Shown here: piece after piece, positions 1 through 64,000 of the stretch
Position numbering within the stretch: position 1 is the first letter of the stretch
How the letters are laid out: every line of letters starts with the position of its first letter
Source of the DNA: Escherichia coli
GTDB lineage: Bacteria > Pseudomonadota > Gammaproteobacteria > Enterobacterales > Enterobacteriaceae
Length of the DNA stretch: 64,000 nucleotides
Reading direction: 5' to 3' (one strand)
NCBI RefSeq assembly: GCF_013315695.1
Contig: NZ_CP054353.1
Made by a program: the position numbers and the translations under genes
Notes under the pieces: generated by a model
What the model was told of the DNA's origin: nothing
The model's database searches: none
Seen by the model: the letters and a program-made list of their open reading frames with translations, nothing else

Positions 1-2
1 CG

Positions 3-281
3 TTATTTTGTCATCTGCACGTATTTTTCTGCGCTCCTGATTGTTTTCAGGAAAAGAGCGAAGAGATTTACTGTGCGTCTTGAGTTCTTTTCATCCTGGT
101 TGATGGGAATTGAACCTCTGTCAGCCTGTCTTTTCACTGTGTTAACAGCTTGGTTAGTACGCTTTGCGTAATCTTTCAGGCTTTCTTCAAGTACTGGTAA
201 CCCATGCTCATCGCGGTAGGGATAGAACGCTGCTAAACGCTCAAAGTCTGCCTGTTCGTGTGTGTTCAGGACTTTTGCCAT
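3..281 (-). CDS. Phage early-region protein in the Cox/Apl position of a P2-type immunity region; 3' end runs off the window edge
   Basis: ORF starts at 281 and runs leftward to the window edge without a stop; transcribed divergently from the C-like repressor gene, as cox is in P2. No direct sequence resemblance to P2 Cox recognised. Confidence 0.4.
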   Translation of the reverse strand: MAKVLNTHEQADFERLAAFYPYRDEHGLPVLEESLKDYAKRTNQAVNTVKRQADRGSIPINQDEKNSRRTVNLFALFLKTIRSAEKYVQMTK

Positions 282-377
282 GTGTGATAACCTGCGCTAT
301 CTGTGGTTGTTTGTGATCTGGTGTACTTATAAGTACACCTTGTGCGCAAGCTTAGTGTACTTATAGGAACACTGTCA
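282..377. promoter_or_regulatory. Putative P2-type immunity switch region with candidate operator repeats
   Basis: 96-bp divergent intergenic region; perfect palindrome GTGTACTTATAAGTACAC at 321-338 and a second copy of GTGTACTTATA at 355-365, about 34 bp apart start to start. Confidence 0.4.
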
Positions 378-686
378 ATGCTTATCGGTGAAAAAATTAG
401 AGTGATTCGTGAATCAGAGGATTTAACGCGCGAAGAATTTTGCGGCCTGATTGATGTGCCTATCGGCACTTTGCGTCGTTATGAAACGGGGCGGATTGAA
501 AACATAGGGGGCGAAGTGCTTATCAAGATTGTTAATCACCCTCGCTTTTTTAAGTACATGAATTGGCTTATGACGGGAAAAACAAATGAGGCTGCTGGGC
601 AGATCAGTCCGTCTCTCTCCCCTGATGGGCCAAAAAGCACATCGCCTTCTCAAAAACCCCGCAAGACTGGCACACAGCCCGGCTAA
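378..686 (+). CDS. P2 C-like immunity repressor (small HTH protein)
   Basis: About 102 aa from ATG 378. C-terminal half (FFKYMNWLMTGKTNEAAGQISPSL...SPSQKPRKTG) resembles the recalled P2 C repressor tail (FTKYTLWFMTNQIAPESGQIAPAL...SGQKTG); N-terminus has an HTH-like segment. Lies immediately upstream of int on the same strand, as in P2. Confidence 0.75.
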   Translation: MLIGEKIRVIRESEDLTREEFCGLIDVPIGTLRRYETGRIENIGGEVLIKIVNHPRFFKYMNWLMTGKTNEAAGQISPSLSPDGPKSTSPSQKPRKTGTQPG

Positions 687-735
687 TCATGGAGCGCTGG
701 GGGCATGGTGGTCTTGTAACGCTGGGGTTTCACGA

Positions 736-1710
736 ATGAGCATAAAATCAATTCCGGGAGGATATCTTCTTGACATGCGCCCGGAGGGGCGTAAAGGCAA
801 ACGCATTCGTAAAAAATTTAAAACGAAATCGGATGCAGTTTTATATGAGCGGTGGGTGCTGGCGCAACAGCATAACAATGAGTGGAAAGGAAACTCCATT
901 GATCGCCGTCCGCTGTCAGTGCTTATTGACTTGTGGTGGAAATACCACGGTCAGCTAATGAAGTCAGGGCATAACACGCGCCTTAAATTGCTGCGCTTGA
1001 GTGAGGCAATGGATGACCCGTGCGTGCATAAACTTAATACAACGATGCTCACCGAGCTACGTGTGTCCAGGATAGAGCAGGGGATACAGCCCAGCACCAT
1101 AAATCGAGAGATTGGGGCGTTAAGCGCGATGTTTACCGCACTCATCTCATCCGGCCATTTTCTTAACGATAACCCCGTTCAAGGCCTTAAAGGAATGAAG
1201 GTTAACGAGCGCGAAATGGGATATCTGAGTAAGTCTGAATGTGTTCAGTTGCTGGATGCACTGGCTGAAAATCCCGATGAACGGCTGGCTGTCGAAATCC
1301 TTCTGTCGACCGGGGCGCGATGGGGCGAGGTAGCGGCACTGGAGCAGCGCCGTGTTCTTCATTGTCGAATCACTTTTTCAAAAACGAAGAACAGCAAAAA
1401 CCGTACCGTTCCTATTTCTGAAAGCCTGTTTGAAAAGATCAAAAAACGGGGCGGGAAACTGGTGTTTCCGACGCTGGATTATCCATTGGTTCGCGATGTC
1501 ATCAAAACGGTCGCACCTGATGTTCCTGACGGCCAGGCTGTTCATGCGCTGCGCCACACCTTCGCCAGTCATTTCATGATGAACGGCGGCAATATTCTGA
1601 CGCTCCAGAAAATTCTGGGGCACGCAAAGATTCAGACAACGATGATTTATGCCCATCTTGCGCCGGATTACTTGCAGGATGCGGTGAGATTTAATCCTAT
1701 TGCTGGGTAA
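736..1710 (+). CDS. int: P2-family tyrosine integrase
   Basis: 324 aa from ATG 736 (MSIKSIPGGYLLDMRPEGRKGKRIRKKF...). Shares extended motifs with the recalled P2 Int (NDPC, GIxPSxINR, LSTGARWGEA, HALRH-FA-HFM-NGG-I-TLQ-ILGH, YAH-APEYLQDA). The 586 start in the ORF track overlaps the repressor gene and is rejected. Confidence 0.9.
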   Translation: MSIKSIPGGYLLDMRPEGRKGKRIRKKFKTKSDAVLYERWVLAQQHNNEWKGNSIDRRPLSVLIDLWWKYHGQLMKSGHNTRLKLLRLSEAMDDPCVHKLNTTMLTELRVSRIEQGIQPSTINREIGALSAMFTALISSGHFLNDNPVQGLKGMKVNEREMGYLSKSECVQLLDALAENPDERLAVEILLSTGARWGEVAALEQRRVLHCRITFSKTKNSKNRTVPISESLFEKIKKRGGKLVFPTLDYPLVRDVIKTVAPDVPDGQAVHALRHTFASHFMMNGGNILTLQKILGHAKIQTTMIYAHLAPDYLQDAVRFNPIAG

Positions 1711-1720
1711 GGAGGATGTT

Positions 1721-2116
1721 GTGGAAAAAACAGTTAATAGCGATTTGCATTTAGGTCAGTACTGGAGAATAGACATTGTCTGCGATCCAGAACTTCGAGA
1801 TGAGGTTGAGCAATATTTTTCTCGACACGATGTTGGTTTTAGCAAAATTGAAGTTTTTTCCGTCGAAAATCCATATAAACTTGCTCTGTTCTTTGATTTC
1901 GCGAAGAAGGGTGTGGAGGTTGCAAAAGCCATTATGGGACTCTTAGACCGAAATGATATTGAAATAACGATGTATCGTGCTACGGACAGTAGCCCGCAGT
2001 CTGTAAAAAGCATCAAATTGCGTAAGTCTGAAGACGTAGAGAAATGTAAAGATTTGCTTAGTACGTGTGTCGCAATTGGCGTTCAACGAAATAAGGAAAA
2101 AGAGGGGAGCGAATGA
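1721..2116 (+). CDS. Hypothetical prophage cargo protein, about 131 aa, acidic, no recognisable domain
   Basis: ORF in the track starts at TTG 1700; GTG 1721 is preceded by GGAGG (1711-1715) and is the likelier start. Lies between int stop and the host junction. Hand-counted GC of sampled lines is roughly 33-43 percent, against more than 50 percent in adjacent int. Confidence 0.5.
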   Translation: MEKTVNSDLHLGQYWRIDIVCDPELRDEVEQYFSRHDVGFSKIEVFSVENPYKLALFFDFAKKGVEVAKAIMGLLDRNDIEITMYRATDSSPQSVKSIKLRKSEDVEKCKDLLSTCVAIGVQRNKEKEGSE

Positions 2117-2222
2117 TCCACAAAGTGACCACATCCCTGTTATTTGTTGTGGTTGGCTGTGTTTTTGTGTGTCTGTAAGTCTTTGATAATTATCTAACTT
2201 ATTGATTTTTGTTTGTGTTTAT

Positions 2223-2249
2223 GGCCGCTCTGCGGCCTTTTTTCTTTTC
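2223..2249 (+). terminator. Rho-independent terminator
   Basis: GGCCGC-TCTG-CGGCC hairpin followed by TTTTTTCTTTTC. Confidence 0.6.
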
Positions 2250-2305
2250 ACTGTCGAAGAGTCACCGTAAAATCAACGCCATGACACTTCAGCAGAACGG
2301 ATACC

Positions 2306-3286
2306 ATGCTGACACTTGCCCGCCAACAACAGCGACAAAATATTCGCTGGTTATTATGCCTGTCAGTTTTGATGCTGCTGGCGCTTCTCTTAAGCCTTTG
2401 CGCCGGTGAACAATGGATCTCGCCAGGTGACTGGTTTACTCCTCGTGGCGAACTGTTCGTCTGGCAAATTCGCCTGCCACGTACGCTGGCTGTATTGCTG
2501 GTTGGTGCGGCGCTGGCTATATCCGGCGCTGTAATGCAGGCGTTGTTCGAAAATCCTCTGGCAGAACCTGGACTACTTGGCGTCTCTAACGGCGCAGGCG
2601 TGGGGCTTATCGCCGCGGTATTGCTTGGGCAAGGGCAACTCCCCAACTGGGCGCTGGGGCTGTGTGCGATTGCTGGCGCGCTTATCATCACTTTAATACT
2701 CTTACGTTTCGCCCGTCGTCATCTTTCGACCAGTCGGTTATTGCTGGCTGGCGTTGCATTAGGGATTATCTGTAGCGCACTAATGACGTGGGCTATCTAC
2801 TTTTCCACCTCTGTTGATTTACGTCAGCTGATGTACTGGATGATGGGCGGTTTTGGCGGCGTAGACTGGCGGCAAAGCTGGCTGATGCTGGCATTGATCC
2901 CCGTGTTGTTGTGGATCTGTTGTCAGTCCAGGCCAATGAATATGTTAGCACTTGGCGAGATCTCGGCGCGGCAACTGGGTTTACCCCTGTGGTTCTGGCG
3001 CAATGTGTTGGTGGCAGCGACCGGCTGGATGGTTGGCGTCAGTGTGGCGCTGGCGGGTGCTATCGGCTTTATTGGTCTGGTGATCCCACATATTCTCCGG
3101 CTGTGTGGTTTAACCGATCATCGCGTATTACTTCCCGGCTGCGCGTTGGCAGGGGCGAGCGCATTGCTGCTGGCCGATATTGTAGCGCGCCTGGCATTAG
3201 CTGCCGCAGAGCTGCCTATTGGCGTGGTCACCGCAACGTTGGGTGCGCCGGTGTTTATCTGGTTATTGTTAAAAGCAGGACGTTAG
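2306..3286 (+). CDS. btuC: Vitamin B12 ABC transporter permease
   Basis: 326 aa, [15 protein letters not shown]..., multiple TM segments; K-12 gene order btuC-btuE-btuD. Confidence 0.95.
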
Positions 3287-3348
3287 CCGCAAAAAGACGG
3301 TCTATGATTAAAAGCTAAGATTTTTACTGACCACACCCAGGAGAAACG

Positions 3349-3900
3349 ATGCAAGATTCCATTCTGACGACCGTAGTGAAAGATATCGACGGTGAAGTGA
3401 CCACGCTGGAGAAGTTCGCCGGTAATGTGCTGTTGATTGTCAATGTCGCCTCAAAGTGTGGCTTAACGCCGCAATATGAGCAGTTGGAGAATATTCAGAA
3501 AGCCTGGGCCGATCGTGGTTTTGTGGTGCTGGGATTCCCGTGCAACCAGTTTCTGGAACAAGAACCGGGCAGCGATGAAGAGATTAAAACTTACTGTACC
3601 ACCACATGGGGGGTGACGTTCCCGATGTTCAGTAAGATTGAAGTTAATGGCGAAGGACGCCATCCGCTGTATCAAAAATTGATTGCCGCAGCGCCGACCG
3701 CAGTCGCGCCGGAAGAGAGCGGATTCTATGCCCGTATGGTCAGCAAAGGTCGTGCACCGCTGTACCCTGATGATATTTTATGGAATTTTGAGAAATTTTT
3801 AGTTGGCAGGGACGGATTGGTCATCCAGCGTTTTTCCCCGGATATGACGCCGGAAGATCCCATTGTGATGGAAAGCATTAAACTGGCGTTGGCAAAATAA
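3349..3900 (+). CDS. btuE: Glutathione peroxidase-family protein
   Basis: 183 aa with GPx motifs (VASKCG, WNFEKFL). Confidence 0.95.
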
Positions 3901-4649
3901 TGTCTATTGTGATGCAGTTACAGGATGTTGCGGAATCTACCCGCCTGGGGCCGCTTTCTGGCGAGGTTCGGGCTGGGGAGATCCTGCACCTGGTGGGGCC
4001 GAACGGCGCGGGTAAGAGTACCTTGCTTGCACGAATGGCCGGAATGACCAGCGGTAAGGGAAGCATTCAGTTCGCGGGGCAACCACTGGAAGCATGGTCC
4101 GCAACAAAACTCGCGCTGCATCGCGCCTATCTTTCACAACAGCAGACGCCGCCGTTTGCAATGCCGGTCTGGCACTACCTGACACTGCATCAGCACGATA
4201 AAACGCGTACCGAACTACTGAATGATGTCGCAGGGGCGCTGGCTCTTGATGACAAACTCGGACGTAGCACCAATCAACTTTCCGGCGGCGAATGGCAACG
4301 CGTACGTCTTGCTGCGGTGGTGCTGCAAATCACACCACAAGCCAATCCCGCAGGCCAATTACTACTTCTTGATGAGCCTATGAACAGTCTTGATGTTGCG
4401 CAACAAAGTGCATTAGACAAAATTCTGAGCGCGCTGTGTCAGCAAGGACTGGCGATTGTGATGAGCAGTCACGATCTCAACCATACATTGCGTCATGCGC
4501 ATCGGGCGTGGTTGCTAAAAGGTGGAAAAATGCTGGCCAGTGGACGCAGGGAAGAGGTGCTCACGCCGCCAAATCTGGCGCAGGCCTATGGGATGAATTT
4601 TCGCCGTCTGGATATCGAAGGTCACAGAATGCTGATTTCGACCATCTGA
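3900..4649 (+). CDS. btuD: Vitamin B12 ABC transporter ATP-binding protein
   Basis: 249 aa, Walker [10 protein letters not shown], signature LSGGE; start overlaps btuE stop by 1 nt. Confidence 0.95.
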
Positions 4650-4726
4650 TTTCATTAGTATCTTGAAAATCGGGTAATTACGACGCTAAATTAATGCAAG
4701 AATAAAAAACAGAGGAACCGTACGGA

Positions 4727-5191
4727 ATGCGTTTCTGCCTTATTTTGATCACAGCACTGTTTCTGGCCGGGTGTAGCCACCATAAAGCACCGCCGCCAAA
4801 TGCCAGACTTTCTGATTCGATTACCGTTATTGCCGGTTTGAACGACCAGCTACAGAGCTGGCATGGCACGCCGTATCGTTATGGTGGCATGACGCGGCGC
4901 GGTGTGGACTGTTCGGGGTTTGTGGTTGTGACGATGCGCGATCGTTTCGATTTGCAGCTGCCCCGAGAAACCAAAGAACAAGCCTCTATCGGCACGCAAA
5001 TTGATAAAGACGAGTTGCTGCCTGGTGACCTGGTCTTTTTCAAAACGGGCTCCGGACAAAATGGTTTGCATGTAGGTATTTACGATACCAACAACCAATT
5101 TATCCACGCCTCTACCAGCAAGGGAGTGATGCGTTCCTCACTCGATAATGTTTATTGGCAGAAAAATTTCTGGCAGGCGAGACGAATCTAG
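4727..5191 (+). CDS. nlpC: NlpC/P60-family lipoprotein
   Basis: 154 aa, lipobox LAGC, Cys-containing NlpC/P60 core (GVDCSGF). Confidence 0.9.
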   Translation: MRFCLILITALFLAGCSHHKAPPPNARLSDSITVIAGLNDQLQSWHGTPYRYGGMTRRGVDCSGFVVVTMRDRFDLQLPRETKEQASIGTQIDKDELLPGDLVFFKTGSGQNGLHVGIYDTNNQFIHASTSKGVMRSSLDNVYWQKNFWQARRI

Positions 5192-5203
5192 TATGTCGAA
5201 AAA

Positions 5204-5233
5204 TTGACGGCGATGATACATCGCCGTCAATTT
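5204..5233 (+). terminator. Rho-independent terminator after nlpC
   Basis: TTGACGGCGATG-ATAC-ATCGCCGTCAA hairpin followed by TTT. Confidence 0.6.
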
Positions 5234-5437
5234 ACTCCAGAATACAGTAGTATTTTGCAGACAAAAATTCCGTAAATGGATTATTCGTTTATAATCAGGA
5301 TAATCTAAAAAAAGGACCCCTGAAAAAGTGGTTAACATGGAACAAATGAAAGTTACTCCTTCTGTAATTGTTATGTCTTATGGCCTCATCCCTTTTAGCC
5401 GGATACTGAAAAACATCCTTCGAGAGGGACGGTTACC

Positions 5438-6106
5438 ATGAAGATTTTTTTGGAGAATCTTTATCATTCTGATTGCTATTTCCTGCCGATAAGAGATAAC
5501 CAGCAAGACCTTGTCGGCGTTGAGTTAATTACCCATTTCTCCAGTGAAGATGGTACGGTTCGTATACCGACGAGTCGGGTTATAGCGCAACTTACCGAGG
5601 AGCAACATTGGCAATTATTTTCTGAGCAGTTGGAATTGCTAAAATCATGCCAACACTTTTTTATTCAACATAAACTCTTTGCCTGGCTTAATTTAACCCC
5701 ACAAGTGGCTACTTTATTATTAGACAGGGATAATTACGCGGGCGAACTATTAAAATATCCGTTTATTGAACTGTTGATTAATGAGAATTACCCGCATCTC
5801 GATGAAGGAAAAGATAATCGCGATCTTTTGTCCTTATCGCAAATGTATCCCCTTGTGTTAGGTAATTTGGGCGCAGGCAATAGCACAATGAGAGCGGTTT
5901 TTGATGGTCTTTTCACCCGCGTCATGCTGGATAAAAGTTTTATTCAGCAACAAATCACGCATCGCTCCTTCGAACCGTTTATTCGTGCGATCCAGGCGCA
6001 AATTTCCCCATGTTGCAATTGCATCATCGCGGGGGGCATTGATACGCCAGAAATAATGGCACAGATTACCCCCTTTGATTTCCATGCTCTCCAGGGATGC
6101 CTGTAG
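5438..6106 (+). CDS. ydiV: Anti-FlhDC factor YdiV (EAL-like), ending at an in-frame TAG that appears premature
   Basis: 222 aa MKIFLENLYHSDCYFLPIRD...; stop TAG at 6104-6106 is followed by 14 in-frame sense codons (PAVPVNQITTLVQR) and TAA. K-12 YdiV is recalled as 237 aa. Confidence 0.85.
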   Translation: MKIFLENLYHSDCYFLPIRDNQQDLVGVELITHFSSEDGTVRIPTSRVIAQLTEEQHWQLFSEQLELLKSCQHFFIQHKLFAWLNLTPQVATLLLDRDNYAGELLKYPFIELLINENYPHLDEGKDNRDLLSLSQMYPLVLGNLGAGNSTMRAVFDGLFTRVMLDKSFIQQQITHRSFEPFIRAIQAQISPCCNCIIAGGIDTPEIMAQITPFDFHALQGCL

Positions 6107-6174
6107 CCTGCCGTTCCTGTAAATCAGATAACGACGTTGGTTCAGCGATAACCCTCCTGTTTGCTGGTGTTTAA

Positions 6175-7650
<1,476 letters not shown>

Positions 7651-7653
7651 AGG

Positions 7654-7845
7654 CTACTTGGTCAACAGCAGCTTGCCAGCCTGAGTTTTACGGAGCAGAT
7701 ATTCTTGCCCGTCATGATCGATAATCAGTTTGCCATCCGGACCTAACAGTGTCTGGCTGGTAATTCGCCGAATGGGCTGCGGGGAAGCGGTCTTGTGATT
7801 GGCATCCGTTTCAGGCGTGAGTTTTCTGCTATCCGTATAACGCAT
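7654..7845 (-). CDS. ydiE: HemP/HmuP-like small protein YdiE
   Basis: 63 aa from internal Met ([18 protein letters not shown]...KLLLTK); the 72-aa ORF in the track has a 9-aa extension. Confidence 0.8.
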
Positions 7846-7850
7846 AAAAA

Positions 7851-7895
7851 TTAATAATAATTGATATAACAATAATTCTTATTATCAATATTCTG
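7851..7895 (-). promoter_or_regulatory. Putative Fur box upstream of ydiE
   Basis: Minus-strand reading GAATATTGATAATAAGAATTATTGTTATATCAATTATTATT contains overlapping GATAAT/ATTAT hexamers resembling the Fur consensus. Confidence 0.4.
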
Positions 7896-7976
7896 GCGGG
7901 CCAGAGCAAGCAGTAATGTGTTGAGAAGACAACAAGTTGCGCGGAAATGCCCATCCCATCAGGAATGGGCACGCAT

Positions 7977-9023
7977 TCAGAAGCGGGTATCTACCGCAGA
8001 GGCGAGTTTTTCGACCAGGCGTTCGGTATCTTCCCAGCCCAGACACGGGTCGGTAATGGATTGACCGTAAGTGAGCGGCTGACCGCCGACGATTTTTTGC
8101 GTTCCTTCGCGCAGGAAACTTTCCGCCATAATTCCAGCAATCGCCGTAGAGCCATTGCGGATTTGCTGACAAATATCCTCACAAACTTCTAACTGGCGAC
8201 GGTGCTGCTTCTGGCAGTTACCGTGGCTGAAATCCACCACCAGATGTTCAGGTAAATCAAACTCGTGCAGCGTATCGCAGGCTGCGGCGATATCATCGGC
8301 ATGATAATTCGGTTTTTTGCCGCCACGCATAATAATGTGGCCATACGGGTTGCCGCTGGTCTGATAGATGGTCATCTGACCATTTTTGTCTGGCGAGAGG
8401 AACATATGGCTGGCGCGGGCTGCGCGGATAGCATCCACAGCAATCCGCGTGTTGCCATCGGTACCATTTTTAAAACCTACCGGACAGGAGAGTGCCGAAG
8501 CCATTTCACGGTGGATCTGACTTTCGGTAGTACGTGCGCCAATCGCGCCCCAACTGATTAAATCAGCAATAAACTGACCGGTCACCATATCGAGGAACTC
8601 AGTCGCGGTAGGGACGCCCAGCTCATTTACCTGTAAAAGTAATTTGCGCGCCAGCTCCAGACCGTGATTTACCCGATAGCTACCGTTTAAATCTGGATCG
8701 GAGATTAGTCCTTTCCAGCCGACAACAGTTCGTGGTTTTTCAAAATAGGTGCGCATTACGATTTCCAGCCGTGACTGGTACTGGTTGCGCAGCGACTGCA
8801 GACGGGTGGCGTACTCCATTGCAGCGGTGAGATCGTGGATCGAGCAGGGGCCAATAATGACCAACAGTCGCTTATCTTCACCATTGAGTATTTTTTCAAT
8901 TCTGCGGCGGGAGTCGGTGACATGGGTGGCGACGCCAGTCGTTACGGGATACCGTAGCGCGAGTTCGGCGGGCGTTACCAGGCTCTCAATACGCGCAGTA
9001 CGGAGTTCGTCAGTTCTGTTCAT
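7977..9023 (-). CDS. aroH: Trp-sensitive DAHP synthase
   Basis: 348 aa MNRTDELRTARIESLVTPAEL...; class I DAHP synthase. Confidence 0.95.
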   Translation of the reverse strand: MNRTDELRTARIESLVTPAELALRYPVTTGVATHVTDSRRRIEKILNGEDKRLLVIIGPCSIHDLTAAMEYATRLQSLRNQYQSRLEIVMRTYFEKPRTVVGWKGLISDPDLNGSYRVNHGLELARKLLLQVNELGVPTATEFLDMVTGQFIADLISWGAIGARTTESQIHREMASALSCPVGFKNGTDGNTRIAVDAIRAARASHMFLSPDKNGQMTIYQTSGNPYGHIIMRGGKKPNYHADDIAAACDTLHEFDLPEHLVVDFSHGNCQKQHRRQLEVCEDICQQIRNGSTAIAGIMAESFLREGTQKIVGGQPLTYGQSITDPCLGWEDTERLVEKLASAVDTRF

Positions 9024-9168
9024 TACAAGTCTCAGAAATTTGTTGCTTCTACGGCAGGACTACCGGGAAGTGATGCGCATCACGATAAACCAATCGCAGC
9101 TGATTTCAAGTGCGAGGTGTGTCACACCTCGCCGGGTGGTTAGCATGATAACAAAAAAGCAAGCCAAT

Positions 9169-9186
9169 GCACTAGTTTTCTAGTAC
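9169..9186 (-). promoter_or_regulatory. Putative TrpR operator (aroH)
   Basis: GCACTAGTTTTCTAGTAC, near-palindromic match to the Trp box core ACTAG; overlaps the ppsR stop codon. Confidence 0.5.
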
Positions 9187-10013
9187 ATTCGACGGCTAAG
9201 GCCCATGATATCGAGGATCTTGGTGGCAATCTCTTCTACCGAATAATTGGTACTGTTAATCCACGGGATCTGATTTTTACGGTACAACGCTTCCACTTCC
9301 GCGACTTCCATCCTGCACTGACGAAGCGAGGCATAGCGACTGTTCTCCCGACGTTCCTCGCGAATCGCCGCCAGACGTTCCGGGTCGATAGTCAGGCCGA
9401 ACAATTTGTGCTGAAGCGGTTTGAGCGACGCGGGTAGCACCAGATTATCCATATCGTCGGCAATAAAGGGGTAGTTTGCCGCGCGGATACCAAATTGCAT
9501 TGCCAGATACAGACTGGTGGGGGTTTTACCACAGCGAGAAACACCGAGCAGGATCACCTGAGCCTGGTCCAGATTGCGCAACGAAATGCCGTCGTCATGG
9601 GCAAGGGTGTAATCAATCGCCGCAATACGCGCATCATATTTATTGAGGTTATTAGGGTTCAGGCCATGGGTACGATGAGCAATCGGCGTGGGATCCAGTT
9701 TCATCTCTTGTTGTAGCGGGGCAACCAGCGCCTGAACGATATCCTGGCAAAAGCCCTCACTTTGCAAGATGATGGCGCGAATCTCCGGCAACACGATGGA
9801 GTAGAAGACCAGCGGGCGCACACCTGTCTGGTGATAAATTGCGTCAATCTGATCCTTCACTGCCCGTGCACGGCTCTCATTTTCGACAAACGGCAGCGTA
9901 ATGCTGCTGATAGTGACGGGAAATTGTGACATTACTGCGTGTCCTAATACCTCCGCAGTTATTGCCGTACCATCAGAAATATAAAAAACGTGGCGATCAA
10001 CAGCATTATCCAT
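9180..10013 (-). CDS. ppsR: PEP synthetase regulatory protein (kinase/pyrophosphorylase)
   Basis: 277 aa, P-loop GVSRCGKT, divergent from ppsA. Confidence 0.95.
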
Positions 10014-10244
10014 TTTGTTCTTCCCGTGATGCAGACATAATTCTATGAAAGCATAAATTAAAAACGCACAGAAGCGTAGAACGTTATGTCTGGTTTATAA
10101 AATGAAACTTAAATTTTATTTTTTATGAAAACAGCATTTCATTTTTATGGTTTCGTTTATACCGATGGTTTATGTGGAAATTGTCGAAGAGAGCAGATTT
10201 GCGCAACGCTGGGATCAGTCTTAAAAAGTAAAAAATATATTTGC

Positions 10245-10259
10245 TTGAACGATTCACCG
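10245..10259 (+). promoter_or_regulatory. Putative Cra (FruR) site upstream of ppsA
   Basis: CTTGAACGATTCACC resembles the Cra half-site arrangement TGAA-N-G/ATTCA; position upstream of ppsA. Confidence 0.35.
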
Positions 10260-10344
10260 TTTTTTTCATCCGGTTAAATATGCAAAGATAAATGCGCAGA
10301 AATGTGTTTCTCAAACCGTTCATTTATCACAAAAGGATTGTTCG

Positions 10345-21012: not shown

Positions 21013-21951
21013 TTAGCGGCTCAACTGGCTAATCAGGGCAGGGACGACTTTGTAGATATCGCCCACCAGACCGTAGTCGGCATAGTTGAAGATTGGCGCA
21101 TTTTTATCTTTATTGATGGCGACAATCACTTTTGCGCCGTTGCCGCCAACCATATGTTGGATCTGCCCGGAGATCCCCAGCGTCAGGTAGAGATCGGATT
21201 TCAGCAACACGCCGGAGACACCGATATAACGTTCACGCTCCATCCAGTTCTCGCCTTCGGCAATTGGACGTGAACAGCCGACTTCAGCATTCAGCACTGC
21301 CGCCAGTTCGTGGACCATTTTCAGGTCATCCTGCGCCGCCAGACCACGACCGACGCCAACCACACGTTTTGCTTTGCTCAGGTCCACGCTGCTTGCCGCT
21401 TTCGCACGGCGTTCGCGACAGAGAATTTCATGACGCGGGGCAACATAAGGTACCGTTTCTGTCGGGCACTGATGAGAGATATCACTGGTGCACGGTTCCT
21501 GAACACCGGGTGCAAGGGTAATGATTGCCAGCGGGCTGTTGATCTTTTCCTGAGCGAACGCTAACCCGCCATACATCCGGTGTTCGGCGCAAATGTGACC
21601 ATCGACAATATCCACCGCAGTGGCATCGTTCACCAGCGCCGCATTCAGTTGCACACTTAACCGTGCTGCCAGAGCTTTACCACGTTTCGTCGCGGCCAGC
21701 AGCAACATAGAAGGGTGTTTATCTTTCAGCAGGGCAGCAATGCTTTCGGCGTAATTTTCAGTACGTTGCAGCGCGTCGTTTTGCTCAAGAACATAAATGC
21801 ATTTTGGCCCATAAGGCATAACTGTCTGCGCCTGGTCGGTATTTTGTACAATGGCATACACCTGTTGGCCCCATTGCTGAGCGCCGCCAAACAGTTCAGC
21901 ATAACGTTCAGGATTATCGCTAAAGACCCAGACGCTGTTTAATTGACTCAT
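21013..21951 (-). CDS. ydiR: Electron-transfer flavoprotein alpha subunit-like
   Basis: 312 aa; EtfA/FixB-like. Confidence 0.9.
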   Translation of the reverse strand: MSQLNSVWVFSDNPERYAELFGGAQQWGQQVYAIVQNTDQAQTVMPYGPKCIYVLEQNDALQRTENYAESIAALLKDKHPSMLLLAATKRGKALAARLSVQLNAALVNDATAVDIVDGHICAEHRMYGGLAFAQEKINSPLAIITLAPGVQEPCTSDISHQCPTETVPYVAPRHEILCRERRAKAASSVDLSKAKRVVGVGRGLAAQDDLKMVHELAAVLNAEVGCSRPIAEGENWMERERYIGVSGVLLKSDLYLTLGISGQIQHMVGGNGAKVIVAINKDKNAPIFNYADYGLVGDIYKVVPALISQLSR

Positions 21952-21970
21952 CGTTTCTTCTCCGTAGGCT

Positions 21971-22735
21971 TCAGTTCAGGGCTTTCTTCAGATGTTCCAC
22001 CAGCTCGGCAATGGCCTCCGGCGAATCGTTATCGAGAATGATGTGCTTACGTTCTGTTTGCGGCGGTACGCGAATGCCGGTCAGTTCAGCAAGTGGCGCG
22101 CTCTGGCTCCAGCCAATGTCACTTGCCTGCCACTGATTTACCGGTTTTTTACCCGCGCCGAGAATGGCTTTCATCGAAGGAATGCGTGGCATGTTAATAT
22201 CGGAGGTGACGCAGAGCACGGCTGGAACAGAGAGCTCAATAACTTCAACATCATCTTCAAGCGTGCGTTCAATCACCAGTGTATTGCCCTGACGCTGAAT
22301 AGCACTCACTGCATTAATCACCGGAAGTTGCAGAATTTCTCCGACCAGCAAGCCAACCTGCTGGGCATAAAGGTCGCCGGAACCTTCACCAAAGATCAGT
22401 AAATCGAAGCCGATCTTTTCAACTGCTGCCGCCAGCGCCTTTGCGGTATCGAGAGGCAGTGCATGTTCAAGTTGCGCATCCTGCACCAAATACAGGCTAT
22501 GCGGCCCGCGGGATAGCACGTCTTTACGCACTTTCGAGTTCTGCAACAATGAGCCGCCAATGGTCAGCGCGGCTATCTCATCGTCATCTGTTGCAATCTG
22601 GCTTGCAGCTTCAATGGCATTGAGATCGAACTGGCTGATTTTGGCGTCGGCATTGTCGAAATTCAGGGTATATTCTGGAGTGACAACAATGTCCTGTTCT
22701 TCAGGCACCAGCTTAAAGCAGGTTATTATTTTCAT
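21971..22735 (-). CDS. ydiQ: Electron-transfer flavoprotein beta subunit-like
   Basis: 254 aa from internal Met MKIITCFKLVPEEQD...; the 287-aa form in the track is an upstream extension. Confidence 0.9.
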   Translation of the reverse strand: MKIITCFKLVPEEQDIVVTPEYTLNFDNADAKISQFDLNAIEAASQIATDDDEIAALTIGGSLLQNSKVRKDVLSRGPHSLYLVQDAQLEHALPLDTAKALAAAVEKIGFDLLIFGEGSGDLYAQQVGLLVGEILQLPVINAVSAIQRQGNTLVIERTLEDDVEVIELSVPAVLCVTSDINMPRIPSMKAILGAGKKPVNQWQASDIGWSQSAPLAELTGIRVPPQTERKHIILDNDSPEAIAELVEHLKKALN

Positions 22736-23050
22736 GATTTCTCCTGTGAGTCGCATACGGAACCATCTCCGATGGAAGGTAAAAATGGCCTGAAAATAGT
22801 GTGCGATAGCGGTGCGGGGTTTTCGACGGAGCAAGCTGTTTTCCTTGCCAACAATCTTGCAAAAAAAATGCGATCGCTAAAACAAAAGTGCAATTTGCGG
22901 CAATATAGTTATTCCATGACCGTACAATCTTGCATTCAGTGTAAATAATCTTGTTTAGCTCTCGCTAAACGCGGTTGTATAACCGCAATACACGCCGTAT
23001 TTTATCCGGCATATATTGTTTTTGCTTGCTCATGGAATAGGGAGGTTGTC

Positions 23051-23748
23051 ATGTATCAACGCTGTTTTGATAACGCCAGTGAAACGCTGTTTGTCGCCGG
23101 TAAAACGCCACGGCTTTCACGTTTCGCATTTAGCGATGATCCAAAATGGGAGTCCGGACATCACGTTCATGACAATGAAACCGAGCTGATTTACGTCAAG
23201 AAAGGGGTAGCAAGGTTTACCATCGATTCTTCGTTATATGTCGCGCATGCCGATGACATTGTGGTGATAGAACGTGGCAGGCTGCATGCGGTGGCCTCTG
23301 ACGTTAACGATCCGGCAACGACGTGTACCTGTGCGCTGTACGGCTTTCAGTTTCAGGGGGCTGAGGAAAATCAGCTACTGCAACCGCATTCTTGCCCGGT
23401 AATTGCCGCAGGGCAGGGAAAAGAAGTCATTAAAACCTTATTTAATGAGCTAAGTGTGATTTTGCCGCAAAGTAAAAATAGCCAAACATCTTCGTTATGG
23501 GACGCATTTGCCTATACGTTAGCAATTCTTTACTATGAAAACTTTAAAAATGCTTATCGTTCGGAGCAGGGATATATTAAAAAAGATGTTCTGATAAAAG
23601 ATATTCTTTTCTATCTGAATAATAACTATCGCGAAAAAATCACTTTAGAGCAGTTATCGAAAAAGTTTCGTGCCAGCGTCAGTTATATTTGCCATGAATT
23701 TACCAAAGAGTATCGCATTTCCCCTATTAACTATGTTATTCAACGGCG
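23051..23748 (+). pseudogene. ydiP: ydiP 5' portion (AraC-family regulator), interrupted by IS1
   Basis: N-terminal cupin-like domain and start of the AraC HTH region; frame continues into IS1 and stops at 23770. Confidence 0.8.
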
Positions 23749-23803
23749 GGTGATGCTGCCAACTTACTGATTTAGTGTATGATGGTGTTTTTGAGGTGCT
23801 CCA

Positions 23804-24079
23804 GTGGCTTCTGTTTCTATCAGCTGTCCCTCCTGTTCAGCTACTGACGGGGTGGTGCGTAACGGCAAAAGCACCGCCGGACATCAGCGCTATCTCTGCT
23901 CTCACTGCCGTAAAACATGGCAACTGCAGTTCACTTACACCGCTTCTCAACCCGGTACGCACCAGAAAATCATTGATATGGCCATGAATGGCGTTGGATG
24001 CCGGGCAACAGCCCGCATTATGGGCGTTGGCCTCAACACGATTTTACGTCACTTAAAAAACTCAGGCCGCAGTCGGTAA
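23804..24079 (+). CDS. insA: IS1 InsA
   Basis: Protein identical to the copy at 17176-17451. Confidence 0.9.
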
Positions 24080-24501
24080 CCTCGCGCATACAGCCGGGCA
24101 GTGACGTCATCGTCTGCGCGGAAATGGACGAACAGTGGGGCTATGTCGGGGCTAAATCGCGCCAGCGCTGGCTGTTTTACGCGTATGACAGGCTCCGGAA
24201 GACGGTTGTTGCGCACGTATTCGGTGAACGCACTATGGCGACGCTGGGGCGTCTTATGAGCCTGCTGTCACCCTTTGACGTGGTGATATGGATGACGGAT
24301 GGCTGGCCGCTGTATGAATCCCGCCTGAAGGGAAAGCTGCACGTAATCAGCAAGCGATATACGCAGCGAATTGAGCGGCATAACCTGAATCTGAGGCAGC
24401 ACCTGGCACGGCTGGGACGGAAGTCGCTGTCGTTCTCAAAATCGGTGGAGCTGCATGACAAAGTCATCGGGCATTATCTGAACATAAAACACTATCAATA
24501 A
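23998..24501 (+). CDS. insB: IS1 InsB reading frame
   Basis: Protein identical to the copy at 17370-17873. Confidence 0.85.
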
Positions 24502-24516
24502 GTTGGAGTCATTACC

Positions 24517-24739
24517 TCAACGGCGTATGACGGAAGCGAAATGGTCACTCACTAATACTGAATTATCACAGACAGAGATCTCCTGGCGTGTGGGTTATGA
24601 AAATGTCGATCACTTTGCCAAACTGTTTTTGCGCCATGTCGGCTGTTCGCCCAGCGATTACCGCAGGCAATTTAAAAACTGTTTTGCGGAACAAGAAATC
24701 TTATCTGAATTTCCTCAACCGGTAAGTCTTGCCGGATAA
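24517..24739 (+). pseudogene. ydiP: ydiP 3' fragment (AraC-type HTH C-terminus)
   Basis: ...MTEAKWSLTNTELSQTEISWRVGYENVDHFAKLFLRHVGCSPSDYRRQF... is an AraC second HTH; continues the frame broken at 23748. Confidence 0.8.
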
Positions 24740-24781
24740 ATCTGGCGGCGCAGTTTGTTAAGAAGCTGCGCCGCCTGCAGA

Positions 24782-25933
24782 TTATTTGTTCTGATAATCT
24801 TTCAGGATCTGCCGACCTGCTACGTAAATCATAATTTCGTCTGTACCGCCGCCGATACGTTCACAACGGACATCACGCCAGAAGCGGGAGACGCGCGCCT
24901 CATCGGTATAGCCCAGACCGCCCATGATTTGAATCGCATCATCAATAACTTCCATTGCGGTACGTGCGCAGTACAGTTTTGCCAGCGCCGCGCTGGTGCG
25001 CAGTGACTGATGCTGATCGGCTTGCCATGCCACTTTCAACACCATGTTGCGCATGTTGTCGATCTTAATCGCCATCAGCGCCAGTTTTTCCTGGATCATC
25101 TGGTTATGACCAATGGGCTTACCAAAAGCGATACGCTGGTTGGCATAGCGGGCGGCATCTTCGAATGCGCATTCGGCAAAGCCGGTGCTGCGCGCGGCGT
25201 TGATCAGGCGCTCCATCTCAAAGTTGTACATCACATTGAGGAAACCCATTCCTTCTTCGCCCACCATGTCGCTCTCTTCAACTTCCACGTTGTCGAGATA
25301 GACTTCGCAGGTGCTGAGCATATGCCAGCCGATTTTATGCAGTGGATTGATTTTAATGCCGGGCTTACTGGAGTCGACCCACCACAGAGTAAAGGCCTTT
25401 TTCGGATCTTTCGGTTGCGGATCGCGCGCCAACACCAGCATATATGGATACTCTTTCGCACCGGTAATAAAGGTTTTCTGTCCGTTGATGTAAACCTTGC
25501 CGTTTTTACGCGTGTAAGTGGTAGTGGCACTGTTGTTGTCTGAGCCTGCGCCTGGCTCCGTCAATGCCAGGGCATAGGCGGGATCACCCGTTTCCAGTGT
25601 GCTCTCTGCCGTTTTACGTAGCTGCTCTGCAGAACCGAAACGGCGCATACTGTGAATACATTGACCGTTGGTAATCAAAAATGCCGGAGCACCGCATTTT
25701 GACACTTCCATCAGCGCCAGCATTTGGGTGACGTAATCCGCAGGGATACCACCAAATTCTTCCGGCACGCCAAGCATGGAAATACCGTTATCCGCCAGTG
25801 CCCGCATAAACTCACGCGGGTATGTCCCGTTTTGATCGCAGGTGCGGAAATACTCTTCCGGAAAGTTAGTCGTAATCAGTTCGCGAATACTGGCCAGCAG
25901 CAGTTCTTGTTCTTCAGTTAAAGAAAAATCCAT
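24782..25933 (-). CDS. ydiO: Acyl-CoA dehydrogenase (CaiA-like)
   Basis: 383 aa from MDFSLTEEQELL...; the track ORF has an 18-aa upstream extension. Confidence 0.9.
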   Translation of the reverse strand: MDFSLTEEQELLLASIRELITTNFPEEYFRTCDQNGTYPREFMRALADNGISMLGVPEEFGGIPADYVTQMLALMEVSKCGAPAFLITNGQCIHSMRRFGSAEQLRKTAESTLETGDPAYALALTEPGAGSDNNSATTTYTRKNGKVYINGQKTFITGAKEYPYMLVLARDPQPKDPKKAFTLWWVDSSKPGIKINPLHKIGWHMLSTCEVYLDNVEVEESDMVGEEGMGFLNVMYNFEMERLINAARSTGFAECAFEDAARYANQRIAFGKPIGHNQMIQEKLALMAIKIDNMRNMVLKVAWQADQHQSLRTSAALAKLYCARTAMEVIDDAIQIMGGLGYTDEARVSRFWRDVRCERIGGGTDEIMIYVAGRQILKDYQNK

Positions 25934-25946
25934 CATTATACTCCTG

Positions 25947-27542
25947 TTAATGAGCCGCTTCAGGCAGGACAAAACCCATCGCCGCATCGATAAATAATCT
26001 TTCGTCCATCAGTTTGAGTTCTGGCGAAATCACTGGGGTGAAATCCATTTTGTCGAGAATATCTTTTTGTAAATCGACGCCAGGAGCGATTTCGATTAAA
26101 TGCAGGCCGTCTTCTTTTAACGTGAATACAGCGCGCTCAGTGATATAACGAACATCCAGCCCTCGCTCGAGAGCGATTTTTCCGCTGAAAGTTATTTCCG
26201 GTAGTTCCCGAATAAATTTCTTCACCCGTCCTTCCTGGACGATATTTAATTTGCCGTCGGTAATTTCTGTTTTTAAACTGCCCGCAGTTAATGTGCCGCA
26301 GAACACGATTTTCTTCGAAGTGGCACTGATATCAATAAATCCACCGGTGCCCATGATTTTACCATTGAATTTATGCACGCCGACGTTACCGTGCTGGTCG
26401 ACTTCAGCAAAACTCAAATAACAAACATCCAGACCACCACCGTGATAAAAATCAAACTGGGACGTCATATCCAGAATGGCGCGGGTATTCACGTTCGCGC
26501 CAAAGGCGATCCCCTGTGAAGTAATACCGCCAATCGGACCTGTTTCTACCGTCAGAATAAAGTCATCAGCACAACCTTCTTCCCGGGCGACCAGGCCAAT
26601 GCCGTCAGCAATACCGACGCCGACATTCCCCACTGCGCCTTTGCGCATTTCGAATAATGCACGCCGTGCAACTAATTTACGTTGGTTTAGGGGCAGGCTA
26701 AGTTTGGTGCTGTCATCAAGAGTGAAGTCACCAGAAATAAAGCGGTTAACCGGCGCACCGCCATACAGTTGGGTTTGATCCGGATCGACCACCACAATAT
26801 CCACCAGATAACCCGGAATACGGACAGATTTAGGATGCAGCGTGGCTTTCTTAACCATTTTCTGCACCTGCATCATCACAATACCGCCGTTATTGTGCAC
26901 CGCCTGAGCAATAACCAATGCGTCGAGATACATCACCTCATCTTCAAAAGTGGCGTAGCCTTCGCTGTCGCAGGTGGTAGCGCGAATGAAGGCGATATCT
27001 GGCGCTATCGCTTTGTAATAGAGATATTCTTTGTTATCAAACTCGACCAGTTTAATCAGGTCTTCTTTAGTGACTTCATTCAGTTTGCCGCCTTGCTGGC
27101 GTGGATCGACAAATGTCCCGATGCCAATATCACTAATAATACCAGGCTGGTGGGCTGCGGCGGCGCGTAAGGTTTGTGTAAGTACACCTTGTGGATAGTT
27201 ATAAGCAATAATTTTATTTTGTTCTGCGAGATCAGAAATACGCGGCGATTGTCCCCAGTGACCGCATAATGCCCATTTCACCAGACCTTCTTGCGCCAGC
27301 GGACTAATACCACGGTCGGCGCGATCGCCAAGCCCTGTTGGACTAATAATCGATAAATTACGTGGTGTTTGAGTCTGTTTATATTTATCAGCAAGAGCAG
27401 TAATTAACGTGGTGGCTTCCAGAATACCGCCGCCAGCGCCTAACACACAAAGTGTTGCTTCGTCGGGAATATAATTCACCGCTTCCTGTGCCGACAGGAC
27501 CGGCACTCGTCCATTAATACGAGGTGGTTTTACAGGTTTCAT
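25947..27542 (-). CDS. ydiF: Fused acyl-CoA:acetate CoA-transferase alpha/beta
   Basis: 531 aa; CoA-transferase family. Confidence 0.9.
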   Translation of the reverse strand: MKPVKPPRINGRVPVLSAQEAVNYIPDEATLCVLGAGGGILEATTLITALADKYKQTQTPRNLSIISPTGLGDRADRGISPLAQEGLVKWALCGHWGQSPRISDLAEQNKIIAYNYPQGVLTQTLRAAAAHQPGIISDIGIGTFVDPRQQGGKLNEVTKEDLIKLVEFDNKEYLYYKAIAPDIAFIRATTCDSEGYATFEDEVMYLDALVIAQAVHNNGGIVMMQVQKMVKKATLHPKSVRIPGYLVDIVVVDPDQTQLYGGAPVNRFISGDFTLDDSTKLSLPLNQRKLVARRALFEMRKGAVGNVGVGIADGIGLVAREEGCADDFILTVETGPIGGITSQGIAFGANVNTRAILDMTSQFDFYHGGGLDVCYLSFAEVDQHGNVGVHKFNGKIMGTGGFIDISATSKKIVFCGTLTAGSLKTEITDGKLNIVQEGRVKKFIRELPEITFSGKIALERGLDVRYITERAVFTLKEDGLHLIEIAPGVDLQKDILDKMDFTPVISPELKLMDERLFIDAAMGFVLPEAAH

Positions 27543-27687
27543 TGTTAATTCCTGATTCAGGTGTGATTTTCCCTATGCCAGATGGAGAATTAGCGCACAG
27601 AGACTCACGAAATATTTTTATTAAATACGGTTAAAAATACTTTTTTTAGTTCGGCGGGGGAGGGTATTCCCGCCGAAATATTATTGC

Positions 27688-28446
27688 TTATGCCTGATGT
27701 AAAATAGTTAATACCGTACGCAAATCATTTACCGAGATTTGCCCTGGCGCAGAGGCTTTTTTTACCGCACCAAAAGTTGCCGCCGACCCAAATACTTCAC
27801 CAGCCAGACGAGAAATTACGCCAGTTTTTGCCATCGACATCGTGATGATTGGACGATCGGCATACTGCTCCTGCATCTCCAGGGTCGCGGCAAGCAACGT
27901 CAGCACATCGCTGGTACTTTGCGGCATCAGCGCAATCTTAGGAATATCGGCGTCGAAGGACTGCATTTTGCGCAGACGGGCAATGATTTCTTCGGCTTCC
28001 GGCGTTTTATGGAAGTCATGGTTGGACATGACAACTTTCACATCATGCGCGTGGGCGTAGGCGACGGTTTCTTTAACCTGATCATCGCCGGTAAATAACT
28101 CCAGATCGATCATATCAACCAGGCCGCTGTCGATGGCTGCACGATTGAGTGCAATATAAGCCTCGGTGGAAATCGCCTGCTCGCCGCCTTCTTTGGCACT
28201 GCGGAAGGTAAACAGCAGCGGTTTTTCTGGCATGGTTTCACGGAGAATTTTTGCTGCCGCTATGACAGACTCCACATTGGAGAGGTCGGCATAGTGGTCC
28301 ACACGCCATTCCAGAATATCAAAGTCCGCTTCACGATAGGCGAGAGCTTCGGATTTCACGCTGGCGATATCTTTCGCCATCAGCGAGACGATGATTTTAG
28401 GTGCGCCCGTACCAATGACGAGATCTTTTACAGTTACGGTTTTCAT
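27688..28446 (-). CDS. aroD: 3-dehydroquinate dehydratase type I
   Basis: 252 aa [22 protein letters not shown]... Confidence 0.95.
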
Positions 28447-28476
28447 TTTTTACCCTTTCTGCACGCGGTCAGCCTG

Positions 28477-29343
28477 TCAGGCACCGAACCCCATGACCTG
28501 TTTAACATATTCCAGAGGGAAATCTTTGCCAGTCCATAACGTGAACTGTTCAGCCCCTTGCCACAACAACATGCCGTATCCATCAATCGTTTTGCAACCC
28601 GCTTGTTGCGCCTGCTGCAATAACTTCGTCATATGCGGGTTATACACGCATTCAGTGACCAGAAGTCCCGGATGTAACAGACTGATATCATTAACCAATG
28701 ATTCATTCTCAAGGGGTTTCATACCCACTTTTGTGCCATTGGTTAAAATGTCGGCGGAAGCCAGGGCTTCAGCAAAGGCTTGCTGATCGGCGAGATCGGT
28801 GACTGTCACGACGCAATCGGTGTTTTCGTTAACCCGCTGCGCGAAGGCGAGGGCTTTATCGAAGAACTCATCCCGACGGTTAAAGAGTTTAATTTCTTTT
28901 AAACCTTCAATTGCCCCCTGCGCGCCAATTGCCGTTGAGGCACCTCCGGCCCCTAACAGCACCATCGTTTTGCCTTTGATATCAAAACCGCTCTCTTTAA
29001 TGGCGCGAATATGGCCCGTGCCGTCGGTGTTATAGCCACGCAGATAGCCATCATCATTTACGATGGTGTTGATGGCACCCACCAGTTTGGCTGCTGGCGT
29101 TAATTCATCAACATATTCACACGCCAGTTGTTTGTTCGGCATTGATACACCAGTTCCGCGCATTTTGAGGGCTTTTAATCCTTCAATTGCTCCGGGAAAA
29201 CTATCGTTATCCACTTCAAAGGCCATATAGGTAAATGGCAATCCCGCTTTTTCTAAGGCTTTATTCTGCATTTCGGGCGATAAACTGTGGCGGATGGGAT
29301 AGGCCATCAACCCAATCAATTCGTATTTTGCGGTAACATCCAT
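28477..29343 (-). CDS. ydiB: Quinate/shikimate dehydrogenase
   Basis: 288 aa; shikimate dehydrogenase fold. Confidence 0.95.
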
Positions 29344-29354
29344 AATTAACTCCT

Positions 29355-30626
29355 TTAACCCCTATGCTTAATCGTGTTTAACCGGGTGCTAAATTTATGC
29401 TCGCCAAACCGCACATCATTTTCAGGAATAATGAAAACGCGGTAATAGCGGATAAAAACAATAATTGCGGTAATCAGGGCCAGCAGCGCGAAAGTAAAAT
29501 CGAGAACAATGATATATTGCAGGCCGATGTTCGACAGATAACCGGTAATCAGCGGAATAACAAAGTTAGCCAGTCCACCCATCATCATATATATACTGGT
29601 GACTTTGGCTTTGCTTTTTGGGAAAAACTCTGACATGACCGAAACGCCGAGCTGTAAAATGCCGCCAGCTGCTGAGAAACCGATAACAAAGGCTCCGGCA
29701 TTACACACCAATGGAGAAGGGTACAGGTAGATAATGGCAGCTGTTATTGTTGCCAGTGCAGAGTTAAATACATTAGCCCAGATGGGCCGGACCATTTTTT
29801 TCAGCAGGGCGGCAAAAATAAAGACACAGACCAGCGAACCCATACTGTAATAAGAGATGGTTTTTAATGCCTCAGCTTCTGACATACCAGCAAAAGCCAT
29901 CGCATATTTGGGCATCCACACCACAATCACATAAAAGGTCGAGAATGCGGCTACACCGAACAGTACTGATGAAACACCTTCCAGCCAGACTAACGGTTTG
30001 CTGTTCATTTGCGGTAATTCATTAGCTACGCTGGCGTCCACCAACTGGCTGGGGAATTTGCTTTTCAACAGCATCAGCGTGATCAGTACAAACAGAATAC
30101 CCGGAATAATCAGCCCATAGCCGTACCAGATGTTATTGAGCAACATATAGCTCACCAGCATTGGGTAGAACATTTGCCCGAATGACACCATCGCTTTAAC
30201 CAGTATGACCGCCGAACCAGAGGCTTTCGGAAAGCATTCCATAAGCGCGGGGTAGCCACCCGTATCCAGCGCTGAGTTAGCGATACCTACGCACACTGCC
30301 AGACAGTAGGCGAGAGTTAAATTCGGGCAAGCAGGAATACCAAAGAAGAATAGCAGATACATTATTACTGCCATTAATATCACCGCCCGACGACCAAACT
30401 TATCGGAGATCACTCCGAAGAATAAAATACTGATCAATCGCCCCAATCCGATACCGGAAATTAAATAGGCAATGCCCGCGTTGTCAGTGGAAAACTTTTC
30501 TGCCAAAGATGTCATGTTTTGGGCAAGCGTAATAACACTAATACCGTGCAGGAAATAGCTGAAGTAAATACAAAGAACAGCCAGGATAAATGGCGTGCTG
30601 AAAGCCTTATTTTGAGACATTTTCAC
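29355..30626 (-). CDS. ydiN: MFS transporter
   Basis: About 421-423 aa, 12-TM MFS; start may be the Met at 30620. Confidence 0.85.
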
Positions 30627-30846
30627 AGCTCCTTGCTGAAAGATAATTTCGTTACCGTACGTATTGTTCTCCGACGGTTTACATAATTACTATACTGAAG
30701 ATGATTTTCCCTGGGTACATGGCATAAAGTTTATGTTTCCAGGAATATTGCATGTCATAGTTTGTTTTTGATCGCGATTTTCCTTAGTTAGCGCAGAAAG
30801 AGTTATTTATCCGTAAGATCTTGCATGACCTGAAAAGAATATTGCA

Positions 30847-32061
30847 TTACCCACCCGGAGCGACATTTTCCTTTAGCGAGTGATGCCGCGTTTCTTTGCG
30901 ACTGCGTAAGCCAATAAACAGTGCCAGTATAAAGCCGATGGCAGCGATGGCGGTATCGAACCACATAATATCGGCAATACTTCTTTGCGAAAGATGAGCC
31001 GTAATCAACGGAATGGTAAATGTTGCAATGCTGCCCGCACTGTAATAGATCCCCGTTGCTTTTCCTTTAGCGTAGGGAAAACGTTCCGCCATTAACGTCA
31101 GGCCAATTTGTACAACACCGCCTGCGGAGGTAAAACCGATGACGAAAGCAAATATTATCACCACATAAAATGTGGGATGCAGGCAGACGGTGAGCAGGGC
31201 GATAAATGAGATAAAGGTGTACAGCATCAGTAATGTTGTTGGGCGAACGGTATTACGAATGAGTGGAGCGGTAATAAATACACAAAGCAGCGAACCCACG
31301 GTGTAGATACTGAGTAGTTTGATCGACATAGTGTATGACATTCCAGCGACAAACTGTCCGTATTGTGCCAGCCACTGGCTAACCAGATAAAACGTTGCCA
31401 TTGAGATATAGCCATATAGGGAATAACTGGCTAAATCGATAATTGAACAGCGATGTTCCGTAGAGCTGGTGGTTTTCTTTATGACAGGTAAGTGACGACC
31501 CGGATGGGGTGGGAACGTACAACGGTATAAAAACAGAGCGTTAATAAACATAATGCCTGCGGCAATCATAAAGGACCAACCGAACCACAGTTCAGCCCAC
31601 ACTAACAGGCTGATAATTAGCGGTAATAAAAATTGTCCGCTGGAAACAAATGCTTTAATTAAAATATTGGCTGTACCCGGTGAGCGTGGAAAAGCTTCCA
31701 TCAAACTGGGATAGGTGCCTGCATCGAGAAAACTGTTTGCCATTCCCGCCAGAAAGCCAAAAACATAAGCGATAATGATGTTATTGGTGTGCAGGATGCC
31801 AAAAAAGAAGGCCATATAGCAGCACATCCCGAGCATGATAAAAGGGCGGCGACCAAAGCGATCGGATAATAATCCTGCAAAAAGCAAGACACTTAATCGA
31901 CCAATGCCCAGTGATGAGATAACTATCGAGACGCCCGCGGCATTAGTCTGCCAAAGCATCTCCAGCGAGGCCATATTCAGGCTCATCAAAATGACGCCCA
32001 TACCATGCACCAGGTAATTAAAATACAACCCAAGTGCGGTAGGGTAATAGGGATTTTTCAT
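30847..32061 (-). CDS. ydiM: MFS transporter
   Basis: 404 aa; paralog-like to ydiN. Confidence 0.85.
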   Translation of the reverse strand: MKNPYYPTALGLYFNYLVHGMGVILMSLNMASLEMLWQTNAAGVSIVISSLGIGRLSVLLFAGLLSDRFGRRPFIMLGMCCYMAFFFGILHTNNIIIAYVFGFLAGMANSFLDAGTYPSLMEAFPRSPGTANILIKAFVSSGQFLLPLIISLLVWAELWFGWSFMIAAGIMFINALFLYRCTFPPHPGRHLPVIKKTTSSTEHRCSIIDLASYSLYGYISMATFYLVSQWLAQYGQFVAGMSYTMSIKLLSIYTVGSLLCVFITAPLIRNTVRPTTLLMLYTFISFIALLTVCLHPTFYVVIIFAFVIGFTSAGGVVQIGLTLMAERFPYAKGKATGIYYSAGSIATFTIPLITAHLSQRSIADIMWFDTAIAAIGFILALFIGLRSRKETRHHSLKENVAPGG

Positions 32062-32160
32062 AGGTTCTACTTAGCAAAGGTGCTTTAAAAAGTGTAGCGA
32101 TGTTGTGTCAGTATCCGTTCATTATTGTTGTAACAACGACAATTCCTTTCTGTGGAGAAA

Positions 32161-32517
32161 TTAACAAAGCCGCTCCAGATCGTGTGCATATAATTCAGCG
32201 GCTACCGATTGATAGATCTTCCAGTCAATAAAATTGCCATCAGGGTAGACTTGTTGAAACGCGGTTAAGTCGGGGAAAAAACGCATGGTGTTGTTGCCGA
32301 TGCGGTTATTTATTTTCTCTATGATGGCATGAAGATGTTTTTTTCGTTGCTGACGCATAGCCAACAGTTGCTCGACTACACAATCAGGAATGGCGCATTT
32401 GCCATTTTCCCACTGACGCCAGCTTTCACTGTCATCGGTCTGGGCAATCCAGGTCGCGCATTCATCAATAGTCATGGCAAAAATATGGCGAAGTGCCTGG
32501 AGTTCATAAGCGTTCAT
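32161..32517 (-). CDS. ydiL: Uncharacterised protein YdiL
   Basis: 118 aa from MNAYELQALRH... Confidence 0.8.
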   Translation of the reverse strand: MNAYELQALRHIFAMTIDECATWIAQTDDSESWRQWENGKCAIPDCVVEQLLAMRQQRKKHLHAIIEKINNRIGNNTMRFFPDLTAFQQVYPDGNFIDWKIYQSVAAELYAHDLERLC

Positions 32518-32654
32518 CGTGTAATGGCTGCATGAAATAAACAATAAAATATAAATAACATTATCAGCCTGCTGACGGCTTGAAGAGAGTCACAGTATCT
32601 TGTGCAACATTATTGGAAAGAGTGAGGGGCGAGGTAGCGAAGCGGAAAAATGTT

Positions 32655-32760
32655 AAAAAAAAGCCCATCGTGGGAGATGGGCAAAGACTACACACAGCAA
32701 TTCGTTGTTTCACTCAGGGGATTTCCATGCTTATAAATCAATATGTTGATTTATAACCGT
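32655..32760 (-). ncRNA. rprA: RprA small regulatory RNA
   Basis: Minus-strand reading ACGGTTATAAATCAACATATTGATTTATAAGCATGGAAATCCCCTGAGTGAAACAACGAATTGCTGTGTGTAGTCTTTGCCCATCTCCCACGATGGGCTTTTTTTT matches recalled RprA, including the terminator hairpin and U-tract; located between ydiK and ydiL as in K-12. Confidence 0.85.
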
Positions 32761-32945
32761 GAGCTAATAGTAGGCATACGGACTTTTTGCGTCGATCAGA
32801 TTCGTCTCATTAGTTTAAAAACTGTAAAGAATTTGCGACAGGTACTACCAGCTGAATGGCGGTAAGCAGGAAAATATGGGGAAGAGCAAGCAAATATCAA
32901 TTAGCAGGGGTTAACAATCAGGCGGCAGAGCCGCCTGATGAGAAA

Positions 32946-34058
32946 TTACTTATTCGATTTCTCGATTTCGCCAAGTTCTTCGAGAATTTCTTCCGGTTGG
33001 TCCGTCGGCGGTGGGACTTCTTCCACCCACGCGGCAAAAAGACGCCAGGAAACGGCTAACAGAACCGGACCAATAAACAGGCCGATCATCCCGAAAGCAA
33101 TCAAACCACCAATAACACCAGAGAGGATCAGGATCAGCGGTAAATCGGCACCCATGCGAATTAACATTGGGCGGATGACGTTATCCAGCGTGCCAACCAC
33201 ACCGCTCCACACTAACAATACCGTTCCCCAGGTGGTATCACCGGTCCAGTAGAGCCAGATAATCGCCGGAATCAGTACCGGCAACGGTCCAAGCTGGACA
33301 AGGCAGGAGAGGATCATTAACACCGTGAGCAAAGTTGCATAAGGTACGCCGGATACGGCGAGGCCGATACCGCCAAGCACTGCCTGTACTAACGCCGTCA
33401 CCACCACACCCAGCGCCACCGCGCGGATAGCCTGTGCCGCCAGTAGCACAGCAGCATCACCGCGAACGCCTGCCAGACGGGTTGCAAAATGGCGAATGCC
33501 TTGTGCCACCTGTTCACCGCGCCAGTACAGCAGGGCACTGAAGAGAAGCATCAGCGCACAATGCACCATAAAGCGCCCGATATGCGCCGCCTGCCCAACG
33601 AACCAGGTGGTGGTGGTGCCAATATAAGGACGGACTTTCGCCATGATCGCCGTACCCCCCATATCCAGCAAGTTGTGCCAGCCTGCATATAGCTTCGCAC
33701 CAATCACCGGAATGGTATTAAGCCACGCTAGATCGGGTAACGTCATGTCACCGCTGGAAATGGCTTTAATTAGCGGACCGCTGCCATCGACAATACTGTT
33801 AACCAACAAGGCAATAGGGATGATAAACACCATCACTAATAACAGCGTCATCACCAGAACGGCGAGAGAGCGGCGGCCAAACATGATCTTTTGCAAACGT
33901 AACAATACCGGCCAGGTGGCGATAACCACTGTACCGGCCCATGCAAAGCCGAGAATAAAGGGTTGAACAATCCACAGACATGCCACAATCATGATGGCTA
34001 AAAACAGCACCGAAAGCAGAATTTGTGCGACATCCCTGGGCTGACGAACATTTACCAT
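32946..34058 (-). CDS. ydiK: AI-2E/UPF0118-family membrane transporter
   Basis: 370 aa, polytopic. Confidence 0.9.
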   Translation of the reverse strand: MVNVRQPRDVAQILLSVLFLAIMIVACLWIVQPFILGFAWAGTVVIATWPVLLRLQKIMFGRRSLAVLVMTLLLVMVFIIPIALLVNSIVDGSGPLIKAISSGDMTLPDLAWLNTIPVIGAKLYAGWHNLLDMGGTAIMAKVRPYIGTTTTWFVGQAAHIGRFMVHCALMLLFSALLYWRGEQVAQGIRHFATRLAGVRGDAAVLLAAQAIRAVALGVVVTALVQAVLGGIGLAVSGVPYATLLTVLMILSCLVQLGPLPVLIPAIIWLYWTGDTTWGTVLLVWSGVVGTLDNVIRPMLIRMGADLPLILILSGVIGGLIAFGMIGLFIGPVLLAVSWRLFAAWVEEVPPPTDQPEEILEELGEIEKSNK

Positions 34059-34229
34059 AACTACTTTTCACCTTTTTTGTGCGTCAAATCGTCGACGCGA
34101 CGTGAACACGCGAAACTCACCTGCATAATGATGAGCAATTTCAGCGGTTTTTAACAGGCCGATTCTGCCCTTAATTCTGATGGGCGTGTTAGAAAAAAAT
34201 GTGGTACAACAACTCAGGCAACACGCAAA

Positions 34230-34355
34230 CGATTTACTCGTCGTATTTCAAATTGCATGTGCTGCGGCTACGTTCGTTCACCCCAGTCACTTACTTTTGT
34301 AAGCTCCTGGAGTTCACTCGCTTGCCGCCTTCCTGCAACTCGAAATCCATAGAGT
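34230..34355. repeat. ERIC/IRU-like intergenic repeat element
   Basis: Segment ...CTCGTCGTATTTCAAATTGCATGTG...CACCCCAGTCACTTACTTTTGTAAGCTCCTGGAG...CTTGCCGCCTTCCTGCAACTCGAAAT closely resembles the recalled ERIC consensus core. Confidence 0.6.
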
Positions 34356-34444
34356 AAACAAACATCACCTTTCAGTGCGCTATTAGCAGCCTGAAAGAAC
34401 AGTGTATCGACCTACATCACAGACCGCAGGAAAGGGTCAATATA

Positions 34445-37400
34445 ATGATTCCACAGATTTCCCAGGCACCTGGCGTCGTTCAATTGGTGCTTAATTTTTT
34501 GCAAGAGCTGGAGCAACAGGGTTTTACTGGCGATACGGCGACAAGTTATGCCGATCGTCTGACAATGTCGACCGACAACAGTATTTACCAACTTCTCCCC
34601 GATGCGGTGGTATTTCCGCGTTCAACCGCAGATGTAGCGCTGATCGCCCGTCTTGCCGCGCAGGAACGCTATTCATCGTTGATCTTTACCCCCCGCGGCG
34701 GCGGCACCGGCACTAACGGTCAGGCGCTCAACCAGGGGATTATTGTTGATATGTCCCGCCATATGAACCGCATCATCGAAATTAACCCTGAAGAGGGCTG
34801 GGTGCGCGTTGAGGCCGGGGTGATTAAAGACCAACTCAATCAGTACCTGAAACCCTTTGGCTACTTTTTTGCGCCAGAACTTTCCACCAGCAACCGGGCA
34901 ACGCTCGGCGGGATGATCAATACCGATGCATCCGGTCAGGGATCGCTGGTCTATGGCAAAACGTCAGATCACGTACTTGGCGTACGCGCGGTGTTGTTGG
35001 GGGGCGATATTCTCGATACGCAACCTTTACCCGTCGAACTGGCGGAAACGCTGGGTAAATCCAATACCACAATCGGGCGAATTTATAACACGGTTTATCA
35101 ACGTTGCCGTCAGCAACGCCAGTTAATCATCGACAACTTCCCCAAGCTTAACCGCTTTCTTACCGGTTACGATTTGCGTCATGTCTTTAACGATGAGATG
35201 ACCGAGTTCGACCTGACGCGCATTCTGACGGGTTCAGAAGGGACGCTGGCCTTTATTACCGAAGCGCGACTGGATATTACGCGCTTGCCTAAAGTGCGCC
35301 GTCTGGTGAACGTCAAATATGACTCTTTTGACTCCGCACTGCGTAACGCGCCGTTTATGGTTGAGGCGCGGGCGCTTTCGGTAGAGACGGTGGACTCAAA
35401 AGTGCTCAACCTTGCACGGGAAGATATTGTCTGGCATTCCGTCAGTGAACTGATTACCGATGTTCCTGATAAAGAGATTCTCGGGCTGAATATTGTTGAA
35501 TTTGCCGGCGATGATGAGGCGCTGATTGACGAGAGGGTAAGTGCACTCTGTGCGCGACTGAATGAGTTAATCGCCAGCCAGCAAGCAGGTGTGATCGGCT
35601 GGCAGGTATGCAGTGAGCTGGCAGGTGTTGAACGTATCTATGCGATGCGCAAAAAAGCTGTCGGCCTGCTCGGTAATGCCAAAGGAGCAGCCAAGCCAAT
35701 TCCGTTTGCTGAGGATACCTGCGTACCGCCGGAACATCTGGCCGATTATATTGCTGAATTTCGCGCGCTGCTCGACAGCCACGGCTTAAGCTACGGTATG
35801 TTCGGTCACGTCGACGCAGGTGTCTTGCACGTCCGTCCTGCGCTGGATATGTGCGATCCGCAACAAGAGATTTTGATGAAGCAAATCTCTGATGACGTAG
35901 TGGCGCTTACCGCGAAATACGGTGGTTTGTTGTGGGGCGAACACGGCAAAGGTTTTCGTGCCGAATACAGCCCGGCGTTTTTCGGTGAGGAACTTTTTGC
36001 AGAACTGCGTAAAGTGAAAGCGGCATTTGACCCGCATAACCGACTCAACCCAGGGAAGATTTGCCCGCCAGAAGGTCTCGATGCGCCGATGATGAAAGTG
36101 GACGCGGTGAAGCGTGGCACATATGACCGACAGATCCCCATCGCGGTACGCCAGCAGTGGCGCGGGGCAATGGAGTGTAACGGCAACGGTTTATGCTTCA
36201 ACTTTGATGCCCGTAGTCCGATGTGTCCGTCGATGAAGATCACCCAGAACCGGATTCATTCACCGAAAGGGCGCGCAACGCTGGTGCGTGAATGGCTGCG
36301 TTTGTTGGCGGATCGCGGCGTTGACCCACTCAAACTGGAACAAGAACTGCCTGAATCCGGCGTCAGTTTACGGACGTTAATTGCCCGCACGCGCAATAGC
36401 TGGCATGCGAATAAAGGCGAATACGACTTCTCACACGAAGTCAAAGAGGCAATGTCGGGCTGTCTGGCCTGTAAAGCGTGTTCGACCCAGTGCCCCATCA
36501 AAATTGATGTGCCGGAGTTTCGCTCTCGTTTTCTGCAGCTCTATCACACCCGTTATTTACGCCCGCTTCGTGACCACCTCGTTGCTACGGTCGAGAGCTA
36601 CGCACCGCTGATGGCACGCGCGCCGAAAACCTTTAACTTCTTCATTAACCAGCCGCTGGTGCGCAAACTCTCGGAAAAACATATCGGCATGGTTGATTTG
36701 CCACTGCTGTCAGTCCCCTCGCTACAACAACAAATGGTGGGGCATCGCTCGGCGAATATGACGCTGGAACAGCTTGAAGCTCTCAATACAGAGCAGAAAG
36801 CGCGCACGGTGTTGGTGGTGCAGGACCCCTTTACCAGCTATTACGATGCGCAAGTGGTGGCGGATTTTGTCCGTCTGGTTGAAAAATTAGGTTTCCAGCC
36901 TGTGTTACTGCCATTTTCGCCAAATGGCAAAGCCCAGCATATCAAAGGCTTTCTTAATCGTTTTGCGAAGACGGCGAAAAAGACGGCGGATTTCCTCAAC
37001 CGTATGGCGAAGCTGGGGATGCCAATGGTGGGCGTCGATCCGGCGCTGGTACTTTGTTATCGCGATGAATATAAACTGGCGCTGGGCGATGAACGTGGCG
37101 AGTTTAACGTCTTACTGGCGAATGAATGGCTGGCAAGCGCACTTGACTCACAGCCAGTGGCTACAGTCAGCGGTGAATCATGGTATTTCTTTGGTCACTG
37201 TACCGAAGTTACCGCTTTGCCGGGCGCGCCAGCACAATGGGCCGCGATATTTGCCCGTTTTGGCGCGAAACTGGAAAATGTCAGCGTGGGTTGCTGCGGC
37301 ATGGCAGGGACTTACGGACATGAAGCGAAAAACCATAAAAATTCGCTCGGGATCTATGAGTTATCCTGGCATCAGGCGATGCAGCGACTGCCGCGTAATC

Positions 37401-37501
37401 GCTGTCTGGCGACCGGATATTCCTGCCGTAGCCAGGTAAAACGGGTCGAAGGCACGGGGGTACGCCATCCTGTGCAGGCTTTACTGGAGATTATTAAATG
37501 A
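34445..37501 (+). CDS. ydiJ: FAD-linked oxidoreductase with C-terminal Fe-S domain (D-2-hydroxyglutarate dehydrogenase-like)
   Basis: 1018 aa; FAD-binding PCMH domain, Cys-rich C-terminus. Confidence 0.95.
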   Translation: MIPQISQAPGVVQLVLNFLQELEQQGFTGDTATSYADRLTMSTDNSIYQLLPDAVVFPRSTADVALIARLAAQERYSSLIFTPRGGGTGTNGQALNQGIIVDMSRHMNRIIEINPEEGWVRVEAGVIKDQLNQYLKPFGYFFAPELSTSNRATLGGMINTDASGQGSLVYGKTSDHVLGVRAVLLGGDILDTQPLPVELAETLGKSNTTIGRIYNTVYQRCRQQRQLIIDNFPKLNRFLTGYDLRHVFNDEMTEFDLTRILTGSEGTLAFITEARLDITRLPKVRRLVNVKYDSFDSALRNAPFMVEARALSVETVDSKVLNLAREDIVWHSVSELITDVPDKEILGLNIVEFAGDDEALIDERVSALCARLNELIASQQAGVIGWQVCSELAGVERIYAMRKKAVGLLGNAKGAAKPIPFAEDTCVPPEHLADYIAEFRALLDSHGLSYGMFGHVDAGVLHVRPALDMCDPQQEILMKQISDDVVALTAKYGGLLWGEHGKGFRAEYSPAFFGEELFAELRKVKAAFDPHNRLNPGKICPPEGLDAPMMKVDAVKRGTYDRQIPIAVRQQWRGAMECNGNGLCFNFDARSPMCPSMKITQNRIHSPKGRATLVREWLRLLADRGVDPLKLEQELPESGVSLRTLIARTRNSWHANKGEYDFSHEVKEAMSGCLACKACSTQCPIKIDVPEFRSRFLQLYHTRYLRPLRDHLVATVESYAPLMARAPKTFNFFINQPLVRKLSEKHIGMVDLPLLSVPSLQQQMVGHRSANMTLEQLEALNTEQKARTVLVVQDPFTSYYDAQVVADFVRLVEKLGFQPVLLPFSPNGKAQHIKGFLNRFAKTAKKTADFLNRMAKLGMPMVGVDPALVLCYRDEYKLALGDERGEFNVLLANEWLASALDSQPVATVSGESWYFFGHCTEVTALPGAPAQWAAIFARFGAKLENVSVGCCGMAGTYGHEAKNHKNSLGIYELSWHQAMQRLPRNRCLATGYSCRSQVKRVEGTGVRHPVQALLEIIK

Positions 37502-37908
37502 TATGGAAACGAAAAATCACCCTGGAAGCATTGAATGCTATGGGTGAAGGAAACATGGTGGGGTTGCTGGATATTCGCTTTGAACATATTGGTGATGACA
37601 CCCTTGAAGCGACAATGCCAGTAGACTCCCGGACAAAGCAGCCTTTCGGGTTGCTGCATGGAGGCGCGTCTGTGGTGCTGGCCGAAAGTATCGGTTCCGT
37701 TGCCGGTTATTTATGTACCGAAGGTGAGCAAAAGGTGGTTGGTCTGGAAATCAATGCTAACCACGTCCGCTCGGCACGAGAAGGGCGGGTGCGCGGCGTA
37801 TGCAAACCGTTGCATCTCGGTTCGCGTCACCAGGTCTGGCAGATTGAAATCTTCGATGAGAAAGGGCGTTTGTGCTGTTCGTCACGATTAACGACCGCCA
37901 TTTTGTGA
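37498..37908 (+). CDS. menI: 1,4-dihydroxy-2-naphthoyl-CoA thioesterase (hotdog fold)
   Basis: 136 aa; start overlaps ydiJ stop. Confidence 0.9.
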   Translation: MIWKRKITLEALNAMGEGNMVGLLDIRFEHIGDDTLEATMPVDSRTKQPFGLLHGGASVVLAESIGSVAGYLCTEGEQKVVGLEINANHVRSAREGRVRGVCKPLHLGSRHQVWQIEIFDEKGRLCCSSRLTTAIL

Positions 37909-38007
37909 CGTTGTCACCAGAAAAGTGTGACGCATATTGCTTTTGGTCATTATCTGCACAGTAAACGGTGGTATACTGTGCAGGTCTTGTCTAAAAGCGA
38001 GGATGCT

Positions 38008-38196
38008 ATGTCTACTCAACTTGATCCCACCCAGCTGGCCATTGAATTTTTACGCCGTGACCAGAGCAATCTTTCACCTGCCCAATATCTCAAACGTCTG
38101 AAACAACTAGAACTTGAATTTGCTGACCTGCTTACTCTCTCTTCTGCTGAATTAAAAGAAGAAATCTACTTTGCCTGGCGTCTGGGCGTGCATTGA
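38008..38196 (+). CDS. ydiH: Small protein YdiH
   Basis: 62 aa from MSTQLDPTQLAIEFL... Confidence 0.75.
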   Translation: MSTQLDPTQLAIEFLRRDQSNLSPAQYLKRLKQLELEFADLLTLSSAELKEEIYFAWRLGVH

Positions 38197-38419
38197 TCCT
38201 GACTTAATGCCGCAAGTTCGCCATATCGACCTGGATTAACCTCCGTCCAGGTTCGATGGACTTCTTAATACTGCTTATCTACCCGCCTGATATTGTTCAA
38301 AAATAATACTAATCGCAGTTTGTGTTAAAACGGTGGGTTAGCTTTATGAGATTATTCTTATCGCCCCTTCAAGAGCTAAGCCACTGAGAGTGCCGGAGAT
38401 AAGCGCCGGATGGGGTAGA

Positions 38420-38466
38420 AACCCTTAAGCCTGTGATGCACAGACTTAAGGGTTTTCTTATTTCTG
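38420..38466 (+). terminator. Strong intrinsic terminator in the ydiH-sufA interval
   Basis: Perfect 10-bp stem AACCCTTAAG/CTTAAGGGTT with 15-nt loop, followed by TTCTTATTTCTG. Confidence 0.6.
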
Positions 38467-38549
38467 AACGCTGCACTTTTTTACCTATCTCTTAAATAGT
38501 CATTTTCAATACAACTTTTTCTTTTTCATCACAGCCTTAATGCTCCTTA

Positions 38550-38565
38550 GATAATAATCATTATC
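38550..38565. promoter_or_regulatory. Fur box (distal) in the suf regulatory region
   Basis: GATAATAATCATTATC, near-consensus. Confidence 0.5.
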
Positions 38566-38684
38566 TAACAATGAGATACCTAATTCTTAGCGTGCCTGTT
38601 AACCCACACATCAGGGTCTATGCTTATTAAAAGCAGGAAAAAAGCATGTTTTACGGTAAAGCCCCTGCGTTTGCTGGGTTGAAC

Positions 38685-38699
38685 TGATAATCATTATCA
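38685..38699. promoter_or_regulatory. Fur box overlapping the sufA promoter
   Basis: TGATAATCATTATCA about 45-60 bp upstream of the sufA ATG. Confidence 0.55.
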
Positions 38700-38744
38700 C
38701 TAACATGCTGTTATACGCTGAAAGCGATGAAGTGAGGTAAATCG

Positions 38745-39113
38745 ATGGACATGCATTCAGGAACCTTTAATCCACAGGATTTCGCCTGGCAGGGCTTAAC
38801 GCTGACACCCGCAGCCGCTGTCCACATCCGCGAGCTGGTGGCAAAGCAGCCGGGTATGGTCGGCGTGCGCTTAGGCGTGAAGCAAACGGGCTGCGCGGGC
38901 TTTGGCTATGTGCTCGACAGTGTTAGCGAGCCGGACAAAGACGATCTGCTGTTTGAACACGACGGCGCGAAGCTGTTTGTCCCGCTGCAAGCGATGCCGT
39001 TTATTGATGGCACGGAAGTCGATTTCGTTCGTGAAGGACTTAATCAGATATTCAAATTTCACAACCCTAAAGCCCAGAATGAATGTGGCTGTGGCGAAAG
39101 CTTTGGGGTATAG
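38745..39113 (+). CDS. sufA: Fe-S cluster A-type carrier
   Basis: 122 aa; C-terminal CGCGESF motif. Confidence 0.95.
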
Positions 39114-39121
39114 GCGGTACT

Positions 39122-40609
39122 ATGTCTCGTAATACTGAAGCAACTGACGATATCAAAACCTGGACCGGCGGCCCGCTGAATTATAAAGAAGGATTCTTCA
39201 CCCAGTTAGCCACCGATGAGCTGGCAAAGGGAATAAACGAAGAGGTGGTGCGCGCAATTTCGGCGAAGCGTAATGAGCCGGAGTGGATGCTGGAGTTTCG
39301 TCTCAACGCCTATCGCGCATGGCTGGAGATGGAAGAACCGCACTGGTTGAAAGCGCACTACGACAAGCTGAATTATCAGGATTACAGCTACTACTCAGCA
39401 CCATCGTGCGGTAATTGTGACGACAACTGCGCGTCTGAACCCGGCGCGGTGCAGCAAACTGGCGCGAACGCCTTTTTAAGTAAAGAGGTGGAGGCGGCGT
39501 TTGAGCAGTTGGGCGTTCCCGTGCGGGAAGGCAAAGAGGTGGCAGTGGATGCCATTTTCGACTCTGTTTCGGTTGCCACTACTTATCGCGAAAAACTGGC
39601 GGAGCAGGGAATTATTTTTTGTTCCTTTGGCGAGGCGATCCACGATCACCCGGAACTGGTGCGTAAATATCTCGGCACCGTGGTGCCGGGGAATGACAAC
39701 TTCTTTGCCGCACTTAATGCGGCGGTAGCCTCTGACGGTACGTTTATTTATGTGCCTAAAGGCGTGCGTTGCCCGATGGAACTTTCCACCTATTTTCGCA
39801 TTAACGCGGAAAAAACCGGGCAGTTTGAGCGCACCATTCTGGTGGCCGACGAAGACAGCTACGTCAGCTACATTGAAGGATGTTCCGCTCCGGTGCGTGA
39901 CAGCTATCAGTTACACGCGGCGGTGGTGGAAGTCATCATCCATAAAAACGCCGAGGTGAAATATTCCACGGTACAAAACTGGTTCCCTGGTGATAACAAC
40001 ACCGGCGGTATTCTCAACTTCGTCACCAAGCGTGCTTTGTGCGAAGGCGAAAACAGCAAAATGTCATGGACGCAATCAGAAACCGGGTCAGCGATTACGT
40101 GGAAATATCCTAGCTGCATTTTGCGCGGCGATAACTCCATTGGTGAGTTTTACTCAGTGGCACTGACCAGCGGTCATCAGCAAGCGGATACCGGCACCAA
40201 GATGATCCACATCGGTAAAAACACCAAATCGACCATTATCTCGAAAGGGATCTCTGCCGGACATAGTCAGAACAGTTATCGCGGCTTAGTGAAAATCATG
40301 CCGACGGCAACCAATGCGCGCAATTTCACTCAGTGCGACTCAATGCTGATTGGCGCTAATTGTGGGGCGCATACCTTCCCGTATGTCGAATGTCGCAATA
40401 ACAGCGCACAACTGGAGCACGAGGCAACGACATCACGTATTGGTGAAGATCAACTGTTTTACTGCCTGCAACGCGGGATCAGCGAAGAAGACGCCATCTC
40501 GATGATTGTTAACGGTTTCTGCAAAGACGTGTTCTCAGAACTGCCGCTGGAATTTGCCGTTGAAGCACAAAAACTCCTCGCCATCAGTCTTGAACACAGC
40601 GTCGGATAA
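39122..40609 (+). CDS. sufB: Fe-S cluster assembly scaffold SufB
   Basis: 495 aa from [14 protein letters not shown]... Confidence 0.95.
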
Positions 40610-40618
40610 GGAATAAAC

Positions 40619-41365
40619 ATGTTAAGTATTAAAGATTTACACGTCAGCGTGGAAGATAAAGCTATCCTGCGTGGATTAAGCCTCGACGTTCGTCCCGGCG
40701 AAGTTCACGCCATTATGGGGCCAAACGGTTCTGGCAAAAGTACCTTATCGGCAACGCTTGCCGGACGAGAAGATTATGAGGTGACGGGCGGCACGGTTGA
40801 GTTCAAAGGCAAAGATTTGCTTGCGCTGTCGCCGGAAGATCGTGCAGGTGAAGGCATCTTTATGGCCTTCCAGTATCCGGTGGAAATTCCCGGCGTCAGT
40901 AACCAGTTTTTCCTGCAAACGGCACTTAATGCGGTGCGCAGCTATCGCGGCCAGGAAACGCTCGACCGCTTTGATTTTCAGGATTTGATGGAAGAGAAAA
41001 TCGCTCTCCTGAAGATGCCGGAGGATTTATTAACCCGTTCGGTAAACGTTGGTTTTTCCGGCGGCGAGAAAAAGCGCAACGATATTTTGCAAATGGCGGT
41101 GCTGGAACCGGAGTTATGCATTCTTGATGAGTCGGACTCCGGGCTGGATATTGACGCATTAAAAGTGGTTGCCGATGGCGTGAACTCGCTGCGTGACGGC
41201 AAGCGTTCATTCATCATTGTTACGCACTACCAACGCATTCTCGACTACATCAAGCCTGATTACGTCCATGTGCTGTATCAGGGACGAATTGTGAAATCCG
41301 GCGATTTCACGTTGGTCAAACAACTGGAGGAGCAGGGTTATGGCTGGCTTACCGAACAGCAGTAA
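40619..41365 (+). CDS. sufC: Fe-S assembly ATPase SufC
   Basis: 248 aa; Walker A GPNGSGKST. Confidence 0.95.
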   Translation: MLSIKDLHVSVEDKAILRGLSLDVRPGEVHAIMGPNGSGKSTLSATLAGREDYEVTGGTVEFKGKDLLALSPEDRAGEGIFMAFQYPVEIPGVSNQFFLQTALNAVRSYRGQETLDRFDFQDLMEEKIALLKMPEDLLTRSVNVGFSGGEKKRNDILQMAVLEPELCILDESDSGLDIDALKVVADGVNSLRDGKRSFIIVTHYQRILDYIKPDYVHVLYQGRIVKSGDFTLVKQLEEQGYGWLTEQQ

Positions 41366-42611
41366 CGCGCTGCAACAGTGGCATCACTTGTTTGAAGCTG
41401 AAGGGACAAAACGCTCCCCGCAAGCACAGCAGCATTTACAACAATTGCTGCGTACCGGACTGCCGACACGGAAACATGAAAACTGGAAATATACGCCGCT
41501 GGAAGGGCTGACCAATAGCCAGTTTGTCTGCATTGCGGGAGAGATATCCCCACAGCAGCGAGATGCCTTAGCGTTAACGTTAGACGCTGTGCGGCTGGTA
41601 TTTGTCGATGGACGTTACGTGTCAGCGCTGAGCGATGCAACTGAAGGCAGCGGATATGAAGTGAGCATTAACGACGACCGTCAGGGGTTACCCGACGCTA
41701 TTCAGGCGGAAGTGTTTCTGCATTTGACGGAAAGCCTGGCGCATAGCGTGACGCATATCGCCGTGAAGCGCGGTCAACGGCCGGTAAAGCCATTGCTGTT
41801 AATGCATATCACCCAGGGCGTGGCAGGTGAAGAGGTGAATACTGCCCATTACCGACATCATCTGGATCTGGCGGAAGGTGCCGAAGCAACGGTGATCGAA
41901 CATTTTGTCAGCCTTAATGACGCTCGTCACTTCACCGGCGCACGGTTCACTATCAACGTCGCAGCGAACGCCCACTTGCAGCATATCAAGCTGGCGTTTG
42001 AAAACCCGGTCAGTCACCACTTTGCCCATAACGATTTGTTGCTGGCTGACGATGCCACCGCATTTAGCCACAGTTTCCTGCTGGGTGGCGCAGTGTTACG
42101 ACACAACACCAGTACGCAACTCAATGGCGAAAACAGCACGCTGCGGATCAATAGCCTGGCGATGCCGGTGAAAAACGAGGTGTGTGATACCCGTACCTGG
42201 CTGGAACACAATAAAGGTTTTTGTAACAGTCGACAGTTGCATAAAACTATCGTCAGCGACAAAGGCCGCGCGGTATTTAACGGTTTGATCAACGTCGCGC
42301 AGCACGCCATCAAAACGGATGGTCAGATGACCAACAATAATCTGCTGATGGGCAAACTGGCGGAAGTGGATACGAAACCGCAGCTGGAAATCTATGCAGA
42401 TGATGTGAAATGCAGCCACGGCGCGACGGTGGGGCGTATTGATGATGAACAGATGTTCTATCTGCGCTCGCGCGGGATCAATCAGCAGGATGCCCAGCAG
42501 ATGATCATTTACGCCTTTGCTGCTGAACTGACGGAAGCACTGCGTGATGAGGGTCTTAAACAGCAGGTGCTGGCCCGAATCGGTCAACGGCTGCCAGGAG
42601 GTGCAAGATGA
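41340..42611 (+). CDS. sufD: Fe-S assembly protein SufD
   Basis: 423 aa; overlaps sufC by 26 nt. Confidence 0.95.
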
Positions 42612-43828
42612 CTTTTTCCGTCGACAAAGTGCGGGCCGACTTTCCGGTGCTTTCTCGTGAGGTGAACGGTTTGCCGCTGGCTTATCTCGACAGCGCCGCC
42701 AGTGCACAGAAACCGAGCCAGGTGATTGACGCCGAGGCCGAGTTTTATCGTCATGGCTACGCGGCGGTGCATCGCGGTATTCATACCTTAAGCGCCCAGG
42801 CGACCGAGAAAATGGAGAACGTGCGCAAGCGGGCATCGCTGTTTATTAATGCCCGTTCGGCGGAAGAGCTGGTGTTCGTCCGCGGCACGACGGAAGGGAT
42901 CAATCTGGTCGCCAATAGCTGGGGTAACAGCAATGTGCGGGCGGGCGATAACATCATCATCAGTCAGATGGAGCACCACGCTAACATTGTCCCCTGGCAG
43001 ATGCTTTGCGCACGCGTTGGCGCAGAGCTGCGTGTGATTCCGCTCAACCCCGACGGTACGCTGCAACTGGAGATGCTACCTAATCTGTTCGATGAGAAAA
43101 CTCGCCTGCTGGCAATTACTCATGTCTCCAACGTGCTGGGAACGGAAAATCCGCTGGCGGAAATGATCACGCTTGCGCACCAGCATGGCGCAAAAGTGCT
43201 GGTGGATGGCGCTCAGGCGGTGATGCATCATCCGGTGGATGTTCAGGCGCTGGATTGCGATTTTTACGTGTTTTCCGGGCATAAACTGTATGGCCCCACC
43301 GGGATTGGCATTCTTTATGTCAAAGAAGCCTTGTTGCAGGAGATGCCGCCGTGGGAAGGGGGCGGTTCTATGATCGCCACCGTCAGCCTGAGTGAAGGGA
43401 CTACCTGGACCAAAGCACCTTGGCGGTTTGAAGCCGGTACACCCAATACCGGGGGCATCATTGGTCTTGGCGCGGCGCTGGAGTATGTGTCGGCGCTGGG
43501 GCTTAATAACATAGCCGAGTATGAACAGAATCTGATGCACTACGCGCTATCACAGCTGGAATCTGTACCGGATCTCACTCTCTATGGCCCGCAGAACAGG
43601 CTTGGCGTTATTGCTTTTAATCTCGGTAAACACCACGCCTATGATGTTGGCAGTTTTCTCGATAACTACGGCATTGCTGTGCGTACCGGACATCACTGCG
43701 CAATGCCATTGATGGCCTATTACAACGTTCCTGCTATGTGTCGGGCGTCGCTGGCCATGTATAACACCCATGAAGAAGTGGATCGTCTGGTGACCGGCCT
43801 GCAACGTATTCACCGTTTGCTGGGATAA
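42608..43828 (+). CDS. sufS: Cysteine desulfurase SufS
   Basis: 406 aa; PLP-dependent class V aminotransferase features. Confidence 0.95.
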
Positions 43829-43840
43829 CAGGGAGGCACT

Positions 43841-44257
43841 ATGGCTTTATTGCCGGATAAAGAAAAATTGCTGCGTAATTTTTTACGCTGCGCCAACTGG
43901 GAAGAGAAATATCTCTACATTATTGAGCTGGGCCAGCGTCTGCCAGAATTACGCGACGAAGACCGAAGCCCACAAAATAGCATTCAGGGCTGCCAGAGTC
44001 AGGTGTGGATTGTCATGCGCCAGAATGCGCAGGGAATTATTGAATTGCAGGGCGACAGCGATGCGGCGATTGTGAAAGGGCTTATTGCGGTCGTCTTTAT
44101 ACTCTACGATCAGATGACGCCGCAGGATATTGTCAATTTCGATGTGCGTCCGTGGTTTGAAAAAATGGCGCTCACCCAACATCTCACCCCATCTCGTTCA
44201 CAAGGTCTGGAAGCGATGATTCGCGCAATTCGCGCCAAAGCCGCTGCACTTAGCTAA
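43841..44257 (+). CDS. sufE: Sulfur acceptor SufE
   Basis: 138 aa. Confidence 0.95.
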
Positions 44258-44405
44258 ACTAAAGGGACAGCTTTCATCCGGTTGGCTCACATTGCCGGAT
44301 GGTCAATGTTTACACTGACCTGCACAGGAGTGTTTCGGTTTCAGGTGAACATAAGCGCCATCCGACGTTTCAGCGTGAGTCTCCGGCAAATACAGGAGGT
44401 TTACA

Positions 44406-45410
44406 ATGAAACGCGCGTCTTTGCTTACACTCACGCTTATCGGCGCTTTTAGCGCCATCCAGGCTGCCTGGGCGGTTGATTATCCGCTACCACCAACCGG
44501 AAGCCGACTGGTTGGGCAAAATCAAACGTATACGGTGCAAGAAGGGGATAAAAACCTTCAGGCCATCGCCCGACGTTTTGATACTGCGGCAATGTTGATC
44601 CTTGAAGCCAATAACACTATCGCCCCGGTGCCAAAACCTGGTACGACGATAACTATTCCTTCGCAACTGTTATTACCTGATGCGCCGCGTCAGGGGATTA
44701 TCGTTAACCTGGCAGAGCTGCGCCTTTATTATTATCCGCCGGGAGAAAATATCGTGCAGGTCTATCCGATAGGTATTGGTTTGCAGGGGCTGGAAACGCC
44801 AGTGATGGAAACGCGTGTGGGGCAGAAAATCCCTAACCCAACCTGGACGCCTACGGCGGGCATTCGTCAGCGTTCGTTGGAGCGTGGCATTAAATTACCG
44901 CCAGTCGTTCCTGCCGGGCCCAATAACCCACTAGGACGTTACGCACTGCGCCTCGCGCATGGTAATGGCGAATACCTCATTCATGGCACCAGTGCGCCGG
45001 ACAGCGTCGGTTTGCGCGTCAGTTCGGGCTGTATTCGCATGAATGCGCCGGATATTAAAGCCTTATTCTCCAGCGTGCGGACGGGAACGCCGGTGAAAGT
45101 GATCAACGAACCGGTGAAATATTCCGTGGAACCGAACGGGATGCGTTATGTTGAAGTGCATCGACCACTATCAGCAGAAGAACAGCAGAACGTTCAGACA
45201 ATGCCATACACGCTGCCAGCAGGCTTTACGCAATTTAAAGACAATAAGGCTGTAGATCAGAAGTTAGTCGATAAAGCGTTGTATCGTCGGGCAGGGTATC
45301 CGGTTGCGGTGAGCAGTGGAGCAACTCCCGCAGCCAGCAATACGCCTTCAGTAGAGTCAGCGCAGAATGGTGAACCAGAGCAAGGGAATATGTTACGCGC
45401 GACGCAGTAG
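44406..45410 (+). CDS. ldtE: L,D-transpeptidase (YkuD domain)
   Basis: 334 aa; signal peptide, LysM-like region, catalytic motif [20 protein letters not shown]. Confidence 0.9.
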
Positions 45411-45425
45411 CGGTAAATGGCAGGC

Positions 45426-45457
45426 AAAAAAAATGGCGCACAATGTGCGCCATTTTT
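45426..45457. terminator. Bidirectional terminator between ldtE and lpp
   Basis: Palindrome AAATGGCGCACAATGTGCGCCATTT flanked by an A-run and a T-run. Confidence 0.7.
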
Positions 45458-45473
45458 CACTTCACAGGTACTA

Positions 45474-45722
<249 letters not shown>

Positions 45723-45963
45723 CTAGATTGAGTTAATCTCCATGTAGCGTTACAAGTATTACACAAAGTTTTTTATGTTGAGAATATTTTTTTGATGGGA
45801 AGGCACTTATTTTTGATCGTTCGCTCAAAGAAGCATCGAACGCTGGGTTTTAGATAAAAAAAATGAGAGAAAACAGGATGCTTCCATCGGATTCATCTTA
45901 GATAAAGTGAGATTATATAGTGAAATCCGATTTGATTTTTTATTGCTTCTGGTTATCGATTAA

Positions 45964-45989
45964 ATAAAAAAAGCGCCCATCAGGGCGCT
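45964..45989 (-). terminator. pykF terminator
   Basis: AGCGCCC-ATCA-GGGCGCT hairpin; the A-run on the + strand gives a U-tract on the pykF transcript. Confidence 0.6.
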
Positions 45990-46020
45990 TCGATATACAA
46001 ATTAATTCACAAAAGCAATA

Positions 46021-47433
46021 TTACAGGACGTGAACAGATGCGGTGTTAGTAGTGCCGCTCGGTACCAGTGCACCAGAAACCATAACTACGACGTCGCCTT
46101 TGTGTGCCAGACCGCTCTGCAGAGCCAGTTCTTTACCCAGACGGTAGAAATCATCAGTAGAAGTGATCTCTTTAACCAGCTGCGGCACAACGCCTTTGCT
46201 CAGTACCAACTGATGAGCCGTTTTTTCGTTGGTGGTCAGTGCCAGGATGGTGGCATCCGGGAAGTATTTACGTACTGCGCGAGCAGATTTACCGCCCTGG
46301 GTAGCAACCACGATCAGCGGAGCATCCAGTTTTTCAGCAGTTTCAACGGCACCACGGCATACCGCTTCGGTAATGCGCAGTTTACGGTTGTCATTGTTGA
46401 ACTCGAGACGGCTGTTCATCACGCGGTCGGTACGTTCGCAGATGGTCGCCATGATAGAAACCGCTTCCAGCGGGTATTTACCTTTTGCGGATTCACCAGA
46501 CAGCATCACTGCGTCAGTACCGTCGAGGATGGCGTTTGCAACGTCACCGGCTTCTGCGCGAGTCGGGCGTGGGTTTTTGATCATGGAATCCAGCATCTGG
46601 GTCGCAGTGATAACGACTTTACGTGCACGGATACATTTTTCGATCATCATCTTCTGGGCGAAGATAACTTCTTCTACCGGGATTTCTACACCCAGGTCGC
46701 CACGCGCAACCATGATGCCGTCAGAGGCTTCGAGGATTTCGTCGAAGTTGTTGAGGCCTTCCTGGTTTTCGATTTTGGAGATGATGTGGATGTTTTCGCC
46801 GCCGTGCGCTTTCAGGTGCTCACGGATTTCGATAACGTCAGAACGCTTACGAATAAAGGAAGCAGCAACAAAGTCTACGCCTTGTTCGCAACCAAAGATC
46901 AGGTCCTGTTTGTCTTTTTCAGCCAGTGCTGGCAAGGCAATGGAAACGCCAGGCAGGTTCACACCTTTGTTTTCACCCAGGTCGCCGTTGTTCAGCACTT
47001 TACAGATAACTTTGTTACCTTCAATGGCGGTAACTTCCATACCGATGAGACCATCGTCAACCAGTACGGTGTTGCCAACAGACAGGTCAGTTGTGAAACC
47101 TTCATACGTTACCGCAACCATTTCGCTGTTGCCGATAACAGATTTATCAGTAGTGAAAGTAAAGGTCTGACCCGCTTTCAGAGAAACGTCGTTACCGCCT
47201 TCCAGTTTCATGGTGCGGATTTCCGGACCTTTGGTATCAAGCAGGATAGCGGCGGTTTTACCAGTTTTGCTCATCACGTTGCGCAGATTCTGAATGCGCT
47301 GACCGTGTTCTGCATAGTCACCATGAGAGAAGTTCAGACGCATAACGTTCATGCCAGCGTCCAGCATTTTAGCTAACATCTCTTCAGATTCGGTTTTCGG
47401 TCCGATGGTGCAAACAATTTTGGTCTTTTTCAT
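46021..47433 (-). CDS. pykF: Pyruvate kinase I
   Basis: 470 aa from [20 protein letters not shown]...; the 542-aa form in the track is an upstream extension. Confidence 0.97.
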
Positions 47434-47989
47434 GACAGTCTTAGTCTTTAAGTTGAGAAGGATGGGAGAAACTTGCTTTCTGGGCGCACTGCCGGAAAGC
47501 GAATCCGGTATTACGAAAGTGGTGGTGCCTCGCTCTAAGGATAGGTGACATCGAAAAAGCGTGCAGAGGAATGTGTGCTTGTGTCTCAGCCCAACGTGAG
47601 TGCCTGTTTTTGAGTCGTTGAGTTCTACAGTCCAAAGTGCTGAAACCATTCAAGAGTCAATTGGCGCGCATTATACGCTGAAATTAATCCAAAAGGAAAA
47701 CAAAAACAGCGTTTCAAAAAATATACAACTTGTTAGACAATAAATTGTTATCAAAGATTTAACGTTCCAGGGAAAAGGTTACGCAAAAACTTCGCTGTTT
47801 GCGCAACGTCTGGTGCCGGGGTTGTCACTGTGAGGATAAGTGAAAGTTCATCCGGTGTATAAATATATCATCGCTCAATTGCTACAGTTAAAATAATTTA
47901 TCGCGTTATTTGTCTGATTTTGTTTGATTTTTGTCTAATTGGTTAGATTGATATATGCTGATAGTTGGCATGATAAATAGGTATAAAGA

Positions 47990-48199
47990 ATGGGAAATCG
48001 GACAAAAGAGGATGAACTGTACCGAGAAATGTGCAGAGTTGTCGGTAAAGTTGTGCTGGAAATGCGCGATCTGGGGCAGGAACCAAAGCATATTGTTATC
48101 GCAGGCGTATTACGTACAGCATTAGCCAATAAACGCATTCAGCGCAGTGAGCTGGAAAAGCAGGCGATGGAAACCGTCATTAACGCACTGGTAAAATGA
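47990..48199 (+). CDS. fumD: Small protein YdhZ (fumarase D)
   Basis: 69 aa MGNRTKEDELYREMCRVVGKVVLEMRDLGQEPKH... Confidence 0.8.
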   Translation: MGNRTKEDELYREMCRVVGKVVLEMRDLGQEPKHIVIAGVLRTALANKRIQRSELEKQAMETVINALVK

Positions 48200-48439
48200 C
48201 CATTCAGGATGAGGCGATAAGCTTCATCCTGATATTCTTGCTTCAGTTGCGGTCGAGTTAATCATTCTAAATAACAACTGCTGAAATTATACGAATTTCG
48301 ATATGTGTTTTAATTTATAACGATAATATTATTTTTGTTTTCTGCAATGACCGTCACAAATAATTGTCGCTTAAGTTAAATTTATTTCAAATGATAATAA
48401 ATATCAGTTCACTTATAATTTCTTGCTTTGTGATTTTAA

Positions 48440-48453
48440 TTGATAACGATCAA
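48440..48453. promoter_or_regulatory. Putative FNR site upstream of ydhY
   Basis: TTGATAACGATCAA, perfect TTGAT-N4-ATCAA, about 200 bp upstream of the ydhY ATG. Confidence 0.45.
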
Positions 48454-48654
48454 TGTTAAGGGCTCAGAATAATCACATTATTTTTTCTCCTAACCATAAA
48501 GGATTAGTTTATCGGCGTTAAATCTTTTCTCATACACTATCAGGTTAGGGAAAATATCTGGTGTTGAGGACAGAGTCAGCAGCGTATTAGTTGAATGCTT
48601 AATATCAATCTGCTGAATTGTCAGCACTGTGTTTGCGAAGAGGATGCGAAATAA

Positions 48655-51404
<2,750 letters not shown>

Positions 51405-51407
51405 GGA

Positions 51408-52055
51408 ATGGGTGAGATGAACCATCAGGATGAATTGCCGTTAGCGGAAGTCAGCGAAATTGACGAGGCGAAGCGGCAATGGTTGCAGGGGATGCGTCAC
51501 CCCGTTGATACGGTAACCGAACCAGAACCTGCTGAAATCCTGGCAGAGTTCATTCGCCAGCATTCTGCGGCTGGGCAGCTGGTGGCGCGCGCCGTGTTTC
51601 TCTCGCCGCCCTATTCGGTTGCAGAAGAGGAACTGTCAGTTTTACTGGAAAACATTAAGCAGAACGGAGACTACGCGGATATCGCGTGTATGACGGGAAG
51701 CCAGGATGATTACTATTACTCAACGCAGGCCATGAGTGAAAACTACGCGGCGATGTCTTTGCAAGTTGTGGAGCAGGACATTTGTCGCGCTATTGCACAC
51801 GCCGTTCGTTTTGAGTGCCAGACGTATCCTCGTCCTTACAAAGTCGCCATGCTGATGCAAGCGCCATATTACTTCCAGGAAGCGCAGATTGAAGCCGCGA
51901 TCGCCGCGATGGATGTTGCACCTGAATATGCCGATATACGGCAGGTGGAGTCATCGACGGCGGTGTTGTACTTGTTTAGCGAGCGATTTATGACCTATGG
52001 CAAGGCGTATGGCTTATGCGAATGGTTCGAGGTAGAGCAGTTTCAGAACCCCTGA
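51408..52055 (+). CDS. ydhW: Uncharacterised protein YdhW
   Basis: 215 aa; synteny. Confidence 0.85.
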   Translation: MGEMNHQDELPLAEVSEIDEAKRQWLQGMRHPVDTVTEPEPAEILAEFIRQHSAAGQLVARAVFLSPPYSVAEEELSVLLENIKQNGDYADIACMTGSQDDYYYSTQAMSENYAAMSLQVVEQDICRAIAHAVRFECQTYPRPYKVAMLMQAPYYFQEAQIEAAIAAMDVAPEYADIRQVESSTAVLYLFSERFMTYGKAYGLCEWFEVEQFQNP

Positions 52056-52118
52056 AATTTCAGGGAGATGTCATGGATAGGGTGGACAGTTGCAGCCACT
52101 GCATTAGGGGATAATCAG

Positions 52119-52787
52119 ATGTCCTTCACTCGACGCAAATTTGTTCTGGGGATGGGAACAGTAATCTTTTTTACTGGTTCTGCGTCTTCTCTGTTAGCGA
52201 ACACGAGGCAAGAAAAGAAAGCTCGGTATGCCATGATTCATGACGAGTCACGGTGCAATGGCTGTAATATTTGCGCCCGCGCATGCTGTAAAACCAATCA
52301 CGTCCCCGCTCAGGGAAGCCGTTTATCGATAGCACACATTCCAGTCACCGATAACGACAACGAAACGCAGTATCACTTTTTTCGCCAGTCATGTCAGCAC
52401 TGCGAAGATGCTCCGTGCATCGACGTTTGTCCGACAGCGGCATCGTGGCGTGATGAGCAGGGGATCGTACGGGTAGAAAAATCGCAGTGCATCGGGTGCA
52501 GTTATTGCATTGGCGCTTGTCCTTACCAGGTTCGCTACCTTAACCCTGTCACTAAAGTGGCAGATAAATGTGATTTCTGCGCTGAGTCCCGACTGGCAAA
52601 AGGCTTTCCGCCCATTTGCGTCAGCGCCTGCCCGGAACACGCCTTGATCTTTGGTCGCGAAGATAGCCCAGAAATTCAGGCGTGGTTGCAGGAAAATAAA
52701 TACTATCAATATCAGCTACCTGGTGCCGGGAAACCGCACCTGTATCGCCGGTTCGGTCAACATTTGATTAAAAAGGAAAATGTATGA
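52119..52787 (+). CDS. ydhX: Tat-signal 4Fe-4S ferredoxin-like protein
   Basis: 222 aa from MSFTRRKFVLGMG... (twin-arginine motif), Cys clusters. Confidence 0.85.
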   Translation: MSFTRRKFVLGMGTVIFFTGSASSLLANTRQEKKARYAMIHDESRCNGCNICARACCKTNHVPAQGSRLSIAHIPVTDNDNETQYHFFRQSCQHCEDAPCIDVCPTAASWRDEQGIVRVEKSQCIGCSYCIGACPYQVRYLNPVTKVADKCDFCAESRLAKGFPPICVSACPEHALIFGREDSPEIQAWLQENKYYQYQLPGAGKPHLYRRFGQHLIKKENV

Positions 52788-53569
52788 ACCCGTCGCAACA
52801 TGCTGAACAGTTTCAGAGCCAGTTGGCGAACTATGTGCCACAGTTCACTCCCCAATTTTGGCCGGTGTGGTTGATCATTGCCGGACTATTGCTGGTAGGG
52901 ATGTGGTTGGTGCTGGGGCTGCATGCCTTGCTTCGTGCTCGTGGCGTGAAGAAATCAGCCACCGATCATGGTGAGAAGATTTATCTTTACAGCAAAGCGG
53001 TCAGATTATGGCACTGGTCGAATGCGTTACTCTTTGTATTGTTGCTGGCAAGTGGGCTGATAAATCACTTTGCGCTGGTGGGCGCAACTGCGGTTAAAAG
53101 TCTGGTTGCGGTGCATGAAGTTTGCGGATTTTTGTTACTGGCATGCTGGCTTGGCTTTGTTCTGATCAATGCCGTTGGGGGTAATGGTCACCACTATCGC
53201 ATTCGTCGTCAGGGGTGGCTGGAGCGAGCGGCAAAACAAACGCGATTCTATTTGTTTGGCATTATGCAGGGGGAAGAACATCCTTTCCCGGCAACAACCC
53301 AGTCTAAATTTAATCCCTTACAGCAGGTTGCCTATCTTGGTGTCATGTATGGATTGCTGCCGTTGTTACTATTGACGGGGCTGCTGTGTCTCTATCCGCA
53401 AGCCGTGGGAGATGTGTTTCCTGGCGTAAGATACTGGTTATTGCAGGCGCATTTTGCTCTGGCATTTATAAGCCTCTTTTTTATCTTCGGTCATCTTTAT
53501 CTTTGCACCACGGGGCGTACGCCACACGAAACCTTTAAAAGCATGGTCGATGGCTATCACCGGCACTAA
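52784..53569 (+). CDS. ydhU: Cytochrome b-type membrane subunit (PhsC-like)
   Basis: 261 aa, hydrophobic, His-rich TM helices; start overlaps ydhX stop. Confidence 0.85.
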   Translation: MNPSQHAEQFQSQLANYVPQFTPQFWPVWLIIAGLLLVGMWLVLGLHALLRARGVKKSATDHGEKIYLYSKAVRLWHWSNALLFVLLLASGLINHFALVGATAVKSLVAVHEVCGFLLLACWLGFVLINAVGGNGHHYRIRRQGWLERAAKQTRFYLFGIMQGEEHPFPATTQSKFNPLQQVAYLGVMYGLLPLLLLTGLLCLYPQAVGDVFPGVRYWLLQAHFALAFISLFFIFGHLYLCTTGRTPHETFKSMVDGYHRH

Positions 53570-53572
53570 CGA

Positions 53573-54385
53573 ATGATCATTACACGAGCAGACCTGCGAG
53601 AATGGCGTATCGGAGCGGTGATGTATCGCTGGTTCCTGCGCCATTTCCCACGCGGCGGTAGTTATGCCGATATTCATCATGCACTGATTGAGGAAGGATA
53701 TACGGACTGGGCGGAGAGTCTGGTTGAGTATGCGTGGAAAAAATGGCTGGCGGATGAAAACTTCGCGCATCAGGAAGTTTCTTCTATGCAAAAACTGGCC
53801 ACAGATCCCGGAGAGAGACCATTTTGCAGTCAGTTTGCCCGCAGCGACGATCATGCTCGCATCGGCTGTTGTGAGGATAACGCCAGAATCGCAACCGCTG
53901 GGTATGCTGCACAAATTGCCAGTATGGGTTATAGCGTGCGGATTGGAAGTGTCGGCTTTAACAGTCACATTGGCAGCTCCGGTGAGCGTGCACGGGTTGC
54001 TGTAACCGGCAATTCTTCGCGGATAAGCAGCGCTGGAGATAGCAGTCGGATTGCGAATACCGGAATGCGAGTACGCGTTTGTACATTGGGTGAACGATGT
54101 CATGTCGCCAGTAATGGTGACCTGGTGCAAATCGCCAGCTTTGGCGCAAACGCCAGAATTGCCAACAGCGGCGACAATGTACACATCATTGCCAGCGGTG
54201 AAAATTCAACGGTAGTGAGCACGGGCGTGGTCGACTCAATTATTCTTGGGCCAGGAGGAAGCGCCGCACTGGCATATCATGACGGCGAAAGAGTTCGCTT
54301 CGCCGTCGCCATTGAAGGTGAAAACAATATTCGAGCCGGAGTCCGCTATCGTCTTAATGAACAGCATCAGTTTGTTGAGTGCTGA
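53573..54385 (+). CDS. ydhT: Uncharacterised protein YdhT
   Basis: 270 aa; synteny. Confidence 0.85.
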   Translation: MIITRADLREWRIGAVMYRWFLRHFPRGGSYADIHHALIEEGYTDWAESLVEYAWKKWLADENFAHQEVSSMQKLATDPGERPFCSQFARSDDHARIGCCEDNARIATAGYAAQIASMGYSVRIGSVGFNSHIGSSGERARVAVTGNSSRISSAGDSSRIANTGMRVRVCTLGERCHVASNGDLVQIASFGANARIANSGDNVHIIASGENSTVVSTGVVDSIILGPGGSAALAYHDGERVRFAVAIEGENNIRAGVRYRLNEQHQFVEC

Positions 54386-54390
54386 TAGCT

Positions 54391-56001
54391 TTACATTTGA
54401 TCAAACGAAAGACGCCTACGTGCACGGGAGGCAGGTTTTACGACAGCCCGAGCCATCGCCTCACCAATTTCTGCACATGCCGTAAGTCCCTGTACGAATG
54501 GCTGGTCGTGCATCAACCAGGGCAACGCGCCGAACGCTACGCGCCCACGAATTTCTTCGGGTTGCTGTAGCGTATAATCTTCGCCAACATCAGGGATTTC
54601 ATCCCCTGTTTTCTGTAATTGTTCGCGTAGTCCAGGGAAAGGAATATCTTTCACTTTAAGCGGACGCTGCCCGCGGGCATCAATAAAAACGTCAAACGAG
54701 TAGCTATTGTCTTCCGTTTTCAGGACGGTGCGCGACTCATTAATTTCCATTTCGTAGTCTTCACCGAGGGCGAGAATATGAATGATTCCCGCTTCACGTA
54801 AGGCCAGTAGTCGACGAATAGACTCTGAAGGGATTGCCGCATAATTATCGATGAAAACCCGGGCAAGGCCTTTACTGAACCGTTTATGGTCGTGTTCATT
54901 CAGATGAGGAACAATTTCCTGTACGGCTTCATGCAGGCGCAGAATGACATAACGCCAGGGAACAGTATGTTTTTCTCGTTTATTGCGTTCGACTTCCAGG
55001 AGATTTTTTTCTGCCCAGTCGAATGGGTCGCGTTGTTTGCGCTCGGCAAACCAGGCTTGAGCAAAGGAATCGACATTCAGGCTTTCTAAGGCTATGCGTT
55101 GGCTCCAGCCTGGATCAGCAAACTTGATTTCCTCTACTATCAATCTAAATACCCGATCCAAAAGGCCATATTCGCCTTTTTGAATCTCAGCATTTAATGC
55201 CTGATCAGTGACGATGTGTAAGGGCTCGTAGGGAATAGGGCAATAGAAATCGGCTTCGGGTAAAATACCTGTGCGCGACATTAACGTAATATTTAGCTTT
55301 TCACTTGCGTTATCGCGGTGAAAAACGACGTGTTGTTTATCATCTTCAATGAACGAACCATGCTGAATAGCCACTGCCATTGCCGCATCCAGTCCGCTCA
55401 AGGATGTTCCCATAATACCCACGTTACACGCATCGACCTTTGCTTCCATCAGGCCTGACCACGGGCTGGGAAAATACGTTCTGGTTGCTTCTTCTTCATC
55501 AGGCCAGACGTGACCCGTGGCGATCACCGCTAAATCAAACGTCTCGCTGGGTAAATCCTGATTTGTAGCGAGCATGACGCCAGCATTTGTAATTTGCAGA
55601 TCGGTAACCTGGCATGATTCATAAACAGCCACTGCAAATTTTTGCTGTCGTGCCTGGTCTACTAATCGTAAAAATTGATCGCGGAAATATTCGCCCAGCA
55701 GAATTCGCGGTAAAAACTGACGATCGTGCAAGGTTTCTTTTTTAACGCCATAACGTTGGAGATGGCTGGCTTCTTGCTTTTGTAGCCATTCGAGATACGT
55801 ACAATAAATCGGCGGTATTTCAATACTGGCAATATTTGCCAGCATCAGTTTTGAGTTTTCCTCATCACTGTATGGCATCCCGACACCGGCTTCATCAGCC
55901 TGCTCGAAGATAGAAATAGAAAGTGGAGTTTGTTGCTGTAGAAGCGAGAATAAGGTGTAGATCCCCGTAGGCCCGGCACCCACAATAGCAATTTTTTTCA
56001 T
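54391..56001 (-). CDS. ydhS: FAD/NAD(P)-binding protein YdhS
   Basis: 536 aa; N-terminal IAIVGAGPTG. Confidence 0.9.
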   Translation of the reverse strand: MKKIAIVGAGPTGIYTLFSLLQQQTPLSISIFEQADEAGVGMPYSDEENSKLMLANIASIEIPPIYCTYLEWLQKQEASHLQRYGVKKETLHDRQFLPRILLGEYFRDQFLRLVDQARQQKFAVAVYESCQVTDLQITNAGVMLATNQDLPSETFDLAVIATGHVWPDEEEATRTYFPSPWSGLMEAKVDACNVGIMGTSLSGLDAAMAVAIQHGSFIEDDKQHVVFHRDNASEKLNITLMSRTGILPEADFYCPIPYEPLHIVTDQALNAEIQKGEYGLLDRVFRLIVEEIKFADPGWSQRIALESLNVDSFAQAWFAERKQRDPFDWAEKNLLEVERNKREKHTVPWRYVILRLHEAVQEIVPHLNEHDHKRFSKGLARVFIDNYAAIPSESIRRLLALREAGIIHILALGEDYEMEINESRTVLKTEDNSYSFDVFIDARGQRPLKVKDIPFPGLREQLQKTGDEIPDVGEDYTLQQPEEIRGRVAFGALPWLMHDQPFVQGLTACAEIGEAMARAVVKPASRARRRLSFDQM

Positions 56002-56126
56002 TGTTACTTACCTGTACGCATTCTTTCGAATTTAGTGTTATCAGATAAGTTTGGTTGAGATTTTTAGAATTTGAGAAATTTCAGACAGGGATGAAAAGGG
56101 CGCTAACCGCCCTTGATTAAATTCTG

Positions 56127-56432
56127 TCAGGCGAGTTTTGCCTGATTGATTTGACTCAGTGGCTCATTGACATCGAAAACTTTGGCGACAACTTCCTCAA
56201 CGCCGAGATTTTTCAGTCGGGCAGTATGTTTTTCCAGATAGGCAAGGGCGCTTTTTTCATCAGTAAAAAGGTAGATCCCACCGGCTTCGTGGTTCTTTTC
56301 ACTTTCTGTCCATACCTTCCACAGAAAACCAGGTTCCTGATTAATCGACTCAGCAAGCGGTTTAAGCTGCTCAGCCATTGCGTCGCCAAATGGGCCATTG
56401 AAAGAAAAATGAAGTTGTAACAAAGTTGCCAT
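56127..56432 (-). CDS. ydhR: Putative monooxygenase-like small protein YdhR
   Basis: 101 aa. Confidence 0.85.
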
Positions 56433-56540
56433 AGCGATTCTCCTTCTGATAACGCATACGAAGACAGTGTAAATCTTTTAACGTATTGGATACAGAGAAG
56501 AAACAGAGGGAAAAAAGGAGAAGACCAGATTAAGAAAATC

Positions 56541-56617
56541 TGGTGCGTCCGAGTGGACTCGAACCACCGACCCCCACCATGTCAAGGTGGTGCTCTAACC
56601 AACTGAGCTACGGACGC
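56541..56617 (-). tRNA. valV: tRNA-Val (anticodon GAC)
   Basis: Reverse complement reads GCGTCCGTAGCTCAGTTGGTTAGAGCACCACCTTGACATGGTGGGGGTCGGTGGTTCGAGTCCACTCGGACGCACCA, a cloverleaf with CCA end. Confidence 0.9.
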
Positions 56618-56621
56618 AGGA

Positions 56622-56698
56622 TGGTGCGTTCAATTGGACTCGAACCAACGACCCCCACCATGTCAAGGTGGTGCTCTAACCAACTGAGCTATGAACGC
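56622..56698 (-). tRNA. valW: tRNA-Val (anticodon GAC)
   Basis: Reverse complement reads GCGTTCATAGCTCAGTTGGTTAGAGCACCACCTTGACATGGTGGGGGTCGTTGGTTCGAGTCCAATTGAACGCACCA. Confidence 0.9.
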
Positions 56699-57005
56699 AA
56701 CGTTGTAGGTGACAACGGGGACGAATATTAGCGGCAGAGTGGGAAGGTGGCAAGAGGCAAAACGTAATTTTCTGCGCTATTTCGACCGTTTGCAGAGCTT
56801 TTAAGCAAATTGGCTATATTTTGTTGATTTGCAAGGGCGATTTTTATTCAGGATCGCATTTACATCTGATACAACCCAATAATCCGTGTATCAGAGTTTA
56901 AACAGAGTTGTTTGCCACCATCTCAAATCTGTCGTGGATAAATCCTTCGTAGCCTTTACACTTAGGTAGCAATAAAGGCACACAGATGCAGCAAAGGAAT
57001 AAATC

Positions 57006-58262
57006 ATGGGATCTGATGCGAAAAACTTGATGAGCGACGGGAACGTGCAAATTGTTAAGACCGGCGAGGTCATTGGCGCGACGCAACTTACTGAAGGCGA
57101 GTTAATTGTTGAGGCTGGCGGAAGAGCCGAAAATACCGTGGTCACGGGGGCTGGCTGGTTGAAAGTGGCAACCGGTGGGATCGCCAAATGCACACAGTAC
57201 GGCAACAATGGCACGCTATCGGTCAGCGACGGTGCCATTGCCACAGATATTGTTCAGTCCGAGGGAGGCGCAATTAGTCTCTCTACGCTCGCTACGGTTA
57301 ATGGCCGCCATCCCGAAGGTGAATTCAGCGTTGATAAAGGTTATGCCTGCGGTTTGTTGCTGGAAAATGGCGGTAACCTGCGTGTACTGGAAGGCCATCG
57401 CGCGGAAAAAATTATTCTCGATCAAGAGGGTGGCCTGTTGGTCAATGGGACAACCTCAGCGGTCGTGGTAGATGAAGGTGGTGAATTGTTGGTGTATCCA
57501 GGTGGGGAAGCCAGCAATTGTGAGATTAATCAGGGCGGCGTTTTTATGCTGGCGGGGAAAGCCAATGATACGTTGCTTGCTGGTGGCACCATGAATAATC
57601 TCGGTGGTGAAGACTCTGACACTATTGTTGAGAATGGAGCCATCTATCGTCTGGGGACGGATGGTCTTCAGCTCTACAGTTCCGGTAAGACGCAAAACCT
57701 GTCCGTTAATGTGGGTGGTCGGGCTGAAGTGCATGCCGGTACGCTGGAAAATGCGGTAATACAAGGTGGGACAGTGATCCTGTTGTCACCCACCAGCGCG
57801 GACGAAAATTTTGTCGTAGAGGAAGATCGCGCACCGGTTGAACTGACCGGTAGTGTTGCATTACTGGACGGCGCTTCAATGATTATTGGCTATGGCGCAG
57901 ATCTGCAACAATCAACGATTACTGTACAGCAGGGCGGTGTATTGATTCTCGACGGCAGTACGGTAAAAGGTGACAGTGTCACTTTCAGTGTTGGTAACAT
58001 CAATCTCAATGGCGGAAAACTGTGGCTGATCACTGGTGCGGCAACGCATGTGCAACTGAAAGTGAAACGCCTGCGCGGAGAGGGTGCGATTTGCCTGCAA
58101 ACCAGTGCGAAAGAAATTTCACCTGACTTCATCAATGTGAAAGGGGAAGTTACTGGTGTTATACACGTTGAGATAACAGATGCCAGTCGGCAAACTCTGT
58201 GTAACGCACTGAAACTACAGCCAGACGAAGACGGGATTGGCGCAACGCTCCAGCCTGCGTAA
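57006..58262 (+). CDS. ydhQ: Autotransporter-adhesin-related repeat protein YdhQ
   Basis: 418 aa, Gly-rich repeats, no translocator domain. Confidence 0.9.
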   Translation: MGSDAKNLMSDGNVQIVKTGEVIGATQLTEGELIVEAGGRAENTVVTGAGWLKVATGGIAKCTQYGNNGTLSVSDGAIATDIVQSEGGAISLSTLATVNGRHPEGEFSVDKGYACGLLLENGGNLRVLEGHRAEKIILDQEGGLLVNGTTSAVVVDEGGELLVYPGGEASNCEINQGGVFMLAGKANDTLLAGGTMNNLGGEDSDTIVENGAIYRLGTDGLQLYSSGKTQNLSVNVGGRAEVHAGTLENAVIQGGTVILLSPTSADENFVVEEDRAPVELTGSVALLDGASMIIGYGADLQQSTITVQQGGVLILDGSTVKGDSVTFSVGNINLNGGKLWLITGAATHVQLKVKRLRGEGAICLQTSAKEISPDFINVKGEVTGVIHVEITDASRQTLCNALKLQPDEDGIGATLQPA

Positions 58263-58269
58263 AAACACA

Positions 58270-58302
58270 GGCGCAACCCGTGAAGGTTGCGCCTTGTCTT
58301 TA

Positions 58303-58304
<2 letters not shown>
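58270..58304. terminator. Terminator between ydhQ and mdtK
   Basis: GGCGCAACC-CGTGAA-GGTTGCGCC hairpin followed by TTGTCTTTATT. Confidence 0.6.
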
Positions 58305-59697
<1,393 letters not shown>

Positions 59698-59890
59698 TTA
59701 TATGAGAGACTAAAAAGCCGCCTGAATGGGCAGCAAAAAGAAGAAGCAGGGGAAATTCAGTCTATTGTAGCGAGGATTTATTAATTCTCCAGTGAAAAAA
59801 TAGCCATTCTTACCCCTTCACTGGTAAGGGCGTTTTCCACCTGCTATTGTGCTGAACAGAATGTCTTAACTGATTTCAGGAGTTGTAAGT

Positions 59891-60532
59891 ATGTTTACGG
59901 GGATTGTACAGGGCACCGCAAAACTGGTGTCGATTGACGAGAAACCAAATTTTCGCACGCATGTGGTGGAGTTACCCGACCACATGCTGGACGGTCTGGA
60001 AACCGGTGCTTCCGTGGCGCATAACGGTTGCTGCCTGACCGTGACGGAAATTAACGGCAACCATGTCAGTTTTGACCTGATGAAAGAAACGTTACGCATT
60101 ACTAATCTTGGCGATTTAAAAGTGGGGGATTGGGTAAACGTTGAGCGTGCGGCGAAATTCAGCGATGAAATTGGCGGACACTTAATGTCAGGTCATATTA
60201 TGACCACCGCTGAAGTAGCGAAAATATTAACCTCGGAAAATAATCGTCAGATCTGGTTTAAAGTCCAGGATAGTCAGTTGATGAAATATATTCTGTACAA
60301 AGGATTTATTGGCATCGACGGTATTAGCCTGACCGTCGGCGAAGTCACGCCAACGCGTTTTTGCGTCCATTTAATTCCGGAAACACTGGAACGCACGACT
60401 CTTGGGAAGAAAAAACTTGGCGCACGCGTCAACATTGAAATCGATCCACAAACTCAGGCAGTGGTTGATACGGTAGAACGTGTGCTGGCGGCACGAGAAA
60501 ATGCCATGAATCAACCAGGTACAGAAGCCTGA
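59891..60532 (+). CDS. ribC: Riboflavin synthase alpha subunit
   Basis: 213 aa [21 protein letters not shown]...; two lumazine-binding repeats. Confidence 0.95.
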
Positions 60533-60539
60533 TCTGAAA

Positions 60540-60560
60540 TCGCCCCCGGAGCGGGGGCGA
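60540..60560. terminator. Bidirectional terminator between ribC and cfa
   Basis: TCGCCCCCG-GAG-CGGGGGCGA hairpin. Confidence 0.6.
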
Positions 60561-60571
60561 TAGAATAGCCT

Positions 60572-61720
60572 CTAGCGAGCGACTCGAAGGCCGTTTTCGA
60601 CTCCGCGAGAGAACACCACCTGCCAGAGCTGAATATCACGGGCGCGGAAAGCACCTGCACAGGCATTCAGATAATAGGTAAACATCCGTTTAAAGCGTTC
60701 ACTGTAGTTATCCGCAATTTCTGGCCATGCGGCGAGGAAACGTTCATACCACGCCATCAACGTAGTATCGTAATCAGCACCGAAGTTATGCCAGTCTTCC
60801 ATCACAAAGTGGGGTTCGCTGGACTGAGCAATCTGGCGTACAGAGGGCAGGCAACCGTTCGGAAAAATATATTTATTAATCCAGGGATCAACATTCAGAT
60901 CGGTTTTTTTCGAACCGATGGTATGGAGCAGGAATATACCTTCCGGTTTCAAATTACGATCCACCACCGCAAAATAGGTATCGTAATTTTTCGGTCCGAC
61001 GTGTTCGAACATCCCCACAGAAACAATACGGTCAAACTGGTCGTTCAGGTCACGATAATCTTGCAGCAAAATGGTGACATCCAGGCCTTCACAGCGTTCC
61101 TGAGCCATTTTTTGCTGTTCGGCAGAAATGGTTACGCCGACCACGCTTACGTCATAATTAGACGCCATGTAGTGCGCCAGTCCGCCCCAGCCACAGCCAA
61201 TATCCAGTACGCGCATCCCTGGTTTTAACTGCAATTTTTCACAAATCATTTTGAGCTTCGCCTGCTGGGCAGATTCCAGATTATCGGCATCTTTCCAGTA
61301 AGCACAGGAATATTGCATGAAGGGATCAAGCATGCGGCTGAACAAGTCATTACCCAAATCGTAATGCTCTTTGCCGACTATCCAGGCACGTTTTTTACTC
61401 TGCAGATTGAAGAGACGAGCGCCGGCAATACGCAGCGTGTCTTTGAAATGATGGGGGAGTTGGTTCTCGAGACCTGCGCGTAAGACTTTGCTAAAAAACA
61501 TATCCAGTCGGTCACATTCCCACCAGCCATCCATATAACTTTCGCCTAACCCCAACGATCCTTCCTGCAGAACGCGTTTAAAAAAATCGGGGTTTTTCAC
61601 ACGAATATCCGCCGGGGCAGAACCGTTAATGGCTATACCGGCACGACTAAGTAATTCGTTGGCGATACGGTACCAGTTGTCATCCGGTACACTGACTTCT
61701 TCTATACACGATGAACTCAT
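60572..61720 (-). CDS. cfa: Cyclopropane-fatty-acyl-phospholipid synthase
   Basis: 382 aa; SAM-binding VLDIGCGWGG. Confidence 0.97.
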   Translation of the reverse strand: MSSSCIEEVSVPDDNWYRIANELLSRAGIAINGSAPADIRVKNPDFFKRVLQEGSLGLGESYMDGWWECDRLDMFFSKVLRAGLENQLPHHFKDTLRIAGARLFNLQSKKRAWIVGKEHYDLGNDLFSRMLDPFMQYSCAYWKDADNLESAQQAKLKMICEKLQLKPGMRVLDIGCGWGGLAHYMASNYDVSVVGVTISAEQQKMAQERCEGLDVTILLQDYRDLNDQFDRIVSVGMFEHVGPKNYDTYFAVVDRNLKPEGIFLLHTIGSKKTDLNVDPWINKYIFPNGCLPSVRQIAQSSEPHFVMEDWHNFGADYDTTLMAWYERFLAAWPEIADNYSERFKRMFTYYLNACAGAFRARDIQLWQVVFSRGVENGLRVAR

Positions 61721-62010
61721 AGTTTCTCCATCACTGGTCGGTGATCAGAACCTTAAAACAGCGTAGACGCTTTTTGGGCTTTGTGAGAAATCTCGCAGAA
61801 AAAACCGCGAGTCTATAATCCGACGTAGAACAGAGGGAAAGGAGGAACCCTTGCCGAAATGACCATCCATAGTGAGTCGGGAACGATCCTGTCCCCGTAA
61901 TAACATAATATTTATCGTAGCTTTAACAACTCGAAATTAGTATAGGCCGCTAATTTCAATCATACAACAAAATTTTGTTAGCAGCCTAAGTATAAGTATA
62001 TCGATATAGA

Positions 62011-63222
62011 TCAGTGTGATTCGCTATGAGCGACTTCGGCATTGCCATGATTCTGGCAGTCAACTTCTTCACAACGTTGCATCATGTAACCCAGAGCAAC
62101 CAGCACTACTGTTGATAACATCACGCTGGTGGTGGTGAGCAATGGCGTGCTGATACTGATAAGCCAGGAAACTACCAGACTTGCGAGGAAGCACAGACCC
62201 AGTTGCAGAGTGTTCTGCAACGCTGCGGCGCGACCGGTTGCATGTGGGAAGGGACGCAGCGCCTGGGCGACAACAATCGGGTAGATCGCACCGTTGGCAA
62301 TCGCCATCACACAGAATGGGATCAGGATTTCGACCAGCGACACATGGCTAATGAAGCCCGCAGCCCAGGTCGCAATGACGCTGACAGCAAACAGTACCAG
62401 CAACCACGGTAATAACTGCTTGCCTTGCCATTTCTGCAGTGCGGCGCGACAGCCATAACCACCAATCAGAAACGCGATAGTTTGCGGGACATAACTTAAA
62501 CCAATAACTGCCGGGCTGTAGCCCATTTCACTAAGGATGAACGGTGAGCCGGTCAGCCATGCAAAAAAACTGGCTGAACAGGCCGCATATATCAGCACGT
62601 TGCCGCGATAGGTTTTAGAACGTAGCAGGTCGGTAAAGGTCAGACCATCCTGACTATTGTTACGGGCCTTCGTCGTGGGTTTGAGCCAGAAAATAGGCAG
62701 AATCAGCACCACGGTAATGGCAAACAGGGTGGCGAAAATCGCCTGCCAGGAAAAATGGACCAGCAGCCAGCTTCCTAACAGAGGAGCCAGTGCCGGAGAT
62801 AGACCCACCAGCGGCATGATGGTCGCAAAAATACGGTTAACTTTCTGTGAAGGATAATAATCCGTCACTAACGCTTGCCAGATAACCGCCGCGGCGCAGA
62901 CACCCACAGCCTGTACAAAACGCAATACCAGCAGCGTAGCGGCGTTTTCTACCCACAGCATCCCCAGACTACCTAACGCAAAAATTGTCAGGCCGATTAA
63001 TAATACCGGTTTACGACCATAACGGTCGGAGAGCGGCCCCCACAGAAGCTGGGCTGCGGCAAAACCGGCAAGGAACAGACTAAGGCTGGCACTGACAGCA
63101 GACGCAGGCGTTTGCAGGTCGGCCTGTATGGCGGCGAAAGCAGGCAGATACATATCGGTTGCCAGAAAACCGAGTACGCTCAAACCCGCCAGCCAGACTA
63201 AAAATCTTTTCCCAGGTTGCAT
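62011..63222 (-). CDS. ydhC: MFS transporter (Bcr/CflA-like)
   Basis: 403 aa, 12 TM. Confidence 0.9.
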
Positions 63223-63334
63223 GTATATTCTCTAAATCTCTCAATTAAACACCGCCGCAAAGTGTAGGGAGTGAAATTAGTGTTGTGAAACGGTAATATT
63301 TGATGACTGGTTTCAAAAATTATGCAGGCAGACT

Positions 63335-64000
63335 ATGTGGTCAGAATATTCACTCGAAGTTGTTGATGCGGTAGCGCGTAATGGTAGTTTTAGCGCTGCG
63401 GCACAGGAGTTGCATCGCGTTCCTTCTGCGGTCAGCTATACCGTGCGTCAGCTGGAAGAGTGGCTGGCGGTGCCGCTGTTTGAACGACGTCACCGTGATG
63501 TGGAACTGACCGCTGCCGGGGCGTGGTTTCTCAAAGAAGGGCGCTCTGTTGTCAAAAAAATGCAGATCACCCGGCAGCAATGTCAGCAGATAGCGAACGG
63601 CTGGCGCGGTCAGTTAGCTATCGCAGTGGATAATATTGTCAGGCCAGAACGTACACGGCAGATGATCGTTGATTTTTATCGCCATTTTGATGATGTCGAA
63701 CTTCTTGTCTTTCAGGAAGTGTTCAACGGTGTCTGGGATGCGCTTTCCGACGGGCGCGTGGAACTGGCGATTGGCGCAACACGCGCGATTCCGGTAGGCG
63801 GTCGTTATGCCTTCCGGGATATGGGGATGCTAAGCTGGAGTTGCGTTGTTGCCAGTCACCACCCGCTGGCGTTGATGGATGGCCCGTTCAGCGATGATAC
63901 GTTGCGCAACTGGCCGTCGTTGGTGCGCGAAGACACTTCGCGAACGCTACCTAAACGTATTACCTGGTTGCTGGATAACCAAAAAAGACTTGTCGTGCCT
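63335..64000 (+). CDS. punR: LysR-family transcriptional regulator, 3' end beyond the window
   Basis: ATG at 63335; MWSEYSLEVVDAVARNGSFSAAAQELHRVPSAVSYTVRQLEEWL... is a LysR HTH; open to the window end. Not in the supplied ORF track because no stop is reached. Confidence 0.85.
   Translation, partial: MWSEYSLEVVDAVARNGSFSAAAQELHRVPSAVSYTVRQLEEWLAVPLFERRHRDVELTAAGAWFLKEGRSVVKKMQITRQQCQQIANGWRGQLAIAVDNIVRPERTRQMIVDFYRHFDDVELLVFQEVFNGVWDALSDGRVELAIGATRAIPVGGRYAFRDMGMLSWSCVVASHHPLALMDGPFSDDTLRNWPSLVREDTSRTLPKRITWLLDNQKRLVVP

Follow-up and report, generated by a model that had tools for sequence, protein, structure and literature searches.

Gene content of the ihfA–btuC locus

The window, a 64,000-nucleotide stretch of an Escherichia coli chromosome, opens with four open reading frames (ORFs) ahead of btuC, which begins at position 2306. 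A leftward ORF of 92 amino acids (3–281) is followed by three rightward ORFs, encoding a 102-residue HTH protein, a 324-residue integrase and a 131-residue protein (orf131). The features assigned to this region, with the evidence for each, are the following.

3–281, minus strand: first early gene, in the position of P2 cox and 186 apl (92-residue ORF)
282–377, no strand assigned: divergent regulatory region with candidate C operators and face-to-face promoters (repeats and a relaxed promoter scan)
378–686, plus strand: immunity repressor of the P2 C type, HTH, 102 residues (upstream of int and co-oriented with it)
736–1710, plus strand: P2-type tyrosine integrase, 324 residues (full-length homology to P2 Int)
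1721–2116, plus strand: cargo gene orf131, 131 residues (slot between int and attR)
2117–2222, no strand assigned: Int-proximal att arm (two IHF consensus matches and T/G-rich direct repeats)
2223–2247, plus strand: attR core, 25 bp, GGCCGCTCTGCGGCCTTTTTTCTTT (three-way alignment)
2248–2305, plus strand: native DNA upstream of btuC, outside the prophage (identical to K-12)

The order of the Cox-position gene, C and int is that of the P2 annotation. The P2 immunity-region layout proposed in the initial annotation (divergent early gene, C-type repressor, integrase, host junction) is thus borne out by the ORF map. That annotation counted three genes, however, and overlooked the 131-residue ORF lying on the plus strand at 1721–2116, between int and the junction. 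Its statement that ihfA lies directly upstream of btuC in K-12 was accurate, the two genes being 100 bp apart with nothing between them. The G+C content falls to 39–44% over 1650–2400, compared to 53–58% in btuC, which independently supports the phage/host boundary given below. An Rfam scan of 1–2305 returned no RNA family.

Repressor and integrase belong to the P2 family

The C protein is 39.8% identical to P2 C over residues 3–100 (E 5.8e-19), 38.3% identical to Wphi C and 35% identical to P88 C, and it matches the transcriptional regulators of phrog_147 (E 5.7e-30). No match to 186 CI was found, and a 186-type identity for the repressor was rejected on these grounds.

Int aligns with P2 Int from residue 1 to 324 at 45.5% identity (E 1.6e-99). 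Its end-to-end identities to the integrases of Wphi, P88 and 186 are 48.6%, 43.8% and 37.7%, respectively, and it matches the phrog_1 integrases with an E value of 4.4e-73. Conserved motifs point to R195, H270, R273, H296 and Y305 as the catalytic residues. Among 50,697 deposited phage records the closest Int is 56% identical (Klebsiella record CP052639), none is closer, and the best matches all come from P2-like phages. Comparison with P2, 186 and Wphi therefore places Int and C in the P2 family, and best matches to a non-P2 integrase or repressor family, which the initial annotation had raised, are ruled out.

At the DNA level, no record among the same 50,697 covers more than 17% of the 2.3 kb, and P88-like records match the window at the 3′ end of int only (72–79% DNA identity). 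Since a tblastn search of these records with orf131 also gave zero matches, the right end of the element is absent from these deposited phages.

The Cox-position gene and a candidate genetic switch

The first early gene encodes a protein of 92 residues, compared to 91 for P2 Cox, and agrees with cox in position and orientation. Over its full length the protein matches phrog_11533 (E 1.3e-54), a phrog with no assigned function. A weak match to phrog_575, "Cox-like excisionase and repressor", is confined to residues 34–84 (E 1.1e-7). BLAST gave no similarity to P2 Cox, Wphi Cox, 186 Apl or P88 Cox, and no significant match to Pfam was obtained. Its position and the weak profile match make it a candidate for a Cox-type excisionase that also represses the lysogenic promoter. 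By analogy with P2, it would head the divergent early lytic operon.

An 18-bp palindrome occurs twice between this gene and C, at 321–338 (GTGTACTTATAAGTACAC) and 355–372 (GTGTACTTATAGGAACAC), with a spacing of 34 bp. A standard promoter scan of 282–377 found no promoter. A relaxed scan gave one candidate on each strand: on the minus strand TTGACA (378–373), an 18-nt spacer and TAAGCT (354–349), and on the plus strand TTGCCA (275–280), a 17-nt spacer and TATCTG (298–303). The minus-strand −35 element overlaps the C start codon, and the second palindrome lies inside the spacer of that candidate. We infer that the palindromes are C operators and that face-to-face promoters lie between C and the Cox-position gene. 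By analogy with P2, C probably binds both palindromes and so turns the early promoter off.

The element ends within the ihfA terminator

Aligning the empty K-12 site, the junction in the window and the left junction of the CB9615 prophage defined a 25-bp att core, thereby resolving the comparison with an unoccupied ihfA–btuC locus that the initial annotation had proposed. The core coincides with the intrinsic terminator of ihfA, which has a 6-bp G+C stem, a 3-nt loop and a T-run and was called at 2223–2237 plus the T-tail. In the host, the site lies 17 nt past the ihfA stop codon and 58 nt ahead of the btuC start.

The last phage-specific base is 2222, and 2248–2305 is host DNA. The chromosomes closest to the window backbone, MSB1_4I and OZ547117 (100.0% identical), are without the prophage and match the window only from 2223 onwards. 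The initial annotation was thus right that a prophage ends next to btuC, but it set the boundary at 2305, approximately 60–80 bp too far to the right; the true end of the mobile element in this genome is base 2222/2247. The region upstream of btuC is intact beside the prophage and contains, at 2245–2273, the promoter-like consensus match TTTTCA-17-TAAAAT.

Next to the core, the Int-proximal arm carries two matches to the IHF consensus on the minus strand (2176–2188 and 2195–2207), both within 32 bp and accounting for two of the seven such matches in the whole 64-kb window. T/G-rich direct repeats occupy 2162–2177 and 2206–2221. In the other arm, as seen in N31, a third IHF-like site (TAACTAATTGATT) is found 3 bp beyond the core, with the 2195–2207 motif repeated at 56 bp. 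This arrangement suggests that IHF binds at sites flanking the core. The arm is conserved in SE11, where the sequence corresponding to window 2109–2400 is 98.6% identical.

We propose that the 25-bp phage core recombined with the identical host sequence that forms the ihfA intrinsic terminator. Because the phage brings its own copy of the terminator, integration would rebuild it at both ends. At attL, ihfA would retain a terminator; at attR, the other copy would stand 3′ of C, int and orf131 and directly ahead of the intact btuC upstream region. Given their shared orientation and the analogy with P2, these three genes probably form a single rightward lysogenic operon. A phage with IHF-dependent relatives would thus integrate 17 nt past the gene for the IHF alpha subunit and restore its terminator, a neat arrangement that introduces no new principle. 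Searches of viral contigs in IMG/VR and of JGI metagenome contigs did not recover the exact attP junction, a result that is uninformative on activity.

Distribution and complete relatives

The ihfA–btuC locus is uninterrupted in 5118 of 5425 complete E. coli genomes (94%), K-12 included. This int was detected in 298 of 5426 E. coli genomes, on the chromosome every time, and is essentially full length in 281 of the 298. Set against approximately 307 interrupted sites, the 298 int-carrying genomes indicate that almost every insertion at the site encodes this Int. In a few E. coli genomes the ihfA terminator carries an IS200. Another genus shows the same gene order and site, in a genome whose BtuC is only 91% identical to that of the window and whose core is GGCCGCATTGCGGCCTTTTTTCTTT. 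The ihfA terminator is hence a recurrent target.

While the window itself covers 2.2 kb of the element on the attR side, a complete prophage was present in all four relatives inspected (CB9615, N31, O111:H8 9662 and SE11). Each contains exactly two copies of the core, flanking the prophage with the second adjoining ihfA, and the core-to-core distances are 35,751 bp (CB9615), 35,802 bp (SE11), 36,275 bp (N31) and 37,131 bp (O111 9662). All four encode P2-type homologues of Q, P, O, N, M, L, X, R, S, V and W, and likewise of J, I, H, FI, FII, E, T, U, D, ogr and A. The Cox-position protein (WP_001151410.1) is identical in the four, and the window differs from the right end of the N31 prophage at 2 of 2305 bases.

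Copies of this element reduced by deletion also exist. In O111:H- 11128, RM9975 and several O111:H8 strains int is cut at nucleotide 184 and joined to a DUF4761 gene, and NCTC9966, ETEC1748 and TD225-C4 carry shorter fragments.

Nature of the insertion

Taken together, these observations make it very probable that a temperate P2-family (Peduoviridae) phage, integrated through Int-mediated site-specific recombination, has its attR, integrase-proximal end at window 1–2247. The sequence comparisons support a more specific assignment, to a P2-family prophage resembling phage P88 that sits inside the ihfA transcription terminator, 5′ of btuC.

One alternative is a defective remnant in this genome, with an internal deletion having left just a fragment next to int. 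Such remnants are known in other E. coli, as in O111:H- 11128 and NCTC9966, and the window covers the int-proximal 2.2 kb alone. Against this, the four ORFs, the regulatory region, the arm and the core are all intact, the sequence departs from that of the complete 36.3-kb N31 prophage at just the two bases noted above, int is essentially full length in most genomes that carry it, and the inspected elements with an intact right end were complete in four cases out of four. This copy is probably complete, and we consider a remnant improbable, albeit not negligibly so. The element could also be a non-phage satellite or a genomic island equipped with a P2-type integrase and repressor, since islands and satellites also use tyrosine integrases of this family and the int end is the sole part of the element in the window. 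Here the Cox-position gene is identical to that of complete P88-like prophages, which also share the adjacent DUF4761 gene; the inspected relatives sharing this right end all encode a full set of virion genes, and att copies 35.8–37.1 kb apart are typical of P2-like phages. These features leave a satellite or island very unlikely.

That the genes might be ancestral between ihfA and btuC and have been lost from K-12, a possibility allowed for in the initial annotation, found no support and was rejected. The 100-bp ihfA–btuC spacer is uninterrupted in the great majority of E. coli (the 94% given above), the insert is bounded at both ends by a 25-bp direct repeat and is lower in G+C, and chromosomes 100% identical to the window backbone are without it. 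We give this reading practically no credence. Integration of a P88-like prophage remains the favoured explanation, and as an insertion it is real but ordinary: the type has already been described in E. coli SE11 and occurs in approximately 5–5.5% of E. coli genomes.

orf131, a conserved gene between int and attR

The gene orf131 is small and conserved, and none of the following searches assigned it a function. It matches phrog_14142, itself a phrog without assigned function, over its full length (E 1e-69), and gave no match to Pfam, NCBIfam or PADLOC models, known defence models included. Homologues form only about 10 clusters, all from E. coli or Salmonella. Homologues at 60% and 77% identity occupy the same slot 3′ of int and ahead of btuC, and the position after int is kept across E. 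coli variants and in a second genus. Comparison with these homologues gave dN/dS values of approximately 0.27 and 0.21, respectively, which indicates a genuine gene kept by purifying selection (dN/dS 0.2–0.3). The AlphaFold model is of moderate confidence (pLDDT 70.8), and a Foldseek search with it against AFDB50 matched only uncharacterised proteins of 110–130 residues.

Since orf131 lies after int and is read in its direction, C, int and orf131 are probably transcribed together. The "integrase-att" slot has been described as a hotspot for accessory and defence genes in P2-like prophages (bioRxiv 10.64898/2026.02.27.708500). In keeping with that description, the slot of orf131 holds other genes in SE11; in contrast to it, orf131 matches no defence model and is conserved within its lineage rather than rapidly exchanged. 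We suggest that orf131 is a conserved accessory gene of the int-att cargo slot, most likely a conversion or defence gene expressed in the lysogen. A narrower proposal, which we put forward tentatively and regard as unlikely to hold as it stands, is that it provides a function not characterised before, expressed in the lysogen and linked to this lineage of integrases. A single-gene superinfection-exclusion or anti-phage determinant would be the likeliest form of this function, and an accessory role in recombination at the ihfA terminator a less likely one.

Comparison with known phages

The nearest published counterpart is PP_SE11-4 of E. coli SE11, described as "P2-like", 35.8 kb in length and located "between btuC and ihfA", with a duplication of 25 nt (Oshima et al. 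2008, PMC2608844). Integration site and 25-nt duplication are the same as for the element in the window; window 1–1697 is 98.7% identical and the Cox-position protein identical. PP_SE11-4 differs in carrying two unrelated ORFs of 120 and 145 residues (phrog_4293 and phrog_9415) where the window has orf131. These two phrogs likewise have no assigned function. The cargo located between A and the portal gene differs as well.

Phage 186 (Eganvirus) has a P2-family integrase (37.7% identity to Int) and places a small ORF with no assigned function, Orf69, between int and attP, as does the element in the window. It differs from the element in the window in its repressor, CI, which is 192 residues long, and in its integration site at the 3′ end of the tRNA gene ileY.

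In P2 and Wphi (Peduovirus), as in the element, int, C and the divergent early gene are ordered and oriented in the same way, and the att site adjoins int. The candidate early promoter resembles P2 Pe in that its −35 element overlaps the start codon of C. Homologues of 25 of the 41 P2 proteins are found in the relatives, in the same order save for an inverted FI–U tail block; none was found there for P2 B, the lysis genes, old, tin or fun(Z). Identity to P2 and Wphi is only 25–62% for most proteins, the P2 operators O1 and O2 are annotated as 8-bp sequences whereas the candidates in the window are 18-bp palindromes, and the element in the window has an extra gene between int and att and uses another host site.

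The closest relationship is to P88 (Xuanwuvirus P88, Peduoviridae; NC_026014), for which the comparison beyond the module in the window was made on the relatives N31 and CB9615. The P88 sequence matches 74% of the N31 prophage at approximately 96% DNA identity, and the CB9615 head module is 97.7% identical to that of P88 and 96–98.5% identical to those of Xuanwuvirus phages. The whole P88 architecture is common to the relatives: int and C, cox with DUF4761 and DUF4754 genes, a derepression protein, a replication endonuclease and ParM; then portal and terminase, head genes, and tail fibres with a DNA invertase; and lastly the inverted tail-sheath block, D and hok/gef. In contrast, the part in the window is the part that diverges. 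Int is 43.8% and C 35% identical to their P88 counterparts, the Cox-position protein (92 residues, versus 141 in P88) is dissimilar, and P88 is without orf131. With Int, C and the Cox-position protein so divergent, immunity and integration specificity differ between the two. The element is an example of module swapping, in which a virion and replication backbone of the P88 type is paired with another immunity and integration cassette.

A P2-family prophage end beside btuC

Four phage-side ORFs and then host DNA make up positions 1-2305, and G+C content is 39-44% over 1650-2400 compared with 53-58% within btuC.

Features at the left end of the window (ORF calls)
3-281, minus strand: 92-aa ORF at the position of cox
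378-686, plus strand: C-type repressor with helix-turn-helix, 102 aa
736-1710, plus strand: int, tyrosine recombinase, 324 aa
1721-2116, plus strand: orf131, 131 aa, between int and the attachment core
2306, start of btuC, followed by btuE, btuD, nlpC and ydiV in K-12 order

The annotated P2 map shows the same arrangement, in which cox is followed by the oppositely oriented C and int, and these by att. The initial annotation had described a P2-type layout, and its genes and their order are present; the fourth ORF, orf131, had been missed. Its placing of Int and C in the P2 family holds against P2, Wphi and 186, with Int matching all three and C matching P2 and Wphi. Int aligns end to end with the integrases of P2 (45.5% identity, E 1.6e-99), Wphi (48.6%), 186 (37.7%) and P88 (43.8%) and carries the conserved motifs, with R195, H270, R273, H296 and Y305; in a tblastn search of 50,697 phage records its best matches, at up to 56% identity, all belong to P2-like enterobacterial phages. 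C is 39.8% identical to its counterpart in P2, 38.3% in Wphi and 35% in P88, with no match to 186 CI. The Cox-position protein shows no similarity to its counterparts in P2, Wphi, 186 or P88 and no Pfam match, and its match to PHROG's 'Cox-like excisionase and repressor' family is weak (E 1.1e-7). We therefore treat it as a candidate Cox from its position, its size and this weak match.

The attachment core and host junction

We aligned the window with the empty ihfA-btuC spacer of K-12 and with the junction on the ihfA side in O55:H7 CB9615; a single 25-bp segment, GGCCGCTCTGCGGCCTTTTTTCTTT, is common to all three. This comparison with an unoccupied locus had been proposed initially, as had the lack of phage genes between ihfA and btuC in K-12, which the empty spacer bears out. 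In the window the core occupies 2223-2247, with phage-like sequence on its left and K-12-like sequence on its right, and the complete genomes closest to the window backbone (100.0% identical) align from base 2223 onward only. The boundary thus lies at the core rather than at 2305 as initially drawn, since 2248-2305 is already native btuC upstream DNA; a promoter-like match lies ahead of btuC at 2245-2273. The core consists of a terminator-like hairpin and T-run, starting in K-12 17 nt past the ihfA stop codon and ending 58 nt ahead of the btuC start, and on these grounds is the ihfA terminator. The exact integration site and the 25-bp duplication are established, the ihfA terminator is reconstituted at both prophage ends, and the btuC upstream region is intact.

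Candidate control elements

In the reconstructed attP, three consensus IHF sites fall no more than 50 bp from the core; a pair of these, one on each side of it, makes up a direct repeat, TAACTWATTGATT. An 18-bp palindrome occurs twice, at a spacing of 34 bp, between the divergent C and Cox-position genes, where a relaxed scan also gives a leftward promoter candidate. The −35 of this candidate, a perfect TTGACA, overlaps the start codon of C, as does the −35 of P2 Pe. One palindrome sits in the spacer of this promoter candidate. We regard these as candidate operators and promoters. From these consensus sites Int would be expected to require IHF, while C may shut off the early promoter via the palindromes and the Cox-position protein would govern excision and the switch. 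One operon could comprise C, int and orf131, terminated by the terminator copy at attR, the prophage end beside btuC. An Rfam scan gave no RNA family match within 1-2305.

orf131 and its slot

The sole PHROG match of orf131 is PHROG 14142 (unknown function), and searches of Pfam, NCBIfam and PADLOC gave nothing. It falls among about 10 protein clusters, none from outside E. coli and Salmonella. Homologues 77% and 60% identical to it occupy the same position, directly downstream of int and ahead of btuC, and their dN/dS values (~0.21 and ~0.27, respectively) mark it as a real gene under purifying selection. In SE11 two unrelated ORFs replace 1698-2108 between flanks ~98.7% identical, so that the int-att interval is an exchangeable cargo slot; phage 186 has a small ORF of unknown function at this position. 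The structure model (pLDDT 70.8, moderate confidence) resembles uncharacterised small proteins only. Our tentative best guess is a conversion or defence gene expressed in the lysogen.

Distribution and completeness

The ihfA-btuC site is uninterrupted in 5118 of 5425 genomes and interrupted in ~307. The int gene occurs in 298 genomes, always chromosomally and essentially full length in 281, so Int and site are tightly paired. Carriers include E2348/69, O104:H4, O145:H28, O111 and some O157:H7 strains. At least one interruption is of another kind: in E. coli strain 98228 IS200C (L007 5434-5892), instead of the prophage, lies in the T-run of the ihfA terminator, within which the host match resumes. 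A related element with the same gene order occupies the orthologous site in a genome with a BtuC 91% identical to that of the window (Int 83%, C 53% identical; core GGCCGCATTGCGGCCTTTTTTCTTT).

Among the 5426 complete E. coli genomes, 118 contain at least 80% of the 2305-base stretch, which the 25 best-matching genomes carry at 99.7% identity or above. In all four genomes inspected a complete prophage lies between two core copies, with core-to-core distances of 35,751 bp (CB9615), 35,802 bp (SE11), 36,275 bp (N31) and 37,131 bp (O111:H8 9662). Deletion remnants also occur: in O111:H- 11128 (NC_013364.1 2191673-2192464) and similar records the int match begins at nt 184 and int is joined to a DUF4761 family gene (annotated features under the match), which suggests that the 5' end of int has been lost together with cox and C. 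That the present copy is such a remnant seems to us distinctly unlikely. Its right end is intact and differs from the complete N31 prophage at two of 2305 positions, and on this basis the copy is likely complete. No excised attP junction was found in viral or metagenome contigs, which is uninformative either way.

Other features of the window

A stretch of the ydi/fadK region, ~5.9 kb long, lies between two 768-bp IS1 copies (17121-17888 and 23749-24516; ends GGTGATGCTGCCAACTTACTG...), both absent there from CB9615. Separate 9-bp target duplications, GCGCATGAA and TCAACGGCG, border the two copies, whose ends are the source of two IHF-consensus matches in the window. In ydiV/rflP (5438-6151) codon 223 is TAG in place of TGG (window base 6105), giving a product of 222 aa where CB9615 and K-12 have 237 aa, shorter by the final 15 residues. 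A 4.2-kb segment (12755-16939), found in many E. coli and absent from CB9615, encodes a 466-aa anion-permease-like ORF, named after the RefSeq annotation that matching genomes carry, together with three more ORFs; one of these has what we read as a putative short-chain dehydrogenase-like motif at its start. Rfam matches at 32653-32760 (minus strand), 38363-38423 (plus strand) and 56416-56698 comprise RprA, RydB and two tRNAs, the latter overlapped by the antisense family HPnc0260.

Complete relatives and known phages

The finding of a P2-family prophage end beside btuC is correct, but the prophage is of a known and fairly common type; the SE11 element, PP_SE11-4 (Oshima et al. 2008, PMC2608844), is of the same family. 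The relatives' prophages encode homologues of 25 of 41 P2 proteins tested (Q, P, O, N, M, L, X, R, S, V, W, J, I, H, G, FI, FII, E, T, U, D, ogr, int, C and A), mostly 25-62% identical to P2, in P2 order save for an inverted FI-U tail block. They also have parM-like genes, a DNA invertase adjoining alternative tail-fibre genes and, at the ihfA end, a hok/gef gene. RefSeq splits the gpD homologue of CB9615 (L002 13258-14111) and SE11 (L008 34320-35161) into a short CDS of the 'VgrG/Pvc8 family' and a pseudogene fragment. P2 gpD aligns there unbroken by tblastn over ~365 residues and the N31 homologue is annotated full length, so that the apparent shortening seems to be an artefact of how the start site was annotated. 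Outside the window, the early region encodes a 76-aa protein (CB9615 L001 17145-17375; N31 L009 35546-35776), called 'derepression protein' by RefSeq in N31 and belonging to phrog_3688, where no function is given; P88 has one, and a role as anti-repressor, with a bearing on induction, is possible.

The architecture of the relatives' prophages is exactly that of P88, type species of Xuanwuvirus (Peduoviridae). Over 74% of its length the N31 prophage aligns to P88, with ~96% DNA identity, and P88-like phages are 96-98.5% identical to the CB9615 head and terminase module. The part that does not match P88 is the immunity/integration cassette, that is, the part inside the window.

Follow-up and report, generated by a model that had tools for sequence, protein, structure and literature searches.

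Predicted palindromic operator sites for a C-type repressor in the immunity switch of a P2-like prophage of Escherichia coli

The stretch of DNA analysed here, called the window throughout, comprises 64,000 nucleotides of Escherichia coli and begins inside a prophage. Positions 1–2222 represent the right end of a P2-like prophage whose remainder lies to the left of the window. The host junction falls at about 2222/2223, ahead of btuC (2306), and prophage-free genomes align only from window position 2223 onward. E. coli O55:H7 CB9615 contains the prophage in full; there the shared sequence is 99.9% identical and continues leftward into early genes. The CB9615 prophage carries genes for a replication endonuclease, ParM/ParR-like proteins, portal, terminase, a P2-family capsid, a gpO scaffold, lysis, baseplate and tail. 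Within this P2-like prophage, int and C lie on one strand (int-C) and a divergent cox-type gene heads the early operon. The features of the right end on which the following account depends are listed below.

1–2222: right end of the P2-like prophage
3–281, minus strand: Cox-like gene, 92 aa, the first gene of the early (lytic) operon and the positional analogue of P2 cox
275–303, plus strand: tentative promoter Pc of the C-int operon, with a −35 TTGCCA at 275–280 over the Cox-like start and a weak −10 TATCTG at 298–303
282–377: divergent switch region of 96 bp, the gap between the Cox-like and C genes, as delimited by the open reading frame starts and by the RefSeq annotation of the same genes
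320–339 (18-bp core 321–338): predicted distal operator, a perfect palindrome, at a predicted position of about +5 to +22 of the Pe transcript
349–354, minus strand: Pe −10 TAAGCT, inferred by position, with an 18-bp spacer, between the two operators
355–372: predicted proximal operator GTGTACTTATAGGAACAC, which fills the 18-bp Pe spacer exactly and holds the C ribosome-binding site
365–369, plus strand: Shine-Dalgarno-like AGGAA of C, 8 nt before the ATG and inside the proximal operator
373–378, minus strand: Pe −35 TTGACA, which overlaps the A of the C start codon and is annotated likewise in the P2 record
378–686, plus strand: gene of the C-type immunity repressor, 102 aa (WP_000904674.1; Pfam HTH_3; phrog_147)
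736–1710, plus strand: tyrosine integrase (Pfam Int_N and Phage_integrase), downstream of C in the lysogenic operon

The 102-aa protein truly belongs to the family of P2 C repressors. It matches the P2 C structures 2XCJ/2L49 in the PDB with E = 2.5e-15 over residues 3–98, and its AlphaFold model (pLDDT 80) displays five helices followed by a disordered tail, residues 84–100 being of low confidence. The closest PDB structure to this model is 2XCJ with an rmsd of 1.3 Å, and the next best are P22 c2-operator complexes. Identity to P2 C amounts to 46% by tblastn and 38% in the multiple alignment, in which identity to WPhi C is also 38%; the best matches among phage records reach 52% (phiT5282H and SEN4/SEN5). 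The recognition helix is located at about residues 29–37, IGTLRRYET. Public annotation names the protein only as a helix-turn-helix protein, a helix-turn-helix domain-containing protein, or a transcriptional regulator or repressor. The Cox-like protein has a match to phrog_11533 (1e-54) and a weak one to phrog_575, named “Cox-like excisionase and repressor” (1e-7, residues 34–84). Its BLASTP alignment with P2 Cox shows 28% identity over only a 25-aa HTH-like stretch, searches against Pfam, NCBIfam and PDB gave no match, and RefSeq annotates it as a hypothetical or DNA-binding protein.

Of 5,426 complete E. coli genomes, 118 carry the switch (~2%), among them O55:H7, O157:H7, O111, O145 and E2348/69. 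A megablast of the switch against phage records returned no close relative, and a PADLOC scan gave no relevant match. Between the integrase and the host junction, positions 1700–2116 hold a 138-aa open reading frame (phrog_14142; no Pfam or PADLOC match), and other genes occupy this slot in sister prophages (L004–L006), which suggests a variable cargo position. Positions 2223–2237, just upstream of btuC, hold a GC-rich hairpin, GGCCGCTCTGCGGCC, that resembles a terminator and precedes a T-run; it may be part of the attachment core or the terminator of the upstream host gene. Further along the window, a Fur-box-like palindrome, AGATAATAATCATTATCT (38549–38566, 8/9 dyad), is found about 180 bp upstream of a 122-aa open reading frame (38745–39113), in what we take to be, possibly, the sufA promoter region.

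An earlier note on this DNA had described a 96-bp divergent region containing a perfect 18-bp palindrome and a second copy about 34 bp away. The region is indeed bounded by the Cox-like start at 281 (minus strand) and the C-like start at 378 (plus strand). A direct check of the sequence likewise bears out the palindrome, GTGTACTTATAAGTACAC, at 321–338, and its arms even extend to 20 bp at 320–339, GGTGTACTTATAAGTACACC, with 10/10 dyad pairs. As regards the second copy, its presence and the spacing of 34 bp from start to start both hold, but it had been taken for a copy of 11 nt and is a full 18-bp site, GTGTACTTATAGGAACAC, at 355–372. This copy is identical to the distal core at 16 of 18 positions and has a dyad score of 7/9 in its own right. 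The 18-mer at 321–338 is the sole one with 9/9 dyad pairs in the whole 64-kb window, and none of 77,144 background 18-mers from related loci attained that score. Moreover, 100 shuffles of the window produced no match to the 18-mer at up to 3 mismatches. Extra operator copies were sought at the same threshold throughout the prophage and the window, and none turned up beyond the two sites; by that search, there is no sign of distant looping sites. Half-site-like matches at 186–194 and 551–558 were judged to be due to chance.

The two repeats are closely interleaved with the predicted early promoter Pe. Read from the C side, the proximal copy ...GTGTACTTATAGGAACAC is followed by TGTCA and then by the ATG, and the minus strand of this junction gives the consensus −35 TTGACA (378–373). 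A consensus promoter and terminator scan of positions 1–2400 returned nothing in 282–377, neither Pe nor Pc, and Pe was therefore assigned by homology and position. Its −10 escaped the scan because TAAGCT agrees with the consensus at only 3 of 6 positions; the exact −10 and the transcription start are predicted ones. The right half of the proximal site is plausibly degenerate because the C ribosome-binding site AGGAA lies inside it. In the spacer between the operators (339–354), the arms CTTG....CAAG make up an inverted repeat that surrounds the predicted Pe transcription start, and these arms are kept in a diverged relative (L051/L136) despite changed bases between them.

The location of Pc is more tentative. 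With Pc placed at 275–303, the leader would measure about 68 nt and the overlap with the Pe transcript about 32 nt, which resembles the geometry of P2. The motif GTGATAACC (284–292) was considered as an extended −10 of Pc and rejected, being the reverse complement of the Cox-like ribosome-binding region, which also accounts for its conservation. In the Cox-like leader, positions 286–301 form an imperfect 16-bp inverted repeat, GATAACCTGCGCTATC, which appears as the second hairpin in the RNA fold. The reverse complement of GTGATAACCT, in the same stretch, is the Cox-like ribosome-binding region, and the GTGATA..CC core recurs in other C-family lineages.

The two repeats most probably constitute a bipartite operator of the prophage C repressor that controls Pe, with a probability of roughly 0.85. 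This reading is built on the anatomy of the sequence, the homology of C, the match in position to the operators mapped in P2 and WPhi, and conservation together with co-variation. Transcription from Pe would run leftward and cover the Cox-like and replication genes. We infer binding of C along with its stoichiometry and cooperativity: one symmetric C dimer would occupy each 18-bp dyad-symmetric site. The perfect distal palindrome (321–338, about +5 to +22) is probably the strong site, and the half-degenerate proximal copy (355–372) is probably filled cooperatively, with bending of the DNA, across about three helical turns (34 bp). Occupied sites would cover the Pe spacer as well as the initial transcribed region and would thereby block RNA polymerase at Pe. 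Such a block would maintain lysogeny and render the lysogen immune to phages with the same sites. Furthermore, silencing of Pe would lessen the interference of convergent transcription with the C-int promoter Pc.

This arrangement can be placed within the C family at large. A query built from an alignment of eight C proteins yielded 80 IMG/VR loci, which together with the reference phages gave 34 distinct operator classes, anchored on TGTCAA at the C start. In 24 of the 34, an 18-mer with at least 7/9 dyad pairs starts between −57 and −46 from TGTCAA, with a peak at −52/−51; at the background dyad frequency of 0.0016 per position, about 0.6 classes would be expected. The distal palindrome of the window, at −52 from the Pe −35, sits at the position of this peak. 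The distal site recurs near −18 at an identity of at least 12/18 in 31 of the 34 classes (null P = 0.003), and the spacing is 29–34 bp in 31 classes, the exceptions being P2 (22 bp) and one other class (23 bp). In almost all 34 classes a hexamer TA...T (beginning with CA in five) abuts the proximal site, mostly with an 18-bp spacer, and TTGACA at the C start is shared by WPhi and nearly all surveyed classes. Additionally, a shared helix-3 motif goes with a shared half-site: several ..TL[KR][KR]YE.. classes contain GTAC, and ..GT[IV]KNYE.. goes with GTC. A Mantel-type test of operator against HTH similarity was significant (0/2000 permutations); since the C-terminal region correlates equally well, the global correlation reflects shared ancestry and is not proof of recognition.

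The operator of the window is typical of the C family in this survey, and it is P2 that is atypical (distal site 3/9 dyad), as is the distal site of WPhi (4/9). Since 24 of the 34 classes possess a dyad-symmetric site, non-palindromic half-sites seem to be a peculiarity of P2 and not a defining trait of the family. In WPhi (L002, 24078–24061) the proximal half-site lies inside a 7/9 dyad, AGTCACCAATAGGTTACT, and in P2 (L007, about 2389–2406) O1 lies inside a 6/9 dyad centred on AGATCT; hence both model operators are partly symmetric at the proximal site. In the accessible literature up to 2015, how a symmetric C dimer binds direct repeats that are not palindromic was still regarded as a puzzle (PMC2995052 among the sources). 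The balance tips slightly in favour of a general C-family rule, most cleanly exemplified by the window, according to which two tandem 16–18-bp dyad-symmetric sites would normally lie about three helical turns apart, with a strong distal palindrome, a half-degenerate proximal copy doubling as Pe spacer and C ribosome-binding site, and one symmetric C dimer per site. The puzzle of the P2 C dimer and its non-palindromic repeats, raised in 2010 and 2015, would then concern only P2 and the distal site of WPhi and say nothing of how the family as a whole binds. This rule is not stated in the accessible literature, two key older papers standing outside the comparison.

Dyad symmetry at the distal position across the family is also what might be seen if the palindrome served mainly as an RNA hairpin in the early 5′ leader, acting on stability or translation, and if the repeat were incidental. 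The predicted 64-nt leader does fold well (−17.7 kcal/mol, z = −5.8), with a strong 8-bp hairpin and a second hairpin. Such an explanation is nevertheless improbable, for it is the same sequence, and not mere pairing, that recurs 29–34 bp away in 31 of the 34 classes, and the proximal copy with its degenerate second half is unable to form a hairpin. The stem does not vary in sequence within the immunity type, and no compensatory changes are seen. Furthermore, the homologous positions of P2 and WPhi are proven protein-binding sites, and an Rfam scan returned no matching family. An operator for C is the preferred reading of both sites, and its evolutionary behaviour is considered below.

Exact matches to the 18-mer were found in 45 IMG/VR contigs, about 38 of which carry the same switch. 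In these ~38 copies both sites are invariant with one exception, a copy whose proximal site has a single C-to-T change in its right half; positions 316–319 and 343–345 are variable. The exact 18-mer GTGTACTTATAAGTACAC is also found as a single copy in seven unrelated viral contigs (L010, L011, L024, L027, L036, L044, L053), where it sits in other contexts and not in P2-type switch regions. Among the 118 E. coli genomes, 94 are identical over the aligned part of 316–377, and in E2348/69, the one variant examined, the differences are confined to the inter-operator spacer. Two diverged relatives are more informative about the limits of change. In the first (L047), C is 69% identical to that of the window, and inspection, with no identity computed, suggests that neither the Cox-like protein nor the left half of the intergenic region is related to its counterpart in the window. 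The second (L051) is the same as that of E. coli F374 (L136). In both relatives, none of the 18 bases of the distal core and 1–2 of 18 in the proximal site have changed, the 34-bp spacing is constant, and 6 of the 16 bases of the inter-operator spacer differ; in L051/L136 the distal 20-mer has one different flanking base. The recognition helix is identical in both, PIGTLRRYETGRIENxGG. At the −10 position, relatives of the same immunity type possess the promoter-like hexamers TAAGAT and TATTCT.

The sister prophages of O104:H4, O145 RM9872, GF31 and O26 RM8426 show the reverse situation. They have the same backbone, with flanks ~90% identical to the window, and carry other repeats at the same place together with replaced C N-terminal domains. 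On the evidence of the sequences, these differences are a classic immunity-module swap. Three types can be named: type A is this element, type B the O104:H4 type and type C the GF31 or O26 type. In all three, the left part of the region (282–315) and the Cox-like gene are conserved together. One prophage backbone thus displays at least three exchanged immunity modules (L003–L006 against window 150–700), with breakpoints within the Cox-like gene and within C after helix 5, and the C-terminal tail ...TNEAAGQISPSLSPDG... of C is common to the three types. Another member of the same prophage lineage is PhiECO5 (tentative immunity class IX), located in E. coli UTI89 at 910500–949000 (L055). Several of its early and late proteins are identical; it differs in its switch module, which comprises a Cox-family protein of 173 aa, a C protein of 113 aa and the operator TTCTTCACCATGTGGTGAAGAA, and in its integration site, serS-dmsA.

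The earlier note had held that the repeat sequence is specific to this element and would imply a distinct immunity, and had named as contrary evidence the absence of the repeats from related prophages with the same repressor. The repeats are not absent there; they are kept wherever the recognition helix is kept. Diverged relatives retain the sites along with the recognition helix, and sisters with other C N-termini carry other repeats, and therefore a distinct immunity is supported, the operator and the recognition helix differing from those of P2, WPhi and two sister types.

The same comparisons bear on the part that the Cox-like protein might play. The repeats lie within the intergenic region shared by both genes, and Cox-type proteins bind repeated sites in P2-type switches (PMC3936717), so the sites could be the operator of the Cox-like protein, the lytic repressor, instead of that of C. 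However, in L047 the repeats and the C recognition helix persist although the Cox-like protein and the left spacer seem, on inspection, unrelated; the repeats therefore follow C, not Cox. Cox and Apl sites are short direct repeats about one helical turn apart (PMC7498355) and not 18-bp palindromes 34 bp apart, and across types A, B and C it is the left part, 282–315, whose conservation accompanies that of the Cox-like gene. Assignment to Cox is unlikely. Equally unlikely is that both repressors share the palindromic sites at different affinities, in the manner of lambda CI and Cro. The sites are palindromic, number more than one and lie between divergent repressor genes, as such sharing would have it; against it, P2-type switches have separate operators for each repressor (PMC1904263; PMC3448106), only two sites are present, and the Cox-like gene is exchangeable without change in the sites. 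Chance repeats without function, for which nothing speaks beyond the small size of the region, are excluded by the absence of shuffle matches, the sole perfect 18-bp palindrome in 64 kb and the conservation in diverged relatives.

Recognition of the two sites by C, the preferred reading, is of interest in several respects. It provides a probable operator and early promoter at base-pair resolution for a common but unstudied P2-like immunity type, and it predicts which prophages would be homo-immune and which hetero-immune. The wider interest lies in fully palindromic predicted operator sites for a C-type repressor, unlike the textbook P2 operator. Palindromic sites fit the known symmetric C dimer and offer a simple route to how the C family reads DNA, a question left explicitly open in the structural papers on P2 C. 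If the C-family rule holds true, the perfect 20-bp palindrome would be a natural substrate for solving a C-DNA complex.

Several known systems resemble this switch in part. The lambdoid OR consists of three adjacent ~17-bp palindromes that lie between divergent promoters and are common to CI and Cro, and its repressor is a LexA-like cleavable two-domain protein. The present prophage has only two sites and a 102-aa single-domain repressor of the C type. The operators of C.Esp1396I, P22 c2 and 434 are similar in their working, with a small symmetric HTH dimer on each palindrome of ~14–18 bp, and C.Esp1396I occupies its tandem palindromic repeats cooperatively as two dimers (PMC2995052). Nevertheless, C.Esp1396I (restriction-modification control, 15-bp spacing) and the lambdoid OR/OL (shared with Cro) belong to unrelated systems, and the likeness implies no membership. 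Phage 186 is a P2-like phage with convergent promoters and inverted-repeat operators; its CI, however, has two domains and 196 aa and does not align with C (PMC3448106), whereas the repressor here is a 102-aa C type.

Among the relatives with a C protein, two direct repeats are what the repressor recognises (PMC1904268; PMC2995052). P2 Hy dis shares with the window two direct repeats for a C-family repressor, but its half-sites are of 8 bp, 26 bp apart, and flank the −35 instead of the −10 (PMC1904268). In P2 itself, the half-sites are of 8 bp, 22 bp apart, non-palindromic and flank the Pe −10 (PMC2995052). The annotated P2 record places the Pe −35 TTGACA over the C start codon, O1 in the spacer, then the −10 and then O2. 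P2 O1/O2 and the present sites thus have in common the repressor family and fold, the int-C/divergent cox order, the Pe −35 at the C start and one site on each side of the −10; they differ in that P2 has non-palindromic 8-bp half-sites 22 bp apart, compared with dyad-symmetric sites of 18–20 bp, 34 bp apart, in the window.

The closest counterpart in layout is WPhi, which represents P2-like immunity class III. Its half-sites are of 10 bp, 34 bp apart, and flank the Pe −10 (PMC1904268). The WPhi sequence has two copies of GTCACCAATA at a distance of 34 bp; after the proximal one comes ...ACTGTCAAATG, as in the window, and the sequence that follows this copy, GGTTACTGTCAAATG, contains the C start. 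WPhi and the window are therefore alike in a homologous repressor, direct repeats 34 bp apart, a proximal site in the Pe spacer and a −10 between the sites. They differ in the repeat itself, GTCACCAATA there and GTGTACTTATA here, in the definition of the WPhi sites as 10 bp and non-palindromic, and in the symmetry of the distal site, 4/9 dyad pairs in WPhi against 9/9 here, the proximal WPhi site scoring 7/9 (own count). Members of one immunity class have C proteins at least about 95% identical (PMC3448106). With a C protein 38% identical to each and different operators, the window belongs to neither of the mapped classes compared, P2 and WPhi; the Hy dis sequence and classes IV–VIII and X lie outside this comparison.

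Taken against these systems, the switch has the traits of the P2 type: a C homologue with a five-helix HTH and a tail, the int-C/divergent cox order and, at the level of sequence, two direct repeats around the Pe −10 with the −35 at the C start codon. The comparison with the P2 and WPhi operators that the earlier note had proposed places the repeats at the same positions relative to Pe. Its view of them as a repeated half-site arrangement of the P2-type C repressors stands as regards the layout, the 34-bp WPhi spacing and the C homologue, but gives way as regards the half-sites, since each repeat is dyad-symmetric (distal 9/9, proximal 7/9), unlike the non-palindromic half-sites of P2 and WPhi. 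The prophage switch is an uncharacterised immunity type within a well-known kind of switch.

Follow-up and report, generated by a model that had tools for sequence, protein, structure and literature searches.

The open reading frame (ORF) directly behind the integrase gene in the window (the whole 64-kb stretch of DNA analysed) was best explained overall, with a probability of about 0.45, as an accessory cassette of a lysogen that would be expressed from Pc and would encode a conflict factor acting by binding. The parts of this explanation differed in firmness. The ORF is an accessory cassette of a P2-like prophage, slotted in where the 3' end of int meets the P' arm of attP, and there is very little doubt that it is a translated, swappable cargo gene. 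Defence or exclusion was the leading reading of its function, and a tentative one.

The first ~2.2 kb of the window belonged to a P2-like (Peduoviridae) prophage and formed its right end; E. coli core chromosome (btuC, btuE, btuD, nlpC, ydiV onward) followed. Bases 736-2300 were 100% identical to E. coli O55:H7 CB9615, in which the prophage measured ~35.6 kb, occupied the ihfA-btuC interval and had the usual Peduoviridae structural genes. The features of this end were as follows.

3-281, minus strand: Cox-like excisionase/early repressor gene (PHROG 11533, E 1e-54; PHROG 575, 'Cox-like excisionase and repressor')
378-686, plus strand: C-type immunity repressor (PHROG 147 transcriptional regulator; RefSeq HTH protein), leading the leftward lysogenic operon
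736-1710, plus strand: tyrosine integrase gene, int (PHROG 1 integrase, E 4e-73; RefSeq tyrosine recombinase)
1711-1715, plus strand: Shine-Dalgarno sequence (SD) GGAGG, read from the sequence, 5 nt before the GTG start of the ORF
1721-2116, plus strand: the orphan ORF, 131 aa, GTG start; the same CDS is RefSeq WP_000416306.1, "hypothetical protein"
2117-2133, plus strand: TCCACA-N6-CCACA, probable Int arm-type binding sites (P' arm), beginning one base past the stop of the ORF
2117-2222, no strand: conserved attP arm from the cassette to the core, 33% GC, ~99% conserved in prophages with other cargo
2223-2247, plus strand: att core GGCCGCTCTGCGGCCTTTTTTCTTT, 25 bp, identical with the rho-independent terminator of ihfA; a second copy adjoins ihfA at the far end, and K-12 has a single one

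The order of the C repressor gene and int matched the Pc-C-int order of P2. Alignment of the two prophage ends to the ihfA-btuC spacer of K-12 defined the att core, and because this core recurred at the other end next to ihfA, the ORF was located inside the prophage, 106 bp short of the core. The original prediction had put the ORF between int and the prophage-host junction, and the duplicated core placed the junction accordingly. The motif TCCACA-N6-CCACA had two matches in the 64-kb window against 0.09 expected, and the distance of 89 bp from it to the core was about the spacing found in P2; from its sequence, the copy at 2117 probably represents Int arm-binding sites. In the P2 record (AF063097), the sites annotated as Int-bound (L065 794-821 and 971-997) were TGTCCACA-cag-TGTCCACA in the P' arm and TCCACA-N6-CCACA in the P arm. 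The P' arm site of P2 overlapped the 3' end of int, with the core ~80 bp further, and the P arm abutted the ogr terminator on the other side of attP; the annotated record encoded no gene between int and attP, in line with the original prediction. Given the arm motif at 2117 and the P2-like core spacing, the ORF was inserted at exactly the boundary of int and the P' arm, with the geometry of attP kept.

Two palindromic sequences were present in the cox-C intergenic region, near-perfect GTGTACTTATAAGTACAC at 321-338 and a similar second copy, GTGTACTTATAGGAACAC, at 355-372; both are probably repressor operators of a Pe/Pc switch. In the same prophage outside the window, the gpA-portal hotspot (L001 10064-12070) held ParM, a plasmid partition/stability protein, a ClpX-type zinc-finger protein and a hypothetical gene, and no recognised defence system. 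In L004 (13258-14971 and 15572-15712), a Hok/Gef toxin gene adjoined attL, and a 221-aa hypothetical gene was situated between gpD and ogr. The gpD gene was apparently broken into a pseudogene fragment and a 266-aa CDS, and the prophage may be defective on that account. Rfam matches at gathering score in the host part of the window comprised RprA, rydB and two tRNAs (32653-32760, minus; 38363-38423, plus; 56544-56698, minus; 56416-56579, plus), and an HPnc0260 'antisense' match overlapped the tRNA region; within 1-2400 of the window Rfam gave no match.

The start of the ORF was 10 nt downstream of the int stop (TAA, 1708-1710). The ORF had 40.2% GC (GC3 36.4%) compared with 49.2% for int, 55.4% for btuC and 48.1% for the remaining prophage piece in the window (z = -3.2), and only 4.8% of the 396-bp windows across the 64 kb equalled its AT content. 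Both the tight coupling of a GGAGG ribosome-binding site and GTG start to the int stop and the AT-richness relative to the neighbours had been noticed in the original prediction, and both held. Its description of an acidic protein of about 131 aa stood as to length; acidity was mild (pI 5.3; 24 D/E against 20 K/R) and was no trait of the family, in which pI ranged from 5.0 to 9.4.

Judged by its substitution pattern and conservation, the ORF is a real protein-coding gene. Pairwise dN/dS was 0.14-0.31 (pairs with measurable, unsaturated dS), and full-length homologues with a conserved start and invariant residues extended down to about 27-30% identity. Salmonella homologues (60-63% identity) occupied the same C-int-ORF-btuC position and shared the position of the start codon, which is ATG in Salmonella and GTG in the window. 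That the ORF might be untranslated 3' UTR, which would have undone the original prediction, ran against the dN/dS values and the full-length homologues in several genera. A profile search of 1.84 billion representative proteins returned 12 matches, including a spurious repeat protein of 2,029 aa. A two-round search in 5.8 billion sequences gave a family of ~50 clusters, none outside Enterobacterales, in at least nine genera (Escherichia, Salmonella, Citrobacter, Enterobacter, Klebsiella/Raoultella, Yokenella, Yersinia, Pectobacterium, Kosakonia); all family members read in these large collections but one were named 'hypothetical' or 'uncharacterized'.

Ten columns were invariant among 43 aligned sequences (F33, A68, M72, G73, L74, R77, E81, L100, C109, L112), and the strongest motif of the family alignment was IMGLLNRNDIEIE. 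A candidate zinc/cysteine set (H10, C21, C45, C109) was interrupted at C45, which is V in the window protein and Y in one Salmonella homologue. A gene split by attP was considered for 57-aa 'proteins' starting at the invariant M72 and was rejected: a full GTG-start ORF was present upstream in one such locus (L023), and another (L022) was a simple 5' truncation.

The cargo character of the ORF followed a sharply bounded exchange.

1698-2112, plus strand: swappable cassette; blastn against three other loci (L005, L006, L007) aligned only 1-1697 and 2109/2113-2400

The exchanged unit consisted of the last four codons of int, the SD and the ORF, with homology breaking at 1697 and resuming at 2109-2113. 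An int of this type was present in ~305 of 5,426 complete E. coli genomes, and the ORF followed it in ~151 of these; most of the other carriers matched int and the att arm at 98-99% and had a longer unrelated insert in the slot. In all, 158 of the 5,426 genomes (~3%) carried the ORF, including O55:H7, O111:H8 and O104:H4 strains. The cargo status proposed in the original prediction is thereby upheld, and, towards the survey of the int-att slot in other P2-like prophages that it had recommended, E. coli prophages with this int showed, besides the ORF, three further layouts: a 120-aa plus a 145-aa gene, the 145-aa DUF1640/CCDC90 gene alone, and a 166-aa plus the 145-aa gene. The alternative cargo (42-44% GC) belonged to PHROG 4293 (phrog_4293), a Cys-rich soluble protein, and PHROG 9415 (phrog_9415), a DUF1640 coiled coil with a C-terminal membrane anchor. 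Linkage of the ORF was to int and not to immunity: in 23 IMG/VR loci the ORF followed the same int behind repressors from 100% to about 55% identity, of at least three types. As expected of a moron or cargo gene, the ORF was within the att-bounded prophage, flanked by int and the conserved arm, was present, absent or replaced in near-identical prophages, and deviated in base composition; unlike a classical moron, it had no promoter and terminator of its own, and on its sequence operon-embedded cargo gene is the better label.

No promoter-like site was found between int and the ORF, and in a terminator scan the att core was the only terminator-like site downstream of it. With no promoter of its own, a spacing of 10 nt and a terminator in the att core, the ORF should be the third cistron of the Pc transcript. 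In P2, Pc gives the lysogenic transcript and is regulated by C and Cox. The ORF is thus most likely a lysogeny-state gene: it would be translated behind its strong SD from a C-int-ORF transcript ending at the att core, weakly and constitutively in the lysogen as well as during establishment, and repression of Pc by Cox would shut it off.

Every relative examined was at the edge of a Peduoviridae prophage beside att, behind int or else on the side of ogr/hok, and at least nine integration sites were represented (ihfA/btuC, fabF, raiA, dsbB, yccJ, ytfP, prpB, topB and the vicinity of lptE, where the homologue was on a short contig between a transposase fragment and lptE). Relatives of ~128 aa (roughly 27-38% identical) were at the opposite prophage end at fabF, raiA, dsbB, yccJ, ytfP, prpB and topB. 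Their layout was host gene, att core, an IHF-like AT tract with TCCACA-N6-CCACA sites, hairpin, SD, ORF, terminator, and convergent hok and/or ogr-gpD or other tail genes; in L016, L019, L008 and L023 the arm motif followed the att core and preceded the ORF start. In the circular genome both arrangements reduce to int, attP, ogr, with the ORF on one or the other side of attP, and every family member is then downstream of int in the same orientation. The 128-aa type was found in only 13 complete E. coli genomes and was optional there too.

A terminator-like hairpin separated the arm sites from the SD in the 128-aa subfamily (L016 about 6560-6606, L019 6952-6977, L008 about 1325-1350), at the position of the P2 ogr/F-operon terminator. 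A promoter of its own was rejected for this subfamily, in which promoter-like sites were no commoner than in shuffled sequence. Between this hairpin and promoter-like sites at shuffle level, lysogenic expression is not evident for most of the family. Co-orientation of the upstream host gene with the ORF, taken as a sign of read-through, held at six sites and failed at topB, and was dropped.

The two subfamilies occurred together in a 15.7-kb IMG/VR region (IMGVR_UViG_2778261161_000003; L064 1-165, L039 6001-6393) and in E. coli NZ_CM149560.1 (2187424-2187663 and 2201799-2202399). In these two-type prophages the 128-aa copy adjoined hok at one end and the 131-aa type followed int at the other, so that the two would flank attP when circular. 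One carrier prophage was inside topB and left it N-terminally truncated (L026 2273-3847), and in another, downstream of prpB (L022 4200-5000), REP-like repeats replaced the first 41 codons of the ORF. By tblastn, neither subfamily matched any of 50,697 phage records or 72,556 plasmids, which may mean that most carriers are unsampled or defective prophages.

Neither the ORF protein, nor the family profile, nor individual members matched Pfam, NCBIfam, PADLOC or PDB sequences, which agrees with the remark in the original prediction that no motif could be assigned; the PADLOC-DB 2.0 HMMs gave nothing at E<=10 for the ORF and nothing at E<=1 for 10 relatives. Profile, structure and Foldseek searches of the kind that it had suggested yielded PHROG 14142 as the sole family match (E 1e-69; residues 1-128 aligned to a profile of 128 positions) and an AlphaFold model (AF2, 43-sequence alignment) with pLDDT 81.4 and pTM 0.74 that had no convincing structural neighbour in the PDB. 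Foldseek gave significant matches in AFDB50 only to uncharacterised proteins (107-160 aa; TM 0.6-0.67), whose source organisms were varied and for the most part proteobacterial; the AFDB structural neighbours included A0A379FVI2, A0A2D0JQK7, A0A0R2ZGC5 and A0AAW4T828. The predicted topology was b1(14-21) a1 b2 b3 a2 b4 b5 a3 b6(116-123), with 10 disordered residues at the N-terminus, and there was no transmembrane segment (maximum 19-residue Kyte-Doolittle mean, KD19, 0.99). The product is thus modelled as a small soluble alpha/beta protein. No recognisable catalytic motif was found in it, and no partner gene. A toxin-antitoxin module was rejected: the gene was single in every context, hok was a separate convergent locus, and Rfam had no match in 1-2400.

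For a small soluble protein with neither a partner gene nor catalytic signatures, the guess that needs the fewest assumptions is that it acts by binding. It would act stoichiometrically, binding protein or nucleic acid, and would serve as a lysogenic-conversion or conflict factor that shields the lysogen, or the prophage, from a rival phage or satellite. Two preprints bear on the slot (bioRxiv 10.64898/2026.02.27.708500 and 10.1101/2024.10.15.618418). One of them treats the int-att interval as a minor, 'atypical' defence hotspot of P2-like elements, with 3% of P2 defence systems, and the other describes a third hotspot of P2, flanked by a tail gene and CI; the original prediction had called the interval a typical accessory site, which overstated its standing. 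At the P4 hotspot, six of eight tested cargo loci of unknown function were protective (preprint). The conflict reading leads because the slot is a reported hotspot and the P4-hotspot unknowns were mostly protective. Against it counts that no family member tested had a PADLOC match, and none of the sensor, effector, nuclease, NTPase or membrane features usual in defence or exclusion proteins was found. A bolder form, in which the ORF would be the founder of a new family of single-gene immunity to phages or satellites, with a fold absent from the PDB, on either attP flank in Enterobacterales Peduoviridae and here tied to the repressor-integrase operon, is doubtful.

Host-directed lysogenic conversion, in which a small regulatory or ligand-binding protein with a predicted ferredoxin/ACT-like b-a-b-b-a-b core would tune host physiology on the lysogen's behalf instead of targeting other phages, was unlikely, and was the strongest of the alternatives to a conflict factor. 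Slightly less probable was a counter-defence or establishment factor, made from Pc on the circular genome after infection, that would neutralise a host immunity or stress pathway and so let lysogeny take hold. Many anti-defence proteins are likewise small and soluble and encoded by a single gene without an enzymatic motif, and the uniform position downstream of int in the circular form would suit such a factor. Expression driven by Pc, however, would be late and weak for this role, as inferred from established P2 biology. A DNA mimic of the Ocr/ArdA type was rejected, charge not being conserved (pI 5.3 in the ORF product and 5.0-9.4 across the family), and the preprint listing of anti-defence systems contains just two kinds (Anti_RM, Anti_CRISPR; 28 P2 elements).

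An accessory factor of recombination, modulating Int, Cox or IHF at attP, would explain the constant adjacency to att and was given a small chance, below that of counter-defence. At every locus examined, arm sites of attP strictly adjoined the family ORF on one of its two sides, and the 131-aa subfamily was linked to int rather than to immunity type; roughly one in two prophages whose int and arm are ~99% identical, however, lacked the ORF and were integrated at the same site, and P2 recombines with the slot empty. A separate Cox-like gene is present at 3-281, and no HTH or other DNA-binding domain was detected in the ORF product; on the same grounds (no HTH, the Cox-like gene, prophages with the same int and no ORF) a recombination directionality factor of the Cox/Xis type was rejected.

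A small nuclease effector, RuvC/RNase H-like or PD-(D/E)xK-like, was improbable. It drew on the RefSeq name 'RuvC family protein' for the 128-aa relative WP_133252896.1 (L026 4001-4387), on the submitter name 'PDDEXK family nuclease' for one Citrobacter member (P0114), and on a conserved charged cluster (D79, E81 and E83 on one strand, with K99, R101 and D105), but HMM, profile, fold and motif comparisons placed the protein in neither group. For RuvC, hhalign gave 0.33%, there was no HMM match and the fold disagreed. For PD-(D/E)xK, the named member had no significant HMM match, no acidic residue was found two positions before the conserved K99, and only two strands were present between a2 and a3, at odds with an a-b-b-b-a-b core. 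Both names look like over-annotations.

A non-functional ORF (decaying remnant or untranslated int 3' UTR) can practically be set aside, since the truncated or short forms in databases that favour it include 57-aa forms that are gene-calling artefacts from the GTG start or a single 5' truncation, and since selection (dN/dS 0.14-0.31), full-length homologues to about 27-30% identity with a conserved start and invariant residues, and a confident model (pLDDT 81) speak against it.

Should the cassette prove to protect the lysogen, the defence repertoire of P2-like prophages would gain a very small system of one protein with an uncharacterised fold, and the little-studied int-att slot would gain a well-defined example, for which breakpoints are mapped and four alleles are seen at one site. 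Carriage in ~3% of complete E. coli genomes makes it relevant to the effects of P2-like prophages on phage susceptibility in pathogenic lineages. If it had no phenotype, it would be one further orphan prophage gene.

Literature searches for WP_000416306 and PHROG 14142 found no mention of either. The match to PHROG 14142 is full-length, but the family is unannotated, so membership tells no function. Among better-known genes, ctx of Pseudomonas phage phiCTX is an accessory gene immediately next to attP in a P2-like genome and encodes a secreted pore-forming toxin; the ORF protein, in contrast, has neither a signal peptide nor a transmembrane segment and resembled none of the toxin families searched. 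The products of old, tin and Z/fun act in the lysogen against other phages. Like the ORF, these genes of the two classical P2 hotspots are non-essential Peduoviridae cargo swapped between close relatives; they differ in occupying other slots (gpA-portal; within the tail genes), in having promoters of their own, and in sharing no sequence or structural similarity with it. The alternative cassettes (phrog_4293 plus phrog_9415/DUF1640) share the insertion point, orientation, low GC and unannotated function of the ORF; they are unrelated in sequence and form one- or two-gene modules that include a membrane protein, whereas the ORF encodes a single soluble protein. The hotspot preprints catalogue recognisable defence systems, and the ORF differs in matching no PADLOC model. 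There is no sign yet of a surprising mechanism: the ORF is an uncharacterised allele of an already described hotspot with an unusual distribution on either side of attP, and the interval is the same as that of the int-att/tail-CI 'third' hotspot, of which the ORF and the alternative cassettes are concrete alleles.

Follow-up and report, generated by a model that had tools for sequence, protein, structure and literature searches.

Probable junction of a P2-like prophage with the ihfA terminator upstream of btuC in Escherichia coli

The interval from 2117 to 2305 of the window, which here means the whole stretch of 64,000 nucleotides of Escherichia coli DNA that was analysed, very probably holds the junction at which the integrase end of a P2-like prophage (Peduoviridae), inserted in the terminator of ihfA, meets the host chromosome. 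In the convention used for lambda and P2 the junction is of the attL type, and it is read from the P' arm through the core into the host. The event proposed to have produced it is a site-specific recombination catalysed by a tyrosine recombinase, which would put the phage into the rho-independent terminator of ihfA, within the spacer between the ihfA stop codon and btuC that measures 100 bp in K-12. Because attP would bring with it a 25-bp copy of the terminator, ihfA would still end in a complete terminator after the event, and another would stand between the phage C-int-cargo genes and btuC. A boundary at 2223-2229 means that btuC and everything to the right of it are host DNA, and the main value of the finding lies in annotation.

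Results

Breakpoint and duplicated core

The sequence-only reading of this DNA had predicted that the boundary between phage and host lies inside 2117-2305, and an alignment with the ihfA-btuC region of K-12 bears this out and places the breakpoint at 2223, at the terminator itself. Identity with K-12 is perfect from 2223 up to btuC (ATG at 2306), and similarity upstream of 2223 is nil, so that within the interval only 2223-2305 matches and 2117-2222 is unmatched; the interval is thus not K-12 sequence throughout, with the breakpoint elsewhere. When 5,426 complete E. coli genomes were searched, the match started exactly at 2223 in the great majority.

A duplicated attachment core, which the same reading had suggested looking for, is also present. 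It consists of 25 bp at 2223-2247 (GGCCGCTCTGCGGCCTTTTTTCTTT), comprising the hairpin and most of the T tract of the ihfA terminator; it is identical to the K-12 attB, is repeated at the ihfA end of the prophage in relatives of the window, and flanks the prophage as an exact direct repeat at both ends in strain N31 and in O26:H11 strain 11368. The two copies in N31 (locus L019, 7349-7373 and 43624-43648) are both perfect. The second, ihfA-side junction was read in these relatives and others rather than in the window's own genome. The nearest complete genome to the window is that of N31, with 3 mismatches in 3,100 nt (99.9%), none in the collection being identical, and O26:H11 11368 is 100% identical to window 1900-2500. 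An extension of the core by an imperfect repeat, in which TAATCTGATCTAACTAA of K-12 would be paired with TAATTATCTAACTTA at window 2188-2200, was considered and rejected: the similarity is short, unrelated sequence lies between it and the core, and it reaches into the region of the phage IHF sites.

The terminator hairpin

The core coincides with a predicted rho-independent terminator on the plus strand (2223-2248), made up of the hairpin GGCCGC-TCT-GCGGCC (2223-2237), with a stem of six G-C pairs and a 3-nt loop, and of a T tract, TTTTTTCTTTT (2238-2248). A strong terminator had been predicted just upstream of btuC at 2223-2249, and it was found where it had been placed, both by a consensus scan and by folding; the predicted folding energy is -11.6 kcal/mol (z = -3.95), and none of 200 shuffled sequences folds as well. 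In the scan this is the sole terminator-like site on the plus strand between the phage repressor and integrase genes and btuC, and it stands after the phage C-int-cargo genes as a duplicate of the ihfA terminator. An identical hairpin is located in K-12, 17 nt past the ihfA stop codon and at the same distance from btuC as in the window, and a homologous hairpin has been taken as the terminator of the ihfA mRNA in a Salmonella study (PMC6315103). The further suggestion that the terminator might be phage-derived or reconstituted at att holds in part: the hairpin is indeed the att core, but it is also the native ihfA terminator, and is neither new nor purely phage-borne.

The two copies in a lysogen differ in their surroundings. 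In K-12, and likewise at the ihfA side, a stem of 11 bp (-16.1 kcal/mol) is predicted; the btuC-side copy is without the upstream A5 tract, and its predicted stem has 6 bp (-11.6 kcal/mol). The loop of the host terminator is polymorphic in E. coli, being mostly TCT but TTT in the lineage with btuC allele WP_001520628.1, and the stem is invariant (loci compared: L013 177-191, L008 1767-1781 and window 2223-2237). Apart from the lysogens, few genomes have an interrupted site, and one of them is that of strain 98228 (L008 1790-2500): here an IS200C element has entered the T tract of the same hairpin, with TTTTTTCTT on one side and TTTTCACTG on the other, and a second kind of mobile element thus targets the hairpin.

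The 3' end of ihfA and the STnc540 family

The uninterrupted ihfA-btuC region is a full match to the Rfam family STnc540 (RF02082), with 67-68 bits (67.4 in K-12) compared to a gathering score of 38 (L002 1154-1312, minus strand), and the att core corresponds to the terminator hairpin at about positions 110-140 of the STnc540 model. In Salmonella, STnc540 is a ProQ-dependent sRNA which is cut from the 3' UTR of ihfA and which represses mgtB when overexpressed (Westermann et al. 2019, PMC6315103). E. coli is without about 44 nt of the Salmonella sRNA body, and a literature search on ihfA and ProQ in E. coli was without result. Window 2182-2305 comprises no more of the family than the hairpin followed by the leader of btuC, and at 22.5 bits it stays below the STnc540 threshold. 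The prophage splits the STnc540 model at the hairpin; the body of the sRNA stays beside ihfA in lysogens, together with an entire hairpin.

The region of strand exchange

Differences between the two core copies of individual lysogens suggest that the exchange maps to the 7 bp GGCCGCT (2223-2229), in the ascending stem of the hairpin, and these 7 bp are the probable strand-exchange (overlap) region. In strains MEI003 and HCP5S3_I2 the btuC-side core has the loop TTT and a normal T tract, while the ihfA-side core has the loop TCT and TTTTTTATTT, a C-to-A change in the T tract. The empty sites of strains that have the same btuC allele carry the loop TTT, so TTT is the host allele of the MEI003/HCP5S3_I2 lineage. 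In O104:H4 the loop is TTA at the ihfA side and TCT at the btuC side. The TTA loop was found at none of 5,118 empty sites and at none of 303 btuC-side junctions; its 17 carriers all belong to one clone, and it could be a host variant or one that arose after integration. The heterologous cores of these three lysogen lineages (MEI003 and HCP5S3_I2 have their btuC allele in common and could trace back to one integration) are consistent with an exchange that lies left of the loop's second base, and since attP and attB differ to the left of 2223, the region that is left is GGCCGCT. If the exchange takes place within 2223-2229, the window terminator from 2230 onwards is host DNA.

The P' arm, the integrase and candidate intasome sites

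The P' (int-proximal) arm of the attachment site occupies 2114-2222. It is missing from K-12 and is conserved among prophages with differing cargo, and in a comparison of prophages whose cargo genes are unrelated the conservation sets in abruptly at GATCCACA (window 2114). The integrase gene (736-1710, plus strand) encodes a tyrosine integrase of the P2 Int type (Pfam Int_N, PF24624, 1.5e-28; Phage_integrase, PF00589, 7.9e-20), which in N31 and O26 is WP_000023776.1. Its identity with P2 Int is 46% and extends along the full length (324 aa, E = 2e-111), residues 1-55 are well conserved, and the catalytic motifs ARWGE, HALRH, GH and MIYAH align with the corresponding residues of P2 Int (Arg, His-x-x-Arg, His and Tyr).

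Paired arm-type Int sites can be recognized on both sides of the core by sequence match to the annotated sites of P2. The putative pair in the P' arm (2118-2133, minus strand) reads TGTGGTC-ACTT-TGTGGAT in reverse complement, matches the P2 motif in an 11-bp register, and is separated from the core by 89 bp, compared to 87 bp in P2; in the other arm TGTGGAC-ACAT-GGTGGAA is found about 40 bp from the core, compared to 35 bp in P2. The motif CCACA-N6-CCACA is by itself not statistically rare in the window.

Two perfect matches to the IHF consensus are located between the Int sites of the P' arm and the core, both on the plus strand: a distal one at 2176-2188 (YAANNNNTTGATW), which is retained as TAAGTTATTGATA in the divergent arm of Z885, and a core-proximal one at 2195-2207, which is invariant in five prophage arms. 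The 64 kb contain 7 matches to this consensus where about 3 are expected, and two of the 7 fall within 32 bp in the P' arm. A third match adjoins the core in the other arm, where the sequences of five prophages vary at no other positions than the degenerate NNNN of the consensus (TCGA, CCAA, CTGA, CAGA and CTAA), and the confinement of substitutions to these four positions points to selection on IHF binding. By protein comparison the best phage integrase is that of a P2-like genome from Klebsiella (L016, CP052639.1), which is 56% identical. This relative shares TGATCCACAAAGTGTCCACA and TAACTTATTGA with the window, the latter in the Klebsiella phage attP at the place equivalent to the core-proximal IHF site, and also conserves the arm-site pair (L016 4289-4306), but its core is different.

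The structure that would most likely assemble on these sequences is an intasome of the P2 type, with Int bound to the paired arm sites at 2118-2133 and to the matching pair in the other arm, and with IHF bending the arms at 2176-2188, at 2195-2207 and at the site beside the core in the other arm.

Prophage genes, cargo and mosaicism

The phage part of the window, 1-2222, forms the integrase end of a P2-like element of about 36 kb. The ihfA-btuC interval contains a prophage of 36,275 bp in N31 and of 35,640 bp in O26 11368, with a gene set that comprises portal, terminase, capsid, lysis, baseplate and tail genes, D, ogr, a replication endonuclease, a cox-like gene, C and int. At the window's left end, on the minus strand (3-281), is a gene for a small Cox/Apl-like DNA-binding protein of 92 aa, a probable excisionase and switch protein (phrog_11533, 1e-54; phrog_575, 'Cox-like excisionase and repressor', 1e-7), which is divergent from the repressor gene and has the position of P2 cox. 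The gene for the C-type immunity repressor, a helix-turn-helix protein (378-686, plus strand; Pfam HTH_3 and HTH_31 at 1e-5; N31 L019 41779-42087), is the first of the rightward C-int-cargo string, and C is followed by int as in P2.

The last gene of the string is a cargo ORF between int and the P' arm (1721-2116, plus strand), whose 131-aa product matches phrog_14142, of unknown function, at 1e-69, and has no Pfam or PADLOC match. The slot in which it is located (window 1711-2116) is variable, and is filled in other prophages by unrelated one- or two-gene cassettes even though int and the arm are nearly identical (loci compared: L004 1691-2490, L005 1463-2501, L006 1825-2500 and L016 3473-4288). 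The cassettes found elsewhere contain phrog_4293 plus phrog_9415 or a DUF1640 protein, and each cassette stops exactly at the boundary of the arm (GATCCACA). Other ORFs of the slot were considered as defence systems and rejected, the matches being only weak, coiled-coil-like fragments of ZorA/LmuB with E = 2e-5 to 1e-2. The immunity region (the cox-like gene and C, window 1-700) is completely different from that of O26 11368 (L001 18102-18801), whereas window 701-2222 differs from the same prophage by 10 mismatches, int, cargo and att being nearly identical; this combination points to a mosaic exchange of immunity modules.

Several further features of these prophages were observed. The space between the tail genes and ogr is taken up in O26 11368 (L003 11125-14522) by an hxsABCD cluster (His-Xaa-Ser radical SAM) together with a fragment of the VgrG/Pvc8 family, and in N31 by a single hypothetical gene; this is another variable cargo locus. 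A Hok/Gef toxin gene is located just inside the ihfA-side arm (L003 15226-15366; L019 7635-7775); 1,548 E. coli genomes show some match to the hok region and 295 match at least 80% of the query, leaving over 1,200 further genomes that share the hok region without the att arm. Genes for ParM and for a partitioning or stability protein are found beside the replication endonuclease gene (L001 11907-13182; L019 33892-35170; L016), and the Klebsiella element CP052639.1 has been deposited as a 32-kb 'plasmid'; the ParM-bearing P2-like lineage might also persist extrachromosomally.

Occurrence in E. coli

The ihfA-btuC spacer is uninterrupted in 5,118 of the 5,426 complete E. coli genomes. The P' arm (2114-2222) is present in 300 genomes, always as one copy and always in the chromosome; arm, core and btuC leader are contiguous in 303 genomes, and the ihfA-side junction is found in 293-295. 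The carriers include O104:H4 outbreak strains, O111:H8, O26:H11, O55:H7 and some O157:H7 and O145 strains. With about 5.5% of complete E. coli genomes carrying a prophage between ihfA and btuC, a precise definition of the att site is useful for prophage typing.

The region upstream of btuC

The first host gene to the right of the junction is btuC, which encodes the permease of the vitamin B12 ABC transporter (2306-3286, plus strand; a 326-aa ORF, annotated as such by RefSeq in all matching genomes) and is followed by btuE, btuD and nlpC. The 83 bp before its start codon are exactly those of K-12, including the terminator and a candidate sigma-70 promoter (2245-2273, plus strand), which is predicted from TTTTCA, a 17-nt spacer and TAAAAT (9 of 12 consensus positions matched), and which is unchanged host DNA. 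The CACCGTAAAATC block of the promoter region is conserved in the enterobacterial alignment of Rfam. An Rfam scan of window 1-6000 returned nothing above threshold, and hence no riboswitch or known leader element before btuC, and a literature search for the btuCED promoter or for read-through from himA yielded nothing usable. Ahead of the predicted transcription start of btuC the first 57 bp or so are unaltered, and only DNA beyond them has changed.

The sequence-only reading had raised the possibility that transcription of btuCED is affected by the lysogen. The identity of these 83 bp with K-12, and the core variants, which indicate that the core copy is derived from the host from the loop onwards, speak against it, and the sequence gives no reason to expect that the control of btuCED would be altered. 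Integration appears to be non-disruptive, in that both the end of the ihfA transcript and the promoter region of btuC survive, and there is consequently no sequence basis for a B12-transport phenotype in lysogens.

Discussion

Two alternatives concern the attachment site itself. With the element and the core unchanged, the exchange could take place elsewhere in the 25 bp, for example across the loop or in GCGGCCTTTTTT, and the differences between core copies would then be due to host alleles, gene conversion or later mutation. The perfect inverted repeat of the hairpin would indeed lend itself to a pair of core-type Int sites with the loop at its centre, the TTA allele of O104:H4 is confined to one clone, and the shared btuC allele of MEI003 and HCP5S3_I2 means that these two lysogens may not be independent. 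Such an exchange, however, predicts that the host loop allele is found at the ihfA side, where MEI003 and HCP5S3_I2 have TCT although the empty sites of their lineage have TTT, and it must account for a TTA loop that neither the empty sites nor the btuC-side junctions contain; we consider it unlikely, and prefer an exchange within GGCCGCT. It is less likely still that the junction is a fossil, left by a prophage that is defective or fixed and whose att site no longer functions. The excised attP junction was not found in IMG/VR (two patterns) or, with a degenerate loop, in metagenome contigs, which is weak evidence from exact-match searches, and a search of deposited phage genomes for near-identity to the int-att region returned only a short 82% match to a Klebsiella record and no isolated GenBank phage with this integrase module. 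Against this, the prophages of N31 and O26 have an apparently complete P2 gene set with int, the cox-like gene and C intact, both of their cores are perfect, and prophages with differing cargo and immunity regions are found in many unrelated serotypes, which implies repeated recent integrations.

The remaining alternatives assign the junction a role in the expression of the neighbouring genes. Lysogenic conversion of btuCED might result from read-through, starting at the constitutive repressor promoter and passing a weakened terminator, or from IHF-bent DNA upstream of the btuC promoter. This would be consistent with the shorter and weaker stem predicted for the btuC-side hairpin once the A5 tract is lost, with the orientation of the C-int-cargo genes, which face btuC with no other terminator in between, and with the location of the two IHF consensus sites some 75-105 bp ahead of the predicted start of btuC. 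The G-C stem, the loop, the T tract, the candidate -35 and -10 elements and the leader are nevertheless all identical to those of K-12, and the transcription that enters the hairpin from the phage genes in the window is matched in K-12 by that of the pheST-ihfA operon, which reads into the same hairpin, so that the arrangement is equivalent; conversion of this kind seems quite improbable. The choice of target could also be functional at the ihfA side, where the phage supplies the loop, the descending stem and the U tract, with natural variants in the form of the TTA loop and of U6-A in place of U6-C. Lysogeny would then alter the end of the ihfA mRNA and of its 3'-UTR sRNA, change ProQ binding or stability and in this way tune IHF, and the duplicate would give the C-int-cargo transcript a 3' end of the ProQ type. 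We regard this as highly improbable; if it were true, the level of a host factor that the phage probably needs for its own recombination would be the quantity that is tuned.

The position of the junction has a consequence for the interpretation of gene content in phage genomes. A 2026 survey of P2-like viruses (PMC13100340) counts a BtuC permease as one of the putative auxiliary metabolic genes of phages. As P2-like prophages commonly abut btuC at the ihfA-btuC att site, this call could be an artefact of prophage boundaries.

Compared to P2 itself (NC_001895), the window prophage has the same order of genes around the attachment site: cox / C, then int, attP and ogr. P2 is annotated with the arm sites TGTGGTC-AATG-TGTGGAC (P arm) and TGTGGAC-ACTG-TGTGGAC (P' arm), whose motif and 11-bp register recur in those described here, and in both P2 and the window type of prophage an IHF site is located between the core and the P-arm Int sites. 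The two systems differ in other respects. The core of P2 measures 27 bp (AAAAAATAAGCCCGTGTAAGGGAGATT), is unrelated to the 25-bp core and is not read as a terminator; the P' arm sites of P2 are located inside the 3' end of int, whereas in the window a cargo gene lies between int and the arm; and in the P' arm the place of the annotated Cox-binding region of P2 is taken by two IHF consensus matches.

Some temperate phages use as their att core a dyad-symmetric region at the 3' end of a gene, such as that of a tRNA or tmRNA or a terminator, and restore the end that they interrupt; Campbell's reviews of insertion sites are said to be a source of such examples. The present element is like these phages in that its core covers a hairpin and in that the phage copy would rebuild the 3' end of the upstream host transcript and so preserve the host function. 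It differs in its target, which is the terminator of a protein-coding gene together with a 3'-UTR sRNA rather than a tRNA.

The closest precedent is a prophage of strain SE11, PP_SE11-4, which is listed as P2-like, with 35.8 kb, a location 'between btuC and ihfA' and a 25-nt duplication (Oshima et al. 2008, Table 2, PMC2608844). It shares the site and the core length with the window prophage, a likeness that is drawn from the table entry and not from the sequence. The prophage site is therefore already catalogued, and the junction is an ordinary one. That table entry is all that the SE11 paper gives: the 25 nt are not named as the ihfA terminator, and the arms and the site of exchange are left undescribed. 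What is added here is the identification of the core with the ihfA terminator, the P2-type architecture of the arms and, probably, the restriction of the exchange region to 7 bp; the coincidence of the core with the 3' hairpin of STnc540 and the variable cargo slot between int and the P' arm are new but minor.

Follow-up and report, generated by a model that had tools for sequence, protein, structure and literature searches.

In the stretch of Escherichia coli DNA analysed here (the window, 64,000 nt), the gene ydiV (rflP), encoding an anti-FlhD4C2 factor, is interrupted by an amber codon that a single G-to-A transition has made 15 residues ahead of the normal end of the reading frame. The stop is a genuine allele of a circulating clone; it is rare, confined to one near-clonal background and represents ordinary strain-level variation, that is, a young nonsense polymorphism in a gene often broken in E. 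coli. Conservation and a structural model suggest that this recent change at Trp223 probably gives a hypomorphic or null YdiV, since it removes Trp223-Pro224 and the final ordered helix of the protein.

The ydiV reading frame and its premature stop

According to the list of open reading frames and their translations, the truncated ydiV extends over positions 5438-6106 of the + strand and comprises 222 codons, beginning with the ATG at 5438, followed by TAG (6104-6106, + strand; context CTG TAG CCT). Beyond this stop the frame continues through 14 codons that are now untranslated, PAVPVNQITTLVQR (6107-6148, + strand), delimited by translation, an orthologue alignment and an AlphaFold2 model, and reaches the native TAA (6149-6151, + strand), identified in the sequence and in the annotation of LF82. 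An earlier note on this DNA, made from the letters alone, had described this succession of TAG, 14 in-frame codons and TAA, and the sequence and its translation confirm it; the span that it gave to the feature (6104-6157) starts at the right base and overshoots the TAA by 6 nt.

Pairwise comparison with LF82, AR_0077 and MSB1_4I located the change at position 6105, which is A in the window and G (TGG, Trp223) in all intact alleles. Base by base, this is the sole difference from LF82 ydiV in 720 nt. The intact allele of LF82 and AR_0077 encodes WP_001330300.1, a protein of 237 aa in which this TGG specifies Trp223. The TGG-to-TAG nonsense mutation proposed in the earlier note is thus borne out, as TGG is found in every close relative and the orthologues, 236-243 aa long, all have W223. 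The K-12 YdiV length of 237 aa, as given in the note, agrees with chain A of PDB 4ES4, ending in LQGCLWPAVPINQITTLVQR. The tail with Trp restored, which had been equated with that of K-12, is identical to the tail of WP_001330300.1 but shows I228V with respect to the K-12 tail WPAVPINQITTLVQR. Reference alleles do not normally end at this codon, and the other alleles that end at L222 are independent TAG or TGA mutations of TGG. Chance is not an issue, because the stop is a one-base departure from a gene matched by the 720-nt query in 5,419 of 5,426 complete RefSeq E. coli genomes, at 99.9% in the best case and at 100% in none.

The neighbours of ydiV are btuD, nlpC (4727-5191) and selO/ydiU (6214-7650), and the order btuD-nlpC-ydiV-selO is the same in the annotations of LF82, AR_0077 and MSB1_4I. 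The native TAA lies 45 nt 3' of the new stop and 62 nt 5' of the selO ATG (6214), leaving 107 nt between the new TAG and this ATG. With no more than 45 nt from the new stop to the native one, a polar effect on selO would be unlikely or negligible. The idea that 6104-6157 overlaps an RNA element or a terminator was also dropped: in the Rfam E-value scan all hits to this segment were eukaryotic families (snoRNA, lncRNA) below threshold, and no + strand terminator was predicted there.

Relationship to known YdiV proteins

Judged by its position in the nlpC-selO interval, its identity (1 nt in 720 from LF82 ydiV) and the interface residues of its product, the window gene is the orthologue of the anti-FlhD4C2 factor, and its product matches PDB 4ES4_A with a phmmer E-value of 7e-157. 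The K-12 counterpart YdiV/RflP (CdgR; PDB 3TLQ, 4ES4), likewise an anti-FlhD4C2 factor, is the same gene in the same btuD-nlpC-ydiV-selO locus; it shares with the window copy the degenerate EAL fold and the FlhD-contact residues, and differs from the window protein with W223 restored at 9 of 237 positions. The window allele is of the D24/D96/D122/D129 type, common to LF82 and AR_0077, and not of the K-12 form. Whereas the complete protein has 237 aa, with the L-W-P motif and the C-terminal helix, the window product has 222 aa and lacks residues 223-237, which contain the W-P motif and the final helix.

Two FlhD-binding proteins of Salmonella, YdiV (STM1344) and the paralogous STM1697 (PDB 5HXG), resemble E. 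coli YdiV in being stand-alone EAL-like proteins devoid of catalytic activity. STM1344 is ~52% identical to the window YdiV, with homology running to the C-terminus and including L-W-P. Unlike the window copy, both Salmonella proteins are full-length and expressed well, and their part in the nutritional and intracellular control of flagella is documented; the activity of E. coli YdiV, in contrast to that of Salmonella, is strain-dependent.

NCBI already has an entry for precisely this truncated protein, annotated as if intact: WP_174183231.1/QKM91144.1, "anti-FlhDC factor [Escherichia coli]" (222 aa), is identical to the window product from end to end. Its sequence is found on a 5.17-Mb NCBI contig as well as in Logan and ENA assemblies, and the record, unlike the reading given here, carries no truncation flag. 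With respect to pseudogene status, a disrupting mutation is observed in the window, conservation and structure suggest a loss of function, and the NCBI annotation treats the product as intact.

Occurrence and age of the TAG allele

Twenty-two contigs of Logan, ENA and NCBI, which come from different runs and centres, encode precisely this 222-aa product, with sources including Logan ERR8574652, SRR25445764, SRR8428005, ERR12454647 and SRR15832845 and ENA ERZ1748944 and ERZ19666002. The NCBI accessions WP_174183231.1, QKM91144.1, HAH6023185.1 and MEG9612687.1 correspond to the same product and are named "anti-FlhDC factor". In all seven contigs that were fetched the TAG is present in the DNA, and the flanks are identical to the window in six of these loci, the other (L008) having 1 mismatch in 1,447 bases. 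The possibility of an artefact of sequencing or assembly, with TGG in the true genome, came from the stop being a single-base difference common to no complete RefSeq genome (of 5,280 searched with a 71-nt query that has the TAG in its middle, none matched exactly). This reading was ruled out and has a vanishingly small probability, because 22 independent contigs from different runs and centres, with several NCBI accessions, encode an identical product; these also dispose of the concern raised in the earlier note that resequencing would be needed.

Compared with MSB1_4I, the nearest complete genome, which comes from a human rectal swab in Australia, positions 2223-64000 of the window differ by three SNPs (6105, 16569 and 58422) and one IS1 insertion (17121-17888). 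Every relative has G at 6105, which indicates that A is the derived and recent state; the view of the earlier note that the mutation is recent is supported by its being one of only three SNPs in ~61 kb. The other two SNPs both change amino acids, the window having A154 in an SDR-family oxidoreductase where MSB1_4I has S, and T419 in mdtK where MSB1_4I has A.

What the truncation removes and keeps

Conservation was assessed on an alignment of 18 sequences, 17 of them full-length, reaching down to 41% identity. The orthologues, from Citrobacter, Salmonella, Intestinirhabdus, Yokenella, E. fergusonii and Buttiauxella, are full-length proteins of 236-243 aa; W223 and P224 are present in 17/17 full-length orthologues, and L222 is nearly invariant. 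In an AlphaFold2 model built on the same alignment (mean pLDDT 91, pTM 0.87), the barrel ends with a strand at residues 217-219; the chain then continues as an ordered loop, which contains W223-P224, forms a bridge at 226-227 and closes with a helix at 228-234. The pLDDT of this part is ~85-94, so that residues 223-237 are predicted to be ordered. The crystal structure of YdiV with FlhD, obtained after limited digestion with trypsin, has a chain built as far as residue 233 (PMC3510510).

The Pfam EAL domain (PF00563) matches residues 13-222 of the window product with an E-value of 8.7e-8, corresponding to positions 15-232 of the 236 in the model, and the product thereby falls within the degenerate, non-catalytic subclass of this family. 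The weak score is in keeping with the catalytic residues that YdiV is known to have lost (PMC3510510). As the match ends at residue 222, the stop coincides with the end of the domain and cuts into its conserved closing motif. The FlhD interface is formed by alpha6-alpha8, with F155, F168, H175, E179, F181, R183, A184 and Q188 (PMC3510510). A residue check against this interface found all eight contact residues in the window product, with codons 155-192, encoding the FlhD-contact helices (5900-6013, + strand), unchanged.

Recurrent disruption of ydiV in E. coli

Proteins ending at L222 also occur on three other ydiV backgrounds: by TGA at codon 223 of the K-12-type allele (L012, L013), by TAG (L016) and TGA (L017) on a second background, and by TAG (L019) on a third. 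Counting the window lineage, stops at codon 223 have at least five independent origins on four backgrounds. Three contigs that simply end at codon 223 (L015, L018, L020) were left out of this count as contig-edge calls. These are short Logan or ENA contigs from other samples, all ending within a base or two of the codon; such ends may represent a break in the assembly graph at a within-sample polymorphism, inflating the counts of "222-aa" proteins.

As a control, the assembly collection was queried for K-12-type proteins cut short at ten further codons that a single transition turns into a stop (W58, W83, Q135, Q171, Q188, Q209, Q219, Q230, Q236 and R237). All ten control truncations are present in it, on 1-614 contigs each, some of which may be contig-edge calls, compared with 36 contigs for K-12-type W223*. 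Since the control nonsense truncations are all present too, codon 223 is not special, and the idea of a hotspot or of selection at this codon was dropped. The commonest control form, W83* of the K-12-type protein (P0128, 82 aa), occurs on 614 contigs, complete genomes among them (for example PCN061_1748); this number is far above that of any codon-223 stop, and therefore at least one sizeable E. coli lineage is without most of YdiV. By comparison, stops at codon 223 were found in none of ~5,400 complete RefSeq genomes on the three local backgrounds tested, which indicates that these alleles stay rare.

Nonsense mutations, with Q219* also among the natural disrupted alleles, are accompanied by other kinds of disruption. 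A run of six G residues (G6, 6031-6036, codons 198-200) is intact in the window; cluster P0025 (206 aa, 463 member sequences) ends in a frameshifted peptide, GGALIRQK, exactly at this run, which suggests that it is a slippage hotspot. In another cluster (P0034, 242 members) ydiV carries an insertion after F178, and the read-through peptide is what we take to be the translated right end of IS1. Several further frameshifts and in-frame deletions were found among the ydiV variants. Disrupted ydiV alleles of E. coli and Shigella thus concern the same gene and the same class of event as the window allele, and some end at L222 too, but their mutational origins and backgrounds differ, the window allele being a TGG-to-TAG change on the LF82-type allele. 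Loss of ydiV appears frequent, tolerated and non-spreading, a pattern compatible with weak or conditional selection on the gene.

Flagellar genes of the lineage

In the annotation of MSB1_4I, flhDC, motAB and cheAWRBYZ are intact and tap is a remnant. Its flhB is annotated as a pseudogene with an internal stop (MSB1_4I chromosome 3002931-3004079, - strand; L022:432-1580); the stop replaces Trp345 of 382 and leaves a 344-aa product. With entries in 1,099 blocks of the assembly collection, this truncated, 344-aa FlhB marks a large E. coli lineage. Given their near-clonality with MSB1_4I, the strains with the TAG in ydiV may share the flhB stop. A search for literature on this stop in the MSB1_4I-like lineage found nothing relevant. 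In Salmonella, FlhB proteins truncated at the C-terminus retain the export function and act as fliK suppressors. One may speculate that, if flagellar assembly were impaired in the lineage, the decay of ydiV could reflect relaxed selection, and that, if assembly were unimpaired, loss of ydiV might raise flagellar expression.

Proposed consequence for FlhD4C2 control and alternative explanations

YdiV binds FlhD and blocks the binding of FlhD4C2 to DNA, and the Salmonella protein passes FlhD4C2 to ClpXP (PMC3510510, PMC7157525). Deletion of ydiV/rflP derepresses flagellar genes and motility in the ST131 strain EC958 (PMC5425062), and a ydiV knock-out derepresses motility in the pathogenic isolate Z36, while in K-12 laboratory strains ydiV is silent owing to poor translation (PMC7157525). 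Against this background, a recent, lineage-specific G-to-A change at 6105, arising in a strain almost identical to MSB1_4I, turned Trp223 (TGG) into an amber codon, such that translation ends 15 residues early and produces YdiV(1-222). This product keeps the degenerate EAL barrel and the FlhD-binding helices and is deprived of the Trp223-Pro224 motif and the ordered C-terminal helix. As a conserved and ordered element is taken from a TIM-like barrel, the most plausible outcome would be a less stable or inactive anti-FlhD4C2 factor. Sequestration of FlhD4C2 and its targeting to ClpXP would then be weaker, and class II/III flagellar genes, and presumably motility with them, would be less repressed wherever YdiV is normally made. 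At the population level, the allele is one of many individually rare ydiV-disrupting alleles, with no sign of codon 223 being specially targeted. A literature search on C-terminally truncated YdiV or natural ydiV pseudogenes found nothing relevant.

The product might nevertheless fold and still bind FlhD, because the interface is intact and the Pfam EAL profile is matched almost to its end. On this ground the stop could be a neutral polymorphism, with YdiV(1-222) working about as the wild type and the tail being dispensable in E. coli. The retention of alpha6-alpha8 with the eight contact residues and the end of the EAL match at residue 222 are in agreement with it, as are the persistence of the allele in at least 22 assemblies and the circulation of other near-terminal truncations (R237*, Q236*, Q230*). 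Such neutrality is nonetheless rather unlikely in view of the strict conservation of W223 and P224 down to 41% identity and of a length of 236-243 aa, and of the order of the tail in both the AlphaFold2 model and the crystal complex; the absence of codon-223 stops from ~5,400 complete genomes (three backgrounds) also argues against it, being what is expected of alleles that do not spread. Even for a hypomorphic or null protein, the phenotype could be nil, because YdiV is barely translated in K-12-type strains (PMC7157525), and the state of ydiV may be irrelevant to motility because the flhB stop of the relative may already blunt flagellar assembly.

The removal of an anti-FlhDC factor could instead have been selected for more flagellar expression, for example offsetting the truncated FlhB or favouring motility in the host. 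Hypermotility upon ydiV inactivation in ExPEC backgrounds, the repeated independent disruption of ydiV across E. coli and the flhB stop at codon 345 of 382 in a near-clonal relative, in a form of FlhB that is widespread, would be in line with such an adaptive loss. We consider it improbable, since the tested transition-accessible nonsense codons were hit as well (10/10), so that the recurrence is what would be expected from very deep sampling of tolerated gene loss. Furthermore, the allele is rare and limited to one near-clonal background, the flhB stop is seen in MSB1_4I and presumed in the TAG-carrying strains, and all three SNPs relative to MSB1_4I change proteins, the usual picture of recent mutations not yet purged. 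Somewhat fainter still is the likelihood that YdiV(1-222) is a natural separation-of-function or compensatory allele. In the former case, binding to FlhD would be kept and the hand-over of FlhD4C2 to ClpXP, or the SlyD/Fur-related role in iron uptake, would be lost; in the latter, loss of YdiV would have been selected to boost flagellar expression in a lineage with a C-terminally truncated FlhB.

Restoration of the full-length protein, either by an amber suppressor tRNA encoded elsewhere or by leaky termination at UAG-C, is very improbable. Neither the 14 codons after the stop nor the native TAA is damaged, as would be seen under read-through, but an intact tail is equally explained by a young mutation and is to be expected from recency alone, given three SNPs in 61 kb. 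The inspection of tRNA genes, which covered 64 kb of the genome and thus leaves room for a suppressor elsewhere, found no suppressor in the window, where the only tRNA genes are two ordinary tandem tRNA-Val(GAC) genes at the valV-valW position (56541-56698, - strand). Natural isolates rarely carry amber suppressors, which are laboratory alleles, and basal read-through of UAG amounts to about a percent or less. Of these possibilities, the reduction or loss of YdiV function through removal of the C-terminal tail is the one we favour.

Significance

Since ydiV disruptions are commonplace in E. coli, the observation in itself has little wider weight. As the 222-aa product is called an intact "anti-FlhDC factor", comparisons of motility regulation between strains could miss C-terminal truncations of this kind. 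The repeated natural breakage of ydiV by nonsense mutation, frameshift at the G run and IS1 fits with reports of a YdiV that is active or silent depending on the strain, and could help to explain differences in flagellar expression between strains. The TAG allele also provides a natural test of the contribution of the conserved C-terminal W-P motif and helix to the stability and function of YdiV.

Other features of the window

The IS1 copy that distinguishes the window from MSB1_4I (768 bp, 17121-17888) is flanked by a 9-bp direct repeat, GCGCATGAA, at 17112-17120 and 17889-17897, and interrupts fadK, encoding a medium-chain fatty-acid--CoA ligase. Because it is absent from the near-identical MSB1_4I, this insertion is, like the ydiV mutation, a recent event. 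A second IS1 copy (23749-24516), 99.7% identical to the first and common to MSB1_4I, adjoins remnants annotated in that genome as partial cupin-domain and partial HTH genes. The relatives contain ~38-39 places matching IS1 per genome, which suggests that the lineage is IS1-rich. Such a number of copies also calls to mind a Shigella/EIEC-like origin; the nearest records are all labelled E. coli.

The first 2,222 positions of the window (1-2222), between ihfA and btuC, are the terminal part of a P2-like prophage or integrative element, with a Cox-like gene (3-281, - strand), a CI-type repressor (342-686), a tyrosine integrase (586-1710; phrog_1, E=6e-73) and a further gene of the element with no assigned function (1700-2116). 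The element is absent from this site in MSB1_4I and LF82 and is covered in 2D, MINF_1A and 100181.

Follow-up and report, generated by a model that had tools for sequence, protein, structure and literature searches.

The DNA analyzed in the present study (hereafter, the window) is a 64-kb stretch (64,000 nucleotides) of an Escherichia coli chromosome, the orientation of which is reversed relative to K-12. The interval of interest, positions 7846–7976, is exactly the 131-bp spacer between aroH and ydiE. Both genes are encoded on the minus strand; the stop codon of aroH is at 7977, and the ATG of ydiE (hemP) occupies 7845–7843. A 501-bp query around an A+T-rich array in this spacer had matches in 5422 of the 5426 complete E. 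coli genomes, in which the genes are annotated as aroH, hemP, and selO. The genes at the locus are as follows:

6214–7650, plus strand: selO/ydiU
7654–7845, minus strand: coding sequence of ydiE/hemP, 63 aa, HemP domain at residues 27–63
7977–9023, minus strand: aroH
9180–10013, minus strand: ppsR

A preliminary description of this DNA had assigned the gene downstream of the array to the HemP family. This assignment was correct: YdiE matched the Pfam HemP profile (PF10636) with 55.9 bits (cut-off, 25; E=3.7e-15), residues 27–63 spanned the full 37-position profile, and the RefSeq name of the gene is hemP. selO and ydiE are convergent, with only 3 bp between their stop codons (7650–7654), and, therefore, their 3′ ends must overlap. 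The selO-ydiE pair has been proposed as an "excludon" candidate (PMC12288877).

Read on the minus strand, the array (7889–7846) is ATTGATAATAAGAATTATTGTTATATCAATTATTATTAATTTTT, and the 3′ end of the spacer on this strand is ...CCAGAATATTGATAATAAGAATTATTGTTATATCAATTATTATTAATTTTTATG. Hexamers of the form NAT(A/T)AT occur at eight positions within 7853–7886, which is the densest 45-bp stretch of the 64-kb window (the runner-up has six). Only one of them, at 7886–7881, is a perfect GATAAT. The preliminary description had reported an array of GATAAT-like hexamers upstream of a hemP-like gene and had drawn it across the whole spacer. The array is real and exceeds what is expected by chance, but its extent is 7843–7889, which is about a third of 7846–7976. 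It is promoter-proximal; the other two thirds or so of the spacer (7890–7976) consist of the putative −35 region with a conserved −35-like CTTGC, a stretch that is not conserved, and a terminator-like hairpin after aroH.

Against the classical 19-bp Fur consensus, for which GATAATGATAATCATTATC was used, the best match in the array was 14/19. Across the window, seven sites had exactly this score and two had a higher one. Since 14/19 is common in the window, we did not rely on the consensus and instead used a position weight matrix (PWM) trained on ChIP-exo sites. Plain counting, with either the 19-mer (14/19) or the 7-1-7 form (11/14), was dropped because it did not by itself set the site apart from the background.

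The PWM was trained on 16 Fur ChIP-exo peaks of strain W3110 (fepA-fes, fepD-entS, fepB, entC, fiu, efeO, fhuE, tonB, yncD/E, cirA, mntH, exbB, yqjH, sodA, yddA, and yojI), the coordinates of which were obtained from Dataset 2 of PMC10164565; ydiE and sufA were left out. A Gibbs sampler was used as the motif finder for a palindromic 19-mer, and the consensus was not used as a seed. The sampler converged on AATGATAATCATTATCATT with an information content of 18.9 bits, which is the 9-1-9 motif already known for Fur. In the whole window, no more than 14 sites scored at least 10 bits. The Fur box of sufA ranked first (20.4 bits) and was the sole site above the ydiE pair. Sites in the ydiE array ranked second (16.0 bits, 7865–7883), third (15.4 bits, 7871–7889), ninth (11.0 bits, 7868–7886), and twelfth (10.2 bits, 7850–7868). 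The leave-one-out scores of the 16 training sites ranged between 9.9 and 24.5 bits with a median of 19.2, and included 13.0 bits for tonB and 9.9 bits for fhuE. Set against this range, the two strongest ydiE sites are, as judged by their PWM scores, ordinary Fur sites of lower-middle strength.

Seven overlapping sites formed a cluster, with centres at 7880, 7877, 7874, 7862, 7859, 7856, and 7852. The two strongest sites were exactly 6 bp apart, and the sites in the cluster were offset by 3 bp, 6 bp, or multiples thereof. This overlapping pattern is the one described for Fur sites by Chen et al. (PMC2189734). The elements of the spacer are as follows:

7843–7889, minus strand: whole cluster of predicted Fur sites (putative operator), seven overlapping 19-bp PWM sites above 0 bits, running into the ydiE start codon
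7871–7889, minus strand: predicted Fur dimer site A, ATTGATAATAAGAATTATT, centre 7880, 15.4 bits (K-12 allele, 17.2 bits)
7865–7883, minus strand: predicted Fur dimer site B, AATAAGAATTATTGTTATA, centre 7874, 16.0 bits (K-12 allele, 17.6 bits); the ChIP-exo peak maps to 7865–7877
7850–7868, minus strand: weaker third predicted Fur site, TATATCAATTATTATTAAT, centre 7859, 10.2 bits, partly conserved across taxa
7868–7886, minus strand: classical 19-bp "Fur box" register, GATAATAAGAATTATTGTT, 14/19 consensus positions (K-12, 15/19), PWM score of 11.0 bits
7874, minus strand: rare C-to-T substitution in the box, C in K-12 and in all 13 other taxa compared
7881–7886, minus strand: candidate −10 element GATAAT inside sites A and B, invariant in 14 taxa, 17 bp downstream of CTTGC
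7904–7909, minus strand: candidate −35 element TTGCTC; CTTG at 7910–7907 is invariant in 14 taxa
7948–7971, minus strand: hairpin UGCCCAUUCC-UGAU-GGGAUGGGCA followed by UUUCC, 6 nt after the aroH stop codon

To assess the conservation of the spacer, one genome per species was scanned with YdiE. Twelve loci could be used, representing Escherichia (E. whittamii and cryptic lineages among them), Citrobacter (7), and Salmonella (2). When the upstream regions were aligned, no invariant block in the spacer was longer than TTGATAATAAnAATCATTGT; its flanks had diverged and contained indels. Among 14 sequences from the three genera, 18 of the 20 positions in 7888–7869 were invariant. The orthologous ydiE Fur sites scored between 10.4 and 24.1 bits, with at least 17.2 bits in 12 of 13 taxa. 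GATAAT at 7886–7881 was unchanged in the 14 taxa, as was CTTG at 7910–7907, which is located exactly 17 bp upstream of it.

A Fur site at ydiE has been predicted since the early 2000s. The site is already known: it was covered by an information-theory scan published in 2007, and a 2023 study of nine E. coli strains confirmed it by ChIP-exo and RNA-seq. In the 2007 scan, Chen et al. reported ten overlapping sites (walkers) over a span of 53 bp at ydiE, the strongest of which (20.1 bits) is at 1787602, −35 from the start codon; their table carries neither an F (footprint) nor a G (gel shift) mark for ydiE (PMC2189734). This strongest site is site A of the present study (centre 7880), and the seven-site cluster at 7843–7889 is comparable to the K-12 cluster of Chen et al. 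In W3110, a Fur ChIP-exo peak is located at 1791295–1791307, and hemP starts at 1791327 (PMC10164565). By pairwise alignment, we mapped this peak to 7865–7877 of the window, inside sites A and B. The peak of MG1655 at 1787605–1787617 (PMC10164565) and the strongest site of Chen et al. agree with this mapping.

Expression data are available for the same strains. In the nine E. coli strains, ydiE is a member of the core Fur regulon, and its log2 fold change in Δfur versus the wild type was between +2.2 and +8.1 in eight of them, e.g., +2.87 in MG1655 and +8.14 in W3110 (PMC10164565). BL21 was the exception, with a value of −1.10, i.e., ydiE was down and not up in Δfur (PMC10164565), and Fur control is, therefore, not uniform across strains. 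In a fur mutant of Salmonella Typhimurium, ydiE was derepressed 7.4-fold; the Fur site predicted there, ATAATAATAATCATTGTG, is orthologous to the one in the window (PMC3212961). The view in the preliminary description that a Fur-like box fits an iron-regulated ydiE was borne out by the PWM scores of 15.4 and 16.0 bits, the K-12 ChIP-exo peak, and derepression in fur mutants. An entry "Rcs" for ydiE in PMC3212961 prompted us to compare TAAGAAT... with the RcsAB box by eye. This candidate was rejected; the G is not conserved outside Escherichia, and the match is poor.

Cross-genus conservation suggests TTGCTC(7909–7904)-17-GATAAT(7886–7881) as the ydiE promoter. An alternative promoter, TTGATA(7888–7883)-16-TATCAA(7866–7861), was proposed from genomic SELEX with the RpoD holoenzyme (Shimada et al., PMC3946193). 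The TATCAA proposed as its −10 element is not conserved outside Escherichia. Both candidate promoters would lie partly or wholly under the Fur cluster. [quoted passage not shown] A strict consensus scan of 7500–8200 for sigma-70 promoters and terminators called none; its thresholds exclude a −35 hexamer with 3/6 matches, such as TTGCTC, and a tail of three U, and hence this result is uninformative. Under either promoter model, the ydiE leader would be approximately 30 nt at most. No recognizable Shine-Dalgarno sequence is present in the stretch that separates the ydiE ATG from the Fur box (7846–7875, …TATCAATTATTATTAATTTTTATG). In view of this and of the short leader, translation initiation of ydiE may depend on an unstructured A/U-rich leader.

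At the other end of the spacer, the hairpin after aroH has a G+C-rich stem of 10 bp (centroid fold). The minimum free energy of a 61-nt segment was −22.1 kcal/mol (z=−3.1 versus shuffles), and the hairpin arms, GCCCAT and ATGGGC, were invariant in 14 taxa. The U-tract behind the hairpin consists of three U only, and the terminator scan, which needs five, made no call. We consider this hairpin to probably be the aroH terminator with a weak U-tract. In RNA-seq of the wild type, ydiE was approximately 25-fold below aroH, and it changed independently of aroH in Δfur (PMC10164565); both observations support this reading of the hairpin, and the difference in level fits efficient termination. An Rfam search of 7500–8200 with E-values up to 1 returned no RNA family.

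We conclude, with a probability of approximately 0.93, that the A+T-rich array at 7843–7889 (minus strand) serves as the operator through which Fur acts on the ydiE (hemP) promoter. The scores, statistical excess, conservation, and coordinate match with the ChIP-exo peak were computed in the present study, and occupancy and derepression were taken from the literature on orthologous sequences. Fur most likely represses ydiE by promoter occlusion. When iron is plentiful, Fe2+-Fur dimers would bind to the two strong overlapping 19-bp sites centred at 7880 and 7874, and the 6-base spacing would place two dimers on opposite faces of the helix. Occupancy would probably extend to the weaker site centred at 7859 and thereby reach the start codon. 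The Fur sites would cover the −10 region and the presumed transcription start of the ydiE promoter, and RNA polymerase would be excluded. When iron is scarce, Fur would leave the DNA and ydiE would be transcribed. The identification of the array adds little beyond a correct annotation and does not address what YdiE/HemP does biochemically in E. coli.

Other explanations of the array were considered. It may be mere A+T-rich promoter DNA or curved DNA, either H-NS-bound or UP-like, the likeness of which to Fur sites stems from composition, with the iron regulation of ydiE being indirect. The 50-bp A+T-rich part of the spacer is 88% A+T, the spacer is flagged as H-NS-bound ("HNS") in the genomic SELEX table (PMC3946193), and the match to the classical consensus is 14/19 only. 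However, dinucleotide-preserving shuffles of the 131-bp spacer seldom reached a maximum of at least 16.0 bits (P=0.003; 0.34%), and 0 of 5000 contained four sites scoring 10 bits or more. When the 50-bp part alone was shuffled, the maximum was reached with P=0.013 (1.3%), and the four-site cluster was again found in 0 of 5000. The check named in the preliminary description, a Fur PWM scan, thus spoke for Fur, with ranks 2 and 3 of the window at the array and a cluster absent from 5000 shuffles. Moreover, where the A+T content is 75% or higher over 50 bp, scores elsewhere in the window were mostly below 6 bits; high scores were found at ydiE, ydhY, and sufA only, and the latter two are Fur targets themselves. 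The conservation concerns specific bases and tracks the Fur motif rather than A+T richness, and ChIP-exo places Fur at exactly this spot in the K-12 orthologue. We consider it very improbable that composition explains the array. We assign the lowest probability of all to the possibility that ydiE is mainly expressed through read-through from aroH, with no promoter of its own in the array and with Fur acting not by promoter occlusion but as a roadblock. In favour of this, the two genes point in the same direction with only 131 bp between them, the hairpin with its three U was not called by the terminator scan, and no promoter passed the strict consensus scan. However, the two genes are uncoupled in RNA-seq: ydiE had approximately 10 units and aroH approximately 280 in MG1655, and ydiE rose to approximately 86 in Δfur while aroH fell (PMC10164565). 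Furthermore, SELEX with the RpoD holoenzyme detected a promoter in the spacer (PMC3946193), and the CTTGC-17-GATAAT arrangement is conserved.

The remaining alternative concerns position 7874, at which the window differs from other genomes. Searches with 41-mers centred on this position in the 5426 complete E. coli genomes found T in 10 and C in 5379 (99%). In MS 21-1, the closest relative, the aligned spacer differs from the window at 7874 alone. SCU-485 carries T on a different haplotype, which implies either two or more independent origins of the change or its transfer by recombination. The T allele removes the consensus C of the 19-mer (the G of the TGATAAT half-site on the other strand). 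An operator that is functional in most E. coli may, thus, be weakened in this strain, and ydiE may be partly or fully derepressed from a decaying or retuned operator. The near-invariance of C and the loss of a consensus base point in this direction, as do the decreases in the PWM scores of site A from 17.2 to 15.4 bits (−1.8) and of site B from 17.6 to 16.0 bits (−1.6). However, these decreases are small, and both sites remain well within the range of proven sites, such as tonB and fhuE. In addition, the T allele raises the score of the 3-bp-offset site (7868–7886) from 4.2 to 11.0 bits, and three or four sites still reach 10 bits. The net effect of T on the Fur operator is predicted from these scores to be modest. 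Therefore, we regard a weakened operator as unlikely and infer that the strain behaves like K-12 despite the substitution. It is similarly doubtful that this change at an otherwise invariant position retunes the Fur repression of ydiE in the lineages carrying T. If it does, 7874 T would be a natural cis-regulatory variant of a member of the core Fur regulon. The variant is a small novelty and a minor lead for natural variation in Fur regulation.

The Fur operator proposed here resembles the ydiE (b1705) cluster of E. coli K-12 in the gene order aroH-ydiE-selO, the position of the strongest site at −35, and the multi-site architecture with 3- and 6-bp offsets. It differs from K-12 in having T instead of C at 7874; eight further differences in the spacer are all outside the box. 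The locus is also similar to ydiE of Salmonella Typhimurium (STM1346), the orthologous site and Fur-dependent repression of which were described above. In Salmonella and Citrobacter, TAATAAT replaces the TAAGAAT of Escherichia, and site A is stronger (24.1 versus 15–17 bits). The N-terminus of YdiE and the upstream spacer in Salmonella differ from those in the window. The classical Fur boxes of iron uptake genes repress transcription by promoter occlusion. Similar to the classical boxes of sufA, fepA-fes, entC, cirA, and sodA, the ydiE operator consists of palindromic 9-1-9/7-1-7 sites in overlapping copies 6 bp apart, which would lie over promoter elements. In contrast to these boxes, the ydiE score is lower-middle, and the target is a 63-aa HemP-family protein. 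To our knowledge, no haem-uptake operon is linked to ydiE in K-12-like strains of E. coli. In Yersinia enterocolitica, a HemP-family gene likewise lies behind a Fur box in hemP-hemR (hemPRSTUV; cited in PMC3212961). However, Yersinia hemP heads a haem-uptake operon, whereas ydiE in the window stands alone, convergent with selO and with no adjacent haem transporter.

The PWM scan also detected sites elsewhere in the window. The sufA promoter Fur box (ACTGATAATCATTATCACT, 38683–38701) precedes the sufA ATG (38745) by 44 bp and served as an internal positive control. Two weaker satellites are present upstream of it, at 38550–38568 (9.8 bits) and 38492–38510 (10.1 bits). Upstream of ydhY, the A+T-rich region contains a site of 14.2 bits (48390–48408). 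Chen et al. (2007) listed a ydhY Fur cluster of 19.9 bits at −255 (PMC2189734), and ydhY and ydhV are members of the Fur-2 iModulon (PMC10164565). The site at 48390–48408 is consistent with both. Another site (13.1 bits, 5450–5468) lies within the ydiV coding sequence, shortly after its ATG (5438) and approximately 10 bp from the mapped "ydiU,ydiV intragenic" Fur ChIP-exo peak (W3110 1793696–1793708) when colinearity is assumed. A second match in ydiV, at 5887–5905, scored 13.6 bits.

YdiV is an anti-FlhDC factor. In the window, ydiV (5438–6151, plus strand) carries a TGG-to-TAG change at 6104–6106 (W223*), which removes the last 15 residues. A 41-mer centred on this change matched none of the 5426 complete E. 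coli genomes, and AF3 has TGG. W223* may be either a nonsense mutation specific to this strain or an artefact of sequencing. AF3 (NZ_OZ547117.1, a blood isolate) is the most similar complete genome, but is not identical to the window: its IS1 elements are arranged differently, its ydiV is intact, and it carries a sufA-sufD′ deletion. AF3 lacks approximately 2.8 kb of the window (38761–41579), comprising sufA, sufB, sufC, and the 5′ part of sufD; its sufD, annotated as a pseudogene, directly follows the sufA promoter. We also noted a four-gene insert at 13212–16853 between ppsA and fadK, which encodes an anion permease, a 2-hydroxyacid dehydrogenase, a YiaL-family protein, and an SDR oxidoreductase, and is presumably not part of K-12. 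The ydiP/ydiF region is interrupted by two copies of IS1 (17121–17890 and 23749–24516), one of which is shifted relative to AF3.

Follow-up and report, generated by a model that had tools for sequence, protein, structure and literature searches.

A palindrome across the end of ppsR in Escherichia coli is very probably the known TrpR operator of aroH

The 3′ end of ppsR in Escherichia coli runs into a short palindromic sequence that continues into the spacer before aroH, and the question is whether this palindrome is a regulatory site of aroH, a structure of the ppsR transcript or an accident of the codons that it covers. We analyzed it within a window of 64,000 nucleotides of E. coli DNA (contig NZ_CP054353.1), where the plus strand at 9169..9186 reads GCACTAGTTTTCTAGTAC; the minus strand, which is the coding strand of both ppsR and aroH, is given with the other features of the locus in Table 1. 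A first-pass annotation, made from the sequence alone, had called this palindrome a near-perfect TrpR operator. The description is apt with respect to the symmetric Trp-box consensus GTACTAGTTAACTAGTAC: 15 of the 18 positions agree, and the site shows the dyad of 18–20 bp and the two CTAG cores with centres 8 bp apart that characterize a Trp box. As a description of a palindrome it is generous, since 12 of 18 positions are self-complementary. Dyad symmetry around the site reaches 9166..9189, and 18 positions of this 24-mer are self-complementary.

Table 1. Features of the ppsR–aroH region; positions are those of the 64,000-nucleotide window.
Feature	Position	Strand	Details
ppsR CDS (PEP synthetase regulatory kinase/phosphorylase), 277 aa	10013..9180	-	ORF and RefSeq annotation of identical DNA
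TrpR operator (Trp box) of aroH, very probable	9169..9186	-	GTACTAGAAAACTAGTGC; two CTAG cores 8 bp apart
ppsR stop codon TAG	9182..9180	-	inside the promoter-distal half-site; K-12 annotation puts the ppsR end at the same position
Extended -10 element of P1, predicted	9145..9153 (TATCAT = 9150..9145)	-	TGTTATCAT; read from the sequence; 18 nt downstream of the operator
Second CRP-like site	9111..9126	.	TGCGAGGTGTGTCACA; minus-strand reading TGTGACACACCTCGCA (9126..9111)
Second sigma-70 promoter	9082..9109	-	TTGAAA-16-TATCGT; promoter scan; start 9074, mapped in K-12
CRP site	9069..9084	.	AGTGATGCGCATCACG; centred on the second promoter start; conserved across genera
aroH CDS (Trp-sensitive DAHP synthase), 348 aa	9023..7977	-	ORF and RefSeq annotation; regulated gene

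The site is exceptional in its surroundings. No other sequence in the window comes within three mismatches of the consensus, and none of 100 dinucleotide-preserving shuffles contained a site at this threshold. In E. coli, trpR lies far from the aroH locus and was not expected in the window. Base composition predicts about 250 copies of the tetranucleotide CTAG in the 64 kb; there are 10, an under-representation of about 25-fold. Avoidance of CTAG is well known in E. coli, and it makes the paired cores of the operator conspicuous: the copies at 9172 and 9180, spaced by 8 bp, are the only close-set ones in the window, and both fall within the operator.

We compared the site with its counterparts in other E. 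coli genomes. A 401-bp stretch spanning the operator was found in 5422 of 5426 complete genomes, invariably annotated as ppsR and aroH, and it is 100% identical to many of them, including IAI39, CE10 and ST648. Alignment with K-12 MG1655 places GTACTAGAGAACTAGTGC at the equivalent position, with 17 of 18 bases shared. We take this K-12 sequence to be the aroH operator that Zurawski in 1981, Kumamoto in 1987 and Klig in 1988 reportedly mapped by footprinting. In this classical work, to which Jeeves in 1999 also belongs, the operator reportedly overlaps the -35 region of the aroH promoter that TrpR represses. The first-pass annotation had proposed comparison with the mapped operator, and the position of the site coincides with that of the reported K-12 operator. 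It is documented that aroH is negatively regulated by TrpR, and the TrpR–aroH interaction is reported to be retained in few Enterobacterales genomes, namely six from one taxonomic group (PMC5343134). The call made from the letters alone was correct and the palindrome is real; we regard the site with high confidence as the TrpR operator of aroH, an ordinary regulatory element that is already known, with TrpR binding presumed here from likeness to that operator.

The operator shares its bases with the end of a coding sequence. PpsR terminates in ...SRRMY, and the promoter-distal half-site GTACTAG is made up of the G of the methionine codon ATG (9186), the tyrosine codon TAC (9185..9183) and the stop codon TAG. 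The ATG of aroH is 145 bp away from the operator's near edge and 154.5 bp away from its centre (9177.5). On the other side, ppsA (10345..12723) is transcribed divergently from ppsR. The reading-frame positions and the location of the TAG bear out the coordinates first given for the palindrome, its overlap with the ppsR stop and its spacing of about 145 bp to aroH.

Such an overlap invites the explanation that the palindrome arose by chance from the C-terminal codons of ppsR and has no function: the left half GTACTAG is fully set by Met-Tyr-stop, and it also occurs in species devoid of the right half (for example Rouxiella, L028; Erwinia, L038 and L079). Against this explanation stands the right half, which is non-coding. 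We sampled 80 AroH loci, one genome per species. Among the Enterobacteriaceae, 22 species have a box of the form GTACTAR-N4-CTAGTAC at the stop of ppsR; their ppsR ends in ATG TAC TAR (TGA once), followed by four bases and then by (A/G)CTAGTAC. The right half is conserved in all 22 while the flanking spacer diverges. Together with the empty shuffles, the extreme rarity of CTAG in the window and the documented regulation of aroH by TrpR (PMC5343134), this leaves a chance palindrome with a vanishingly small probability, and we consider it excluded by the shuffle statistics and the conserved non-coding half-site.

The box-bearing genera include Escherichia, Citrobacter, Enterobacter, Lelliottia, Pseudocitrobacter, Pluralibacter, Cedecea, Shimwellia, Phytobacter, Siccibacter and Mangrovibacter. 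The distal core of most genera reads CTAA instead of CTAG, so that one core position is weakened. The gene order extends further than the box: all sampled loci of Enterobacterales have ppsR directly upstream of aroH, and Yersinia, Serratia, Rahnella, Erwinia, Pantoea, Proteus, Photorhabdus and others retain this order with the right half-site absent. Upstream of aroH in Vibrio, Photobacterium, Salinivibrio and Aeromonas, ppsR is missing.

The end of ppsR differs between the species that carry the box and those that do not. The last codon is TAC in all 22 box-bearing species; in the 30 others it is TAC in 7, TAT in 6 and a phenylalanine codon (TTC or TTT) in 17. The stop codon is TAA in 17, TAG in 4 and TGA in 1 of the box-bearing species, as against TGA in 14, TAA in 10 and TAG in 6 of the others. 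These counts are not independent events, because the 22 box-bearing species form one clade, but they fit selection on the half-site, or a mutual constraint of the operator and the ppsR end. Two points here are mildly new, namely that the overlap of operator and ppsR stop is conserved family-wide and that it correlates with which codon and which stop are used. A further conjecture, which we consider doubtful, is that the operator fixes the tyrosine codon as TAC, disfavours TGA and favours the rare TAG in Escherichia, where it completes the full CTAG, and that bound TrpR might in addition gate read-through from ppsR into aroH, as no good terminator lies between the genes. If true, such gating would link the expression of an enzyme that consumes PEP to the operon regulating PEP synthesis.

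Several loci depart from the common arrangement. An Enterobacter species (ENT03, L014) is an exception to the overlap, with a complete box GAACTAGTAAGCTAGTAC located 25 nt past the ppsR stop. A soil metagenome-assembled genome (MAG; L032) has a spacer of 361 bp, with GTACTAACAAGCTAGTAC at the usual distance of 150 bp from aroH and with ppsR ending in TAT TAG, which suggests that an insertion separated the box from ppsR. In Hafnia (L022) and Edwardsiella (L048 and L050), box-like sequences (GTACTAGTAAAAAAGTAC and relatives) stand clear of the ppsR stop, about 125 bp upstream of aroH; these Hafniaceae sequences may be independent or relocated TrpR sites.

A palindrome at the end of a gene could also act mainly in the RNA, as the hairpin of an intrinsic terminator of ppsR rather than as a protein-binding site. 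A terminator scan did flag AATGTACTAGAAAACTAGTGCATT followed by GGCTTGCTTT; the palindrome folds as RNA at -14.5 kcal/mol (z = -2.7), and a run of six Ts follows it in E. coli. The details of the structure fit poorly with termination. G-C pairs make up 3 of the 10 pairs of the stem, which is rich in A and U, and the U-run begins at least 5 nt beyond the extended stem, so that a G+C-rich stem leading directly into a U-tract is not what the sequence offers. Across genera, the T-run is missing from most of the others that keep the box, and the bases conserved are those of the CTAG cores, not mere complementary pairs. In the Term-seq tables of Adams 2021 for K-12, neither the ppsR end nor the aroH leader has a 3′ end on the sense strand; the tables have no aroH entry, and the 3′ end in their sole entry for ppsR is antisense and internal to the gene, although a weak 3′ end could be masked by low expression of ppsR. 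We reject the intrinsic terminator, as very unlikely, on the composition of the stem, the displaced U-run, the unconserved T-run and the lack of a mapped 3′ end in these tables.

If the palindrome is instead the operator of aroH, a promoter should stand in a suitable relation to it. The extended -10 element found 18 nt past the operator would belong to a predicted promoter, here called P1, on which the operator would span about -48 to -31. The -35 region of P1 is poor, its best hexamers matching at 2 of 6 positions, which explains why a simple promoter scan missed this promoter. Transcription from P1 is predicted to start near 9138 and to yield a leader of about 115 nt. The predicted geometry agrees with the architecture reported in the classical work. 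It is also supported by the comparative sample, in which a TAnnnT hexamer follows the box by 17–18 nt in 16 of the 22 species and by 15–20 nt in 19 of them, a conserved spacing that speaks for an operator lying over the -35 region. Among published transcript maps, the operator-linked start is absent from Table S1 of Kim 2012 (PMC3415461), which covers K-12 in glucose M9; the start-site data of Mendoza-Vargas 2009 hold no entry for aroH, and the SMRT-Cappable-seq supplements hold none for aroH or ppsR.

Repression at this promoter can be pictured as follows. When tryptophan is plentiful, a Trp-loaded TrpR dimer would bind the two CTAG-centred half-sites, the promoter-distal one being supplied by the last codons of ppsR (atG TAC TAG). 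Positioned over the upstream part of a promoter with a weak -35 and an extended -10, bound TrpR would exclude RNA polymerase, and less of the Trp-sensitive DAHP synthase would be made.

TrpR bound at the same place could conceivably work mainly as a roadblock to transcription reading through from ppsR into aroH, and not by occluding a promoter. In favour of this, ppsR ends right at the operator, the interval up to aroH has no convincing terminator, and the order of the two genes is maintained throughout Enterobacterales. Against it stands the -10 element, whose conserved distance of 17–18 nt from the box is the geometry of promoter occlusion. TrpR is not known to act as a roadblock. A published record of joint transcription of ppsR and aroH was looked for and not found, the SMRT-Cappable-seq supplements having no entry for either gene. 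We hold a role mainly as a roadblock to be extremely improbable, and retain promoter occlusion at P1 as the preferred reading.

P1 is accompanied by a second promoter. From the 145 bp before aroH, the first-pass annotation had deduced a long leader; this was roughly right, but the predicted leader is about 115 nt and not 145, and it contains a second promoter whose start lies at -51 in Kim 2012. That study reports only one start for aroH, 51 nt before the ATG and supported by 414 reads (Table S1; PMC3415461; K-12 in glucose M9). The sequence upstream of the reported start ends in ...TTGAAATCAGCAGCGATTGGTTTATCGTGATGCGCA, which places the start at 9074 of the window, in agreement with the promoter scan. 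Across genera, the ppsR–aroH spacer is best conserved from TTGAAA to CACTTCCCGG, a block that exceeds the operator-linked promoter in this respect. The second promoter lies about 64 bp downstream of P1, with its start about 103 bp from the centre of the operator. By this position it probably escapes TrpR for the most part and supplies basal expression of aroH.

The start of the second promoter is itself covered by a symmetric element, a perfect 14-bp palindrome (GTGATGCGCATCAC) at 9070..9083 that lies within the CRP site. The two CRP-like sites of the leader are 42 bp apart and are the two predicted sites listed for the CRP ChIP-seq peak that ETEC H10407 shows at aroH (PMC4287617). The upstream one of the pair, at 9111..9126, shows no conservation outside Escherichia in the aligned loci. 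It falls within an inverted repeat of 10+1+10 positions at 9112..9132, whose RNA forms a hairpin of 9 bp in the P1 leader. We considered whether the leader begins with a conserved RNA hairpin and rejected this, since outside E. coli the structure is strong in Enterobacter/Lelliottia alone. An Rfam search of 8900..9300 at E ≤ 1 returned no RNA family. The leader before aroH is better described by two promoters and two CRP sites than as one long leader.

Closer to aroH, the 5′ UTR common to both transcripts contains a small hairpin, CGGUAGUCCUGCCG, at 9048..9061 on the minus strand. One of its pairs is G-U in the window and G-C in K-12. In other genera the bases have changed but a CGGnn...nnCCG stem is retained, and the conserved TTCTGAGA comes between it and the ATG.

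Within E. coli the operator is nearly invariant. The central base, A in the window and G in K-12, is the sole difference between the two 18-mers, and it is also the only position of the 18-mer that varies (A or G) among six aligned E. coli sequences. We traced the variant through the complete genomes by means of 30-mer haplotypes. The K-12 type with the central G is present in 4495 of 5426 genomes, the window type with the central A in 139, and a recombinant haplotype with the A allele in 4; three further sampled haplotypes have the central G too. The operator haplotype of one sampled locus (L002) was not found among the complete E. coli genomes. The window carries the minority allele, located between the two CTAG cores.

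TrpR has five operators, those of trpEDCBA, aroH, trpR, mtr and aroL, and the site in the window can be set beside three kinds of relatives. The K-12 aroH operator (GTACTAGAGAACTAGTGC) is alike in nearly every respect: it lies at the end of ppsR, 154.5 bp before the ATG, and shares the -10 element, the leader, the overlap with the ppsR stop and all but one of its 18 bases, differing in the central G. The identification has little discovery value, since the aroH operator has been among the textbook targets of TrpR from the 1980s on. The operator of trpEDCBA (near-symmetric GAACTAGTTAACTAGTAC) and the consensus GTACTAGTTAACTAGTAC likewise have two CTAG cores 8 bp apart with flanking GTAC or GTRC, but the centre is TTAA where the window has AAAA, and the proximal flank is GTAC where the window has GTGC. 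The two operators are also said, in work attributed to Klig in 1988, to differ in placement and effect, that of trp overlapping the -10 region with strong repression and that of aroH overlapping the -35 region with repression of a few fold. The boxes of other Enterobacteriaceae resemble the site in the window by their overlap with the Met-Tyr-stop end of ppsR and by a centre 110–170 bp before the aroH ATG, but differ from it by a stop that is mostly TAA, giving a distal CTAA, and by a perfect proximal CTAGTAC. Among the 22 box-bearing species, a TAG stop with the full distal CTAG is confined to Escherichia, Citrobacter youngae and one Enterobacteriaceae MAG (L020), and in Escherichia and C. 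youngae the proximal flank is degenerate (GTGC or GTAT). Throughout these relatives, the overlap of the operator with the ppsR stop provides a small example of bases shared by a coding sequence and a regulatory site.

Follow-up and report, generated by a model that had tools for sequence, protein, structure and literature searches.

What happened to ydiP, and what has been left of it? In the 64-kb window analysed here (the whole stretch of Escherichia coli DNA under study, 64,000 nucleotides), this gene for an AraC-family regulator is interrupted by a copy of the insertion sequence IS1, and a further IS1 copy lies in fadK, at the far end of the neighbouring ydiQRST-fadK cluster. Such an interruption can be read as a simple transposition, as a misassembled repeat, as an allele imported by recombination or as one end of a composite element. 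By far the best explanation, held here with high confidence, is that an intact IS1A-type element entered ydiP by simple transposition in an ancestor of the clone to which the window strain belongs, with a null allele as the likeliest outcome.

The original prediction that an IS1 splits ydiP and carries its own duplication is borne out by the anatomy of the locus (Table 1), in which a 768-bp IS1 and one 9-bp repeat can be excised to leave a 303-aa open reading frame. The left end of the element reads GGTGATGCTGCCAACTTACTGAT and the right end ATCAATAAGTTGGAGTCATTACC; by a script check, 18 of the 23 positions of its inverted repeats are complementary. Both ends abut the 9-mer TCAACGGCG, a perfect duplication that has no further occurrence in the 64-kb window, and the probability of such a 9-bp flank identity by chance is 4^-9 (~4e-6). 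A simulated -1 slip at the A6C motif yields an uninterrupted InsAB' of 232 aa, and identical copies in the strains AF3 and MSB1_4I are labelled in RefSeq as 'IS1-like element IS1A family transposase' (WP_103215986.1) with the remark 'programmed frameshift'. The features that define the IS1 family, namely length and inverted repeats, insA and insB' joined through A6C, and a 9-bp target-site duplication, are all present in the ydiP copy. With its coding capacity and ends intact, the element looks functional as judged from its sequence. IS1 copies at least 99% identical were found in more than 6600 E. coli records.

Table 1. Features of the interrupted ydiP locus and of other simple IS1 insertions in ydiP. 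Positions refer to the 64-kb window, except for the last five rows, which give the ydiP nucleotide of insertions found elsewhere in E. coli.
Feature	Position	Strand	Details
Other IS1 copy	17121..17888	+	interrupts fadK at codons 475-478 of 546
IS1-bracketed segment	17889..23748		5.86 kb: fadK', ydiT, ydiS, ydiR, ydiQ, ydiQ-ydiP spacer, 'ydiP
Whole interrupted ydiP	23051-24739	+	1689 bp
ydiP 5' fragment	23051..23748	+	codons 1-232 and first two bases of codon 233
Left target-site duplication TCAACGGCG	23740..23748		ydiP nt 690-698
IS1 (IS1A-type)	23749..24516	+	768 bp, 23-bp imperfect terminal inverted repeats
insA	23804..24079	+	91-aa InsA, GTG start
insB' frame	23998..24501	+	open up to stop 24499-24501
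A6C slippery motif AAAAAAC	24055..24061	+	IS position 307; programmed -1 frameshift, insA-insB' fusion
Right target-site duplication TCAACGGCG	24517..24525
ydiP 3' fragment	24526..24739	+	last base of codon 233 to stop; second helix-turn-helix
Simple ydiP IS1 insertion	nt 141		duplication GAGCTGATT
Simple ydiP IS1 insertion	nt 468		duplication GCCTATACG
Simple ydiP IS1 insertion	nt 534		8-bp duplication TTAAAAAA
Simple ydiP IS1 insertion	nt 591		8-bp duplication AAAAAATC
Simple ydiP IS1 insertion	nt 853		duplication TTAAAAACT

Removal of the IS and one repeat joins 23051-23748 to 24526-24739 and restores a 912-nt open reading frame, whose product aligns with the annotated intact YdiP of strain G5 at 301 of 303 residues, an outcome in agreement with the original assignment of the gene. 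In the N-terminal part of this reconstructed protein, Pfam models for Cupin_2 (residues 30-89, E = 7.6e-11) and AraC_binding (28-144, E = 2.4e-10) were matched, and in the C-terminal part those for HTH_18 (202-281, E = 1.3e-20) and HTH_AraC (251-280). The two homeodomain-like halves of YdiP have been placed at residues 179-230 and 232-284 (supplement of PMC8464067). The reconstructed YdiP displays the two-helix-turn-helix DNA-binding domain and the N-terminal cupin-type domain of AraC/XylS regulators, and no uninterrupted frame across both helix-turn-helix units exists in the window. The IS1 breaks the gene after the second base of codon 233, within HTH_18 and between the two helix-turn-helix units, not where the sensor adjoins the DNA-binding domain. 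The frame of the 5' fragment runs into IS1 and reaches a stop at 23770, which gives a 239-aa product consisting of YdiP 1-233 followed by VMLPTY. The original prediction had the sensor separated from the C-terminal helix-turn-helix, which is correct for the second unit, now detached, but not for the first, which stays with the cupin/AraC_binding sensor in the 239-aa product. Apart from a TTG within the right IS1 end, the 3' fragment lacks a start codon and a promoter of its own; this TTG opens a 78-aa open reading frame (24503-24739) that spans the fragment and its second helix-turn-helix. In RefSeq, the corresponding pseudogenes of AF3 and MSB1_4I are named 'cupin domain-containing protein' (5' fragment) and 'helix-turn-helix domain-containing protein' (3' fragment).

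In AraC-family proteins, both helix-turn-helix units are required for site recognition, as exemplified by the structures of MarA and Rob. A null ydiP allele would therefore be the likeliest outcome, and the domain architecture makes the loss of YdiP function very likely, in line with the earlier expectation of a nonfunctional gene. A truncated YdiP that keeps the sensor and the first helix-turn-helix could still be partly active, for instance by binding DNA weakly or by titrating a ligand. The G+C content of ydiP is 43%, and falls to 39% within 50 bp on either side of the insertion site, compared with 51-54% in the neighbouring genes.

Of 5426 complete E. coli genomes, 5342 have an uninterrupted ydiP site according to a search with a 120-bp empty-site probe, and an 80-bp probe placed over the left IS1-ydiP junction recovered the exact junction only from AF3, MSB1_4I and 1368KP among the same 5426 genomes. 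AF3 (NZ_OZ547117.1) was obtained from blood in the UK and MSB1_4I (NZ_LR898874.1) from a rectal swab in Australia, and in both all 1689 bp of the interrupted ydiP are identical to the window. Private IS copies aside, the window matches MSB1_4I without a mismatch across 15,928 bp and with one across 3,449 bp, and differs from AF3 at 2 positions across the ~19 kb of surroundings; at this level of sequence agreement, the window strain, AF3 and MSB1_4I are one clone. The ydiP::IS1 allele is thus already known, being annotated as two pseudogene fragments and an IS1 in two RefSeq genomes. A 4.2-kb island at 12754-16939, located between ppsA and fadK and encoding an anion permease, a 2-hydroxyacid dehydrogenase, a YhcH/YjgK/YiaL (NanQ-like) protein and an SDR oxidoreductase, is shared by the window with AF3 and MSB1_4I; K-12-like strains such as 1368KP and HS have only ~67 bp in its place.

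The second IS1 of the window lies in the same orientation as the ydiP copy, as had been stated originally, and the two duplications are indeed distinct, with TCAACGGCG at ydiP and GCGCATGAA at fadK (17112-17120 and 17889-17897). The two copies form direct repeats identical at 766 of 768 positions (99.7%), the differences being at IS positions 28 and 103. fadK is intact in both AF3 and MSB1_4I, the fadK::IS1 junction was found in 0 of the 5426 complete E. coli genomes, and none of the complete genomes searched carries the ydiP and fadK insertions together. By parsimony over the three genomes we infer that ydiP::IS1 is ancestral to the clone, and that fadK::IS1 came later and is private to the window strain. 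AF3 contains an extra IS1 in ydiF (locus 11961-12728), which has the same sequence as the ydiP copy and is inverted, so that two of the three sampled clone members have gained a further IS1 within the 11.5-kb ydi cluster.

Among other accounts of the ydiP insertion, misassembly deserves attention, since the genomes of the clone contain at least 40 IS1-matching places and such repeats are a classic source of collapsed or misplaced copies. A perfect 9-bp duplication is, however, the biochemical signature of a true insertion, and the same structure, identical to the base, recurs in the complete genomes of AF3 (UK) and MSB1_4I (Australia), which were sequenced independently; with both assemblies in agreement, an artefact is very unlikely, to the point of being hardly credible. 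The strain 1368KP (NZ_CM173843.1, locus 9292-10077) raises another possibility, namely that the allele was imported by homologous recombination and that a single ancient event is common to 1368KP and the clone, as the same 768-bp IS1 sequence, equally oriented, interrupts ydiP at one and the same nucleotide in both. The ydiP flanks of 1368KP nevertheless differ from the window at ~28 positions, the nearest of which are the last base of the left repeat, which reads TCAACGGCT where the right one reads TCAACGGCG, and a site 47 bp beyond the right end of the IS. With differences so close to the element, an import would have had to span little more than the IS. Under uniform targeting, 12-22 independent IS1 hits in a 912-bp gene would coincide exactly with a P of ~0.04-0.12, which makes an independent insertion in 1368KP plausible. 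Only a slim chance is therefore left to a shared, recombined allele, and 1368KP was probably hit independently at this nucleotide, with a point change thereafter.

The pair of directly repeated, 99.7% identical IS1 copies around a block of genes also resembles a composite transposon of the Tn9 type, in which case both elements and the intervening 5.86 kb would have arrived as one transposed unit. Such a unit is expected to be framed by a single outer duplication, but the window has GCGCATGAA at the left outer flank and TCAACGGCG at the right one, and both IS1 copies lie between matching repeats of their own, which points to two separate simple insertions. Furthermore, the genes of the interior stand in their native order on the chromosome, colinear at 0-1 mismatches with AF3 and MSB1_4I, that is, with relatives that lack the fadK copy. 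A composite-transposon origin was rejected on account of the separate duplications and the native place of the interior, and its probability is as close to negligible as that of misassembly. Two independent simple insertions remain the preferred reading, and the resulting IS1-bracketed structure could later act as a composite or undergo deletion. The direct IS1 pair would render the 5.9-kb fadK'-ydiTSRQ-'ydiP segment prone to deletion through recombination, with a single IS1 between GCGCATGAA and TCAACGGCG as the predicted product.

Lesions caused by IS1 are found at several other places in and around ydiP (Table 1), and two more insertions lie in the ydiQ-ydiP spacer or at the 5' end of ydiQ. 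An inverted-IS query returned at least 10-12 further genomes with IS1 in ydiP; an orientation rule was rejected, as both orientations occur. In total, at least about 30 genomes carry IS1 in ydiP, compared with 11.7 expected if chromosomal IS1 places were uniform, and a strong hot spot is not supported by an excess of only ~2.6-fold. This excess fits an AT-rich and evidently dispensable gene. Several of the insertions around ydiP sit in A-rich runs, and their duplications comprise both 8-bp (TTAAAAAA, AAAAAATC, CAATCTTG, CAACAATG) and 9-bp forms. Five IS1 copies, in HS, BDSF8-3, B25FEP, APEC_AN-25 and 873.10, have no duplication and are situated beside deletions. In E. coli HS (NC_009800.1, locus 9001-9768), a commensal reference strain in which ydiF is frameshifted as well, an IS1 directly connects ydiP at ~nt 657 with the sequence downstream of ppsA; the deletion has removed fadK, ydiT, ydiS, ydiR, ydiQ and the greater part of ydiP. 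The rest of the ydi cluster is intact in many strains with ydiP::IS1, including 1368KP, 2 HS-C, CUPF12 and MSB1_4I.

As originally described, ydiP is divergent from ydiQRST-fadK, with ydiQ (start 22735) on the minus strand and ydiP (start 23051) on the plus strand, separated by a 315-bp spacer. The accompanying suggestion that ydiP may regulate the cluster finds no support in the published data consulted, which tie YdiP to cold-shock genes. Five YdiP sites have been mapped by ChIP-exo, near sdhC, uxaB, secG, cspA and yihQ (PMC8464067), and binding at ydiQ is absent from this list, which was obtained under conditions that were neither anaerobic nor fatty-acid based. Poor growth of a ydiP mutant at 15 degrees C has been reported, together with occupancy of cspA and cspE by YdiP, and the name CsiP has been proposed for the protein (PMC9283627); the supplementary text of that study, likewise concerned with conditions neither anaerobic nor fatty-acid based, makes no mention of ydiQ, ydiO or fadK. 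YdiQR are still without an assigned function (PMC9329746). The shared ydiP::IS1, followed by two independent IS1 hits in fadK of the window strain and in ydiF of AF3, would fit a reading in which the loss of ydiP and the decay of the ydiF-ydiO and ydiQRST-fadK cluster are selected, or at least linked, in some host-adapted lineages. We regard this as unlikely; if true, it would mean that YdiP is functionally tied to the ydi cluster, much as had been suggested originally. The direct IS1 pair of the window sets up a fadK-ydiQ deletion that E. coli HS has already undergone.

In IS1 transposition, InsAB' binds both ends of the element and joins them to a 9-bp staggered cut, and the repair of the gaps makes the duplication. 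For the ydiP copy, InsAB' produced via the -1 frameshift at A6C would have bound both terminal inverted repeats and joined the IS1 ends to a staggered target cut, the repair of which would have duplicated TCAACGGCG. The landing site is in the AT-rich ydiP, where the sequence encodes the helix that links both helix-turn-helix units of the AraC-type DNA-binding domain. The resulting product would comprise YdiP 1-233 and six IS-derived residues and lack the second recognition unit, and the remaining 70 codons are left without expression signals of their own, so that a ydiP null allele is the likeliest result. This insertion would have occurred before the window strain, AF3 and MSB1_4I diverged, and that in fadK would be a separate and later event.

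ydiP::IS1 is an ordinary event caused by a textbook IS1, with an anatomy that is in no way unusual, and its importance beyond strain annotation is slight: ydiP is to be annotated as a pseudogene in the clone, and fadK too in the window strain. With ydiP so classed, the published roles of YdiP in cold-shock csp regulation and growth at 15 degrees C (PMC9283627) are expected to be lost there. The deletion-prone IS1 pair is relevant to assembly comparison and primer design in the region.

Compared with the ydiP::IS1 of AF3 and MSB1_4I, the window has an identical interrupted ydiP and differs in that fadK, intact in those strains, is cut. HCP6S3_I2, CUPF12, 2 HS-C, TB354, 405 and 1368KP likewise have an IS1 in or beside ydiP with 8- or 9-bp duplications, but, 1368KP aside, at other positions than in the window, and some of these copies belong to other IS1 isoforms with up to 27 mismatches. 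The deletion forms of HS, BDSF8-3, B25FEP and APEC_AN-25 are unlike the window in having no duplication and in the loss of neighbouring ydi genes. In common with Tn9-type composites, the window contains passenger genes bracketed by two directly repeated IS1 copies; in contrast to them, its block is in its native place and each IS1 has one duplication of its own, in place of the shared outer duplication of a composite. With IS1A and IS1R of E. coli K-12 and plasmid R100, the ydiP copy shares its length of 768 bp, its termini (GGTGATGCTGCC and GGTAATGACTCC), an insA-insB' pair joined through a -1 frameshift at A6C, and a target duplication of 9 bp. There is no substantive difference from these elements, and the insertion site alone is specific to the clone.

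Follow-up and report, generated by a model that had tools for sequence, protein, structure and literature searches.

The window analyzed here, a 64-kb (64,000-nucleotide) stretch of DNA from an Escherichia coli strain, carries on its minus strand the gene rprA, which codes for the small RNA RprA and is flanked by two intact protein-coding genes, ydiK upstream and ydiL downstream. Read along the minus strand, the features of this locus are as follows:

32946..34058, minus strand: ydiK, the intact upstream neighbor, a 370-aa ORF coding for an AI-2E family transporter (Pfam PF01594, E = 4e-64)
32761..32905, minus strand: 145 bp upstream of rprA with its promoter and regulatory region, free of mismatches to K-12
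32655..32760, minus strand: rprA, gene for the 106-nt RprA sRNA, with the +1 at 32760 and the 3′ end in the U-run at ~32655, assigned by Rfam RF00034 and identity to K-12 b4431
32731..32758, minus strand: 5′ stem-loop of RprA (nt 3-30), seen in both the MFE and the centroid fold and, in the Rfam consensus structure, overlapped by the first helix
32689..32731, minus strand: nt 30-72 of RprA, its central and largely single-stranded part, complementary to the rpoS leader and, per the literature, to csgD, ydaM and narP
32655..32701, minus strand: 3′-terminal 47 nt of RprA, equal to the processed form described as RprAproc, identical in sequence to K-12
32655..32682, minus strand: Rho-independent terminator of rprA, recovered by a terminator scan, in the fold and as the last helix of the Rfam structure
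32161..32517, minus strand: ydiL, the intact downstream neighbor, coding for an Aca2/YdiL-like protein (PF08965, positions 1-118 of 118, E = 1.5e-61)

We established the identity of rprA by covariance-model searches in conjunction with direct alignment to the K-12 genome. An Rfam search of the whole 64-kb window recovered the RprA family (RF00034) at 32653-32760 on the minus strand, spanning model positions 1-108 of 108 and not truncated, with a score of 118.5 bits (E = 1.6e-16; gathering score, 70), well past anything that chance would yield. A local, permissive Rfam scan of 32100-33100 recovered the same family (E = 2.5e-18), with the next one falling far below its own threshold; Ysr49, anti-hemB and the XIST A repeat overlapped RprA in this permissive scan, all far below their gathering scores, and we set these matches down to chance or to the terminator. 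Likewise, rprA of K-12 MG1655 (b4431; NC_000913.3, 1770372-1770477) maps exactly onto 32760→32655, and when the minus strand of the window was aligned to it 106 of 106 bases were identical, with no gaps. The earlier note on this DNA had recognized RprA at 32655-32760 between ydiK and ydiL; the full-length Rfam match and the mismatch-free alignment across the 106 bases bear out the identification, the coordinates of the two neighbors bear out the placement, and the limits given for the gene proved exact, to which we add the strand that it had left out, namely minus (the gene is read from 32760 down to 32655). PGAP, too, labels the homologous place in the nearest genomes as “antisense sRNA RprA”.

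The program-made list of open reading frames also holds a 58-codon frame on the plus strand (32580-32756) that overlaps the complement of rprA, raising the alternative that the functional product of the locus is a small protein rather than the RNA. However, this frame begins with TTG, matches no Pfam or NCBIfam family at a cutoff as lenient as E <= 1, and is annotated in none of the records examined (the nearest genomes and K-12); moreover, the conservation of the segment is explained in full by the fit of its minus strand, in sequence and structure, to the RprA covariance model, and we regard a coding role as having next to no probability. We are instead practically certain that 32760→32655 on the minus strand is the chromosomal rprA of an E. 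coli strain, encoding the 105-106-nt Hfq-dependent sRNA RprA, and the sequence holds nothing that speaks against this reading. It is an already-known gene, correctly identified, and the novelty of its recovery here is negligible.

Two other families surfaced in the Rfam analysis of the window. The RydB sRNA (RF00118), found at 38363-38423 on the plus strand, scored 81.6 bits (gathering score, 50) and occupies its customary position between ydiH and sufA. The other match, at 56416-56579 and also on the plus strand, scored 112 bits (gathering score, 59) with HPnc0260, an “antisense RNA” family of Helicobacter; it lies antisense to the 3′ half of the tRNA-Val gene valW (56544-56617, minus strand) and extends into the valW-ydhR spacer. 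Its score probably stems from a near-perfect tRNA-antisense segment together with A-rich sequence, and the match is likely an artefact of the family rather than a real sRNA.

The ydiK stop codon and the start of rprA are 185 bp apart, and ydiL starts 137 bp past rprA, with all three on the same strand, and rprA is a free-standing transcription unit in this 185+137-bp spacer. The product of ydiK is full-length, with 370 of 370 residues and a single substitution relative to K-12, and that of ydiL likewise retains 118 of 118 residues, with three substitutions. The YdiL family, PF08965, is the fold family of the anti-CRISPR-associated Aca2 repressors, yet ydiL is here a core-genome gene. The K-12 gene order, ydiK-rprA-ydiL, is also that of the nearest genomes. 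Comparison with RprA of E. coli K-12 (b4431; RF00034) showed the same 106 nt, promoter region, terminator, gene order and relative strand, with zero differences inside the gene; a 461-bp alignment differs only at 32957, 32908 and 32906. The first of these is a synonymous-region SNP inside ydiK. The other two are the sole departures from K-12 in the ydiK-ydiL spacer, lying ~146-148 bp upstream of the rprA +1, whereas the 137 bp between rprA and ydiL are identical to K-12. The SNPs at 32906 and 32908 sit directly past the terminator hairpin of ydiK.

Among 5426 complete E. coli genomes, rprA is present in full (106 nt) at >=99% identity in 5421, normally as a single copy annotated as rprA, and this near-invariance indicates strong purifying selection. 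A 601-bp neighborhood of the gene was found in 5424 of these genomes, with the ydiL-rprA-ydiK annotation alike; it is 100% identical in only two of the 5426 (AF3 and MSB1_4I), from which it follows that at least one of the variants at 32906 and 32908 marks the lineage. A functional consequence of these variants is not expected.

BLAST comparison to K-12 placed rprA inside one collinear block, in which 24517-64000 of the window corresponds to K-12 1778612→1739133 at 97.9% identity with six small gaps. Outside this block, two insertion sequences interrupt the K-12 order:

17121-17888: IS1 copy of 768 bp in fadK, 14.8 kb from rprA
23749-24516: IS1 copy of 768 bp in ydiP (which codes for an AraC-type regulator), 8.1 kb from rprA

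Both copies carry IS1 terminal inverted repeats (GGTGATGCTGCCAACTTA... and GGTAATGACTCCAACTTA...), and each sits between 9-bp target duplications that are still intact (GCGCATGAA and TCAACGGCG). Sharing one orientation, they are identical to each other at 766 of 768 positions and match elements that the annotation of the nearest genome lists as IS1A. The fadK-IS1 junction was found in none of the 5426 complete E. coli genomes and the ydiP-IS1 junction in only 3-4 of them, all IS1-rich; the rarity of these junctions points to recent IS1 activity in the lineage. The earlier note had taken RprA as a sign that the backbone is intact despite IS activity nearby, and the collinearity of 24517-64000, the full-length ydiK and ydiL and the distance to the nearest IS1 copy agree with it: the rprA locus is free of insertions, “nearby” being here a matter of at least 8 kb.

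The IS1 pair brackets 5.9 kb with the genes fadK′-ydiT-ydiS-ydiR-ydiQ-ydiP′, and has probably inactivated this locus of anaerobic fatty-acid oxidation; as direct repeats, the two copies are also a substrate for deletion. The closest genome, L001 (NZ_OZ547117.1, isolate AF3), lacks at ~26362 a segment of ~2.8 kb (38762-41578 of the window, also present in K-12) with sufA, sufB, sufC and the start of sufD, and has an extra IS1 in ydiF that is absent from the window; elsewhere the two are 99.98-100% identical. Close relatives therefore differ by IS1 insertions and by the suf deletion, and the suf operon of the window appears intact. Two further segments depart from K-12. The first, 1-2222, has no K-12 counterpart and is where an integrative element or prophage ends; it codes for a tyrosine integrase, an HTH protein and hypothetical proteins, and abuts the ihfA/btuC region. 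The match to K-12 resumes 18 bp outside ihfA, and the same junction occurs in 118 of the 5426 genomes, including O55:H7 CB9615. The second, 12754-16939, is a 4.2-kb accessory island between ppsA and fadK that is absent from K-12; in the nearest genome it is annotated with an anion permease, a 2-hydroxyacid dehydrogenase, a NanQ/TabA/YiaL-family protein and an SDR oxidoreductase.

Turning to the signals for expression, the 145 bp upstream of the rprA +1 are identical to those of K-12, where dependence of the promoter on RcsB was shown (PMC3465796; PMC7241856). A TACTAT at -12 to -7 is likely the -10 element, and a good -35 element is absent. Consistent with this, a scan for consensus sigma-70 sites found no canonical promoter directly upstream of the +1, and only a weak site at 32900-32871, ~110 nt upstream of it; such a configuration fits a promoter that depends on an activator (RcsB), and we did not count it against transcription. 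The RNA has a predicted fold of -25.8 kcal/mol (z = -2.5 relative to shuffled sequences), comprising a 5′ hairpin, a mostly open center and a terminator hairpin. The latter has a 7-bp G+C-rich stem (32682-32663) with five G-C pairs and a 6-nt loop, followed by T8. The U-tail of this terminator is expected to be the Hfq-binding 3′ end, as is typical of class I/II Hfq sRNAs.

The abundance of IS1 in the lineage raises the alternative that this rprA is a silent relic, conserved in sequence but untranscribed or non-functional after loss of its activator or its targets to IS1 elsewhere in the genome. Each record of the nearest genomes holds at least 40 pieces matching a half-IS1 query, two insertions no more than 15 kb from rprA have already knocked out genes, and rcsB, hfq and the target genes lie beyond the window. 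Nevertheless, rprA is 100% identical to the experimentally characterized K-12 locus in promoter region, RNA and terminator alike, it is unchanged across essentially the whole of E. coli, as befits strong purifying selection, and loss of Rcs or Hfq is hinted at nowhere in the window. We accordingly deem a silent relic extremely unlikely and take up below the reading of the locus as a working rprA.

The mechanism of RprA has been described for K-12. Its promoter is activated by the phosphorylated form of RcsB, the regulator of the Rcs envelope-stress phosphorelay (PMC3465796; PMC7241856), on which it strictly depends (PMC7241856). In the rpoS leader, a hairpin otherwise buries the Shine-Dalgarno sequence and the AUG; RprA pairs with this hairpin at its upstream arm, resulting in anti-antisense activation (PMC3465796; PMC4152358). 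It also represses csgD, via nt 28-45 and 60-97, and ydaM, via nt 45-75, as established with compensatory mutations (PMC3465796), and narP, via nt 30-70; a processed form consisting of the last 47 nt is known from work in K-12 and Salmonella (PMC9262595 for both). Knockout of rprA barely alters RpoS levels (PMC3465796; PMC4152358), and the label “RpoS activator” therefore fits the mechanism of RprA better than its main physiological role.

We compared the RprA of the window with the rpoS leader of K-12, the rpoS of the strain itself lying outside the window. With RNAduplex, nt 30-78 of RprA gave as the best duplex a pairing of nt 30-72 with -135 to -84 of the leader at -32.9 kcal/mol, an energy matched by 40 of 1000 shuffles and hence offering modest support; in the leader's own fold, the segment involved forms the upstream arm and is paired with the Shine-Dalgarno region. 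Confined to the unstructured center of RprA, this calculation replaced one in which the full-length RNA was set against 230 nt of the leader, which we discarded as it gave a sprawling, uninformative duplex of -55.9 kcal/mol, matched by 8 of 300 shuffles. The duplex of the center can be said to agree, to a modest degree, with the published pairing site.

As the gene, promoter and terminator are identical to the K-12 copy on which these studies were performed, we infer that the published mechanism carries over to the strain at hand: its transcription, RcsB control, Hfq dependence, processing and regulatory outcomes, all taken from the literature on the identical sequence, would go together with the sequence identity, fold, terminator, gene neighborhood, conservation and complementarity to the K-12 rpoS leader that we observed directly. 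By this identity, transcription of rprA would start at the RcsB-activated promoter and end at the gene's own intrinsic terminator. The long hairpin of the rpoS leader has an upstream arm that would otherwise sequester the ribosome-binding site; base-pairing of this arm with the center of the RNA would free the site and raise the translation of RpoS. The same and neighboring segments of RprA would pair with the csgD, ydaM and narP mRNAs, leading to their repression.

Like RprA, DsrA and ArcZ are Hfq-dependent sRNAs that activate translation of rpoS, and they do so in the same way, by pairing with the leader hairpin at its upstream arm and freeing the ribosome-binding site; the three together make up the set of such activators (PMC4152358). 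However, the other two are unrelated to RprA in sequence and are encoded at different loci, and the Rfam scan of the 64-kb window, which found RprA and RydB, found neither DsrA nor ArcZ. They also differ in their inputs, with DsrA responding to low temperature, ArcZ to ArcB/ArcA and oxygen, and RprA to Rcs envelope stress.

The genes through which RprA would act or be controlled (rpoS, csgD, ydaM/dgcM, narP, rcsB and hfq) are all situated outside the window. It is conceivable, if very unlikely, that the Rcs-RprA circuit has been rewired in this IS1-expanding lineage while rprA itself was left untouched; for example, an IS1 in rcsC, rcsD, igaA or a target leader elsewhere in the genome could leave RprA constitutively high or functionally orphaned. 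The window contains no pointer to such rewiring.

Taken by itself, the finding amounts to the correct annotation of a textbook sRNA gene and matters very little. Its use is as a landmark: rprA marks the stretch ydiJ-ydiK-rprA-ydiL-ydiM as native, uninterrupted core genome of E. coli and anchors the window to K-12 ~1.739-1.795 Mb in reverse orientation, an anchoring that lets the strain-specific IS1 insertions, the prophage end and the accessory island be read.
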